Assembly: GCF_000143415.4 (NCBI RefSeq)
Contig: NW_003314290.1
Location: 1,413,244 to 1,477,243 of the forward strand
Length of the DNA: 64,000 nucleotides
Reading direction: 5' to 3'
DNA from: Selaginella moellendorffii
Lineage: Eukaryota; Plantae; Lycopodiophyta
A program made the translations under genes and the position numbers. Of the stretch, positions 1 through 64,000 are shown one piece after another. Below the pieces are notes generated by a model, which worked only from the letters and a program-made list of their open reading frames with translations, had not been told where the DNA came from and did no database searches. Within the stretch, counting starts at the first letter, position 1. Each line of letters starts with the position of its first letter.

Positions 1-23
1 ATTAACATATTATCTAAGCAAAG

Positions 24-30
<7 letters not shown>

Positions 31-55
<25 letters not shown>
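31..55. repeat. (TA)n microsatellite
   Basis: Direct TA dinucleotide run. Confidence 0.9.
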
Positions 56-1643
56 CCAAACCTTACACCATCCTCCCTTTTAAAATATGAAAAGGTGATA
101 ACAATAAGTCAAGTGGACAATTATAAAGTACTATAAGAATCTGAAGCTCTCACAAAACCACCAACATAGTTGTTAATAAATATAACTAAAACAAAACCCA
201 AAGGCATAGCACAAACATTACTTAATTATGGAACCTTTATGAATTAATTACAACTCTATGTGCAACTACTAAATTGTTGAATTAACCCCAAAGCCATAAC
301 TTTGAATAAAAACAAGGGACTTTGAGAGTTAATGTAGTTTATAAAGCACTATTGCAATAACTAATATATCCTATTTTTAAGTCTGCCTATTAATGATTTT
401 CTAAAATTATTGTTAACTCAAACTCACTACCATAAGCAAAACTTGCCTTTGCATCTTCCCTTCAATCAACATCTAAAAACTCAAACTCACAACTTTGTTT
501 ACCATTACACATAAAAGGTTTGACTCACTTCATTTATCCTTTATATCATCTTTATCCCTTTCTCAAAGGAAAAAAATTGTGAAGCATTAACTTTGTTTTG
601 ATTTACATTTATCCTCACTCTACTATTTATATTCAGCTTCACTCTATTATCACATTTATTCAGCCTCATTACATCAAGGCTAAATGTTTTATTTGGACTT
701 ACTATGTTTGTCCTTACTTCACAATTTATGTCATTCGTCTTTGTTCCATTATTGTATCTGTTTGTCCTCACTCTATTATCGGGGGCCGAATTTTGTCTCT
801 GAAGAAAAAATAATTTGAAGTGTTAGAGCAAAGAAGAGAAAATGAGAAAAATTGGGGTGTAAAAGAAGAAAAAGTGGATGAAAAAGCATTGAAAGAGGAA
901 TTTTAAACAGTTGTCAAAATATAAATAAGGAGAAAGGGCATAAATATGATCAAAACCTAGATATTAGGGTATTTTGGCCACTATAAAATAAACAAAAGAT
1001 TCACACTATTCAACCTCCTTAACACACAACTCAACACTTAAGAAAAATTAATAAAAAAGTTTACACTCTCAAAGTAATACATAAATTTTGTAGTAGCAAT
1101 AATAAAATAAAAGCTTTCAATAGCATTCTCGACCAGAGCCATACACTCAACCTAAAACTCTGGCCAAAGTGACTTAACCCTTGCAACAAAGGAATATTTA
1201 ATGCCAGAAATCAAAGATAGAAAACACTCAACTCAACACTAGATTGAGAATGATAATTATAAAAGTCATAAATGATTGACATACCATGAAAAACAAACAT
1301 TGCAAATAAAGAAGAAACACTAGAAATATAAAAAGGTGGCTCAAGCTAAAAAAATAAAAAGGTTAAAATTCTAGATTTTGTAAAAAAGTAATATAGATCT
1401 AAATTTAAAAGAGAATGAAGAAATAAGAACAAAAAGGAATACTAGAGTAAAACATTGTCAAAAAGTTTTACCCTTCAAGGATAAATTATAATGTTCCTCA
1501 CCTCCACCAATTAAAAATAAATATATTAGGTTTAAACCCTTATTTATATAAAAGAATGGATGGCCCAAATTTAATCCTAAATAGACTTGTTGAGGTCTAG
1601 GATGGTAGTGAATATACCTAGAATATGCTTAGATATTCTAGAA

Positions 1644-1825
1644 TATTCTACCATCAAATGGTTGTTATTCATTTAGATTAATCTTGTATTTATAATTTAT
1701 AAATATATTTATGATTATACTTTCTTAAACACTTTTTAATTTTTTTTTTTATTCTACCATCTAATGGTTGATATGCAATAAGATTAATCTTGTGTTTATA
1801 AATTATAAACATATTTATAATTATA
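1644..1825. repeat. Degenerate ~75-bp direct repeat in AT-rich intergenic DNA
   Basis: attctaccatc(a/t)aatggttg...agattaatcttgt.tttata..ttataaa occurs at ~1645 and ~1751. Confidence 0.6.
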
Positions 1826-2062
1826 AATTTTTATTTGATCAATTGGATTAATAAGTAAGAATAACACTACTATCAAACAAACCAAACATTAACGCATAAC
1901 AAATTATTATATACATATATTTATAAACCTTACAAAATGTTTATAAATATCATTCTTATAGATGTTTTAAAATAAAGATATATTTAAGACCTTATTAGCA
2001 GAAGAGTGTCACTAACTAGTTTTTAGTAGAGAAGCAGTGAAATTGTCATTAGAAACCTCACT

Positions 2063-5000
2063 CTAAGCATTATATTGCAAGTCGATACGTTGCCTCGTAT
2101 CTGGAGGTTGCCAGCAGCAACCGATGGACCAATTCAAGATCCCATCGATCATATCCATACTGGAGCATGCTTCCCACTAGCCAAAACAAAGGCATGAAGT
2201 ATGAGCCAGTAATTGGTATTTCTCAAACTTACCAGATTATCCGTGCTACCTTCAATGTGGAAGAGCATCGTCCCTAATCCCTTCACCCCATCTGTTTCAG
2301 CCTAATGACAGACAATGTGTGATAATATGCGAGAAACTCCAGGCTCTTAAGTCTTACCACACAGGCGCAAATTAAGATCCCAGCTCCGCCTAAAGCTCCT
2401 GTTACTTCCGCAAGAATGTCTGATAAACACCTCTTCTTAGCGGAGAAAAAGCAAGGACAGGAAAACAGCTTACTTCTTCGATCCATGCAGCAAATGCTGA
2501 ACCATTGCACAGAGCTTCCCAGGCATTGCCAGTTCTTTAGCCGGCCAATCAACCAGTCTTCTCGACTTCGGCTGGCGTCCGTTACGTTGTTAATGTAAGT
2601 ATACGTTCTCTGGCTGTCCGAGGCAGCACTCCCAATAACGCAAGTCCCTCGTCCCAGTTTACCGGCTAGCTCGCCCCTCTTGGCGTGCTTCCCGTTGATC
2701 ATCCGTCCACCGTACATCATAGCGTCTTGGACTGGCAGCAACTTGGCAGCGTAGGGATTCGAAGTAGCCAGATCGTTCATGCTGAAGTGTCCACTAAAAC
2801 TGGCCATAGCCCGATCCCGATCCCTGTCCTCGTCAGTCACTGGATGTCCTTCCCCGCTAGTAAGCTCTTCGGAGTTGGAAAGGAACTTTTTAACAGCGTC
2901 AGCTGTCAGCTCTATCGCGGATAGAAGTGCCTGTTCCTTCAGAAACTTCGTCAGCTTGTGTCTGGCGCTTCTCGTCCTCGCAAAATGCAGCCACCGCTTG
3001 TGCCGTAAGAATTGCTTCTTGTTTGATAGGCCCTGACGTTGCAAGCAACGAAACGTTGAAGAGGCGAGATAAAAGTGAACTTTATTACCTCATATGTCAA
3101 AATCTCCACCACCTCGGCATTTGATAAAACGTGTGTTGGCGATACAAGGTTGCCATTGACCTGACAAAACAAATACATGAATTGATAGACAGTAAGATTT
3201 AGCTTACCTTTGCTCCAACCATCTTGTTGCCAACATCCGCATGCAATTGGTACGCGTAGTCCACAACTGTTGCGCCTCTTGGAAGATTTTTGATCTGCGC
3301 AAAGCCAAACCTTAGCAACGTGGTGATGGTTACTAACTATCCAGCTAACCTCTCCCTTTGGAGTAAATACAAAAACTCGGCTCCCCAGTAGATCAACAGT
3401 CACAGTGTCAACAAACTCCCTTGAGGTCATATTACCAACAAATTCTTCTTGCCATTGTCGGATAGAGTTCAGCCAGCTAACCTGAGAAAGAAACAGTTAA
3501 GTATACTTCAGGAAAGAGAAGATCTGCGTCCCTACACTTCTATACCCTGCGAGCAAGATCTGCAGCATTCAAACAGTTAGATTGTTGCCTTGAACCATTT
3601 ATAGCTGGTGTTAAGGCTATGCTTCCACTGAAGTGCACGGCAATGCCATACTGCGCAATTTTGTCCATTTTGTCTGTTCTAATCTGCAAACAAAAGTTTT
3701 TAAGAAAATAGACCAACATAGCAACTATTAAGCACCTGAATTTCCAGCGGGAAAAATGTCTTTGAACCAAATGGGATGACTTTAGTGTGTAGACTTTGGT
3801 AGCCATTGGGTTTTGGGGTAGCAATGTAGTCTTTCATCTGAGCACGAATTTTAAGTTCAGTGGCATTACAAAGAAAAACTTACGGTTTGCGGTACAGGAG
3901 ACCATAATGTGTGTACCAGTCCGAGAACATGATAGCAGACCTGCAGCAATCATTTCAAATTACCAAAAACAAACCGATAATAGACACGATACTTGTTTGG
4001 CACTGCACAGACGATCGATGGAATCCGGCTTCGGCTGCAGCACAATCCTCACCTGTAACACAGTGGAAATTCAGGTGGCATAACCGGTAAATATTACTAC
4101 CTGAGCAACGTCTCCAGCTTCTTCTAGATTTTTCTTTTTCTTGTATATGCTGCATGCAAACCCGCTCCTTCACAATTCCAATACGTATTTTGAAACAATA
4201 CCTATAAAGGTCTTTACATAAAGTAAAAATGTTGACACCATCAATTACATGAGAAAGAAATTGATCGCTTTGCACAGACTTTACCAACGCATTTTTGGCC
4301 TGTTCACAACGTGTCAAGAACACAACAAAGACAAAACAAACTTACCTGCAAAATCAGATCGCTTTGACTTTTAAAATGCTTCTCGACTTTTTTTTTCATG
4401 TCAATATAATCTGCAGGATACGCATACATAAAAGATAGCTCTTCCAGTTCTGACTGAATGAAAAAAGAGCACGTCATTGTTAGGACCAAGACCAAAAAGT
4501 GCATTTCAGTACCTTGATTTTATGTATACCTAGCAATCTAGCCAATGGTGCAAAAACCTGAAGCGTTTCAAGAGCAATATGCCTCTGAAGAAATAAGTGT
4601 TAGCACCGTGAGCTCGCTTAAAGTGAACGCCTAACTTGTTTGTGTTCTGGCATGAACGACAACGTGCGCATATTGTGCAGTCTGTCAGCAAGCTTCACAA
4701 CGATCACGCGCACCTAAAATAAATAAAGGCAGTGATGAGATGACAAAGATTTAAAAAAATCAAGTACAGAACCTCCTCTGTCATTGCAAGAAACATCTGT
4801 CGCAAATCGTCCGCCTGAGCATCCTGTACTGCAGCCTGAGAATCAGAAAATTGAATCTTTCCCAGCTTAGAAACCTGCAGATTTGAATCAGTTGTATTTG
4901 TATTCTTTTCAAAAGATGTTACCCACGACGTACCTTCGTTTCACCTTCGACGATCCTGCGGACATTAAAACCAAACTCTTCCTCTAGCTTTTCAAAAGTT

Positions 5001-5833
5001 ACAAAGTCCGTGTCCTCCACAGTGTCGTGAAGAAGTCCAGCCGCAATAGTTTCCCAATCCATTTCCTAGGCATGTACGTAAGCGTGAAGCTAAAAACGGC
5101 TTCTGAACTACTTACAAGCTCGCCAAGTATACGTCCGACCTCAACCGGATGGATGATGTAAGGCTCACCACTCCGCCGTTTTTGCCCGTCGTGTGCATCG
5201 AAAGCCAACTGCTAAAGTACTGAGCCAAAAGAAAAATCCGTGCATATCTTCGTACCTTTAGAGCTTCTTTCACCCTGTTAAGTTCTCCTTGCGAAAGGTA
5301 AGAGATGCTAGTCCGCAGTTTCTGGTGGCGTGAGAAATCAAGAACTAGATACAAGAAAACTCAGGAAGAACTTACATCCCATAGTGAACTGAATCCATAT
5401 TCCTCGGAGGTATCCGATCCATTGTGAACACGACAGCTCCGCAGCCTTTTATAAGCGTAAGACTTCTACGAGAGCACGCTTTTCTCAGAGATAGAAGAGA
5501 TTGATGGGAAACTTTACGCACCTTTAGAATAGCAGCTGTTCGAAGAAATCCCCTTCTCGACTTAATTTCAGTCTGGAGATGAGAATCAGCGGTGTTGGCT
5601 AGATTGCCAGTGAGTTGCCGGGGAGCAATCCATGCAGAGATTGTACAGCAACACCTTCTACAGCTCGGAGCTGCCTCCACCAATGCTGAGGACAAGAAAA
5701 TGCAGTGAGCGCTAGCTCATCGACAAGAGCGCCATTCCTCGAACCTGGATAGTGAGCCGCGCATGCCATATCCCTGCGATCGATGTGGATTCCAATTCCT
5801 CGTCACGGTGGAACCGGCGGCCGGATGCAGCAT
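2063..5833 (-). CDS. RSH1: RelA/SpoT homologue RSH1 ((p)ppGpp hydrolase/synthetase, TGS and ACT domains), multi-exon; start codon uncertain
   Basis: Exon translations [41 protein letters not shown] (HD motif), [48 protein letters not shown]...[20 protein letters not shown] (TGS) and the C-terminal ACT-like region; the last exon ends ...LQYNA* at 2063. Confidence 0.9.
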
Positions 5834-6145
5834 GCAAGCAGATTTTCCTCCAAAATCTCCATGCCTGCTACACAATTCGCGAAATGCGATGCCCGGACAC
5901 TGCCCGCGCGCTGCCAATCGCTCGAAAATCCCTAATCGCTCTCTCGCCTTGCGGCATGCACTGCAGCGCCAGGCGAAACAAAATCCAAAACCCTAAGTAG
6001 CGCTTCTCTGTTCTAGGTCGAGCACGAAGGACGTGTGTGTGTGGACTGCCCAAGCATGGCCATAGGCACACGTAGATATTTGCAAGGAGCGTGTGGACTG
6101 TGGAGTATGGTGTTCGATCCCTGCCCATGGCAAACCATGAATTTA

Positions 6146-6306
6146 GCATATTCCACCGCAAATAGCGGTAGTATCTCCGCATATTCTATCATATGATTCA
6201 AGTGGAGTGAGGTGTTCGATACCTCATATAGATAAGTTTTTTACAATTTGCATATTCCACCGCAAATTCTCGCGGTGGTATATTCGGAGGGCCATTTGGC
6301 ATATTC
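6146..6306. promoter_or_regulatory. Cluster of five P1BS (GNATATNC, PHR1-type) motifs in the RSH1/ribokinase divergent promoter
   Basis: GCATATTC at 6146, 6179, 6250 and 6299; GTATATTC at 6278. They lie within a degenerate ~110-bp tandem duplication. Confidence 0.55.
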
Positions 6307-6378
6307 CACACATGATTCAACCCCTTCTTCCTCGCGTATTAAAAGCCTAGCTAGGAACAACGAGAAAATTAGATTGAT

Positions 6379-7683
6379 ATGGGCGAGCTTCTACTGGCGC
6401 GGCCGCTGGTCGTGGTGGGATCGGCGAATGCGGACATCTATGTGGAGCTGGATCGAATGCCAAAGGAGGGCGAGACGCTGGCTGCGAGGAATGGACAAAC
6501 TTTACCAGGAGGAAAGGGAGCGAATCAAGCCGCTTGCGCTGCTCGCCTCTCCTTCCCAACGTTCTTCGTTGGCCAGGTATGAGAAAGCGATCTAGATCTT
6601 CGGGAAACTCTAGCTCCTCACGAGGATAAGATCAGAGTTCCTGGAAAGGAAGTACCAAAAAAAAAAAAGGACTGAACACTGTGTCTCGATCTTACAGGTC
6701 GGGAAAGATGGAAATGCGACGATGTTGAGAGATGCACTACAGACCTCTGGGGTTCGCCTCGACTATCTCAACACAGTCTCGGGGCCAACAGGTCATGCCA
6801 TCGTCATGCTCCAGCCGAATGGACTAAACTCCATCGTCATTGTTGGAGGCGCGAACACTGCGTGGAAGAAGCGGACGGGATCGTCGAGCATTCCCGTCCA
6901 GGCCGAGGAAACCATTCGAAAAGCCGGCGCTCTTCTCCTGCAGAGAGAAATCCCAGACGATGTCAACATCGAAGCCGCAAAGGTACTCAAAGTTGAATTT
7001 TTACCGAGTTTCTCTTCTTTGTTCTTCGTTGCGAAGCTCGCTCATACTTCGGTTGCCTTTTTCGGATTGCAAGAGAAGCGGACATTCCCGTCATCATGGA
7101 CGCAGGAGGCTTCGATTCGCCCATTCCGGAAGAACTTCTCAAGTATATCACGGTTTTGAGTCCAAACGAGACGGAGCTTGCTCGTCTCACGAGCATGCCG
7201 ACGGAGACAACGCAGGAAGTCGTCCGTGCTGCAAACAAATGCCTCGACATGGTAATAAAAGAGAGAGCGAGAGAGAAAAAGGAAAAGATCAAACTAAGAA
7301 ACAAACCTTTGTGACAGGGAGTGAAACAAGTTCTGGTGAAGCGAGGAGTTCAAGGCTCTATGCTTGCAAAAGCTGACGAGAGTCCCATTCTCCAACCAGC
7401 GATTCCAGCCCCGGCTGTTGTCGACACTACAGGCGCTGGAGATACTTTCACTGCTGCCTTCACGGTCGCAATTCTCGAAGGCAAAGAGCCAGCCGAGGCC
7501 TTGAGATTTGCAGGTATTGGGAAATCAGTCTTTCGCGTTTTGTTTTTCGACCATCTTGTTCTTGCTGTTGTTTTCTTCTCAGCTGCTGCTGCATCAGTGT
7601 GCGTGAGAGCAAAAGGAGCGATTCCAAGTATGCCGAATCGGAAAGCTGTGGATGAAGTCTTAAAACACGAGCAGTACGTGTAA
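6379..7683 (+). CDS. Ribokinase (pfkB family), multi-exon
   Basis: VVVGSANADI, PGGKGANQA, GPTGHAIV, LLQREIP, SPNETEL and DTTGAGDTF pfkB signatures; GT-AG introns. Confidence 0.93.
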
Positions 7684-7834
7684 ACGAGCCAAAACAATTC
7701 CAAAGAGCTCACAAGCAACAACCAGGAACACTTGAAATGAAAAACAACTCACATGTTTCACCGCAGCTTTAGATTCACAGAGAACTCCTGTCGAAAATCT
7801 CATTACCAAAAAATGTCTTCTAATTGACACCGGA

Positions 7835-8475
7835 TTAGATCTCGGTATGCTTCGGTTTCACTTTCTGTTCTAAGAACTGCTCGATATGCTCCATTTTCCA
7901 ATTGTCAATCCTACAAGGCAAGACGAACGAAAACAAGACGATAAGAATGGGTTTTTCTTTTTCTCTCATCGACACAAACCTGACTGTTTCCTTCTCGTTA
8001 CCATCCTCGTCAAGAAGTATGAGCTTGGGCGACGCATTGAATCGATATTGAGCTTGGACGGCCGGGAATTTCTCCAGCTTGCTCTCGATAAAGGTCTGGA
8101 CGTGGGGGTAAAACATGAGCTTCCTCATACAAACTTCCAAACGAGCTCCAGAGAAAGTAAGCTACAAAATAAAAAAAGAAAAATTAACAGGATTCATTCC
8201 AGAAGAACCCTATACCTTGCTGAGCGACTCCTCGTTCTCTTCAGCGCAGCATTTTCGACAGTCCAATTCCAGCTCTTTGAATCGAATCAAATGAATTCAC
8301 CAATCATGGAAGAACAGCAACAAATTTTACCTTGATCCTTGACGATTTCGGCGAAGGCATCGCAGTCGGAGCAAAGCGCGAGGCCAGTGAACCCTAATTC
8401 CTCACACGTCTTGTCGGCACGGCCACACAATGCGACGGCGCCGAGCACCGCAAGCACCAAAAAATGGAGCTCCAT
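7835..8475 (-). CDS. Selenoprotein F/Sep15-like ER protein (non-Sec plant form)
   Basis: Signal peptide, CEELGFTGLALCSDC Cys-rich domain, LEVCMRKLMFYP thioredoxin-like region, RIDNWKMEHIEQFL and C-terminal HTEI. Confidence 0.88.
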
Positions 8476-8542
8476 GACCTTTTTCCCGAAGCGACTCTGC
8501 TAAACTCCTAGTAATCTTATCCAAATAAACAACAAAAACGAT

Positions 8543-8602
8543 TGCACTGCCCGGGAATCGAACCCGTGCCAGGGAACTATTCTACCGCTAGACCAGCAGT
8601 GT
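8543..8602 (-). pseudogene. Degenerate tRNA-Gly (GCC-type) with internal deletion
   Basis: The minus strand reads ACACTGCTGGTCTAGCGGTAGAATAGTTCCCTGGCAC-GGGTTCGATTCCCGGGCAGTGCA. Acceptor stem, D arm and T arm are present; the 3' anticodon stem and variable loop are deleted. Confidence 0.75.
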
Positions 8603-8847
8603 TTTAGTAAAATGTTAACTATTTATCAAACTGATATGTTTTTCTAGCCTCATAAGCATCGTTTCGGGCTGAGCGAGCTTCTCTGCTTCCTTTCTGACAC
8701 GTTCATCTTTTCTTTGTTGATCAACCCTGTCCGCTGGTCCTATCTATCTACTATCTATCTATCTATCCATCTATATGTCAAAATAAGAATATCTCACCCG
8801 ATTTGGTTTGGTTACTTAATTTGGTTTGAAAAAAAAGAGGGGATCTT

Positions 8848-10348
8848 ATGAAGCAAATGAAAGGAAGATTGCTTATATTTATTATATTTTGTGTGCTCAT
8901 CTTTGCTCTTTACTTCCCTGTGTTTGATTTGATATTGAAAAAGCAAAAGTTTTTGCAATACCTTCGCCAAAATCATCAACAATTTGATCACACAGCTTTT
9001 AATGGTTTACTTCTTGGTAAAGGAAGGGATGATCATTGCAAGTCCCGTCTCGAACAGCACCACTATCGGAGGAAAAGCTCACAATATGTGCCATCACCAT
9101 ACCTTCTCAAAAGGCTTCGAGCATATGAAGAACTCCATGCTCATTGTACTCATGACTATGTTGAAGCTTTCCATCATTTTAGAAGTAATACTAGTGATTC
9201 CCGGTGTAAGTTTATAGTGTGGAAAAGTTATAGTGGTCTCGGGAACAAGATTATCTCCATCACTGCTACTTTTGCCTATGCTTTATTGACAAATAGAGTT
9301 TTGCTGATTGAGCCAGGGCCAGAGAATTACATGGCACAACTATTTTGCGAGCCTTTTCCTACCAGTTCTTGGTTTCTCTCCACAGATTTTCCAATTTATT
9401 TGTTCAATCATGCCAAGCATAGACTTCAGTTTGATAATTGTAAGGGTGATCTCAAAGTTCAAGGGTATGGTTTGATTGAAATTATTGATAGTTTTGATGG
9501 TCTTGGAGATAAGTTTTTCTGTGAGCACGAGCAGCAGATGTTAAGTGAGAAAATCCCATGGTTGGCAATCGTTGTTAATCTTTATTTCATTCCAAGCCTG
9601 TACAACGTTCCAAGTTTCAAGTTAGAACTAGATATGTTATTTCCAGAGCAAGAGACTGTGTTTCACCACCTTGGAAGGTATTTGTTTCATCCCTCAAATC
9701 AAGTTTGGAGTAGAACGGTGAGAATTTATGAGGATTACATGGCTAATGCAAGTAAAGTGGTTGGTATTCAAATGAGATTGCTAGAGCACCTTGGATCTGG
9801 TCATGAACATTTTCTAAACAAGATGATCGACTGTGCTCAAGACAATGGCCTCCTTCCAAAATCCATCAAGTCCAACAATTCAACTCAAGCTTCTAGAATT
9901 CCCACACAATTCATTACTGCTATAGTGACTTCACTTGATGGGATGTACTTTAAGAGGTTGAGAGAACTCTACTTGAATTCTGCAAAAGATGGATCATTAG
10001 TTCGAGTTTTCACTCCAGAGCCAAGAGAATGAGCAAAAGGTTGATAATCAAGAGCATGAAGAGAAAGCACTTGCAGAGATGTTTTTGCTTTCTTTCTGTG
10101 ATGAGCTAATAACAAGTCCTGGATCAACTTTTGGATATGTTGGCCACGGCCTTGCAGGAATAAAGCCTTGGATCCTTGATAACAAGAAGAACTGCTCTAA
10201 GATGGTGTCACTTGAGCCTTGCTTCCATGCGAAAGTTACATATGGATGTAAGTGTATGCCTCCAAAGGATGCTCTTAGTGTTCAACATAATATTCAAAGC
10301 TGCCAAGATGTTACTTGGGGAATTCAGTTAAAATCAATAATATTGTAA
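8848..10348 (+). pseudogene. Intronless xyloglucan alpha-1,2-fucosyltransferase (GT37)-like gene with a 1-nt frameshift
   Basis: N-terminal TM anchor, SGLGNKI, LFCEPFP, TVFHHLGRYLFHPSNQVW and VGIQMR motifs. An extra base near 10018 (cca-g-agc) separates FTP from SQENEQ...KALAEMFLLS...STFGYV in the next frame. Confidence 0.85.
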
Positions 10349-11914
10349 TTTTTCCCACTTCAAAATAATATAACACATTTTTTTTATTCTATGGCCAAAA
10401 TTAATATCATTTTTTAATCCATAAACCTTAGAGGCTTTACAAGGGACAAGATATTACATTATAATATTTATTGTGGCTTTAAGAAGAGATGTTAGGAATA
10501 ACAAAAAAGTTGCTATACTTACTAGTTTACTATTAAATTGTTGATGTCCCTTTTTCCTAATTATGTTTGGTGCACCACAAACCATGCACTATATGATAAT
10601 AGTTAAAAAAAATTTCTTAGCATTGCATTTTTTCCTACTTAACCTCTTAGAACACCTAAGGAAAATGAATTGCAACAATGCAATAGTATTATGAGTTCAA
10701 GAAAAAAATCTCTAAAGAAAGACTCATAGATGGATCACAAAGTTGAGGCATGAATAAAGCCCACAATAGAATATATTAATAAAACTTATTAGGGGTGAAC
10801 ACCTTTTAGATTTAGTAAAGCAAAACATTTGCTATGGAATCAAAAAGATGTATCATGGATTAAAATAATGATTTTATGTTATATGGTGTAACAAAGGATA
10901 AGAATAAAAGATAGATTAATAGCTTGGCTTTGTTATGACAGAATATACAAATAGCACACACAATTGTTTTGATCAAAGGGAGAAGGGAGATGTGAACTCT
11001 TTCATATCAAAATGTTAAGTAATAATGTATTTAGTAACAACTAATTTATATAAAATCTAGGAAAACACTACTAATGTTTTTTTTTTTTTTTTGGTGTGAT
11101 TTGGTTATGTTGTGCAATAAAATCACTATTGCATCTCTTAGCCCTTGAATCATAGGAAGAAAGATTACAAGAGTTAAAATTACAAACACTAGAACATATA
11201 AATATTTATGTGTATTTTCCTTTTTTTGAATGAAAGTGTGACTGAAGATTCATAAATTCTAAATAGTAAACTATGACAAACCCCTTAAGAATGTATTCTA
11301 GAAAAGAACAAAATTTCTCTTTTATATGTAACAAGCTTATATTAATGATTTTTTTCCTTTCAAACAGTTATATGGTTTTATATAGAATTTTATTTCAAAT
11401 TTATTAATTTTAAAATTCTGAAACACTTGACATTTACTAGCTAGAAAGCATAGAGTACAAATTTAAAGAAGTGACAAGGATACTTTTTCTGCAAATATTT
11501 TAGTTTATGTTCTAATAAACATCCCTATTATAGCATGTAGTAAATATTTAAATTGTTAAAACAAGAAGTGTCCTTTAAAACATTTTTATTTATCTAATAT
11601 ATAAAGAGTTGTGAAATTATTAAGTTTGCCATAACCTTAATATTTTAATGTTTATAATGTTCATATTAAAGTATAATTGAAACTTGAGTTCAACTCATGA
11701 GTTTAACTCTTGAACTCGTGAGCTCAAATATAATCCACACTCCAGGTTTTGGAACCGAGATAAACAAACTCTTGCCATAGCATATCTTTAATATGTTACA
11801 AATAAACTCTTGTACCTCTCTTAATCCCATGACGTTCCAAGTTTTAGAGAGCTAGACATTTGTCCATGGAAGTGACTGTCTAGAGATTAAATAGTTTCTA
11901 CACAAAATAAAACT

Positions 11915-11959
11915 TGCACTGCCCAACTTGTGGCAGGGAAACCACTAGACCAGCAGTGC
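11915..11959 (-). pseudogene. Second degenerate tRNA-Gly(GCC) remnant
   Basis: The minus strand reads GCACTGCTGGTCTAGTGGT-TTCCCTGCCAC-AAGTT-GGGCAGTGCA. It has the same acceptor stem as the 8543 copy and an intact CTGCCAC anticodon loop, but the T arm is lost. Confidence 0.65.
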
Positions 11960-12178
11960 CCTTAAATTTATTAATACAAAAAAACGTATTATAATTGCCT
12001 GCGCGTATGTTCTGTGTACATAGCTAATATTATACTAATGGAAAATTATGAATCGTGTTAGCTTCAAAACTGTCCTGCTAGCAGAAAAGAATTACAGTAG
12101 AGCTAACGCTCCATATTTGTACCTGACGTCCAAGGAGAAAAAATTTGTTTGCTAGCTCTCGTACCTCTTTCTGTAATG

Positions 12179-13708
12179 TTATACATCATGGTTCCCACTT
12201 TGATTACGCTGAAAACGACTAGAGGGAATGAGAGGGGCCTCCTCGTCTCCAACAGGCATGCTTGCATTGGCTGGAATATCTTTCTCGAGCACGTCGGAGT
12301 CTTTCTTATCGAGCCGCCATTCCTGAGAAACATACACGCGTCTTTAGTAAAAGACTTGAGCAACCGGGTCGCGGTTCCAAACCTTTGGCTTGTCTACATC
12401 CACAAGAGAAATCTGGTGGACAATGGTTGCGTCCCGCATTTTCAAATAGTTGTAAAGCACAACTCCGGAGAGTGCTGAAAACACCGAGTTCCAAAATATT
12501 AGCACTGATGCATGATTTGAGACAGCGTTACCAATAGCGTATCCGATGATATTTAATCCCGTGAGCTTGGATTCTGGGAAAAGGATGGTTCCAAGCGCTA
12601 TCAGCAGCCAGTCTTTCAGGACTCCCGCCACTCTGACAGTGAGAGCCCCTGTCCTCCCAATCACGAGGAAGATTGAGAAGTTCAGCGCCAGAGCACACAG
12701 TGCATTCGTAAAAAACACCCAGAAGCTAAATTTCCAGTGTTCAACTTCCATAGCCGGCTTCTCCAAAACAATCCAGGGGAAAAACAAGAACAAAAAACTA
12801 AAACAAAAACAGAATTTTACAATCTAAAGGGGAAACCAGAAGTCACATACCTGCATGGGGCGATGTAATATAAACTGGTGATGGGGTTCAATGTCAGGCC
12901 CTTCTTTTGCAGAAGTACTTGCGTGAGTACTAGTCGCAGAGCTTCACAGACAATCCCTGTCACTTGGAAGAATGTACCGATGACGTTGAAGTGGATTTCA
13001 CCGTAAGAAGAAACTGCCACTCCAACGCTGACGAGCAGCATGTTTAGAAACAGATCCCATCTAGCTTTATCCGTTCCGCACGAAACAGCCATCATGAATG
13101 TTGCTACAGGCACTAGCAACAAAGAAAGTGTGAGAGCATTATGCAAACGGAAGCTGGAAACTTACTCAAAGCTTTGAGCATCTGGATGAAAGCCACGGAA
13201 ATGTAGAGATAAGCAGTGTTTCCAAACCTGAAACCATGCAAAAGCTTAGGGAAATGTATAGAAACGTTTATACTATACCAAAGGCTGGAAGCAAAAAACG
13301 CGCTTATCGGCACAACGCAAGATATATATCTGCCAAAACAAAAAACCATCCTCAGGAAACGATTGAAACCGCTTGATAATACTCACATATCGAACGTCAT
13401 TTTGACTGGAGTGACCACCTGAAGAAAAACGCTAGAACATGTATTCCACGGAAAAAAATAGCTCACCTTCAAAACACGCACAAGGAAAAACGTGACAACT
13501 CCAGAGAATCCCATGTGTATCATCGTAAGTGAGATGGGATAAGGAAATCCATAGTGTTTTTTCGACAAGACCCACTGGAAAAAAAAACATCAGAGCTTTA
13601 CTAAAAGGAACACCGACACAATACCTTGTTGAAGAGAATCACGCCAGAAGAAAGCGTGATGTAAATTAGAAGGTACAAATACGTCAACAGCAGCGATCGA
13701 TTGATCAT
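12179..13708 (-). CDS. Sugar-phosphate/nucleotide-sugar translocator (TPT/NST family), multi-exon
   Basis: MINRSLLLTYLYLLIYITLSSGVILFNK, FPYPISLTMIHMGFS, FGNTAYLYISVAFIQMLKAL, LNPITSLYYIAPC and GRTGALTVRVAGVLKDW; the final exon ends ...GNHDV*. Confidence 0.9.
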
Positions 13709-14146
13709 CTTTGCGGGCGTCTCAGGCACTGCTGGAAAGAAAACACACCAAAATTCCATTGCCTGGCACTCGCATTTGCTAATCAGTGTACCTCAGATCT
13801 CTAGGTTTCCAAAGATCAGCGATGGCAAGAACCTGGCCGCGGCAAATCCACGCATCCGCGCCCCCGATCTCCTGACTAGGGAATGCGCGATCCCGCCTCA
13901 CAGCTGTATCCATGGCGCTATGGCGCGAGCTAAACATTCCTGCGAATGCCGCCCACATTTCCTCATTGCGCTGACAAAGCCGGCATCCCCTATCTCACGC
14001 TTTGTGAGTTGTCTCCACCGTTAGATCCAACGGTTGGATGCGCCAACAGGCTGTCAGGGTTGTGGCCGTTGGATGTGGATGTGACGGGCGGCGGCGATGC
14101 GTCTCCCTGGTCTTTTTCTTTCACAGTGTAGTGCCCGGGAGCGCCA

Positions 14147-17100
14147 ATGGAGGCGCCATTGACAGGCCGCGTAAGAGAAATTCTAGGTCATTTAGATCCT
14201 CTGAAAATGTGGCTTTGATCAGGTGTCGCTGCGCGGCGCCAGCGCCAAGGAGGATTCCAGGGATGTGTTGCTGGAGAAAATCGCCAGGGATCGAGCTTCT
14301 CGAGTCCTCCAGAGGAGAACGCTGGCAGCAACACTGACGGTTCAGGTGAGCCAGGCCGATCGTTTTGCCCGGAAATCGCATAATCTCTGGTGTTTTAGAG
14401 GATCTGGAGGAGCCGCCGGGCGGCGAGAATTGCCGTGAATGCCATCCAGCTGCTGTGGGACGAGCGGGTTGAGGAAATTCATCGATCGGGCATTGTCAGT
14501 GCCGAAGCGTTTGCAGATGATATTCTCAGGCCATTTATCTTCTTTACGAGGAACTTAAGCTGGCTTACACGAAGTTTCTTCGTCAAGGATCTCCAGCGCG
14601 TCTCAATTTGTTTCCAAGCTCTTCTTCAAAGCGTAAACTTTCCAGGTGTGAGTAGCAGCATCGATTTTTCTCTATTTAACTTTCTTCTTTAGATGCCAGG
14701 AATTTTTGCAAACTTGCTTGCGGCACACCGAGTCGAAAAACTCAGTGGTTCTATCAAGTTCATCGACTCTTAACAATCTGCTCGGCTATTCTCATAGGAA
14801 GGCGACGTAGCGATGCGGTTTCCACTTCCTTACTGGCACTGGCCATGCGACTATTGGTAACACTGACCGATTCGAAGTTGTGGAACGGGTTTGAGGACAG
14901 ACAGCGAGAAACAGGTGCCGTAACTTCAGAGATAGTGCAGTGGTTTGGAGCAGGAAACAGCGGGTTTTACTACGCAGCTCATGCGTATCTAATGGAAGGC
15001 AATACGGCAGATCTTGAAACCAAGGAAAGCTTCTTAGTGACTGCCAGTTTGATCACCATGGCATTTCGTCCGTTCCACGCTATTGCTGCCGAGCTTTCGT
15101 GTCAAAGGTACGCTCGAGATTTGGAAGACTGGAAAGGCAAAGCAGCAGCACAAATATGTAGACACGTTTTAACAGTTCCATGCCTCATAGAACGTCTTCC
15201 TGCAGGTCTCGTTCCTGCCTTTCAACATGAAAATGTTTTGGCTGTTTGCCTTCGCGCGTACAAGGTTGGTTGCTCAAGAGATTCTATGCTAGATGAAAAC
15301 TAAGTTTTTTCTACTTAAGCAGACTTTTGGCATTACCGTTTTGTCAGAAAAGGACAGCAATGTTCCACATCAAGCATGGAGTCTCACCAACGTCGTAAGC
15401 ATTGTTTCAGTTGGATCTCTGAGCGAACCAATGTACAGTCATTTCGTGGAAGCAGTTTGTTGCCTCCTGCACAGTATGATACCTTGGATTGAGGAAGTTC
15501 GAGAGAGGAAAAGAAGTTATGAAGACTCCGGCGATGAGGATACTGAAGATTATACCGAGCTGCATTCTCGGTGTGGTGGCGCTGCTTTGGACTCCTTCAT
15601 TCGTCTCCTAAGACCACTGTTTGATCAACGACAAGTGTTACAGCTTTTCGAGAAGGCTACATCATCATCCGTTGGGCTCCCAAACATTGCAAGGCTCTAC
15701 TCTTACTTGCTCACAACATTCTCAGTTTTGAACTTTGGAGGAGGTGCGCTACCCGTGCTAAACGTGCTAGCATTTACCAAGGAACTTCTTCCGCAGCTTT
15801 GGAACTGGTTCATGAGCAGCATACAACTAAAAATTGTGAAGATGCCAGAGAGCAGGGGAGCCTTACCAGCAAAAGAACAGAGTTCACGTCAACTTTCAAG
15901 CAAGCTGGCTAATACTTTCCTGAAGAGAACAAAGTCTGCCTCCAGCGAGTCCATTTCTGAAGTGCATGACGATGGTCAGTGGCATATTGAACAGTTGAAG
16001 GGTGGCCCGGCTGCTCTTTCAGAGGATGCAGCTTCAGTTCTAACGCTTTTCTGCACGCTGTATGCGCATTTGCTACTCGTTCTTGACGACAACGAGTTTT
16101 ACGACAAGCAGGTACAGCTCGTCCTTTTGATGCATGGCGGGTTGTCTTAGCGATTGTTGCAGGTTCCCTTTTCCATCGACGAGCAAAGGCTGATAAGTGC
16201 TGCTCTAAACACTATGCTCTATCATGGCTTCTTTTTGGCTGGAAGGACTCAATATGCGACGCTGATGGAAGCTTCGACTAGGTGTTTACGAGCATTGTAT
16301 GAAAGGGATAGCCGGCGCAGCTTCTGCCCAGCTGCATTATGGCTTGCGCCTGCCACGGAAATGCGACCTGCTATTGCTGCAGCTGCAAGAGCACACGAAG
16401 CCGCGTCGGTCTCGAAAGCGGGAGAAGCGTCAGCAATTGGCTCCATATTGACGACCATGCCTCACGTGTTACCATTTGAGGAGAGGTATCTCATTCTCTG
16501 TTGCATGCTCGTACTGACTACGTTGGCAGAGTGCAAATCTTTCGGGAGTTTATCAACAGCGATAAAACTTTGAGGAAAATAGAAGGGGAAATAGTAGGAC
16601 CGGGTCCCGGTTCGACAGAGATTTCGATTCGAAGAGATCGTATTGTCGAAGATGGCTTTCAACAGCTTGGTGCCTTGGGCGCAAGATTTAAAGGCTGCAT
16701 CAACGTTTCCTTTGTGAACGAGCATGGTCTTACGGAAGCAGGGCTCGACTATGGCGGGCTTTTTAAAGAGTTCCTTACGGACTTGGCGAAAGCTGCATTT
16801 GATCCTGGGTAAGCAATCAGACTTATAATTTATATAATCGGTTTAACGTACCTCCTGTAGTTACGGCTTGTTTCAACAAACTGCCACGGAAGAACGGTTT
16901 TTGTTTCCTCATCCAGCTGCGAGCAGCCTTGGTCAGGGATTACGAACGATTGAGTTTTTGGGTCGCATCGTTGGGAAGGCCTTGTACGAGGGTATTCTGC
17001 TGGAACATTTATTTTCTCCAGTATTCGTATCCAAGATCCTGGGTCGTTACTGTCCTATTGACGATCTCTCTAGTCTCGATGGAGAACTTCATCGGAATCT

Positions 17101-18102
17101 GATGTACCTCAAGGTTGGTTTTGGTCGTTTTCAAAAACTTGGCTGTCTAATGTTTTGTTGACAGAATTATGAAGGTGACGTTTCAGATATGGCTCTGGAC
17201 TTCACTGTAACGGAAGAATATTTTGGAAAGCGAAAGGTTATTGATCTGGTGCAGGGAGGAGACAAAATCCCTGTGACTGACGCTAACAAGCTGCAGTATG
17301 TCCATGCTATGGCCGATTACAAGCTAAATCGTCAGGTATAGTCGCCTCTTGCTAGCTTCTTCTCAGCACCGTTTGTCTTTGTTCTTAGGTGCGACCAGTA
17401 GTTAATGCGTTTGTGAGAGGCCTTACGGATTTAGTCTCTCCTTCGTGGCTGGGTTTGTTTAATGCCAAGGAATTTAACCAGGTATGCTATCTTTTGTCTA
17501 TAGCACCGTCCTGAAGATCTCGTTGCAGCTTCTTTCAGGTGAAGAGCACGACTTCGACGTGAACGACTTGAAGGCCAACACCCGGTACACTGGAGGTTAC
17601 AGTGTAACCAGCCGCACGGTCAAGCTGTTTTGGGAGGTAAGGAAACTACCTTCTATTATTTGGTGCTGTTCTGAGCGTGGAATCTGTTCCAGGTGCTTGA
17701 GCAACTCGATGTCAAAGAAAGATGCGCTGTGCTCAAATTTGTAACGAGCTGCTCTCGTGCACCTTTGCTGGGATTTAAACACTTGCAGCCTCCGTTTACA
17801 ATCCACAAGGTTTGGCAATCTTAAGCATCAACGTTTTTAGCTCGTTCCCGTTTTTCTTTCTTAGGTGACAAGTGATGCTCCAGTGTGGACGTTTCTAGCT
17901 GGCCAAGATGTCGATCGACTCCCAAGCGCGTCTACCTGCTATAACATATTGAAGGTTTGCTGCGCTCCCTACTTTTCTCACCGCATTTTCACTTACTCTC
18001 GGTTTCGTTGCGACGAAGCTACCTGCATACAGGCGCATTGGAACTCTCAGAGAAAAGCTTCAGTACGCAATCCGCTCCAATTCTGGTTTTGAGCTTTCCT
18101 AA
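14147..18102 (+). CDS. UPL7: HECT E3 ubiquitin ligase UPL7/UBE3B-like, multi-exon
   Basis: N-terminal [10 protein letters not shown]...IQ-like motif; HECT domain [52 protein letters not shown] (catalytic Cys), ending SGFELS*. Confidence 0.92.
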
Positions 18103-18246
18103 CTCCAATTTAATATTAATCCAAGCCAAAAAATTAATGAAATGCCACGTCATCTCAAAAGGTTACGGAACAGTATAAAAATCCCTCTTTAGAACCCTTG
18201 CTCGCCCCTTTTGCGTAAGAATAGACGCGCTCATTTCTTCGGAGCT

Positions 18247-19026
18247 ATGGCGTGTGCGGCGACTGTTGTTATGCCGGAGTGGGTGACCGCACACTACGAC
18301 GTTCTTCGTGAGCTTGGGCGAGGCGCGTACGGTGGAGTGTTCGAGCTGCGGGAGAAGTCGAGGTGGATCAAGAAGAAAAAGGTGGCGTGTAAGATACTGG
18401 ACGTTGAGAGGGAGAAATCTCAAAGCCATGAAGCGGCGATAATGAAGAAGCTTCATAACCTTCACGGAGTGGTGTGCCTTAAAAAGGCGCACTGCGATTC
18501 AACGTGTTCCTGCATGGTTATGGAATTGTGCGAGTGCGACCTAGTCACGGCCATGGCCACCGGCGTGATCGAGTACGATAAGATCCAAATAGCCCAACAC
18601 TTTCGGCATCTCGTCAAGACAATCAAAGCAATGCATCACGCCGGAATTGTTCACCGGGATCTCAAGCCCGAGAACGTTTTGGTAACGAAGAAACGGGAGC
18701 TCAAGGTCGGCGATTTTGGCACGGCTGTGGAGATTGAAAAGGGAGGCAAGCTCCACGAGGTGACGGGCACCTGGAACTACATGGCCCCAGAGATGATATT
18801 CCAGGGAAGCTACGATGAGAGGGTGGACGTGTACGCGTTGGGACTCATCCTTTACTTCATGCTAGAGCTAAAGACTCCCGAAGATCGGAAGATAGATTTC
18901 CAACAGTGCCCAGCCGCGGCGATGGATCTTATCAACAAGATGATCGACAATGATCCGGCAAAGAGAATAACACTGGACGAAGCCTTGAGGCACCCTTTCT
19001 TGCAACACCACCACAAGGGATACTAA
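18247..19026 (+). CDS. Intronless Ser/Thr protein kinase (CAMK/CDPK-like catalytic domain only)
   Basis: GRGAYGGV, VACK, HRDLKPEN, DFG, GTWNYMAPE, DVYALG and DPAKRIT in a single ORF. Confidence 0.88.
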   Translation: MACAATVVMPEWVTAHYDVLRELGRGAYGGVFELREKSRWIKKKKVACKILDVEREKSQSHEAAIMKKLHNLHGVVCLKKAHCDSTCSCMVMELCECDLVTAMATGVIEYDKIQIAQHFRHLVKTIKAMHHAGIVHRDLKPENVLVTKKRELKVGDFGTAVEIEKGGKLHEVTGTWNYMAPEMIFQGSYDERVDVYALGLILYFMLELKTPEDRKIDFQQCPAAAMDLINKMIDNDPAKRITLDEALRHPFLQHHHKGY

Positions 19027-19161
19027 ACAGTTGTATGAAACGAAAAACTATACTATGTGTATGTATAAAAGGCTTACCTCAAGAGATTTCGATTGCCATA
19101 TTCTTCATCCATTCTAGTAAAAAGTTAGAATGGTTTTCTTGAATGAATGGGAAACTCACCA

Positions 19162-22100
19162 CTAGTGGTGGACCATTTCTTTGTACAAAGTGCTTCTCTG
19201 TACCGGAACTCGTCCCATGGAATGGATGAGCTCCTTAATCGCCGAGGCTGTAAGTTCTTCACCTAGTTTCGCAGAATTATATCAAAGATATGAATGCAGA
19301 GCTTTCTATTTACCATGTAAAGCCCCTGCCGCTTTTGAGATGCTCTCGTTCATCAAGCAGCCGCCCATGTCGTTACAGCCAACAGCCAAAAGGAACTGAG
19401 CTCCATCGGCTCCCATTTTCACCCAGGAAGCCTGCAACGTTGAAGGAAAAAATACGTTAAACTCTAGCAATACATCGATAGTACCTGTATATTTGTGATG
19501 TGGGGATGCAGCACCAGACGAGAGACTGCATGCATGAGGACGCATTCCCTTCTTGTTGGCCCCTTTCTCGCCCGGCCTTTGACAAAAATTGGAGCCTAGA
19601 GAAGCAGTATGGTCAGAAAAGAAAGAGCTTTCAAACAACGTCTCAAACCTGCATGTGTACAAACGGTAGTGGCACAAACTCTGTGAAGCCGCCGGTTTTC
19701 TTCTGTAGGCTTTTAATGAGTTGCAGATGCGTTGCCCTGAAAGTGAACGTACTTTGAACCAGCACAAGAATGAGCCGAGAATTGAAGTCCTACCAGTGAG
19801 ACGGACAGTCCATATGTCCGAACATAATGGTTGATGTAGTCTTCAATCCAATACTATGAGCAGCTTCCATCACCTAGTAAAAATCTTGGCAAGTTTCGAT
19901 ATGGAACTCGAACACGCATTACCTCGAGCCACTGGTTTGTTTTGAGTTTGTCAGGACACAAAACGTTTCGCACCTCGTCGTCTAAGATCTGCTACCATCA
20001 CTGATCAAGTCATACAAGCACACCGAAATTTGTTACCTCGGCTGCAGTTCCAGGAAGAGAACCAAGTCCAGCGGCCTTCAACTGCACAAGGAACTCTTCA
20101 ACACTGGAAGCCAGAGAATTAAAATAAACCGAGCCACGGACGTTCACATCTCGACAATTGAGTACCTCATGTTGCTGGTTGAAGCACCTTGGTAAACTTC
20201 CAAAGGCGAGAATGCATGCACGTGGATACCAGGCACCGCTGATTTCACAGCTTTCAGAATTTCCAAGTATGTTTCGCCAGTGTAATCGGGGTGAATTCCT
20301 CCCTGAAACAGCTCGTCGCATCTCATACCCTGAAGATCTTGTTACCTGCATGCATACTTCCGTCGCTCCTCTTTCACGGGCTTCAATAGTCCTACGAGAT
20401 ATTTCTTCCAGTGACAAGCTACGAAAGGACATAATTAGAACTGAGAGCATCAAAGCAATCAAGTATCAACCTGTATGGCTTTCCTCTTAGATTCTCGTTC
20501 TGCTTTCCTTTGCTGATACATACAAGTTTAAAAGGTCTTATTTCACAGTGCGACAAGATACCTGAAAGCGCAGAATTGGCATTTGTAGCTACAAACGTTG
20601 GTATAGTTGATGTTTCTGTTTACAACATATGTTACCTGAAAATACAATCAAAATGTGCGCGCGTCAAAACTTCGTTACCTTATTCCCATTTACTGATTCA
20701 CGTAGCCTATTCGCTGAAGAACATATATAGTCAAAATCTGGTCCCATGGAATAGAATAGCATAGTTATTTCATCCTGACACAAGAAATGGATAAGTCAGT
20801 GAGTCGACAAAGCAACAATGTACTCTGGTCAAATCCTCTCCTGCCACGCCCTTATCCACTATATATTCCACACGGCTGCTTGCTCTCGCGGCTATTAAAA
20901 AAAAACACAAACAGAAGTTTAACAGACGCAAGGAAAACTGAAGCCTACGTACAGGCATTGCACGAAACATTTCCCTGTATGCCGACATAAACAGATGAGG
21001 TTGTAGCGTTGTTCATTTGACTCCAGTCAGTGGTAGCATTGCAACCTGGTGACCAAGGATCCGCTCGACCGTAGCCCAGACTGTTAGAGCTTGCGAGTGC
21101 ATATCGCAAGACGTTGGGATCCTGGCAAAACGTAAGTCAAGAGGAAGTGGACAAGCTTTTCCAAAAACAACGCTATACCAGCCACGACGAAAAGTTGCGA
21201 ATATATGACGGGTATACAGGCAGCCTTGGAACGAGTAGTTTGTCGCACTGCATTGTCGCACTGGCTAAGCTTCTGATGTGCGGCCACGGTAGCTGCAAAA
21301 CAGGCAATCAGAGTATGACATTAGAAGAAATGATAAAAGAAAAGAGAATCAAAGAAAGGAAGCACCTCGGGATTCACCCAATCTCTTGTTAAGGGAGAAA
21401 TTCCGCCCCAGTCGTTTATTCCTGCATTGATAAGAAGCTCCCACTCAACTCCTTCTTTTGTGTCATCTCTGCAACATCGTTAAAGTCCAGTGCAAACTGA
21501 GGTCATGGTTCACTTGCCTTGGTGTCAAGTTTGGTGGCGCTTGAATGCTCATGTCTGGACCGAATAAAATCCGTGCCATGGCTACAGTCCACAGGAGCTC
21601 GTCAATATTTGGCTCTGCTGCATTTTCCATTGGAGTGCCTTTCTTTGCTCGAAAGTTCTGAATGATGAGCTCCTGGATATGGCCATATTTTTCATGAACC
21701 CCACGTAGGAGCAGCAAGCTCTTGATTCGATCGGACCTGGTTTCACCAATACCAACCAGCAGGCCGGACGTGAAAGGCACCTTCAGCTCACCTGAACAAA
21801 AGTTTAGAGTATAGAAAGGAAAGAGTTAACAAATGAAAAGTTACATGCCTGCGATCGCAATAGTTGCAATCCGGGCGGAGGGAACTTTGTCTGGACAATT
21901 AAAGTGCGGGCCGCCGGGTTCAGCGAGGCTCGAAGCAGTCGACTCAAGCATCAAGCCCTGACTAACGGAGACGCTTCTCAGAAGTGACACGTCTTTTTTG
22001 CACATCACCCCCGCATTGACATGAGCAAGAAGTCCAGTTTTCTCGAGCACTAACTTAGCAGCCTCAGCAACATACTCAATAGTCGTGGAGTGGCCCAGTG

Positions 22101-22690
22101 ACGCAAGCTGCAAAAGCACAAAGGAAGAAAGAAAGTAAAGGTCATTGCAGAAACATGAAAGTCCTCCTTTTTAAAAACTTCGAAGAACTTACCTCTTCTT
22201 TGGCCTGTGGATAAAGAAGTTCTGGCTTGTCCCCGAGTGTAAAGAGTGCCTCCGTGCATCCCAGCTCCGCAGCGCGGCTAGCAACGCTCAAAACTTCGTC
22301 CAGAGACATATAAACCGGCTTCCCAGGCTTTGGAGCTCGAGCAAAAGCGCAGTAGCCACAGGAATCCCGGCATGCTCTCGTCAAAGGAATAAATGCCTTT
22401 GGCGAGAAAGTGATGATACTAGAGTCGGGCCTAGAGTCACGGATTGCGGCAGCGGAGGTCATGAGCAATCGGAGATCGAGGCCACCGACGTCGAGCAAGA
22501 TTCTCTCATCAATCTGGGGATAGCTCTCACCTTTTGCGCAGCGCTGCACTATCAGTGCCAGAGATTCCTTGGCGGAAGAAGCCTCGCATCTGATTCTACT
22601 CCTCCTCGTCGAAATGCTGGTGGCAGCAATGCTGGCAAGATGGAGGTAGCCTGGATTCCGATGGCGCAGCGCCTGGCACACGTCTAACAT
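19162..22690 (-). CDS. fbiC: Bifunctional FO (7,8-didemethyl-8-hydroxy-5-deazariboflavin) synthase, CofG-CofH fusion (FbiC type), multi-exon, predicted organellar transit peptide
   Basis: CofG half: [85 protein letters not shown]. CofH half: [96 protein letters not shown], ending [14 protein letters not shown]. Confidence 0.93.
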
Positions 22691-25600
22691 TGCTTGATCG
22701 AGCGAGTGTTAACCCAAGTTACAGTGCTTTTTCTTGGTTCCCATCACATGCATTTTTAATAAAAGGTAGGTGTTTAAAGTGTCACTTCAACAACTGTGAA
22801 GTAATAGTTAAGCCCCCATGTGATTGAGCTTGACACAAACCACAAAAATATTTTGAGGATATTTTATAGTATATTTGACGATGACAATGCTCATTAGCCA
22901 ATCTTTTGTCTTGATTTTGAGTTTGTCTTATGTTCAACTTTGCCAACCCTAGCTTGTTTTGCATATCCTCCAGGAAATCATAAGCATGAAATACTCAAAC
23001 CAAACCCAAACTCAAACTCACAAGAGACTTAGGTTTATAATAGTACATTGGCATAAATGAAAATATATTAATTGCCAATTGATGAACACTATTGTGAGTA
23101 AATTGAAGCAAAGGCAAGTACTTCTCCCATGCTCCCTATCTAGTTAAGTTTTCTACAAAAGACTTTAGCATATTTTCCAATAAGTGATTCATATGCTCTG
23201 ACTGCCTATATGAATGTGGATGCTCACCACTACTCATGCTCAGGTTAGTCTCTAGCTTCTCAAATACCATTTGCTAAAACCTGGATGTGAATTTGGGATC
23301 CCAATCATTCACAATATCATATGGCAAACCATAAAGATTGAATAACTAGTTTACTAAGCAAGTTCAAAAGTTTTAATAGTCATCTTCATTGGGAAGAAGT
23401 GAGCCATCTTTGTCAAATGATCCATAATAACCTAAATAACATTATTTCCTTGCAAAATCTTAGGTAAATCAATGATAAAGTTCATTAAAATGTTATTTTA
23501 TTTATTCTTGGGTACACATAGAGGATGATAGAGGCTAATGAGCTTCTGATGATCAACTTTACTGTTGGCAAGTCAAACAATCACGTATATACTTCTCAAC
23601 ATTTGATTTTATCCAAAGCAAAAAAAAAAAATGCCTCTTCACCAACATATACATTTTTAGTACCCTCAGATGACACTTGGCACATCATAACATTCAACCA
23701 AAATCTATTTGATGAATTTGTTAATACAAAGAACCACCACACATCCCTTCTTCGCTAGAATTTCATTTTATGTCTCAAATGATACAAATTTGTCACCCTT
23801 CAAATCTATAGAGGTGTGTCTTAACAAAACCTTTGTGTGAAATATCAATAATAAAGGAGTTGAAGTCAACAAACTTCTTAAGTTCATCCAAGAGATTGTT
23901 GGATACCTTCATGAATGAAATAGAATTTTACTATCCTGAATAATACATCTGCCACTTTATTGTCACCTCCGTGCTTGTACTGAATCTTAATAGACATTTC
24001 TTGCAGGAACTTTTACCAACGAGCAAGGTAACCTCAAAAATCCTTTTGCCAACTGAAATACTAGAGAAATTAATGATTTGAATCCACATGGAAGTGCGAT
24101 CCATATAAATAATAAAGCCATTCCTTCACAGCATACAACTCCTTATCTCGAGTAAGTTAATTCTGCTGTGTAGCATCAAACTTATGGCTCATATATGCAA
24201 AAGGATGCCCAACTTGAAGCAATACAACTCTAATAGCAATATCACTTGCATCTATCTCGACCACAAAAAGTTTCTTAGGAATAAAAATTTTAATACAATA
24301 TTACTTCAAATGTTGAAATGCCACTTCACACTTCTCATCCCAATTATGAATAGTAGTATATTTGAACTTGTTTTGGAGAAGATGGGTCAAGAGGGCTGTT
24401 ATCTCTAAAAAGTCCTTCACAAATCATTGAAAAACTTTAGCCATATCAAGGAATCTACAAAGATCGTGCACTATTGAAAGTATAAGCCAATTATCCACGA
24501 CCTGAATCTTTATGGATCAGCTCTCACTCTATGTATGGAAATCAAATGCTCGAAATATCCAATTTGCTCCAAGAAAAACTCACACTTTAATAACTTCGAG
24601 TAGAGTTTGTTGTCCCTCAAAAGTTGCAAAATACTTCACACATACATCTCATGTTCCTCCATTGAAGAGATGAATACTAGAATATCATCAAAATAATCAA
24701 TTGCAAACTTTCCCAATAAGGCTGTAGAACTTGATTCATCAATCTCTGAAAAGTTACACAAGCATTTGTCAAACCAAATGGCATCACTAAAAACTCATAG
24801 TAACCCATTCTTGTCCGAAATGCAATTTTTGGATCCTTTGGCTTGACATAAATTTGATGATACTCTTACCTCAAATCAATCTTCAAAAAATATCAAGCAT
24901 CATGAAGACGATCGAACAAATCATTGATATAAGGGATTGGGAATATATTCTTCACCGTCCTATCATTCAATTCCTTTTAGTTCACATAAAGACACCATAT
25001 ACCATCTTTCTTTTTGACCATCACCACTGGAGCAACCCAAGAAGACATACTGATCTGTAACTACCCTTTCCAAAGGTATTCAGCAAGCTACTTATTAATC
25101 TCCTCATCTTTAGCGGGATTAGTATGAGTTGGTTGTTGCTGATAAGGAGTAGTTTTAGGAACCAAGTCAATCTCATGCTGAATTTCACGTTTTTGAGGCA
25201 AACCATTAGGCAATTTATTTGGAAATACATCACGGAACTCCTCCTGAATGAAATCCACCCAAGCCCTAGACCCACAAATGTACTCCAAATCAGATATGAT
25301 CATATTAGAAAAAAATGGGTACACTACAAAAGAATTAGCTATCTCATATGTGGAAGTCACCAACTCCAAAGCATTAATCAATGGAATATTACTATTGTCT
25401 ATCTTAATAATCTTTTTCACAGTGCCACCAACTTTAATATCTAGGATATTATACTCTCAATTGATTCTTAGCTTCCTATCATAAAACCATTCCTTCCCAA
25501 AAATAACATTTTTACGACCAAGATCCATAATTTGGAACGAATGATGGTCAAGAATCCCTTGAACCATCAAAGGAACACTCAGAGCCCATTTACCATAAAC

Positions 25601-25764
25601 ATAAGTGCTATGACCATCTACCATAACCACCTCATAGATTACTAAACTTTTTTCCATAGGCAAACCAAGTTTCTTCACCACTTTGGAGCTCAAAAAGTTG
25701 TGAAAAAAAGTCAAATAGTTGACTATTGACTAACAACTTTTATTGAGCCAAGGGGAACCAACAC

Positions 25765-26084
25765 CTCCATTTCTGCACTGAATCTATCAATCTTTCCATT
25801 GTGTAGACCAGCTATCCATGTAGTCATCCACTTGTACCGCAGTCCCACGGTGGATACCTTTGTCTGGGATGCTCCACAAAAGAAAGGACATAAGCATGGA
25901 TGCCCAATATGTATGATTTTCAAACTCCATTTCCGCACTGAATCTATCAATCCTTCCATTGTGTAGACCAGCTATCCATGTAGTCATCCACCTGTACCGC
26001 AGTCCCATGGTGGATACCTTCATCTGGGATGCTCTACAAAAGGAAGGACGTAAGCATGGATGCCCAATATGTATGATTTTCAAA
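25765..26084. repeat. 160-bp tandem duplication (2 copies) within the retroelement
   Basis: ctccattt.gcactgaatctatc...gtatgattttcaaa at 25765-25924 and 25925-26084, with a few substitutions. Confidence 0.9.
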
Positions 26085-26534
26085 TTTAAGGGTAGGAATA
26101 TACCTTGCTCAAGGGTATATTATATTTTAAGTAGCCATTAATCTATGGAAATCAAACCCATGCCATTTACTCCGATACCAACTATAGCACACCCTATCTC
26201 TTTCCCCTTAAGCCAACTGGAAAAAGGGCAATTGCTTAATGAAAGAGCCCTTAGTGGCTATTTTATCCTCATTTATCCCCCAAGGTTCCAAGGATCCATG
26301 GTGACAGTATATCCAAATTTCATCCCTTGATCACATGCACTATAGTGGAAGAGCCACCATAGCAAATGCTTAATTTGTATTCATGATAAATTCCACTATA
26401 TTCACCTTAGCATTTTTTAATCCCTTCACAAGAGGATAATCCTTACCGTGATGTTTAGCCTTATGACAACAAAAACAATTACCCTCCACTTTGTCTTTCT
26501 CACGCTGATCCAAACGCACATGGAACAATAGATG

Positions 26535-26729
26535 TGTAAGCTCCTGAATTTGGACTTCCCGGGAGGTCACCCAGCCCAGTACTATTCAAACCCAAGGACG
26601 CTTAACTCCAACTATCCCAAAACCCTTAACCGATTGAAAAAGGGGGTGCATTCTTATTCATGGGCCCTTTCCCTCTATATTTGAACCCCTATGGATCGTC
26701 TCTCGAGTCGTTCCCTTTGGTTGCTTACA
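26535..26729 (-). mobile_element. 5S-rRNA-containing solo LTR (Cassandra TRIM-like) nested in gypsy gag
   Basis: Termini TGTAAGC...GCTTACA and a perfect 5-bp target-site duplication AGATG (26530-26534 and 26730-26734). The internal minus-strand AGTTAAGCGTCCTTGGGTTTGAATAGTACTGGGCTGGGTGACCTCCCGGGAAGTCC resembles the 5S rRNA A-box/IE/C-box region. Confidence 0.85.
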
Positions 26730-28002
26730 AGATGTTTCTTCCCTGAAGATGAAGTTTTGGTAAGTTGGTCATCAATTTCTTAGTTGGCTTCAGTCTTATT
26801 GATAATAATGTTTTGCCACTCACTTGACAGAAAGATCACTTGCACAAATACCCTGTAGACCATCCTATTGACCAGAGTTGATTGATAGTTTCGGTGAAAA
26901 GATCTAAGCCTTGGTGATAGCATTAATCAATGTGGCTGGAAAATCCTTCTTGACCTTGTATTGTACATCCATAGAACTCAAACTTTTGATGAAACATTGC
27001 ACCTTAGCAACTCATTATAAATGTCTATAAGACTAAGGCAAAGATCATGAAACTTGCAGGCATACACATCCAAAGACAAAGTCCCCTATTGAATCTCTAA
27101 CAGCTAGTTTATGAGATCAGCCTCTTCAAACTTCTTGACAAACGAAGCATAGAAAACCTTCATCAAATCAGTCCAAGAAGTTAGCTTTGGATTAACTTTG
27201 ATGTAATTTTTCCATCATGAAGAAGTATGGCCAGTAAGTTTCTTTATAAAAAAATCAATCTTCACCTTATCCTCACAAGGATTGTAAGACGAACAACTTT
27301 CCCACAATTCTAACCAAGAATCAACCTCCTGACTATCATAAATATTCAGTGATGACTTTCATTCCACGATACTATAATCTTTGGCATGCTTAACATACCA
27401 ATGGTAATCATGGATATGAGATTGATTAACCTCTTTAATGTCATTTTGAACCTCAGAAATCTTGTGGCAAGGCAACATTATCAAGAGTTTTTTATGGCCA
27501 TTATCATTAATGCCATACTCATCAGGATCAATATCTTGCTCACCTGCCATCCCCACAAGAACATGTGTCACCAGGTTGTAATGCTTTAAGGGTTGGGAGG
27601 TTGGCCTAGGGTTTTCTCTTTTGTTTGTTTCATTGGTAGTAGAGCAGAGGTTTTCCTTAAGTTGTCAGATGCATAATAGTTTCTAAAAAGAGGTGGTAGT
27701 GCTAAGTTGTCTTTATGGTATTGTGAGCCTTGGACAATTTTATAGCATATAAGGGATCTTTGGAATTGCTAGCTAGTTCAAAGATTCATCTAATGTTCCA
27801 TGTGAGCAAGCTTAAATGTTTGCACTTTAGCGATGTTGTGGATCAATCCATTTGGCGATGTTGTGGATGATGGTCATGAGGGAGGGGAAAATGACATGAA
27901 CCATAAAAGTATTCCAAGAATATCCATGGTATGTGGGATTTAAGGCTATAATGCCTTAAGGGTTGGGAGGTTGGTCTAGCATTTGCTCTCTTGTTCGTTT
28001 TA

Positions 28003-28527
28003 GAGCTCACCCATGTTCAAGCACAAGGGAATTGCCTGTCCGAATCCAGACTCAACAATTACAACATAATAAAGGGTGTGTGCTTGGGAGGGGTTGTGTG
28101 GCTACTTGCAACATCACACTCCTTGCTTGCCACCACAATGCACATTGGGATGGATCCTGGTGAAGGCCAAGAGACTTGGTCAGACCTAAGGTTGAGATCT
28201 TTGCATGTGATGGTGGTGGGCTAATTGGCAATTAATCCTCTTGATGTGGTGGTGTGTACCTTTGGTAGAGGACTGCACACCCATTGTTATGGTGCAACAC
28301 ATATGCTTGTGCTGAGTCTTGGCCAATGCCTTGGTAGAATCAGGAGATTCAAATGACCAACATGTATAGTGTGCCACAGCTCAAGCTAACCTCTCACTTT
28401 TGTAGTGTTTTGGGGCAGTAGGGGTGTTCACACCCCCTTCTAAGCACACACCCCTTGTTGTGCTGTAATTGTTGAGTCTGGATCTAGGTGGGCAAAATTC
28501 CCTCATGCTTGAACGTTGGGTGAGTTC
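28003..28527. repeat. ~100-bp imperfect inverted repeats enclosing ~330 bp (MITE/foldback-like)
   Basis: 28003-28098 (gagctcacccatgttcaagca...tccagactcaacaattaca...gtgtgtgctt) is the approximate reverse complement of 28429-28527. Confidence 0.7.
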
Positions 28528-28841
28528 AGTCGCATGGGGGCTTAATTAATGCTTCACAACCTCTACCCTTTGTTAAAAAGGCATGTGATGGGGGTAACAA
28601 GAAGTCATATGCTCTATGAATGACCGTTTGGAATCTCAGGCAAGATATGTATTTCTGCTTGGCAAAAGGATCAATCACTCCATAGTATGGTAAAGTTTTC
28701 TCCTCTTGTGTTGTCCCTGATGGGTGATGGCTCCATTTACTTATGATGCTGAATGAATTGATGACCACCAAGTTCAGATCCAAGTGGGCAATTCCCTTGT
28801 AAAGGTTAAAACCCTAAAATGAGGGAACTGGAACCCCAAGT

Positions 28842-29821
28842 TTATTTAATTGTAATTGGAGGTGCCAAATAACCTCTTCTGTCAAGGAACGTAATCACTG
28901 TGGTGGCCATTTCGTCTGGAGTGCCATTCTCAACTCCCATTGTAATCTAGGCAGAGATATAACATTAAAAATGCTGCTGAAAACCTCAAGAGTTAATCTA
29001 CCTCGCAGTCGAGAGGCTCCTCATATGGATCATCTATACCAGTAAAACCTGTGAATCCAACTGTGATGCCAGCAATCTTAAAGTAAAAGAAAACTGACCT
29101 TTGATTTTCCCGGCACGAGCAAGCTTGTAAAGTCCCTTGGGATCTCTTTTTTCGCAAATGCTCAATGGAACTTTGAGGTAAACCTCCTCAAATGAAGAAA
29201 CTACTTTAGGAAATAGTTCGTAGAACAAAACTGTATACCTCAATGAAATCTCCAGGAGGAAGTAGCTCGCGACATAAATTTCTGTCGTTTCTATACGGTG
29301 AAATGAAGCTCGCAATGCATATTAGCCCTGCATCCGCAAATAGCTTGGCCACTTCACCTAGAAAAAAAATTTAAATTAAAGGGATTATCCACATAAGCTA
29401 AGAACACAATTTAGAACTAAAGAGCTTAAAAACTAAGAGGAACAAGATCAAGATCAGAGAATTATAAGTCTCACCAACACGTCTAATGTTTTCAGCACGA
29501 TCTTTAGTGCTAAAGTCCAAGTTTTTGTTGAGCCCATGGCGAAGATTATCACCATCGAGGACATAGCTGAGCTTGTTCCGGCTCAACAGTGCGTGATCAA
29601 GCTTGCAAGCCAAAGTACTCTTTCCTGAGAAAAAGATTTCAAGCAATCATATAAAAAAACAACAGAAAAACCAATAGAACTTTGATTTTACCTGAGCCAC
29701 TGAGACCTGTGAGCCAAATTACACATCCCTTTTGCCCTAGTGCTATTTCCCGCTCTTGTTTCTTCACCACGCTCTTGTGCCAAAAGATTTTCGGGGAGGA
29801 CAACAACTTTAGCGAGTCCAT
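28842..29821 (-). CDS. APK: Adenylyl-sulfate (APS) kinase, multi-exon, no obvious transit peptide
   Basis: [24 protein letters not shown] (P-loop), [58 protein letters not shown]; ends APPITIK*. Confidence 0.92.
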
Positions 29822-30481
29822 TACCAGTGAAAAATAGAAATATAATATAAAAAATAAGTCTTTCATACGTATATATAGCTTTCCACATTTAAAGACCAAC
29901 TTCTTTAAGAAGATTAGGGTTCAACTTTTTGGGGCATTGAATTGGATGGACATTGCCAAAAAGAAAAGTATGCACAGGATCAAATCTCGCCCACGTAGCT
30001 CTCATGGCTTTTGGATGAAGAGAGTGAGGACCACTCCAACCAAATTCATCGCCCTGCGTGAAGGGATCTCTCGCATATACACGACAAATGCTCTACTTTT
30101 TCCCAGCAAACCCAGCACATCTTGCGATTAAACAAGGTCTGTGCGTTAGCGTGTATAGTGTCGTGGGTGAGGACAAAGACGCTCTTTTGAGGGTGGAAGC
30201 TCGCTCTCCAGTAGCTTTGCAGCTTTTTCGTTTAAATGCTGGCCACTGGGGCCTCTGGTGTGTTAATTCTCGAAAAGGAGGAAAGAGGCAGCTATCAATC
30301 ACGGCCCATGCCTGGAGAGCGCTAGAAATCGCGCGAGCGAGCGAGTTTGGTGCATCATGTCTTGGCTGTGATCCTAAAATTCCTGGCTCATGGCCGCGAT
30401 GGAGTGTTTAGATTTCTCCTTCTAGCGTTGTGGAGTTTGGAGGGAAGGATCCTTCCTATCAGTGGAGTACCAAATTGGATC

Positions 30482-31750
30482 ATGATCCGGGTAGAGGACG
30501 GCAAGGAGTGTCCGCCAAGCAAGCGCCCCCGGCCAGATCGTCAAGGATCGTCACCAATTCTGGATCCCCTGCTTCCAGGCCTCCCGGATGATCTAGCGCT
30601 GCTGTGCCTGGCTCGGGTCGATCGAATCTCCGCGCTGTGGGGAGTGGCGAGGTCCTGGCAGCGCCGCCTGTACGATTGCCCTTTCTTCTTCCCCGCTCGC
30701 GCGAAGCTGGGGCTGCCGGGCGGATTTAACTGGCTCTACGTTCTCATCGCGTCCAAGAACACCAATAACAGCTTGGATTTGGATGATCATCGCACCGGAG
30801 GCGCCGCCGCCTTCCAGTGGTACGCTTTCGATCCTTTGGCGGCCAAATGGCATCGCCTCCCTCCCATGCCACACGACGTGAGATTTGAGCTCTCGCGCCG
30901 TGGATTCTTGCCGGGCCCTTATTCGCTCTCCTCCATCCAATGCGCCAGCACTAGCGACAAACTCATCGTTGTCGCCGGGACACGTACCGCCGGCGCCGGC
31001 ACCCAGACAGCACCATCATCACGCGCCGCCACCGCCAGCGTACCGCGGGCGCCACCTGGCGGTATGCCGCCGGTGGAGCCTGCGCTGGACAGCCCGCTCG
31101 TCTTCCACGTGCGCACCGCCAGCTGGAGCCGGGGCCCACGGTACACCGTCCCGCGCCGCTGGTGCAGCTGCGGCACAACCGCCGGCGGCCAGCTGCTCGT
31201 CGCCAGCGGCTGCGGAAACGAGTGGGACCTGCGTACCGCGCGGCAGGCGGAGATGTGGGACACCAACGGCGGCGCCGTCGCGGGGTGGCGCGCGGTACAG
31301 CCGCTCGAGTCTTCCAAGCTCAGCCGCGAGGCGACGCCGGCGGTGGAGTTTGACGGTAAGCTCTATATGGTGAGCGCGCGCAGTGGGCTGGTGTTTAATC
31401 CGGGGAGCGAGACGTGGGAGCCCATGCAGAGCGGACTGACGCGCGGATGGAACGGGCCCGGCGTCACCTCCGGCGGTAAGCTGTTCGTCATGGATGATAC
31501 CGCCGGGCGGATCAAGGCGTACGACGGCGGTACGGAGAGCTGGGTTTGCGTGCTCGAGGACAAGAGGCTCAAGAACTTGAGGAATGTGGTGGCGGCGCAT
31601 GGGAAGATCTGTGGATCGGTAGGGGGATTGATCAGGGTCGTAGACATTGGGAAGAATCCGGTGGAGTTTAGGGACATTGAAATTCCTGTGGAGGGACAGA
31701 TCATGGGGTTGCAAATTCTCTCCAAATTGGAGGGAAGTGTGGAATTGTGA
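30482..31750 (+). CDS. F-box/kelch-repeat protein, intronless
   Basis: LLPGLPDDLALLCLARV F-box followed by kelch-like repeats (AFDPLAAKWHRLPPMP, LVASGCG, GKLYMV, GKLFVMD). Confidence 0.88.
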   Translation: MIRVEDGKECPPSKRPRPDRQGSSPILDPLLPGLPDDLALLCLARVDRISALWGVARSWQRRLYDCPFFFPARAKLGLPGGFNWLYVLIASKNTNNSLDLDDHRTGGAAAFQWYAFDPLAAKWHRLPPMPHDVRFELSRRGFLPGPYSLSSIQCASTSDKLIVVAGTRTAGAGTQTAPSSRAATASVPRAPPGGMPPVEPALDSPLVFHVRTASWSRGPRYTVPRRWCSCGTTAGGQLLVASGCGNEWDLRTARQAEMWDTNGGAVAGWRAVQPLESSKLSREATPAVEFDGKLYMVSARSGLVFNPGSETWEPMQSGLTRGWNGPGVTSGGKLFVMDDTAGRIKAYDGGTESWVCVLEDKRLKNLRNVVAAHGKICGSVGGLIRVVDIGKNPVEFRDIEIPVEGQIMGLQILSKLEGSVEL

Positions 31751-32017
31751 TGAGATTGTCTTTGAATTTTTGCGATGACATCTGTCTTTGATTTTTTGCG
31801 ACTTTCCAACCATGGAATCTGGTACCTTGGCTCAATTATTTTCAAATCAGCAGTGCCCTTTAGAGGCAAATGTTCCAAGCACAAAAGAAGACTATCATCG
31901 CATCTATGGGATCTTATAAGATTCAAGTGTGGGAACTTTTTTTTTAAGAGAAAAAAGTTACAAACAAAAATTGTTTTGGAACTCCGTTACAATCACTTAA
32001 TAGTGACTCTATTTTTA

Positions 32018-32380
32018 CTATGCGGGAGTGGAAGATCGATCGGGGATTTCTTCCAGAGAGTGCCACCAGCATCCGGAAGAGACCGCCGGCATTTGCGAGT
32101 GCTCGCATCGCTCCTCGCGGAGCTTGGCGTGATCGGCCTGTTGGGCGCTCGATTTCCCACTGGGGGCGTAGAATCCGGTCGCTGGATCGGGAACCCACCA
32201 CGATTTGATCGAGGGCTCCTTGCTCGTCTCCGCCGCCGCCGTCCCGATTGATCTCGTCAAGAACATTCTAAAAAATCGAAAGAAATGAGGCAAAAACATC
32301 GAAGAAAAAGCCAAAACTTACATCGATCTTCCCTGCGATGATGAGGCGATCGATCTCTTAGCTACGATTGCCGCCGCCAT
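32018..32380 (-). CDS. LEA_3 family (Lea5/SAG21-like) protein, 2 exons
   Basis: MAAAIVAKRSIASS leader, one GT-AG intron, and the conserved W-motif WVPDPATGFY...DHAKLRE. Confidence 0.82.
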
Positions 32381-32540
32381 GGCTAGCTAGAGATTGGGGA
32401 AGAAAAAAAATCTCTCGAGCTACCGAAAACTGTGAGACAAGGCCGCCTCTTTAGGCTCTTTAAAAATAGCAGTGTCTGGGAGCGGAATATTCCGCCGCGT
32501 CGACAGCCGTGAGCGAACTGTGTACGCCGCCGTCAGTGAG

Positions 32541-32554
32541 CACGTGGAGTCGGC
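32541..32554 (-). promoter_or_regulatory. Adjacent ABRE/G-box and DRE/CRT upstream of the LEA_3 gene
   Basis: CACGTGG at 32541-32547 and GCCGAC (minus strand) at 32549-32554, about 160 bp upstream of the LEA ATG. Confidence 0.5.
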
Positions 32555-33014
32555 ACTAGGTATAGGGCTACCGCCAGATTCAGCGCGTGAGCGCTCCGCT
32601 AGATTTGGCGGCATACCTGTGCATGCTGCCACGCGTTTGGCGGCATCGTTAAACCCCGTTAATAAACCTTTGTCTTTAGCTAAACCCCATGCCAGTTTTT
32701 AGGGTTCTTCGATTCGCGCATTTCTGGCGAGATGATCGTTCTAGGGAGCTAGCTTGGGGCGGCGAGCGCATGATCTTTGCTTGGATTTCTGGTGGAGAGA
32801 TCTTTCGTTTCTCTCATGTGTCATCGCGAGCGGATGCTTCGGGGAGCGAAAGCCCCCAAACGCGCCCCAAGGCCGCTGCCGCTGCTCATCGAGGCGGTGC
32901 GATTCATCGGTCATGAGCGCTGGGATTTGGAGGAGTATCCTCAGCTGAGCTGATCCAGGAAGGAGAGGGGGAAGGATTTTCATCCACCGCCAGGTCGGTT
33001 GTCCCGGAGATCTT

Positions 33015-33176
33015 GCTCGAAATTTCGAGCGGCGACAGCGGCAGCGGAAGGGCCTCGCTCGAAATTTCGAGCGGCGACAGCGGCATCGGAAGAGCCTCGC
33101 TCGAAATCGAGCGGCGGCCAGCGGCATCGGCCAGATCTTCCTCGAAATCTCGAGAATCTTGCTCGGAATTTCGAGC
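33015..33176. repeat. 42-bp tandem repeat carrying a 16-bp palindrome GCTCGAAATTTCGAGC
   Basis: Perfect palindromes at 33015 and 33057; degenerate copies at ~33099, ~33141 and ~33161. Confidence 0.8.
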
Positions 33177-33184
33177 GATCGGCC

Positions 33185-34795
33185 ATGGGCCAGCAGGATC
33201 TGAGGCGGAATCGTGCCCAGCAGCAGAGGAATCAAACTACATTGTTGCATGGCCGATCGAGGAGCGGCGGTGGCCGCGGCGGCGGCGGCAGTGGCAGTGG
33301 CAATGGTGGGCGATTCTCGGTGTGCTCTTCGTGGTTCGATGTGCGCGTGCTCTACGCCCGCGTCGCGTTCTGCGCCGTGGAGGAGGCGCCGGAGCTCCTC
33401 ACGATCTGGTTCCCGCCGCGCGGCATCGACATCGCGCTGGAGGTGAATGGAGGCCGCGTCGCGCCGTCCGAGGAGGCATGCATCGCCCTCCGGCGGGACC
33501 GCCTGGACTTAGAGTCCGAGGAGGTGACGTTCGTGAGCACGGACAACCTTCGGACGTCTGGATCGCTGGCTTTCGAGATCTACCATCGCCACGACTTCCT
33601 GGTGTCGGGCTGCCTCAAGCAATCGGTGATCAGCAGCCACGATAGCTCCAGCTTCTGTGAGGGAGGTATGCCGGGGATTAGAAAGCTCGGGTGGCGGATG
33701 GAGTGTAGCTGCGAGGCCGGTAGCTCAAAGTGCTCGTTTGTTCGCGTCCAGCAGCACCACTTACGATCGCCACCACCACCGCCATCGCCATCGCCCTCTT
33801 CTTCTTCCAGTTCCAGCTCGAGCTTGACGACTTTGATGGAAGTTTGCGTGGTGGGGAGGTATATCGGGTCTCCGGTGATTCTAACCCAGACTGTCCAGCT
33901 TAATGCGAGGAGAAGCCGGCTCAGGTGCACGGTGCTAGATGTCATCCCGGAGGACGAGGAGTGCTGTGGCGCCGCCACCCCGACGCCCAAGAACAGGTGC
34001 TTTGGCAGCGGTGGCGGTGGTGGTGGTGGAGTGCCGAGGAACTGTTTCGTGACCGATCAACAGCAGCAACAACTGGTAGGTTCCCTTAGCCTTTTGGTTT
34101 CTTGCCTTCCTTCCGGCCCCTCTCGTTTTGTTGGTTTGCACTGGTTTCTAGGATTTGATTCCTGGGTGGAGATGGTGGCTGCGATTGTTTAGAGTTTTAT
34201 AGGCATTGTTTTTGCTCTCTCTTTCTCCAGCTCTTTTTCTTTTATTCCTATTGCTGCTGCTTCTCTCCCTCTCTCAGTTATTATCTCCCAGCCAGCAGCA
34301 TTCATCAGTTTCTCCGAGTGTTTTCTTGCGACAGTCTGTCCATGATTGCCTGCCGCTGTCTGGCCACCAGTTTCGTTTTCCCGTGTTTTTGTTTAGGTCC
34401 GGAGATTCTCTCTTCCCATGGACCCGCGCTGATCCCTCGCTTGATTTGATGGCTTTGACTAACAATATCTCTCGCACTCGCTCTCTAAAATCTTATAAAT
34501 CTCTTTGTCGCTGCAGGGCAAGAACTTCCCAGAGGCTGCCGAAGTATCCGTATCAGCCGTCAAAAGCAGAGACGGCGACGACGGCGTGGATCGCGACGAC
34601 GATGACGACGAAGAGTTTCGCAAGCTGTACGAGAGCGACTACGAGGAGAATGGAGACGTCTCGTGGTTTAACGCGGGCGTCCGGGTTGGAGTTGGCATCG
34701 GGCTGGGGATGTGCTTGGGCGTCGGGCTGGGAGTCGGGCTCATGGTACGCACTTACAACGCCACCGCCAGATCCTTCCGCCGAGGTCTTCTCTGA
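33185..34795 (+). CDS. At1g01500-like uncharacterised plant protein with C-terminal TM helix, 2 exons
   Basis: WFDVRVLYARV, LRRDRLD..SEEVTFVSTD, MEVCVVG...ILTQTVQL and WFNAGVRVGVGIGLGMCLGVGLGVGLMVRTY; intron 34076-34516. Confidence 0.8.
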
Positions 34796-35145
34796 TCTTC
34801 ATGCTTCTCCCTCTTGTGCTTGTGAATAGAGCGCTTTCTTTTTTACTTTCTTTCTTTCTTTCCTCAAACTAAGAGAGGCCGTTAATAAATAGGTAGAATC
34901 CGCAAAATTTTGTTTGTATCTATTTTTATTTTTTTCTCCCATCTTTCTTCTGCTTGATTATATATATTTTGTTTCTGTACGTTGGGAATATCAATAGAGA
35001 AAAACGGCAGACCGACGGATCTAAAAATTTTTGGTTGGGATCGTGACATTGTCAATTTGTCACGGGAGAGAGAGAATGAGAGAGCTCGAGCTTTTAAAAA
35101 AGTAAGCCGCGGATTCTTTTTTGGGTATGCTGCGGCTTCTATCGG

Positions 35146-37549
35146 CTACATGCCGAGCCGACAAATCGGGTTTGACTTGATTAGCTTGAGGTCGACCTGC
35201 GCAGCAAACACAGGTCAACACATGTGTCTACTCTCTTTCGTCACAGCTCACCTTGTGTCCAAAGAGATCTCTTATGTTGTCGATGCCATATAAAATCATC
35301 GTGGGCCTAGAAAGCGAAGCGAACATGAAGAACAAACAAGAAACGCGAAAACCAAGAAATACCTTTCTAGAGATAGCCCCCATGCAATCACAGAGACGTC
35401 ATCTGGAAGTCCCATTGGAAGGAGCATCTCGGGTCTAAACATGCCCGAGTTTCCGACTTCCACCCACTTATTCAGCTGCTCGTGATAGCTGTTGCAGCAC
35501 GAAATAAGTGTCAGCAGCGCGGACGATCCGTAGAGAGGATATACTTGCCTGAAAATCTCCATGCTCGGTTCGGTATACGGGTTGTACGCCGGCTTGAATC
35601 TCAGCTTCTTCATTCCTGTCAATGCGTTTTAAGCCGAAGAAGAAAAGAGTCGCTGGGTGGTAGAAAGTGTGGCTCACCTAACCGAGAGAAAAAGTCATTA
35701 AGAACCCCAATGAGATCTCCGAGTGTTAGGCCCTTGTCACAAATCAAGCCTGAAAATATTACGGTCATTTTGGTGACACAAGAGAAAAGAGACCGCCTTA
35801 AACTCACCCTCAATTTGATGGAACTCTGCCAGATGCGTTCTGTCTACTGCTTCGTTGCGAAAGACACGATCAATGGAGAAATAACGCTTGGGAACAAATC
35901 CATCCTATTGGGAAACCAAACAAAAGGTCAGTTGGCCAGCTAGTTGATGCCTTCAAGACCCCCGTACCTGGGCCAATTTGTACAGCATACGAGAAGAAAC
36001 AGCAGTCGTATGTGTACGTAAAACATTCTTCTCGGCCTCCTCCCTTTTCCAATCGTACATGTATCTGCTCCAGGTACAAAGTTTTGAGTGCAAGAAGAAG
36101 ACGATAGATAAATCATACCCAATGGAACCAAAGCCACCTTGTTCATGGATTGTCTTCACACGCTCCAGGTAGTCTTCCGGGAATGTCTGCGTTTTACAAG
36201 GACCTACATGACCATAAAATGATAAACATATCACGAACACACTTACTTTTTAAGAAGAATGTGTCGTGTGAGTCCCGGGCAGGATGCTGCTGCGGCTGGA
36301 ACAAGGCATCGAAATTCCAGAAGCTATCGTAAAGACAAATGCTTAAACTCGACGCAATTGTTGTCAAGACAAGTACCTGCTTTCAACAAAATTGTTCGTA
36401 GGCATCTCCTCAAACCTGTAACCAGTATGATTGCAGTTTTATATAAATAAGGAAGTCACGAAACCCACCCCATCTCCAAGAAAATCTGCCTGAACTTTGT
36501 TCGCACCTGAAGGAGACTGTTAACAATGGAGAAGAAAATGGCAAACTCCTGCTACCTTCAGCAATGGATGTAAATGACCACCTTCCGTTGGTTGTCCAAG
36601 AGCTTGGAAATTGTACGGTTTGAATGCAACCTCTGACCAGGTTTCCCTGGAAAAACAAGATTGTATCAATTTCCGAAGTAACACTCTTAGATTTACTTTA
36701 GTAGCATCTCACGAGTAACCTCAGTTGCCGCTTTCGTTCTCGTTGGAGCGTAATTCGCTCCCTTTGTTATGGAATACGCCTTCCATACCCTGTAAGAACG
36801 TTTATCAAAAACGAAACTCTTGATCCCCGAAAAAAGAATATATACTTAGGAACTATAAGCTTCCGTTTTTTCAAAGCATCAATGTCAGCCGCTGATAAGT
36901 TCTGGAAAAAAGCAGACAAATATGAAACTTAGACTCGCGACAATATAAATTTCTTCACCTTGCCATCCTTAATGTCTAGTAGCTGTTGTTTCACAACATC
37001 CTCAACCTTCAAAACCTTGTGAAGAAAGAAACGGAAGTTAGAATAACACAACAAAACTTCTATAGTCTTACCTTACGAGAAACCAATGGCTTGGTCTCCA
37101 GCCACTTGTTACTCATTGCTTTGCGGAAACCAATGGAAAACACACTGTCATCCAGCTTTCTCTACAAATAGAAGATAGAAGATATCAAAGGAATCACAAT
37201 AGCGTGACACAAACCTGCAAATCTTCTCGCGAAATCCCTCCAGCCGGAACCGCGTCAAACACTTGTACCTCGGGGGAGCCATTCCGGCTGTACACCAGCC
37301 CCTCCTCCGTCAACTCCCACGACTCCCGTCTCACATCCTACACAATGCGGGCGTTGCCGACCACAATCCTCGCGAAATCGACCTCACCTTGGCCTCAATG
37401 AAGCCAAATCCGTGCAAACTCTTGATCGTCCCCGCCAGCAGCTCGTGATCCACGCCTAGATCCCGCGCAAACGCCTCGGAATTGGAAATCTCGGCATTCG
37501 ACTCCAGGAAAGCGAGAAGCGCCCTCTCGGCGCCATCGGCGTCCCTCAT
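35146..37549 (-). CDS. Cytosolic phenylalanyl-tRNA synthetase alpha subunit, multi-exon
   Basis: [76 protein letters not shown] and [15 protein letters not shown]; ends CRLGM*. Confidence 0.95.
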
Positions 37550-37558
37550 CCCCACTAC

Positions 37559-37584
37559 AACCCTAAGTTTCCACTAAACCCTAA
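37559..37584. promoter_or_regulatory. Telo-box motifs upstream of PheRS-alpha
   Basis: AACCCTAA (37559) and AAACCCTAA (37576) immediately 5' of a translation-machinery gene. Confidence 0.5.
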
Positions 37585-37625
37585 ATCCCCGAAAACTTTA
37601 ATGCATTAGTTTTATTCCGTACAAT

Positions 37626-38874
37626 TCACTTGTAATTGTACGCCATTGGGCCGAGGACCGCTTTGACAACATCGCAGCCGTCGGTCACGTTGTAGCTAAA
37701 GGGGAGTCCGTACGAATCCGCCGAGAACATATTGCTGTTAGAGCCGCCAGTTCCCAGGCAGCTTGGAACCCACAGCCCCTCGTCCGCAGTCCCGTTGCTC
37801 CCAGCGAGCTTGTCCTTGTACCGCGAGAGCCTGTTCGTAAACTCCGCCACCGAGATCTTGTATGGATAGACGTTGTGCTGGAAGTTCTGGTAGAGCACCG
37901 TCCTGATCACCATCTCCTGCCGGGCTTTGGCAGCGGCGAGGGATCCACAGAGCTGCAAAGACAAGGATTCTGTGAGTTAGCGAGCTCTCTTCTGGCTCTT
38001 CCAACTCTCTCCTGGGTAGAAGTAAAAAGAAAGAGCTTACTCTGTTGGTGGCTGGGCCTTCGCATCTGTCAAGGATACCAGTGTAGCACTTGGTGAGGAG
38101 GCCAGAGAACCAGTAAGCTCCCAAGAGTGTGGTGTAGTCGTTCTTGTACCAGTCGAAATCCGGCCACAGTGTGTGTCCCATAGCATCGTTGACAATCCTG
38201 CTAAACCTGGAGCAGCTCACGTCGATCCCCGGCCGGTTGCAAGACTTGTTACTTCCAAGAGATAACTGGATCGCCCTGGAAAGGAAGACAATGAGAAGGA
38301 GAGCTTTGCAGCTAGCTTACTTCAAGTGATCCAGGCTCTGGTAAGCGATCTGCCGCATCATATCCTCGGCGCTGGGAGAGAGGTACGCCTTCTCGCCACC
38401 TCGCGGAGGATCGGTACAGTTCCCAGCGAGGCTAGAGTCCAAGTAGTCCATAGTCCTCCCCATGGACGCCTGAGTGTAGAACTCAGTAGCCACGTACTCT
38501 ATGTTGGCGCAGCAGCATAACAGCGTTGCCGACTGCGGGCTTGGTTCGCAACGTGGCGGCGGTGGACGAGTTGGTGCCGGAGCTGGTGGTGGCGTTCCCG
38601 TACTAAAGATCCCGCTTGTTGTTGATATTTGGTGATTCTGGGCTCTCGTGCTGTTTGTGGATTTGTGAAAACTCTGGAAAACCACCGAGGACTCCGAGCT
38701 TCCAGCGGGCGGAGGCGACATTGATGCAGGATGCGGATGGGGACATCCTTTTGGAGGTTGATAAACTGCGGCCGAGTCCACACAGCACTTATCGTCATCG
38801 ACCGGCTGAGCATGAAAAGAGCTCACAATCAGTACTAGAGTTGTTGCTGGAAGAAAGAGACGTTGGAACGCCAT
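37626..38874 (-). CDS. Desiccation-related PCC13-62-like (ferritin-like) secreted protein with Pro/Cys-rich N-terminal extension
   Basis: Signal peptide; ANIEYVATEFY...GGEKAYL...RQIAYQSLDHLK, RPGIDVS, and VIRTVLY...VYPYKISVAEFTNRLSRYKDKL...DEGLWVP..LG...SNMFSAD. Confidence 0.8.
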
Positions 38875-39894
38875 AGATAGCCCAGGTACCTTCACAAGAT
38901 TTTATACTCGTACTGCAATGCTCTTTGCCCCTTCGAGGATGAGGCGGAAGACCCGCGCACTCCAAAATCATGGATTTTATTTAAACGGTCTGCTTCTGCA
39001 AGCACAGTAATAAGTAAGCAGTGAGTCAGCGACCAGAAAACTTTTTATGCTTAACTGCGCTTTCGATGGTTCATCTCCGTAGCCAGCCTCCCTGCAAAAT
39101 CCAAGAAAAAACAATCTTCTCTTGAATCCCCGACTGTGACACCTGACGATGAAACAACTGTGACTCAAGACAGACATCTTTACAAAGAGACAGGATGCTC
39201 CAAACAAGTACATACAAAAACGTGACGAGAAGAAGTTACAACCAAAAGGAAAGCTGAAATGATCGACAGAGACAACGTTGAGTTTTTAGAGACTTGATTG
39301 TGGAAACTAGTGTAGGATATTGCAGTGCTGTTGATAAGGTCGGCCAGCTCTGCAAAAGCTCAGGCGTTGCTTTCACAAACTTCCAGCTAAAGAATGCATC
39401 AAATAGAAGAGTAAGCAACTAAAGCGAAGCGATTCACGTTGTTTAATCACAGACCATCCACAGATGACAGCGTCGATGTTTACGCCCACGGCTGCGGAGC
39501 AGCACCACCCAGGCAGAACTTTACATAATGGACACATTAACAATTCAGGACCGGACACGCCAAGAAGCCAACCTCAACAAAAAACAAGGACGAAGAATGC
39601 GGCAGCAAACGACTTCCGAGAAGAACAGCTGGTGTCTGTCCTGCCTTGGACTTCACACACCAGTTAATGATTCTCAGATACAATCCGTTGCTTTCCAAAA
39701 TCTTGTACAGGAAGCCCGCAGTTTAGTAACAGCAGTGGCAGCCAGAGGCATGCAGAGACACACACGTTACACGCAGGGAAACAAAACGAAATGCCTGTCT
39801 AATCAAACTCAGGAAAAAAAGGACAAGGAAAAGTTTCTTTACATGCAGAAAAGAACATAGAAAGGCTATGGGATCATAAAACAACAAATAGTAC

Positions 39895-41729
39895 CTATTC
39901 AAGACGCCTTGCCACGCTTGTTATCTTCCCAGTTTTCTGGCCATGACATCCTCGCAAGTGAACCTTCAGAGAATCTGGCTTGAAAGTTCGACCACATTGC
40001 CTAGAACAAGAAGACTTCCGAGTAAGTGTAAGCGGCTCCGGGCAGAAACTTACGGGCATTCTTGCAGCAACAATCTGAAATCCACGGGAGGAGAACTTGC
40101 ATTGACAGCCTCTTGGAGGGTCTTTTCCCAATCGAGTCGGCTTCGTCCTGGTGTTAGAGGCCTGCAACGAAAAAGCTAGAGGAGTTTGAAACTTTGCGAA
40201 CTAACGGAGTCCTACCTGTCTTCCTTGCACTTCATTTCCTTTTTCGGGGGGCTGAACTGCACCTTTAGCGTTGGAAGTTCCACATTAACACGTTTTATCG
40301 CAGGCGATAGACGGGGGCTGTTGTCTTCGACCTTCCGGGCTTCCTTAGTTGCAATAAGCATACTGTTCTGTAACTTTCTTGCCTCCTCGCGAGATGCCTT
40401 GTCTACCAAGGATCGTCGGTCCGCATGGCTTGCAGCCGGGGAGTTCGTCGTCTCCTTCACAACTTCTGGAATAGATTCAGGATCCTGACTCGAGCTGACC
40501 AAACGAGCTGGCATCCTAGGAGACTCCCAAGAAGGAAGAACATCGTGTGGAATCTTGGAAGCACTCTCCGCTTCGGACCTGGTATCTGCTTTGGACTTGC
40601 TCCAAGCCCATGCTTGCGGTGGATAGTGCAACCTGTTGTACTGCATGGAGGAACAAGTGTTCGTATCGATCCCACCACAGGAGAGCAGCTGCCGAAGAAC
40701 CGCAGTGCTTGTTTGCTTCCGGCTACTCTCCTCCAGTTGCTTCCTTACGGTAGAAACCAAACCAGCTCTCTCAGACTTCGTCCTGGAGCTTTGAGTTTCC
40801 TGATCACGTTGACAGCTTCTCTCCTGATCGTGCTGAACATCTCGGTGAAACTGGAACTCGTGAGTGTTTTTACCAGAATGCTCCTCCGTCTGCGTTGCTG
40901 CATCCTTGCCGTGGTCCGCAGTCACAGGAGATGCCGGAGTCTTGTACACTTTGACGTCAGTGAAAGTGTTGCCGTTGCTTGATCCATCCGAGTGTGGGTT
41001 ATCGTAGAAGACTTCGTCCATGGATTCGGTCTTTGCCTGCGTGAGCGTCTCCATGAGCTGCCTGTTCACTCTGAGAGCGCCTTCGCAGTTGAAAGCTTTG
41101 TTCCTGTTCCTGGGCGATCTGCTGCCAGCGACGGAAGAAGAAGACAATGAGCTCCGCTTGTCATAGCCTTCGCTTGCTCGCATGGGAGTGTGGTGATGAT
41201 AAGACATTGGACTCTCGAAATCCTTGTGTTCCTCCTGGATGCTTGGAACTCTTCCCCGATCGCTACGACTCTCTGGAAGGACGAAACGAATGAAAGATCA
41301 TCCAAAGAACCAAACTGACCTTGTCTTCCATACACATTCTCCGATCCTTTGATGATATACTCATTGTCGCGAAGCGGTAAGATCAGGTCATTCTCTGTCA
41401 CGTCGTTCCAGATGAAATCGTTCTTGTAGCTCCTGGCAAGAGAAAATCACGCGAGGAACCACATAAAAAGGGGAGAAAGAAAGAACACAGCGAACCTTTT
41501 GTAGGCCCAGGAGAAGGCATCCGGCATGCCTTTCCCTCGCAGCACCGTCAATCGCTTCTTCACCTCTGCAGCACGAAATTATCTCAGCAAGTCCAAGATA
41601 TCGACGATCGATCCCATCGAAAATACCGCTCAGGCAGAGACGATTTCCCTCTTGCTCCACCTCGATGAGATGCGGCTGCTCCATCCGTCCCCCATGGCTG
41701 AGATAATACACGACCTGGACACGACACAT
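39895..41729 (-). CDS. SOK: SOSEKI (DUF966/DIX-like) polarity protein with C-terminal C2HC Zn finger
   Basis: VQVVYYLSHGGRMEQPHLIEV, SYKNDFIWNDVTENDLILP...EYIIKGSE (DIX-like), DAATQT, LRQLLSCGG (CG motif) and CGRTFKPDSLKVHLRGC; the start may lie further upstream. Confidence 0.88.
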
Positions 41730-42136
41730 CACTGCATCGATCGATTTGCCGAGATGATCGAGCTACAAGGCCGCCGGGATCGATCCAGCTGCTTGCCGAT
41801 GGCCACACGCGCTGCCGCCACCGCCGCCCGGCCGCCGCCGCCCCAGGCGTGAAAACAAGAAAGAAACTAAGCAAGCCTAGCTCTACTTGAGTGTGAGTGT
41901 GAGACATGGGATATACGGAGGGCCCAGATTAGCAGGACCACAAACGGTCATTCGGCCCAAACCTTCCGTACGGTCATTTTCTTGATATTTTTTGGAAATA
42001 TTGTTGCTATACATTCTCATCTTGTGTGATTGGGGCCTATACAATGTAGCTGGTGGAAAGAGCACTGTGATCGCTATTAGATCGTTTCCTCAGGCGGGAA
42101 ATTTCTAGGGTTTATCATTTTCTAGGGTTCTAGACG

Positions 42137-45100
42137 ATGAAGGTAACGTTCTTTCTCGATTCCCAGAGAGATGAAGCGTCTTGTGTTCTTGCAGAGGCAG
42201 CATCCTCCCGACGACGACGAGGACGGTCGCGGCAAGCCGAAAGCCAGGGAAGATCAAGCCCAGGCGCTCGACTTGAATGCGACTCCGCGAGGATTCGATC
42301 TCAATGCGCCATTTTCGGAAGAAGAGGGGCAGGAGTGGATTGCTGGCAGTGGCCAGGAGGATGCTTTGCATCGCGAGATTTTCAAGCAGCATCTGGAGCC
42401 AGCAGCTGATTTGGGAATTGACGAAGGTGTGCTTTTTTGTCTTTGCTTGATTCCTCATCTCACTTTGACGCTCTCATTTAGATTTGGATATTCTACATTC
42501 GATTTGGAGCGCGTGGACACAGGAAAATTGGCAGCGGCTAGACGAGATTCTGGAGTCTGTGCTTGATGAAATCAGCAGATTTCCATCCTCGCCTCCGAGA
42601 TATCAGTACCTTACTTGCTTTTACATTTCCAAAAAGCTGCCAAACGCTTTCTGTCTTCCAAGAACATACAAGGTTCGTCCTCAAGGATATGACTGTTTTT
42701 CACTTTCAAGGATTTTCCAGGCTTTGCTTTCCTTCCTTGATTCAAGTCCATCTGAGGCTTCTACAAAGAAACAAAACTTTCTACCTGGTTTTTCTTGCAA
42801 GCTCTTGTTTCGAGCTTTTAATGAAAAGCCCGAATGGCCTTTAGAATTTGTGCAGGTACGCTGTGGCTGTTTGTCTCACAGAAGGTCTCGTGCTTGGGTT
42901 TGAGTGCAGGCCTACTTAGACGATGCGATCAACTTGCGTAACTGGGTGGACAGTGAGCACTGCAAAGAGTTTGTCGCTAACATACTTACGTCATTTGATG
43001 AGGTAATGCTCGATGGTTTTGCATCTTATTTGTACGTGCTTCTTGCTTTTAGGACCTGACAGTGGGCACGGAAGATCCATCAGATGTCAAGGGCGATACT
43101 GCTCAGGTACTTCGGTTTCCAGTTTACAGCATGTCTAGGAATGCTTTTTGTTTTATGTAGCAGTGTAGCCTTAAAAACCGATACCCTGGGGACGAAATTC
43201 GTCAGAAGGCTAAGGCTGAGTTTATGCAAGCCCTCAATCATCTCTTAAAGGTTCCATTGATCAAAGAAAATCCCCGTATTCTAAGGTTTTCAACATTTTT
43301 TTTCCTTCGAGGTTTATCTCTAAGTCCTGCTCTACAGGATGTTGACACTAGGTGTAAACTACGAAGAAGTTCGGGTCATTGCATCAAGCATGATGGAGGG
43401 CTGGTTGAATACTCCCTTCCATTTTCGTCGCGCGAAACTTCTGCTGGATCGTGTTCTACATTTTACAAATGGCACAACAATGAAAGATTTTGAAACGGTT
43501 GCAAATATTTTATCTCTACGATTGAATCAGGGCGTTTCTCAGGTTAGTGACTTGTTGGTGCCTAAGTACTTAACCGTGGCACTGTTCCCAGATGAAGAAT
43601 GCGTCGACCTCGTTTTATACAGAGCTTGTCATTCAGATAGTTCAGAAAAGACCAGAATACTCGTCTCTGGCATTAAAGGTACTTCGCTTCTAGTGCGTGT
43701 TTGATAGCTAATCTTATATACTCAGACATTTCTTACCGCGGAGCTGAATTCGACGGGCCCCCATAATATGAAAGGCATTTCAGTTGTTTTAAAGGCTTTG
43801 CCGGATTCGCTTTCTCCGGAGAGAGCTTTGGCGTTAGTGATCAAGGTAATACATCAGAAAGGATATGCTCTTCCGAATAATGTGCTGCTGTGCAGGAATT
43901 GGTTTTAAGTGACGATCATGTAGGACGGCTGCAGGAAGCCGTGACCAGGTACGTTTTCATCAACGTTTTCGTCATGTTCAGTTTCGTGTAAACTTCAGGG
44001 TTTTGAAGCAACTAAAAGAGATTAGCCCTTGTCTCTTATGCCGGGCTCTACTTGAACCCTGGGATTCTATATTGCAGCAGCAGGATTCAGCCAGGCAGTC
44101 ATGGTTCAAGCAGGTAAGAATATTATCAAAACGATATCAACCTTTGTTTTAATTCTCTACTACTTGGTTGCTGCTACAAGGTGATAGAGCTATCATGCCA
44201 TTTTCTGATTCAAGCGGCTACTCCTTTTTCCTCCGATGAAAATTTCTCGTTGCCATTTCTGCGACTGGAAAACGATCTAGAGATGAATCTCTCAAGGAGA
44301 TATTGCCTCTTTTTAAAGATCTCAGCATGAAGATTATGACCTTTCAAGTAAGAGCTCTAGAGCTCTCTTACTTGAAGCTCTTTTTCTATTTTGTGTTCTC
44401 AGGAGGAAGCGTTAACGTGGTGTGTTGACGTGCTTAGCTCACAGCTAAGCGCTGGAGATTGCAAGTTTTTCACTACTGCTGTACAGAAGCTTATGTTCTT
44501 AGAACCTGTTGAGGTAGGCAGTAGTGCATTGGCTTTTCGAATTTTGACGCTTCCACCAGGAATATAACTTATCATCGTCGAGTGGTACCGTCGAGCTAAA
44601 CTCTTTCCAGCTTGTTGCATTCTCCATGCACGCTTCCGAGGAAGTACTTGCGCGAATAATTTTGATGGGAATATCGGTATTCTCTCTCTTTCGAGTTTTT
44701 GGGGACTTGTAATGAAGTTTAGGAACAAACAGAATCAGTTCCCGATGCAGCAAGAAGATGCTCTTCACATAATTGAGAAGCTGGTGTGGCGGGCGGCCGC
44801 TTCGGATAAGCATGCCTTCGGGACGCTGTTTGCTGATAGCTTGCAGGTGAATATCAAAGCTTTTATCGTACTTTATCTGCCTAATTTTGGTTTGTAGTTA
44901 CCTGCAGCGATTATGAAGCTTTCATCGTTTTACTTACCAAGTGTCTCTCGGCAGCCATTGCCGCAACTTGTCGTAAGCATTGCTGCTTTGAGTTTTGCAA
45001 GACCTGAGAAACTTTTGACAGATAAAAGATTTGTACTGGAGGTCTTGCCTAGTTATTATAGTTATCGCTGCTTATAATCCAGCGACAATTGGTAAGAGCG

Positions 45101-47060
45101 TTTGGGAGAACTTCCCATCAGTCAGATATCTTCTGCAGTACCTTATAACAGAAGGCACAAAGTCGGGGTTTGTTTTTCATGGAATGTTAACGTGACTCTA
45201 ATGTTTTTGAGCTTGATGCAGTTTGTCGGCAGCAGATATCCTTGAAGACAAAGAGGCTGTACTAAACGATATCAAGGCTGAGGAAATATTAGACTCTTTT
45301 CTGATAAAAGAGTTGGAATGCGAGCCCACGAATGTGATGGAACCATGGAAAGGAAATATCATGCTCTTAAACACCCAGACCAATCGAAGAAAACCTCCAA
45401 CTTACATTTTGGAAGAGCTAAAAGATATCGAGCCATCTTATGACTTGGGCAGAAGGATCCGCTCCTGCACGGAACCAAGCTTTTTGTGTAATACGGTCAG
45501 TTCGCAGGTACAACAGATGATAGGTATCACCTGCTGGTTTTCATTTCTATTTTCCTTAAAGCAGGACTTCAAGGAAGCCTGGGAATGGATCCAGAAGGTC
45601 GCGGGAAAACAGCCAGAAGTACTGGGAATGCTGCCTTGTGATTGGCAGGTAACTTCGTTTTCAGCTCCTAAACTTTAATAATCAGAATTTGAAAGCAGTG
45701 CAAGCTCCTCTATCGCTTCATATTTCAAGCTGCCAAGTCTCCTATACACGATTTTCTACATAACTTGAGAAAGCTGTTTTCTGAGGACAAAGCTTCCGAA
45801 GGTGACGCTGTTAGTGTTATGAAGTTCCTGTCCGATAAATTGGTATCTCGGAATTCTCATGTCCGAGCTTGCGGGCGAAAATGCATCTCTGGTATTATGA
45901 ACGGCATGGTGTCGAAGACTGCGGATCCTACAGTAGATATTTATGCTCAAAGTGCCGAATTTACTTGGCTTGAGGCACTTGAGATTGCAAAACAAGCGGC
46001 AACGGTTTCTAGCGCCATTCAGGAAGCTTTACAATACGAGTCCTCCATAGACGTGGTATGCAGTTTCAAAAGTATACTTTAGAAGTTTTAAGTGCGCTGC
46101 TTTTCAGGTGTGGGCATATCTGAAGTTTCTAAAGAAGCAACTATCAACTTCATCTTTGGCTTATCTCAGTGCGCGCTTGCTTGTATCAAGGAAACTTTTG
46201 GCCTCTAGCCTTCTGTCGACATCAGCAAAGGAAATTATTTCAGGTTGGAATGGCGAGAATGCTTTTCCCATCTTGGAATTTTTCTTGGATGCTTTCAACA
46301 CAGTCTGCACACAGCCTTTATCTAAATGGGATGATGTTCCTGGTTCTTTGGTGAAGCTATTTTCTAAACGACACGATGGTACTGTGTTTCATATGGAAAT
46401 TCCAAATATCGTGGTCGAGGCAATGGTGAAACTTCTGGGTTTCATTGGCTCCAACGAAAATGAATCTTCCAGGGAGATGGTCTCATATGAAAACATCGTT
46501 CAGTTTCTCCTTCCAGGCTTTTTGGCCAAAGATGGGGACTTATCAATGGCTTATATTGAGCTCAGCACCGGAGAGAAACTATCAATTCTATCGAAGGAGC
46601 AACAAGACTGTCTCATCAGCACAAAGGATGCGCGACTGGTTAAAGCTGGTGAGCTTGTGCTAAACGTTCTCTTAGCTACTTATATTGTTTTTCCTTCCTT
46701 GCAGGACTCATGGATATGGACGCTCGTCTCAAGGTTGATGCCTTAATCAATCTACACGTATCGGTTGAAGCAAGGGAGTGTCTGCTTGAGGAACTTTCGA
46801 GGCTTTCCGAATCAAGGTAGTAAGGCCTTTTTGTATCTAGAGTACTTGACTATTGCGTTCATGCAGTGTGAAAAACATACTTCAGCCCCTATCCACCTGG
46901 GAGCGTCTATGGATTTCTGGATGTTTTCCAAATATCGAGGAGCCGGGAACGAGTCCATTCTTGAAGAGTATCTGGTATGGCTTTGTGTTCTTATGTATAA
47001 TCTATAACTCGTATTTGTTTCAGTGAGCTGAAAGAAAACGTAAACGCGCAATGGCTGTAA
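42137..47060 (+). CDS. INTS1: Integrator complex subunit 1-like protein, many exons, one apparent frameshift at ~44240
   Basis: WPLEFVQAYLDDAINLRNWVDSEHCKEFVANI, YEEVRVIASSMMEGWL and EEALTWC...VQKLMFLEPVE resemble recalled metazoan INTS1 N-terminal blocks; the last exon ends NAQWL* at 47060. Confidence 0.72.
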
Positions 47061-47182
47061 AGATCGGACTCTGGTTAAAGTTCTTGAAACTGTAGAGTGG
47101 ACCACACTCAGGTACTTTAATAGGTGACATTATCGAAGGTGAAAGGGCCAACGATTTTATTGCAGCTTCACTCATCAGCAAC

Positions 47183-47575
47183 ATGCCGGAGGTTTGGACT
47201 AGCTCGGTTTCTTTTGCTTTCCCAATTGTTGAAATTTTTTTTCTTGCTTTCATTCCAGATTGTGGAGCTCAAAGTGGCAATGTCCTGTCAGGGATGTGTT
47301 GGTGCAGTGAAGCGAGTCCTTGGCAAGCTGGAAGGTGTGTCACTCCATTTTTGCTACTCGAAAGCTTCTAGATCGACTCTGTTGGTTTCGCAGGAGTGGA
47401 CAATTTCGAGATTGATCTCAAGGAGCAAAAAGTTTCGGTGACAACGAGCAGCCTCAAGCCGGAACAAGTGCTAGAGGCGGTGTCAAAGAGTGGAAAGGCG
47501 ACCTCGTACTGGCCTGAGCCTCCAAAGGGAGATGCAAATCCCCCAAAAGAAGTAGCCCCAAAAGAAGTGTCTTGA
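47183..47575 (+). CDS. ATX1: Copper chaperone ATX1/CCH (HMA domain), 3 exons
   Basis: A micro-exon MPE is spliced to [26 protein letters not shown]|[13 protein letters not shown]...[11 protein letters not shown]; the MxCxxC motif is present. Confidence 0.92.
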
Positions 47576-47739
47576 GCAAAGAGTTGAAACTATTGTAACT
47601 ACTTTTACTTTGAGTTTTACTTTGTTTCTTGGATCGAAGGAATGTTCCTCGGTGTATTTGGCATTTCCTTAGAAAAGTATGTGGCATTTATAATTGATGG
47701 TTGCTTGCCAAGGGAAAGAGTAAGTTTTCTTCTTGTTCG

Positions 47740-49911
47740 ATGAGGAGAGCTAGCGCCCAGGCGCTGTACAGCAATCGCACGGCGCGCGCGCTCCATAATC
47801 TCCCCTCCAGGCGCCGGTCGTCCCGCCTCAATCGCGTAAGTCTCTCGTTTCCTCCTCGATCGAGCTCTACAATGCCGACCTAAATCCCGCAGCAAGCCTT
47901 TGTCATTGCTCTCGTCGCGCTCTTCGTCCTGTGCTCGATCGGCCTCGTAATCTGCTGGAGCTTCGTCTTCCCCGACGACGCGACGCGGATTTCTGGTAGC
48001 AAATCGGGGCCCCGGGTGTCAAGGATCGCGTTTGGATCGTCTTCTTCTCACGATTACAGCGCTCAGCCGGCCTGGGTCCATGGGATCATTCCAAGCGATC
48101 CTCACGCATGGATATGGTAAGAGAATGGATCATTTTCGGTGTTTTAGCTAGAAACAATACTTTCCAGGCTCGGTAATATGGCTTACTTGGATGAAGCTCG
48201 AGTGAACTGCGATGCTTCTCCAAATCACTACCAGTGCAACTGCTCGGCAGATTGGCTGAGACAGCCTCCACATTTTTGTATGACAGGTGAGAACTTGCGA
48301 GTTTAGATTTTAGAAACGTTCTCTCTTTTATCATAGTCTATTTGATTCGATGCATTTTTCTGTTCTAGGTGACTTGGAGCATGCCGCCAGCAAGATGCAA
48401 ATTCAGCTTGCCAATCCAGACTATGCGCAGGCAAATCTTTTTTGCGAACTTTTCTTTCCATTTTTTTTCTCCTTGACAAGGCGAGCGCTCCGATTTTTTT
48501 ACAGTTTCTCGCGTTCATGTGTCCTGGACATCGAGAAAAAGGCTTGTTTCCTCCTCCCGGTGCTGATCCAGCAGTGTGCCCGAAAAGGATTTTTGGAACA
48601 TATAGTGACCACGACTATGGATGGTAATGAAGCTAAAGGCTCTGCTGCTTTACTGATATATGTCTGTTTATACAGGAGGCATGGAAATAAGCGGCTGCCT
48701 CAAAAGGATGCCTTGAAACAAGTTTTCTTAGATGCTCTTGGGGAAAGTCTTGACAGCCCTCGGAGGAATGGTGGTCGTGGAATAGAATGGAAGGTACTAT
48801 AAAATTTAACAAACGTTTGAAGGACATAGATAAGCTTTTTTTGTCTTTCCAGTACACGCTGAATCAAGAAAGTAAAGGCTATGAGATTGATGTCATCCTT
48901 TTAGACACTCGATACTATCGTGATCCGCTACCATGCCACACTAAAAGAGCATTTTGCAAGGACATTACAAGGACAAAAACTTCTCCTGAGCATCGTGCAT
49001 GGTAAGTTTTTTTGGTTCGCAAGCTGTTCACATTGCATTTACAGGTGTGAGGATTTTCTCGGAGGAGAGACTGGGATGGGGAGTTGCTGTGGCAAGGATA
49101 GTCTGTTCTTGAATGGTCTGCAGTGTATTTTTCTTTCACTTTACTTATGTTGTCCTTTACAGAATCAGAGCTGCCTAAGTTATTGTCAAACTCTAACTTC
49201 TGCGACGTTCTTGGAAACCATCAAAGAAATTGGCTGGAAACCACTTTGCTGCAGTCAAATTCACCTGTAAAGCTAATAGTGTCAAGTTCATCTGTTCTAG
49301 CAGCTGATGACGAGGTAAGACTGGGTTTGTTCTNNNNNNNNNNNNNNNNNNNNNNNNNNNNNNNNNNNNNNNNNNNNNNNNNNNNNNNNNNNNNNNNNNN
49401 NNNNNNNNNNNNNNNNNNNNNNNNNNNNNNNNNNNNNNNNNNNNNNNNNNNNNNNNNNNNNNNNNNNNNNNNNNNNNNNNNNNNNNNNNNNNNNNNNNNN
49501 NNNNNNNNNNNNNNNNNNNNNNNNNNNNNNNNNNNNNNNNNNNNNNNNNNNNNNNNNNNNNNNNNNNNNNNNNNNNNNNNNNNNNNNNNNNNNNNNNNNN
49601 NNNNNNNNNNNNNNNNNNNNNNNNNNNNNNNNNNNNNNNNNNNNNNNNNNNNNNNNNNNNNNNNNNNNNNNNNNNNNNNNNNNNNNNNNNNNNNNNNNNN
49701 NNNNNNNNNNNNNNNNNNNNNNNNNNNNNNNNNNNNNNNNNNNNNNNNNNNNNNNNNNNNNNNNNNNNNNNNNNNNNNNNNNNNNAAGATTTTAATATTT
49801 GTGTGATTTAAACAGATTGAAAATGGAATGGTTAAACTTCAGAGTCGAGATGGAATGTCAGGCCAGGTAAAGCTAGAATCGGCCTTTCCGCTTGCAACTT
49901 GCTATGCGTGA
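47740..49911 (+). CDS. PhoD-like alkaline phosphatase/metallophosphoesterase with N-terminal TM anchor, interrupted by an assembly gap
   Basis: RIAFGSSS...IIPSDPHAWIWLGNMAYLD, GTYSDHDYG, VILLDTRYYRDP and DVLGNHQRNWLETTLLQSNSPVKLIVSSSSV; putative last exon after the gap IENGMVKLQSRDG...CYA*. Confidence 0.75.
49334..49785. other. Assembly gap (N run)
   Basis: Run of N. Confidence 1.
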
Positions 49912-51336
49912 AGCTTGCCGACGACCTAGCGGACCCTTTTGTCCCTCCAGTTTGTCGAAATTTGCTATCGTAGGCACTACTTGTTCTTCTGCTATCACTT
50001 TTTTCTGTCGGTACTTCAGTCACTCAGCGGAACCGTACCTGATGATCAGGTTCTAGCAGAAGCATGTTTGATTGTTATCTTTATTTTCACATTCTTTGAT
50101 TCGCAGGCAACCATAATGCTTCCATGAATCGAAAGTGATTCCCTGGTTTCTGACGATATCGTGTAAGGCCACGTTTTGTTTTTTCTCATGTTAAGGCTGT
50201 CTCTCTGTTATGACGCTGAATTTTATAGACAATGTTATAGTGAAGCTGACGGAGAGAATGCTTTACGGGAACATGCTCAGCATCACGGTCTTAACTGAAA
50301 GATCTGTCTCGGCGGAGTTAGTCCTATGGCTGGGGGAAGGATCTGTGCCCGGAGTTGATCCTGGCAAGATCAAACAGTAAGAAAGCTCCAAAGCTTTCTC
50401 CAAAACTTTCATATTGGTAAGAGAGTTCAGTTCTTTTCTTTTATCAGTTTTGCAACCTTGGTTCCAGGGACGATATGCTATATTACTTTGTCTAGTAAAC
50501 GAGGATTTGAACGGCTCTTATATCCTACAGAGTTTGTCTCTTATAGAATCTTCGGTTAAAAGCGATGGCGAACAGAAACTTGTCAAGGACATCAGGAAAG
50601 AAAGGAGATTATTATTACCTGTATACTGACTATGTATGTGTGCATGCAGGCAATGGGAATGCAGGCGGAAATGAACAAGCTGGACTGAGGGTCGTCCTGG
50701 GTGAGAGGTCGTTTGCCAGAGATAAATAAGTTTTCTCCGTATGGCCTTACTACATGATTGATATGTTTTTTCGTTCTTCAGATGACTATTCTGTTTCCAA
50801 CGAAGCAAACCGAGTTGTCCAAAGCTAATTATATTCTACGCCACGTCAAGAGGCTTTCTTCTCCGAGTGTCGTAGTTCCATCGGCGGGCCCTTATGGATC
50901 GAGCCATTGCCGATCATTTCGACAGACCGTAAGGAACATAACCAGGGTGGTTTCTAATGAAAAACCAGAGGTGAAGAGAATCCTTTGTTGTTGTTTCTGA
51001 CTGCCTGGAGGTTTTGTTTTGCTCAGATACATGAAGTATTGGAGGAGATTAATCAATTTAAGCAAATTTAATCTTTTTTAACAACTGTGCTTGGTTTTTG
51101 TTTGTCGTGCTATACTCTCATAGTGGTACATAAGGTACAGCGGAGGTTTCACGTTTTCTCAACAGCTGTTTTACACTGAAATCAGCTGAAAAAAAATCCT
51201 TTCTTCATACGTGTCGTCTTGTGGCTCCTTGCATCAGTGTTTGGATGGAGATCAGCAGCTCATCTGGTTCTCAGACTCAGAGTATGCCAAGATTGGTCCA
51301 TAAGTTTTTCTCTGACTCCGTGCTTTTGTTTGATAG

Positions 51337-52078
51337 ATCTTCCATTACCGGATATTGAAAAGAACGACTCTGACTACAGTCTCCCACCGCCGATAAAGTC
51401 GAAGCAGCAGCAGCAACTAACTGCTTGTGTTCCATGGGGAAAACGCGTCGAAGAGCTTCCCGGATTTCTGGAGGCCATGACCGCTGCAAAAGAGCGTCAA
51501 ACCCGGCTCGGCCCGGACGAAAAAAGCCGAAGCTTTCTCAAAGTTATGTGCAAGACGAGCGCAAACGGATGGATCATGGTAAGTTTTTTCCACTGTCAAA
51601 GAAGCGGTGTCATTTTGTTTATCTTCCAGGGATTTCCGTTAAAGTTTTCGAGGAAATACATGCCGCAGCGGCGAGCCGAGCTAACTATCTTGGACGAGAG
51701 CGGTGATTCGTGGCCAGTGAAATGGGTGTGGACACCCGGTTTGATGCACCCGTCGATCAACGCCGGCTGGAAGCTTTTCAGCACCTCTCACGGCCTCGAG
51801 AGAGGGGACGTGTGCCTCTTCCATCTCCACAACGCGAAGTCTCTGGCTTTCAAAGTTTACATTTTCAAGAGGCAGCGGAGGGGAAGCAAGCGTAAGCATC
51901 AACAGCAGCAGCAGCAGCAGCGTGGCCGCATCGGTTTCAACACAGCAGACGTGATTCCAGACTCGGAGGAAGAGGAAGGCTACGAACAAGAAGAAGACGA
52001 TGGAGCCAGCTTCGAGGAGCTGGAAGACATCACAGGTACGACGGAGATCAAGCTCTCGGTGAGCCAGGCAAAGTCCGC
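51337..52078 (+). CDS. B3-domain (REM-like) DNA-binding protein, partial (runs into gap; 5' end unresolved)
   Basis: FLKVM...GFPLKFSRKYMP...ILDESGDSWPVKW...AGWKLFSTSHGLERGDVCLF...FKVYIFKR, followed by poly-Q and an acidic linker. Confidence 0.8.
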
Positions 52079-52240
52079 NNNNNNNNNNNNNNNNNNNNNN
52101 NNNNNNNNNNNNNNNNNNNNNNNNNNNNNNNNNNNNNNNNNNNNNNNNNNNNNNNNNNNNNNNNNNNNNNNNNNNNNNNNNNNNNNNNNNNNNNNNNNNN
52201 NNNNNNNNNNNNNNNNNNNNNNNNNNNNNNNNNNNNNNNN
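52079..52240. other. Assembly gap (N run)
   Basis: Run of N. Confidence 1.
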
Positions 52241-52499
52241 TCGATGAGAGATGTCCTTCCTGTGAAAACTTCTATTCTCTGCGATATGCCTGCTTCTACG
52301 TATCAGTCCTTGGGAACGCGCATCGATGAGTGGTCGACAAAGGCTGTGAAAACTTCTATTCTCTGCGACTAAAGTTCTATGGGAACTCAAAGACTGCGGC
52401 TATGGTGATGAGATAAGCCCCCAAGTTCTATAAATTATGTGAAAACTTCTATAAGTTCTATGGTCTCGTTTTGCGCTTTAGGGCGTATATTTTCGTGCT

Positions 52500-55332
<2,833 letters not shown>

Positions 55333-55441
55333 AGTGCGTTCTGCTCTGTCAATTCGGGAGAGTATCTTACATCATCGTTTTATTCCACTCGTCGAGCAGC
55401 ACGCGGTGCTAGCTATCAAGGGACGACCAAAAGGAGGACAT

Positions 55442-57040
55442 TTACAGGTGAGACCCTGGGTCAGACGAGCTCAATGGAGTCATTTCGCTTTCGGCAAAGC
55501 CTCGCAGCTTAGACCACCTGTACTGCTCTGGCCAGTATCTGCGTCAAAAATGGATGGTCAGTAAAATCCATTTCGTGGTTTACTCTCTTGCAACTACTTA
55601 CTGTTGTAGTCTCTCTCGTAGCGTTCGCCGCACAGCAGCGTTGAGGCCGTAGGCTATGGAATTGAAGAGGCCCTGGAACAAGAATAATGTAAGAAACTCT
55701 ACTCTATATACGGACTCGTAGCGGTTGAATAGAGGCACGGACCATGAGAGAGGCAGTGCCTACGTCCAGCAAGCACAGCCAGAAGACTGGACGCTGTGGA
55801 GCAATGAAGCTTTGGATGCGATTCATTGTCCCACACGTCCAGGAACCGATTAAAATCAGAGGATAGTATCCCAGCCTGTTCATAATCTAAGAGAAGAAAA
55901 ATCAAACCAAAGTTTAAAACCAGCGACAACGCGAGTTATACCTTAAGATCGGCTTTTATCTCCACTTGGCGCTGTCGATCCGACATGCCAGCAGCCATCT
56001 GCAAAAGCAAGAAGTTCCATATCGCGGAAAAAAGAGACCGTCTTGCTTGCTTACACGGCTCGCATAGTTGAGCATACGAGTAACTTGGAAATAAATAAAA
56101 CCATTGAACAAGATGGCCCCCCACAAGGGAACGTAGAAACTTATAAACCGAAGGACCTGGAACAAAGAAAATGGATCGATCACACAATAGAGAAGCTCCA
56201 AGCAAAGAGATTACCTCTCCGGCTTTGGTCTGCACCCAGCACCAAGCTCCAACTTCGCCATAGTCAGTTCCCACAGATGGAAGAACAGTCATGATAAGAG
56301 AAGCTCCTGGAAAACATGGAGAAGTGGTGTAAAACCATGAAACTTTGTGCGAGGAAGAGCATACCCCAGACGTAAAGATGAAAGATTGGACCGAGCTCTT
56401 CCACATCTGTTTTGTGCCTCACCACAGTTCGATGCAACGTAAACGCGATGGCGGTCGTCCATAGAAACGATGCCACCGAGAAGAACTGCGTACAGTAGCC
56501 TTGCATGTAGCACAAGAAGCCTCGTCTTCCAGGATCACTGCCACACTGCACCACTGTGAGTGAATCCAGCCACAAGCGAAGAAACAAAAGGAAAAAACGA
56601 TAGAAACGATAGAAAGTTGGAAGAGATCGTCTTCCAGGATCACGAAGAAACAAAAGGAAAAAAAAACGATAGAAACGATAGAAAGTTGGAAGAAATCATC
56701 TTCCAGGATCACTGCACCACTGTGAGTGATCGAAGAAACAAAAGGAAAAACGATAGAGAATATCGAAAGCTGGAAGAAAGCTTACCCCAAGAGATTGAAG
56801 AAGCTGCAAAACATATCCTGGCAAAAAAGAAGAGAGATTGGAATGAAGAGCTCGAATGGAATCCAAAGAACTTACAGAGAGCGAGAGGTAGAAGACGAGG
56901 CGGAATGAGAACTTGCGAAGCTCCTTGAAGAGGAGGAAGCACGCGACGATGAAGAAGGATCCAGCGAAGGAGAAGGCGGAGGCGCCCACATTTATCCTGG
57001 AGATGGCCCGCGCCTCCTCCGCGCTCAATCCCGCGATCAT
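55442..57040 (-). CDS. GCR1: G-protein-coupled receptor GCR1 (cAMP-receptor-like 7TM), multi-exon
   Basis: GASAFSFAGSFFIVACFLLFKELRKFSFRLVFYLSLS, QGYCTQFFSVASFLWTTAIAFTLHRTVVRHKTDVEEL, GAWCW, FYVPLWGAILFNG and GLFNSIAYGLN. Confidence 0.93.
56526..56770 (-). repeat. Tandem ~65-nt duplications of the GCR1 intron-2 3' end and exon-3 start
   Basis: tcttccaggatcac...gaagaaacaaaaggaaaaa..cgatagaaacgatagaaagttggaaga repeated about 3 times. Confidence 0.85.
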
Positions 57041-57104
57041 CCCTCCGCCAGATCTAAGATCATAGCGTTTGCCCTAGCATTTGTCCTATGCCCTAATGCT
57101 CTCC

Positions 57105-57380
57105 ATGGAATCGCAGGGCAAGGAGAATGACAATGTCGTGGTCGAGGTGCTGTTCTTCGCGAGGGCGCGCGAGATCGTGGGTGTGTCGCAGATGAAACTG
57201 GAGCTACGGGCGAGCTCCACCACGCGCGATTGTATGGAAGAATTGCTATCGCGATTCCCGGGATTGGAGGAGATCAAGAGCGTTCTCATTGTAGCGCTCA
57301 ATCACGAGTACGTTTGCGAGCCATCGCAGCTCAAGCACGGCGATGAAGTAGCCCTCATCCCGCCAGTGAGCGGAGGATAG
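57105..57380 (+). CDS. CNX7: Molybdopterin synthase sulfur-carrier subunit (MOCS2A/MoaD), intronless
   Basis: VEVLFFARAREIVG...ALNHEY...GDEVALIPPVSGG* (C-terminal GG); alternative ATG at 57096. Confidence 0.93.
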   Translation: MESQGKENDNVVVEVLFFARAREIVGVSQMKLELRASSTTRDCMEELLSRFPGLEEIKSVLIVALNHEYVCEPSQLKHGDEVALIPPVSGG

Positions 57381-57538
57381 TGACGAAGGCATATTCCCGG
57401 CGAATGTACTCTTCGTACGGACGGAATAAATTTGGATGTACGGACGTGGCCCTAAAAGCGCCCTATAACCGACGGTTCAGATCGGTGGGTGACTCACCTT
57501 GATCTAACGGCTTCGGCCCGGAATGGCCCGATGCATCT

Positions 57539-57650
57539 AGAATATTCACGAAGGCGTGGACGGCGGGATGGCGCCGAGACGCGATCCTACGGCTTGTGGG
57601 TGCCCGGGTTTTCTAGAAAGTTCTGCTAGAACCGTGCCGGTCTTTATAAA
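57539..57650 (+). promoter_or_regulatory. Heat-shock elements and TATA box of HSP70
   Basis: aGAAtaTTCacGAAg (57539-57553), tTTCtaGAAagTTCt (57610-57624) and TATAAA at 57645. Confidence 0.8.
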
Positions 57651-57701
57651 GAAGCCCTCCCAAAGAAGAGAGGAAAAGAAGAGAGGTTGTGAGATTCAGC
57701 T

Positions 57702-58191
57702 ATGGCGAAAGAAGGTCCCGCTGTGGGGATTGATCTGGGCACGACGTATTCTTGCGTCGGTGTGTGGCAGCACGATCGGGTGGAGATCATCGCCAATGAT
57801 CAAGGAAACAGGACGACGCCATCGTATGTGGCCTTCACCGACACGGAGCGGCTGATTGGCGATGCCGCCAAGAACCAGGTCGCGATGAATCCCGTCAACA
57901 CTGTCTTCGGTGAGTGGAATCTCTACTAGATCTAGGAATTTCGATCGAAATCTGCGTGTTCTAGTCGAAATCTAGCCTTTTCTTGTCGAAATCTAGCTTT
58001 TTCTTGATGTTCTTCATGTAGATCTAGTTCTCGGACCTCTCGTCTGACTGTTCTTGTGCGATTTCTTTCTCAGATGCGAAGCGTTTGATCGGCAGGCGAT
58101 TCTCGGACTCTTCGGTCCAAAGCGACATGAAGTTGTGGCCATTCAAGGTCACTGCTGGTGCCGCCGAGAAGCCGATGATCACGGTCACCTA
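57702..58191 (+). CDS. HSP70: Cytosolic HSP70, 5' part only (rest in gap)
   Basis: [45 protein letters not shown]...NTVF|[12 protein letters not shown] with the conserved plant intron position. Confidence 0.95.
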
Positions 58192-58972
58192 NNNNNNNNN
58201 NNNNNNNNNNNNNNNNNNNNNNNNNNNNNNNNNNNNNNNNNNNNNNNNNNNNNNNNNNNNNNNNNNNNNNNNNNNNNNNNNNNNNNNNNNNNNNNNNNNN
58301 NNNNNNNNNNNNNNNNNNNNNNNNNNNNNNNNNNNNNNNNNNNNNNNNNNNNNNNNNNNNNNNNNNNNNNNNNNNNNNNNNNNNNNNNNNNNNNNNNNNN
58401 NNNNNNNNNNNNNNNNNNNNNNNNNNNNNNNNNNNNNNNNNNNNNNNNNNNNNNNNNNNNNNNNNNNNNNNNNNNNNNNNNNNNNNNNNNNNNNNNNNNN
58501 NNNNNNNNNNNNNNNNNNNNNNNNNNNNNNNNNNNNNNNNNNNNNNNNNNNNNNNNNNNNNNNNNNNNNNNNNNNNNNNNNNNNNNNNNNNNNNNNNNNN
58601 NNNNNNNNNNNNNNNNNNNNNNNNNNNNNNNNNNNNNNNNNNNNNNNNNNNNNNNNNNNNNNNNNNNNNNNNNNNNNNNNNNNNNNNNNNNNNNNNNNNN
58701 NNNNNNNNNNNNNNNNNNNNNNNNNNNNNNNNNNNNNNNNNNNNNNNNNNNNNNNNNNNNNNNNNNNNNNNNNNNNNNNNNNNNNNNNNNNNNNNNNNNN
58801 NNNNNNNNNNNNNNNNNNNNNNNNNNNNNNNNNNNNNNNNNNNNNNNNNNNNNNNNNNNNNNNNNNNNNNNNNNNNNNNNNNNNNNNNNNNNNNNNNNNN
58901 NNNNNNNNNNNNNNNNNNNNNNNNNNNNNNNNNNNNNNNNNNNNNNNNNNNNNNNNNNNNNNNNNNNNNNNN
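58192..58972. other. Assembly gap (N run)
   Basis: Run of N, shorter than the missing HSP70 coding sequence. Confidence 1.
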
Positions 58973-59581
58973 CATGGAATTCTAAAATCTTATGTAGGTG
59001 ACAAATTAATGAGTTTTTTTTTTCATTGTAACATACATATGATTTTTTAAAAAAAAAGTTTAAAAAGTGTTTCATAAAGTAATAACAATTGTTATTATAC
59101 TTTAAATTATTTAAAAGTCATATAATCTGAAAAACTGAATTAGTACAAACGATTATTTGAATCAACACATCTACAAAACCTTCCTTGTGAACAATTTACA
59201 GTAGATGGTGAATCGTATGATGCAAGCCCTTGCACAGGTGACAAAGATTGTGGTGAAGAAGCAGTTGGGAGGGTGCCAAGGGAGGAGTTTTGCTGCATAC
59301 TTCTGAATACAATCCTTACCAGTTGCTGTGATTTTAAATGACTTTTTTAAAGTTTTCCTACACAACTTTCACATGCGGACTGTTCTGTTTTAGGGTTTCT
59401 GTTCTTGCTATGTAGCTCGAAAATGGACTCGCACTTTTTTTGGGTGGAAAATACGCGCACTTTCTCGTAGAGCTCGATGGGGATCGCTCGGTAGCCACTT
59501 CCTCAAATAGATTCTTAATCATTCCCAGTGTTGCGTGTGTGTGTGTGTGTTTTGCTCAAGAACACTTCGAAGAGAAAAAAA

Positions 59582-61610
59582 ATGGATCTGGAGAGCTCCC
59601 GCGATCACGCCTCGCTAGAAAGCATCAAGCCATTGTCGTGTTCCATTGCCCATGGAAGCGCTGCCCGCTATATCTATGGGATTATTTTCATGCTCACCAC
59701 TCTCATCGCCTGGGTGGTGCGAGACTACAGCCACAGGGCTCTCTCCGAGCTTCATTGTAAGTTTCGTTTCTCTTTATTCTTCCATTTTTTATCCCAAGCT
59801 TTTATTGGTTTGAAGATGTGTGTATCAGATTTGGAGGGTTGCCTTGGAGGCCACAACTGTCTTGGATCGGAAGGTGTTCTTCGCATCAGTTTTGGCTGCT
59901 TTGTATCCTTTGGAGAAAACTTTCATTCATTGTTGAGTTTGTTTTTCCAGAGTTCCTAAGCTGAACTTGTATGATCCTGCATCTGAAGTTCTATCCCTCA
60001 ATCTGTCAGTGTAAGGTTATCTTCTTTGTCACGACTCTTCTCCACTCAAAGTTTCAAGCCAGTACTTCATATTTCTTTCCAAAGTTGCTATCAAGGTTTT
60101 AGCTCCTCTGGTTCCCGGCGAGTTTTTCTTTCTTCGAGTGTCTTTCCTTGACGCAGACAACTTGGAACTTGAAGGTGTTCTTCCTCGCCATGTTTGTGAC
60201 AACCGTTGGAACAACGCGTCTGTATGGAGCGCGAGATGTTTGGCACAACAGATGGTGGCCTGCCAAAGGCGTTATGTGGGTGATTCTCATGGTGCTACCC
60301 TTCCTTGTTCCTCCGTCGTTTATCCACATCTATGGTAAGTTACACAAGCTCTACGATACAAACGCTCACCGTGAGATCTTCCACTCTCTTTTGCTTAACA
60401 GGTGAAGTGGCACGCTATGGAGCTGGGTAAAACTTTCTTTTTTCTTGCAAGAAAACGTAACAAGTGTTTTCCTTGTAGGATTTTCCTTCTTATCCAGCTT
60501 CTGAGCGTTATCAATTTCATATACTGGTGGAACGAACAGTGGTTCTCCGAGGAGAGATGGTGTGTAAGTTAACATTGATATATCTTGTGCTACTTTCCTT
60601 TTGATATATCTTCTTTACCTTCTTGTTTTTGTGTAGCAAGGCTCCCATGCTTGTGGTTGCTTTTGTCAGCTTTGGAGCCTCGATCGTTGCCACAACGTAC
60701 ATGAGCCTGTGGTTTGCTCCACATATATCTTGCACGCTCAACATCTTTTTCACTTCCTGGACGGCCATTCTCATCAATGTCATGACCGCTATTTCTCTCC
60801 ACTCCAAGGCAAGTATTGCACATACAAATGGAGTTTTTCTTCATCGTTTTTTCCTTCTAGGTGAATGCTGGACTGATGACCTCGGGGTTAATGTCGGTTT
60901 ATCTGTGCTTTCTCTGCTGGTCAGCCATAATGAGGTACAAAAATCTCTTTTTTCTTGGGTAAAACCTCACAAGCTTCAATTTTTGCAGTGAGCCATTGTC
61001 CGAGGCATGCAACACAAGACCGAGACAAACCGGGAAGAGCGACTGGTTAACTCTGTTGGTAAGCATTGACACTCACTGAATGTTTAATTCCATAGTGGGG
61101 AAGTTTCAGAGTTTCGTGATTGCCTTAGCGGCAATTGTGATGGCTGCGTATTCCACCGGAACAGACTCACAAACATTTTGTGTAAGTCGTTGTCTCTCAC
61201 AATCTTCTCTTGTTTGATTCTTCTTCTTGTATCAGCTGCCCAAGAAAAGTTTCGAGCTTGACGACGAAGTGCCTTACGGCTATGGCTTCTTCCACCTCGT
61301 CTTTGCTCTCGGCTCCATGTACTTCGCCATGCTTTTCATCGGCTGGAACCTCCATCAAACAATGCACAAGTAAGAGCACAAGCTCTGGGATTCTTCTTTT
61401 CTAGTCTTTGTGTTTCCTTGATCAGATACAGCATCGATGTTGGCTGGGCCAGCGTGTGGGTGAAGATCGCAAACGAATGGGCAGCAGCAGCGATTTACAG
61501 TAAGCTCAAAAGATGAGATCTTGGTGAAAATAAAATAAAATTCACATGACTGGGTTGCAGTTTGGACGATGATCGGGCGATTTGTCCTGAGAAACAGAGA
61601 GTTCCCATGA
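59582..61610 (+). CDS. SERINC/TMS serine-incorporator family membrane protein, multi-exon
   Basis: ARYIYGIIFMLTTLIAWVVRDY, GSEGVLRISFGCF, ARYGAGIFLLIQL, VPYGYGFFHLVFALGSMYFAMLFIGW and DVGWASVWVKIANEW; ends RNREFP*. Confidence 0.92.
59903..60174 (+). other. U12-type (minor spliceosome) GT-AG intron in SERINC
   Basis: Donor GTATCCTTT at 59903 and branch-like TTCCTTGAC at ~60144-60152; splicing gives the in-frame junction FGCF|VFFLAM. Confidence 0.8.
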
Positions 61611-61730
61611 AATTTCTTTGGATTGCCCAGACAATAATAAAAGTGTTTACTGTTACCTTTTGATTATAAACAAAGGGTTAAACTGATTTGTTAGAGAACC
61701 CTTTAGGTTTAGGGTTTTGGAGCTGGAGCA

Positions 61731-62933
61731 ATGACGCTCTTCCACTTCTTCAATTGCGCCGCGCTCACGTTTGGCCCGCACGCTGTCTACTACAAGGCGA
61801 CGCCACTGTGAGTATCAATCTGATCTGCCGATCCGAATTGTCTCAGATTGACGCTATGATTGCCTTAGATCTGAGTATGACACTGTTGGGACGTGTGTTA
61901 AGGCCGCGCTTGTGTATCTGGGGACTACATTGATCAAGGTAAGCGTTCTCGTGCATAGAATCTACATTGTTTTGGTGTGTTTTCGAGAATCTCCATTGTT
62001 TTGGTGTGTTTTCGACCAAAAATCTCTGGTTTTGCTATGCAGCTTGTGCTTTTCGCAACGTTTTTACAGGCATCGGATAACGATGATTTCCATCCATCCC
62101 AAGTGAGTGAAGACATTCAAAGCGAGCGAGGAGAGAAAAGAAGAAAAAAAAAGGCCAACTTCTAACGTTTTTTGTTTTCTTTCCAGGAGATGTTGAAGGC
62201 GCTTATCGGTTTTCTGGATGTAGCCGGCATGTATTTCGCGCTCACTCAGCTCACGTACCGGAACATCTCTCAGAATCACAAGTTCCAAGCCATTGGACTT
62301 GGTATGTTTTTCTTCCTTTATTTTTCCTTTCGAGCGCAGCGCAGCCTTAGAGCTCAAGAGCAGCGTTTTAAAGTTTTTAGATCTTCACAGGATGGGCATT
62401 TGCGGATTCACTGCTGCACAGGCTCGCACCGCTGTGGGTGGGAGCAAAAGGCCACGAATTCACCTGGGACTATCTTCTGCAAGGAATTGAAGCAAACGTG
62501 AACCTGGTAAGCACCCTTTTGCTGTCTCGAAGTTTTTCTCGACTTTAGTTTTTGCTGTGTCATCTTTTGTTCGAGTTCACGAATTGTTTCTTCTGTGTTT
62601 CCAGGTTCTTACAGTGTCTTTGGCCGCTCTGGGATCGCTAATGTGGCTTCGAAAATCCAAGCCGTCGGCATTAGTTCCAATCATCTACACAAGTGCTGGA
62701 ATCCTCGCAGCTATGCCGTCGATCAGCAGGTTCCTCTCTTCATTTAAAGTTCTTCCGTAGTTGCTGGTGATAAAGAGCTTAAAAGTTTCGTTCGTCTCTA
62801 TCCTTTCAGCTACTTGCATCGAGGACTTAAGTGGGATTTTTCCAAAGTCGTGGGATTTGAGATGTCGGCAGCGGTGGCCATGGCTTTGGTAACTTGGCGT
62901 CTCTTCAGTGCGTGCCAGAGGCCTCAAGCATGA
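61731..62933 (+). CDS. TMEM147: TMEM147 (BOS complex subunit) homologue, multi-exon
   Basis: MTLFHFFNCAALTFGPHAVYYKATPLSEY and GLGWAFADSLLHRLAPLWVGAKGHEFTWDYLLQGIEAN. Confidence 0.92.
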
Positions 62934-63040
62934 CAAGAAGGTGCAAATCTTTTTCCTGGAATTTTTTGAATGGAATCGCAATCTCACTGTAAGGCTTTCC
63001 AGCCAAAAGCCTTACGAAACGCTCCAAAATTCCTTTCTTC

Positions 63041-63140
63041 NNNNNNNNNNNNNNNNNNNNNNNNNNNNNNNNNNNNNNNNNNNNNNNNNNNNNNNNNNNN
63101 NNNNNNNNNNNNNNNNNNNNNNNNNNNNNNNNNNNNNNNN
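63041..63140. other. Assembly gap (N run)
   Basis: Run of N. Confidence 1.

Positions 63141-63192
<52 letters not shown>
63141..63192. repeat. (AG)n microsatellite
   Basis: Direct AG run next to the gap. Confidence 0.95.
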
Positions 63193-63197
<5 letters not shown>

Positions 63198-63289
63198 TTT
63201 CCTGGAATGGTGGTGAGCGAGCTGCTTATCCAAAGATCACATCATTCATGATAACGGTACCTTCTCTCCTGTCGATCGATCGAATCGAA

Positions 63290-64000
63290 TCAAAATGGCT
63301 GCTGCCGGCTGATGGCGATCGGGCTCTGCACCATCTGTCGTCCTCCGCGAGTGTTGCTCCAAATCAGCACCCCGAACTGCGTCTCCGACTCGCCCGCCGC
63401 CACAGACCGCGACGACTTGGCCGTGATGCTCATCTGAAACTCCATCTTCTGGTTCCTCTTCTGGAACTCGAGCTTGCTGGGCTTGACAGTGATCTCCACT
63501 CCCCTCGGCGCCACCACCCTCGCAGTATACAAAGACTTCGCCGGCCCAACGTTGGTCACAGTCCTTGACACCGTGGTGGTGTAAGCCTTCTGGCTCAGAT
63601 CAAACACCACCGAGAAGGATGGATAGTTGAGGCTGCTGGGCCGGTCCCTCGTCGTGCTGTCCTTGCTACACGAGAAGTGACTCCGGGTGACGGTCGACCG
63701 GGCCCTGCTCGAGTAGTTCAGCCCGCACAGGAACCTCTCGTAGTCCCGCACCGACAAGTCGTACACCAGGCCCGGGTCGAGAGCGCTCACGGGGTCCACG
63801 AGCCCGGATCCAAAGTCGAATGGCGTGGAAGAGTTGGACGTGGCCTCGTCGCCGATTACGTGCCCGGACTTCCCTTCCATTGTAGAAGTTGTCATGAGCG
63901 CCGACCGGATGGCGGCCGGGCTCCAAGTCGGGTGAGCCGACTTGAGCAGCGCGGCGAGGCCACTGACGTGAGGACAGGCCATGGAAGTCCCGGACAGGAT
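63290..64000 (-). CDS. Subtilisin-like serine protease (S8A), 3' part
   Basis: ILSGTSMACPHVSG (catalytic Ser), HPTWSPAAIRSALMTT, DPGLVYD, LNYPSF and RTVTNVG Fn3 tail; continues beyond the window. Confidence 0.95.
   Translation of the reverse strand: MLSGTSMACPHVSGLAALLKSAHPTWSPAAIRSALMTTSTMEGKSGHVIGDEATSNSSTPFDFGSGLVDPVSALDPGLVYDLSVRDYERFLCGLNYSSRARSTVTRSHFSCSKDSTTRDRPSSLNYPSFSVVFDLSQKAYTTTVSRTVTNVGPAKSLYTARVVAPRGVEITVKPSKLEFQKRNQKMEFQMSITAKSSRSVAAGESETQFGVLIWSNTRGGRQMVQSPIAISRQQPF

What the first reader, a model, noticed from the sequence alone, without database searches (positions are those of the whole stretch)
19162..22690. Deazaflavin (FO) synthase, a CofG-CofH fusion with a transit-peptide-like leader, in a land-plant nuclear genome
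Seen: a spliced gene with two radical-SAM CxxxCxxC motifs (CRDSCGYC and CSYKCQFC), the CofG and CofH conserved blocks, and a Ser/Arg/Ala-rich leader ([37 protein letters not shown]). No lesions were found in the exons I traced. Known: FbiC/CofGH makes FO from tyrosine and the riboflavin precursor 5-amino-6-ribitylamino-uracil. FO is the F420 precursor in archaea and actinobacteria and the photolyase antenna (8-HDF) in cyanobacteria and green algae. I do not know the pathway from flowering plants. Inference: this probable vascular plant makes a deazaflavin in the plastid, implying an FO-dependent photolyase/cryptochrome antenna system or an unrecognised FO redox role that later plant lineages lost. 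The spliceosomal introns and flanking plant genes argue against contamination.
Basis: partly seen in the sequence, partly recalled or inferred. Interest (0 to 1): 0.85.

Follow-up and report, generated by a model that had tools for sequence, protein, structure and literature searches.

The report
FO (deazaflavin) synthase gene in Selaginella
This is an intact, expressed 19-exon nuclear gene of the spikemoss Selaginella moellendorffii for the two-domain enzyme that makes the deazaflavin FO, most likely as a light-harvesting pigment for DNA-repair photolyases. The enzyme type is already known from green algae and mosses, so the gene is ordinary, though its survival into ferns and conifers is little noticed.

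Summary
On the minus strand, 22690-19162, lie 19 exons that splice into an unbroken 845-aa ORF. That ORF is 100% identical to the public protein [quoted passage not shown].

**Expression:** spliced contigs from three separate studies (probably RNA) carry the predicted junctions. This includes both GC-AG introns.

**Family:** the protein passes NCBI's curated cut-offs for bifunctional CofGH, CofG and CofH, and fails those for MqnC and MqnE. Both CxxxCxxC motifs are present.

**Descent:** the gene tree follows the plant species tree, from chlorophytes and Mesotaenium through liverworts, mosses, lycophytes and ferns to conifers. Eighteen intron positions are shared with Marchantia and Physcomitrium. 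The gene is therefore anciently nuclear and vertically inherited, not a contaminant.

**Leader:** it is short, basic, poor in acidic residues and predicted disordered, like the leaders of all streptophyte orthologues. The target compartment is untested.

**Novelty is low.** A fused FO synthase (Chlamydomonas PHR1) is characterised, and Franz et al. 2018 report the 8-HDF pathway in mosses.

**What adds a little:** orthologues occur in ferns, another lycophyte, Cryptomeria and Taxus, and no angiosperm hit was found. The clade sits among fused bacterial CofGH enzymes, but no cyanobacterial sequence could be compared.

The scan had already noted this same stretch (s1-337412). It also noted a CofE-like gene elsewhere in this genome (s1-353425).

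The parts
19162..22690 (-). Complete coding region of the FO synthase gene: 19 exons, 845 aa. Exons on the minus strand: 22690-22193; 22107-21849; 21791-21518; 21468-21366; 21292-21179; 21121-20953; 20891-20824; 20774-20679; 20635-20562; 20512-20471; 20418-20346; 20302-20166; 20103-20037; 19988-19923; 19873-19794; 19736-19649; 19595-19485; 19431-19314; 19262-19162.
   Evidence: model; 100% identical to RefSeq protein P0303; spliced contigs in three runs carry the junctions.
22580..22690 (-). N-terminal leader, residues 1-37, not present in bacterial homologues. Candidate organelle-targeting peptide.
   Evidence: NF006687 alignment starts at residue 38. The leader has 16% R+K, 5% D+E and 16% S+T. 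All streptophyte orthologues have 37-104 aa non-conserved leaders against 2-7 aa in bacteria. pLDDT is below 50 for residues 1-39.
21107..22411 (-). CofG domain (residues 94-421), a radical-SAM domain, spread over exons 1-6.
   Evidence: TIGR03550 472 bits against a cut-off of 213. The exon pieces are collinear with the model.
22349..22372 (-). First [4Fe-4S]/SAM cluster motif, CxxxCxxC (C107, C111, C114).
   Evidence: These columns are invariant in alignment A1.
20830..21106 (-). Inter-domain linker (residues 422-493), poorly conserved.
   Evidence: Low conservation in A1. pLDDT dips around residues 450-456.
19177..20829 (-). CofH domain (residues 494-841), a radical-SAM domain plus the CofH_C region, spread over exons 7-19.
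   Evidence: TIGR03551 569.5 bits against 374; NF005609 504 against 426; MqnC 388 is below its 428 cut-off and MqnE 346 is below 434. Pfam Radical_SAM and CofH_C. Closest solved fold is MqnE 6xi9, TM 0.85.
20570..20593 (-). Second cluster motif, CxxxCxxC (C542, C546, C549).
21792..21848 (-). Intron 2, with a GC donor (GC-AG).
   Evidence: donor gcatgt. Contig pieces 21848-22107 and 21518-21790 are joined in runs X4, X5 and X8.
21469..21517 (-). Intron 3, with a GC donor (GC-AG).
   Evidence: donor gcaagt. Spliced contigs.
19114..19159 (-). Probable 46-nt GT-AG intron in the 3' UTR, starting 2 nt after the stop codon.
   Evidence: Joint 19114/19162 in runs X4 and X5 (tables 5 and 5c), read together with the sequence. 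The exact ends are my reading of an ambiguous alignment.
18999..19077 (-). Possible second 3'-UTR intron, seen in one contig of run X5. It would carry the 3' UTR into the end of the convergent kinase gene.
   Evidence: The loose end at 19078 matches 18971-18998 (table 7). GT..AG on the minus strand, read. Support is weak: a single contig.

Best explanation
The gene encodes the Selaginella moellendorffii orthologue of the green-lineage bifunctional FO synthase (Chlamydomonas PHR1 type, bacterial FbiC/CofGH type).

Mechanism, from established enzymology and not tested here: the C-terminal CofH domain uses a [4Fe-4S] cluster and SAM to fragment L-tyrosine. It attaches the 4-hydroxybenzyl unit to 5-amino-6-ribitylamino-uracil. 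The N-terminal CofG domain, with its own cluster and a second SAM, closes the ring to give FO (7,8-didemethyl-8-hydroxy-5-deazariboflavin, also called 8-HDF).

The roughly 37-residue leader most likely sends the protein into an organelle. The plastid is most likely, because both substrates and Fe-S cluster assembly are there.

FO then most likely serves as the blue-light antenna of the plant's photolyases (class II CPD and/or 6-4), as in Chlamydomonas.

The gene entered the green lineage before chlorophytes and streptophytes split. It has been inherited vertically into bryophytes, lycophytes, ferns and conifers, and appears to be missing from angiosperms.

Shown here: gene structure, expression, family membership, orthology and vertical descent. 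Inferred: catalysis, compartment and the antenna role.
For: An intact 845-aa ORF from 19 exons, identical to RefSeq P0303. Spliced contigs in three runs from three studies. NF006687 1053 bits against a cut-off of 1018; CofG and CofH domain models well above cut-off; MqnC and MqnE below theirs. Both Cys triads and about 250 further columns are invariant across plants, algae and bacteria. The AlphaFold model has pLDDT 82 with two radical-SAM barrels, and the best PDB matches are MqnE, HydE, HydG, BioB and ThiH. The Chloroplastida clade has 100% SH-aLRT support with a species-tree-like order, and Selaginella sits among vascular plants. Exon lengths 259, ~275, ~100, 114 ... 96, 74, 42, 73, 137, 67, 66, 80, 88, 111, 118 are shared with Marchantia and Physcomitrium. 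Leader features are shared by all streptophyte orthologues. Papers: PHR1 is a bifunctional FO synthase needed for photoreactivation, CraCRY binds 8-HDF, and the pathway is kept in mosses (PMC6125616). [quoted passage not shown]
Against: No enzyme assay, FO measurement or localisation exists for this protein. I could not retrieve Selaginella photolyases, so the consumer of FO is not shown. The leader is short and could equally be mitochondrial. Differences from a second haplotype or strain are not strongly biased to silent sites: 9 synonymous, 15 non-synonymous and 13 non-coding among those listed. The window allele has Ala at residue 194, where nearly all homologues and the other allele have Pro. 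The run types are guesses ('RNA?'); the spliced form itself is what indicates RNA.
Confidence: 0.82

Rival explanations
1. The enzyme feeds a redox cofactor pathway (F420 or a related deazaflavin cofactor) in the plastid rather than, or as well as, a photolyase antenna.
For: An earlier scan note reports an expressed cyanobacterial-type CofE-like gene elsewhere in this genome (s1-353425; not checked by me). In bacteria FbiC often lies next to cofC, cofD and cofE.
Against: The F420 review states there is no evidence that eukaryotes make F420 (PMC8498797). The scan's notes contain nothing on CofC, CofD or FbiA in this genome, although absence of a note proves little. CofE-like genes also occur in cyanobacteria, which are known from the literature for FO rather than F420 (my knowledge, not checked). 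The tested eukaryotic role of FO is as an antenna (PMC6125616).
Confidence: 0.06
2. The gene is a decaying relic: still transcribed and open, but no longer needed, on its way to the loss seen in angiosperms.
For: The non-synonymous to synonymous count between alleles is only mildly skewed (15:9). The window allele has A194 at a nearly invariant Pro. The Selaginella branch is the longest among land plants (0.45).
Against: There are no lesions in 2538 nt. All invariant family columns are kept, including both Cys triads. The curated equivalog cut-off is passed. All 18 coding introns are spliced as modelled, and transcripts appear in several studies. Six of the 15 non-synonymous differences lie in the leader region, residues 31-56.
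Confidence: 0.07
3. It is a menaquinone (futalosine pathway) radical-SAM enzyme, MqnC or MqnE, or another relative, mistaken for CofGH.
For: The CofH half is homologous to MqnC and MqnE (388 and 346 bits). The closest solved structure is MqnE.
Against: The MqnC and MqnE scores are below their curated cut-offs, while CofH (569 bits) and the bifunctional model (1053 bits) are above theirs. The N-terminal half matches CofG specifically (472 against 213). In the rooted CofH tree MqnC sits on a very long branch outside all CofH sequences.
Confidence: 0.01
4. It is bacterial contamination or a recent horizontal transfer in the assembly, not a plant gene.
For: The nearest non-eukaryotic relatives are bacterial fused CofGH at 51-58% identity.
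Against: The gene has 18 coding spliceosomal introns whose positions are shared with a liverwort and a moss. The transcripts are spliced. The gene tree tracks plant phylogeny. The flanks hold eukaryotic genes: a protein kinase and a Kelch-repeat ORF. The orthologues lie on chromosome-scale plant contigs.
Confidence: 0.01

Closest known systems
Chlamydomonas reinhardtii PHR1, the bifunctional FO synthase required for photoreactivation (Petersen & Ronan 2010, as summarised in PMC6125616)
   Same: A eukaryotic, nuclear-encoded, single-chain CofG-CofH fusion of the green lineage. Chlorophyte orthologues (Coccomyxa, Botryococcus, Myrmecia, Tetraselmis) form one clade with the Selaginella protein at 100% SH-aLRT.
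   Different: The Chlamydomonas sequence itself was not among the proteins I retrieved, so orthology is inferred through other chlorophytes. The Selaginella protein is untested. Land plants lack the animal-like CRY that binds 8-HDF in Chlamydomonas (PMC8591175), so the clients would be the class II CPD and 6-4 photolyases.
Bacterial fused FO synthase (FbiC / CofGH; NCBIfam NF006687)
   Same: The same domain order, both Cys triads, full-length alignment (profile positions 12-837) and a score above the equivalog cut-off. Identity is 51-58% to enzymes of Pseudomonadota, Chloroflexota, Acidobacteriota and some Actinomycetota. The green clade nests inside this group at 99% support.
   Different: The plant gene has 18 introns in the coding region, a 37-aa leader and no neighbouring cof/fbi genes. 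The classical Rhodococcus FbiC is more distant: 48% identity over the CofH half, and outside the 99% clade.
Split CofG + CofH of archaea, cyanobacteria and some bacteria (TIGR03550, TIGR03551)
   Same: Each half passes the corresponding domain model.
   Different: Here the two are fused. Haloarchaeal CofH is only about 36% identical, and the split bacterial CofH of Leisingera and Thermomicrobium lies outside the clade holding the plant enzyme. No cyanobacterial sequence could be obtained for comparison.
MqnE aminofutalosine synthase (PDB 6xi9)
   Same: The closest solved structure to the CofH half (E 5e-45 by sequence; TM 0.85). It has the same radical-SAM barrel and C-terminal region.
   Different: A different substrate and pathway. 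The family cut-off is not reached (346 against 434 bits).

Membership tests
Bifunctional FO synthase CofGH / FbiC | Whole-protein score at or above the curated equivalog cut-off of NF006687 | tested here: met
   1053 bits against a cut-off of 1018, one stretch, residues 38-842 on profile positions 12-837 of 849.
Bifunctional FO synthase CofGH / FbiC | Two radical-SAM domains, each with its own CxxxCxxC cluster motif, CofG N-terminal and CofH C-terminal | tested here: met
   C107/C111/C114 and C542/C546/C549. CofG covers 94-421 and CofH 494-841. Pfam finds Radical_SAM twice plus CofH_C.
Bifunctional FO synthase CofGH / FbiC | Scores better as CofG and CofH than as the paralogous MqnC, MqnE, HydE, BioB or PylB families | tested here: met
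   CofH 569.5 (cut-off 374) against MqnC 388 (cut-off 428) and MqnE 346 (cut-off 434). CofG 472 (cut-off 213) against BioB 74 and HmdB 68.
Bifunctional FO synthase CofGH / FbiC | Radical-SAM partial or full TIM-barrel fold in both halves | tested here: met
   The AlphaFold model has pLDDT 82 and pTM 0.86. Foldseek's best matches are MqnE, HydE, BioB, HydG, PylB and ThiH.
Bifunctional FO synthase CofGH / FbiC | Makes FO from L-tyrosine and 5-amino-6-ribitylamino-uracil with two SAM | not testable with these tools
   This needs heterologous expression or an in-vitro assay.
Green-lineage FO synthase (PHR1 orthologue group) | Falls in one clade with chlorophyte and streptophyte FO synthases, with species-tree-like branching and shared intron positions | tested here: met
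   Clade support 100%; embryophytes 99%; liverworts, mosses, ferns and conifers each starred. Exon lengths match Marchantia and Physcomitrium over 17 exons. The characterised Chlamydomonas protein itself was not in the set.
Plastid-targeted protein | Cleavable N-terminal transit peptide and plastid location | tested here: inconclusive
   A 37-aa non-conserved, basic, acid-poor, disordered leader is present. No targeting predictor or experiment was available, and a mitochondrial presequence is not excluded.
MqnC / MqnE (futalosine pathway) | Score at or above the curated cut-offs of TIGR03699 / TIGR03700 | tested here: not met
   388 is below 428.1 and 346 is below 434.55.
F420 biosynthesis pathway | Presence of CofC/FbiD, CofD/FbiA and CofE/FbiB in the same genome | not tested
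   I could read only this 64-kb window. An earlier scan note reports a CofE-like gene (s1-353425), and no note mentions CofC or CofD.

The most novel reading that the evidence does not exclude
FO (8-HDF) biosynthesis did not stop at mosses. It ran through the whole non-flowering land-plant grade and is still active in seed plants such as Cryptomeria and Taxus, so deazaflavin-boosted photoreactivation was lost only on the way to, or within, angiosperms. Separately, the green-lineage enzyme may descend from a fused bacterial CofGH acquired by gene transfer rather than from the split cofG/cofH of the cyanobacterial plastid ancestor.
Probability: 0.5. Interest if true: 0.45.

Novelty: new member of a known kind. 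Interest (0 to 1): 0.3.

Why it matters
On its own the gene is an expected housekeeping accessory of UV repair in a non-flowering plant.

Its wider value is as a marker. Papers available to me, up to November 2026, still say 8-HDF is made only by microbes, algae and mosses (PMC13769073; PMC6125616). The public protein sets, however, show intact orthologues in lycophytes, ferns and conifers and none in angiosperms.

That gives a clean comparative system. One can ask why flowering plants gave up the antenna, and what replaced it in their class II photolyases. According to PMC13769073, the Arabidopsis enzyme binds none of the known antennae.

It also bears on which foods supply 8-HDF to animals whose photolyases use it.

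Tried and rejected
1. **First protein search.** I used the closest full-length representative (P0133). It was proteobacterial and returned only bacteria, so that search was largely wasted. The fern hit P0001 then led to the plant set.

2. **Cyanobacterial CofG/CofH.** I tried to obtain these to test an endosymbiotic against a horizontal origin.
   - Ten stand-alone CofG-like representatives carried no names.
   - Two plasmid searches gave proteobacteria, actinobacteria, haloarchaea and MqnC, but no cyanobacteria.
   - The origin question stays open.

3. **Key papers not available.** Kiontke et al. 2014 (PMC4094076) and Petersen & Ronan 2010 (PMC2952248) are not in the library. My recollection is that the 2014 abstract already predicts 8-HDF use in 'bryophyta and pteridophyta'. 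This is unverified.

4. **Literature searches.** Searches pairing deazaflavin or FO synthase with Selaginella, ferns or gymnosperms found nothing beyond Franz et al. 2018.

5. **Selaginella photolyases.** The 8-HDF pocket check was therefore not done.

6. **Chromera.** Its position is unstable: with Actinomycetota in the full-length tree and inside the chlorophytes in the CofH tree. It sits on a long branch and I draw no conclusion from it.

7. **CofH tree.** The 'careful' search did not finish in time. The tree reported is the quick one, with SH-aLRT support only.

8. **Rejected readings.** Contamination, MqnC/MqnE and pseudogene were rejected; see the rival explanations.
Full report
**1. What is in the sequence**

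The six-frame translation of 19000-22750 shows CofG- and CofH-like pieces scattered over all three minus-strand frames. Joining them at canonical splice sites gives 19 exons and a CDS of 2538 nt (845 aa), from the ATG at 22690 to the TAG at 19164-19162, with no lesion.
- Introns are 43-85 nt long.
- Sixteen are GT-AG. Introns 2 and 3 have GC donors.

**2. Is the model real and expressed?**

Contigs from public runs were laid on 19000-22800; the run types are guesses.
- Three probable RNA runs from three different studies (X4, X5, X8) carry one spliced contig each. The joints and pieces the tool printed (15 of 21 joints, and selected contig pieces) match the modelled exon ends, including the exons on either side of both GC-AG introns.
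- A DNA run (X1) carries the unspliced locus with 36 differences and 4 gaps over 3497 nt.
- Transcript contigs end 5-50 nt upstream of the ATG, and that stretch has no other ATG, so the N-terminus is well placed.
- Two further joints suggest one or two small introns in the 3' UTR, at 19159-19114 and possibly 19077-18999. The second would extend the 3' UTR antisense into the end of the convergent kinase ORF.

**3. Whose gene is it?**

The model is 100% identical over all 845 residues to P0303, NCBI 'uncharacterized protein LOC9645841 [Selaginella moellendorffii]'. The window is therefore from the lycophyte S. moellendorffii, and the gene is already annotated but unnamed. The tiny introns fit that compact genome. 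The flanks hold a protein-kinase ORF and a Kelch-repeat ORF. Other first-stage notes report INTS1 and a gypsy element in the window (I did not check these).

**4. Family membership**

Ten separate exon pieces all hit NCBIfam NF006687 (bifunctional FO biosynthesis protein CofGH), collinearly from profile position 12 to 807. The whole protein scores as follows:

| Model | Bits | Curated cut-off | Result |
|---|---|---|---|
| NF006687, bifunctional CofGH | 1053 | 1018 | pass |
| TIGR03550, CofG | 472 | 213 | pass |
| TIGR03551, CofH | 569.5 | 374 | pass |
| TIGR03699, MqnC | 388 | 428 | fail |
| TIGR03700, MqnE | 346 | 434 | fail |

- Pfam finds two Radical_SAM stretches and CofH_C.
- Both Cys triads, and about 250 other columns, are invariant in a 16-sequence alignment of plants, algae and bacteria.
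- An AlphaFold model (pLDDT 82, pTM 0.86) has two alpha/beta barrels. Residues 1-39 are disordered.
- Foldseek's best solved matches are MqnE (TM 0.85 on the target), HydE, biotin synthase, HydG, PylB and ThiH.
- No CofG, CofH or FbiC structure appears in the PDB copy.

**5. Relatives and descent**

The search with the fern query P0001 found orthologues in these groups:
- Ferns: Adiantum, Ceratopteris.
- A second lycophyte: Diphasiastrum.
- Mosses: Sphagnum, Physcomitrium.
- Liverworts: Calypogeia, Riccia, Marchantia.
- The zygnematophyte Mesotaenium.
- Many chlorophytes.
- The conifer Cryptomeria japonica.

Several of these are already called 'FO synthase' in UniRef.

Searching with the Cryptomeria protein added Taxus chinensis (a partial model). 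It also put at the top a 900-aa protein (P0302, first seen) from transcript contigs of SRR8274992/3. No angiosperm appeared. The 900-aa protein groups with the conifers and scores 1069 bits on NF006687. Any angiosperm orthologue of normal length should have ranked above the bacterial hits that fill the rest of the list. This is reasonable, though not conclusive, evidence of absence.

The full-length maximum-likelihood tree (quick search, SH-aLRT support) makes Chloroplastida one clade at 100%. Inside it:
- Mesotaenium is sister to the land plants (98%).
- The embryophytes are supported at 99%.
- Liverworts, mosses, ferns and conifers are each supported at 97% or better.
- Selaginella sits among the vascular plants.

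Exact spliced mapping of the Marchantia and Physcomitrium proteins onto their loci gives 19 and 20 exons. Their lengths match Selaginella almost one for one: 259; 274/277; 103/100/94; 114/108; then 96, 74, 42, 73, 137, 67, 66, 80, 88, 111, 118 identical in all three. The intron positions therefore predate the split of bryophytes and vascular plants. Contamination or recent transfer is excluded.

**6. Bacterial affinities**

The best 80 of more than 600 matches in one genome per prokaryotic species are all fused CofGH genes at 51-58% identity. They come from Pseudomonadota, Chloroflexota (Ktedonobacteria), Acidobacteriota and some Actinomycetota.

In a CofH-domain tree rooted on MqnC, the green clade (98%) lies inside a 99% clade of these fused enzymes. 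Outside that clade fall the classical Rhodococcus FbiC, the split CofH of Leisingera and Thermomicrobium, and haloarchaeal CofH.

I could not obtain any cyanobacterial CofG or CofH. An origin by transfer of an already fused bacterial gene is therefore suggested, not shown.

**7. The leader**

Bacterial homologues begin 2-7 residues before the point that aligns with residue 38. Every streptophyte orthologue instead has a non-conserved extension of 37-104 residues. These extensions are basic (11-19% R+K), poor in acidic residues (3-10%) and fairly rich in Ser/Thr.

That is what organelle presequences look like. No predictor or experiment was available, so the compartment is inferred. The plastid is favoured because plant riboflavin-precursor and tyrosine synthesis and the SUF Fe-S machinery are plastidial; this is established plant biochemistry from my own knowledge.

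**8. Constraint**

The differences listed against the other allele or strain fall as 9 synonymous, 15 non-synonymous and 13 non-coding. Six of the non-synonymous ones lie in residues 31-56. This is only weak evidence of purifying selection within the species. The deep conservation described in sections 4 and 5 is the stronger argument. The window allele carries Ala194 where homologues and the other allele have Pro.

**9. What it most likely does**

By homology it makes FO. The CofH domain performs the tyrosine-fragmenting first half-reaction and the CofG domain the ring closure. [quoted passage not shown]

In Chlamydomonas the orthologous PHR1 is required for photoreactivation, and both the class II photolyase and the 6-4/aCRY protein use 8-HDF (PMC6125616). 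[quoted passage not shown]

An antenna role in Selaginella is thus the default reading, but I could not examine its photolyases. An F420-type redox role is unlikely. The review states that there is no evidence for F420 in eukaryotes. Only a CofE-like gene has been noted in this genome (s1-353425, unchecked), and no CofC or CofD has been noted.

**10. Novelty**

The kind of enzyme, its eukaryotic fused form and its presence in non-seed plants are known. This particular protein is public but unnamed, and it is not discussed in any paper I could search. A November 2026 paper still lists only microorganisms, algae and mosses as producers (PMC13769073).

From memory, and unverified because the paper is not in the library, Kiontke et al. 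2014 already predicted 8-HDF use 'from green microalgae to bryophyta and pteridophyta' from photolyase motifs.

The modest additions here are:
- gene-level evidence for lycophytes, ferns and two conifers;
- the apparent absence from angiosperms;
- the intron-position conservation;
- the placement among fused bacterial enzymes.

**Verdict:** a real, ordinary gene and a new member of a known kind.

Noticed in passing
window 18999-19159 (minus) and 18211-19026 (plus): The FO synthase mRNA seems to have one or two small 3'-UTR introns (19159-19114; possibly 19077-18999). After the second, its 3' UTR would run antisense into the last codons of the convergent, intronless protein-kinase ORF (Pkinase, 177 bits). 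This may be natural antisense overlap in a very compact genome.
   Followed up: partly
window 21792-21848 and 21469-21517: Two of the 18 coding introns use GC donors (GC-AG), and both are confirmed by spliced contigs. That is more than the roughly 1% usually quoted for plants. In my mapping the Physcomitrium orthologue also has one GC donor, at a different intron.
   Followed up: partly
window 22024-22026 (residue 194): The window allele encodes Ala where nearly all homologues have Pro. The other allele or strain, seen in DNA run X1, encodes Pro. This is one of 15 non-synonymous differences between the two.
   Followed up: partly
P0314 (Cryptomeria japonica), P0409 (Taxus chinensis), L081/L082 (P0302, SRR8274992/3): Seed plants keep the gene. 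There are chromosomal gene models in two conifers, plus a full-length 900-aa transcript-derived protein that passes the CofGH equivalog cut-off (1069 bits). The literature I could read says vascular or 'higher' plants lack the pathway.
   Followed up: partly
L001-L080 (genome-contig hits): Fused CofGH genes at 51-58% identity to the plant enzyme are widespread in Alpha-, Beta- and Gammaproteobacteria, Ktedonobacteria, Vicinamibacterales and Gaiellales/Rubrobacterales-type Actinomycetota. The classical Rhodococcus FbiC is more distant. The fused clade is phylogenetically mixed, which suggests much horizontal spread.
   Followed up: partly
P0066 (Chromera velia): An alveolate with a red-algal-derived plastid has a fused FO synthase. 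Its position jumps between Actinomycetota and chlorophytes depending on the alignment, and it sits on a long branch.
   Followed up: no
window 30347-31750 (plus): A long intronless ORF (467 aa) has Kelch repeats (Kelch_6, Kelch_FKB95-like) in a GC-rich stretch (57-59% GC at 30-34 kb).
   Followed up: no
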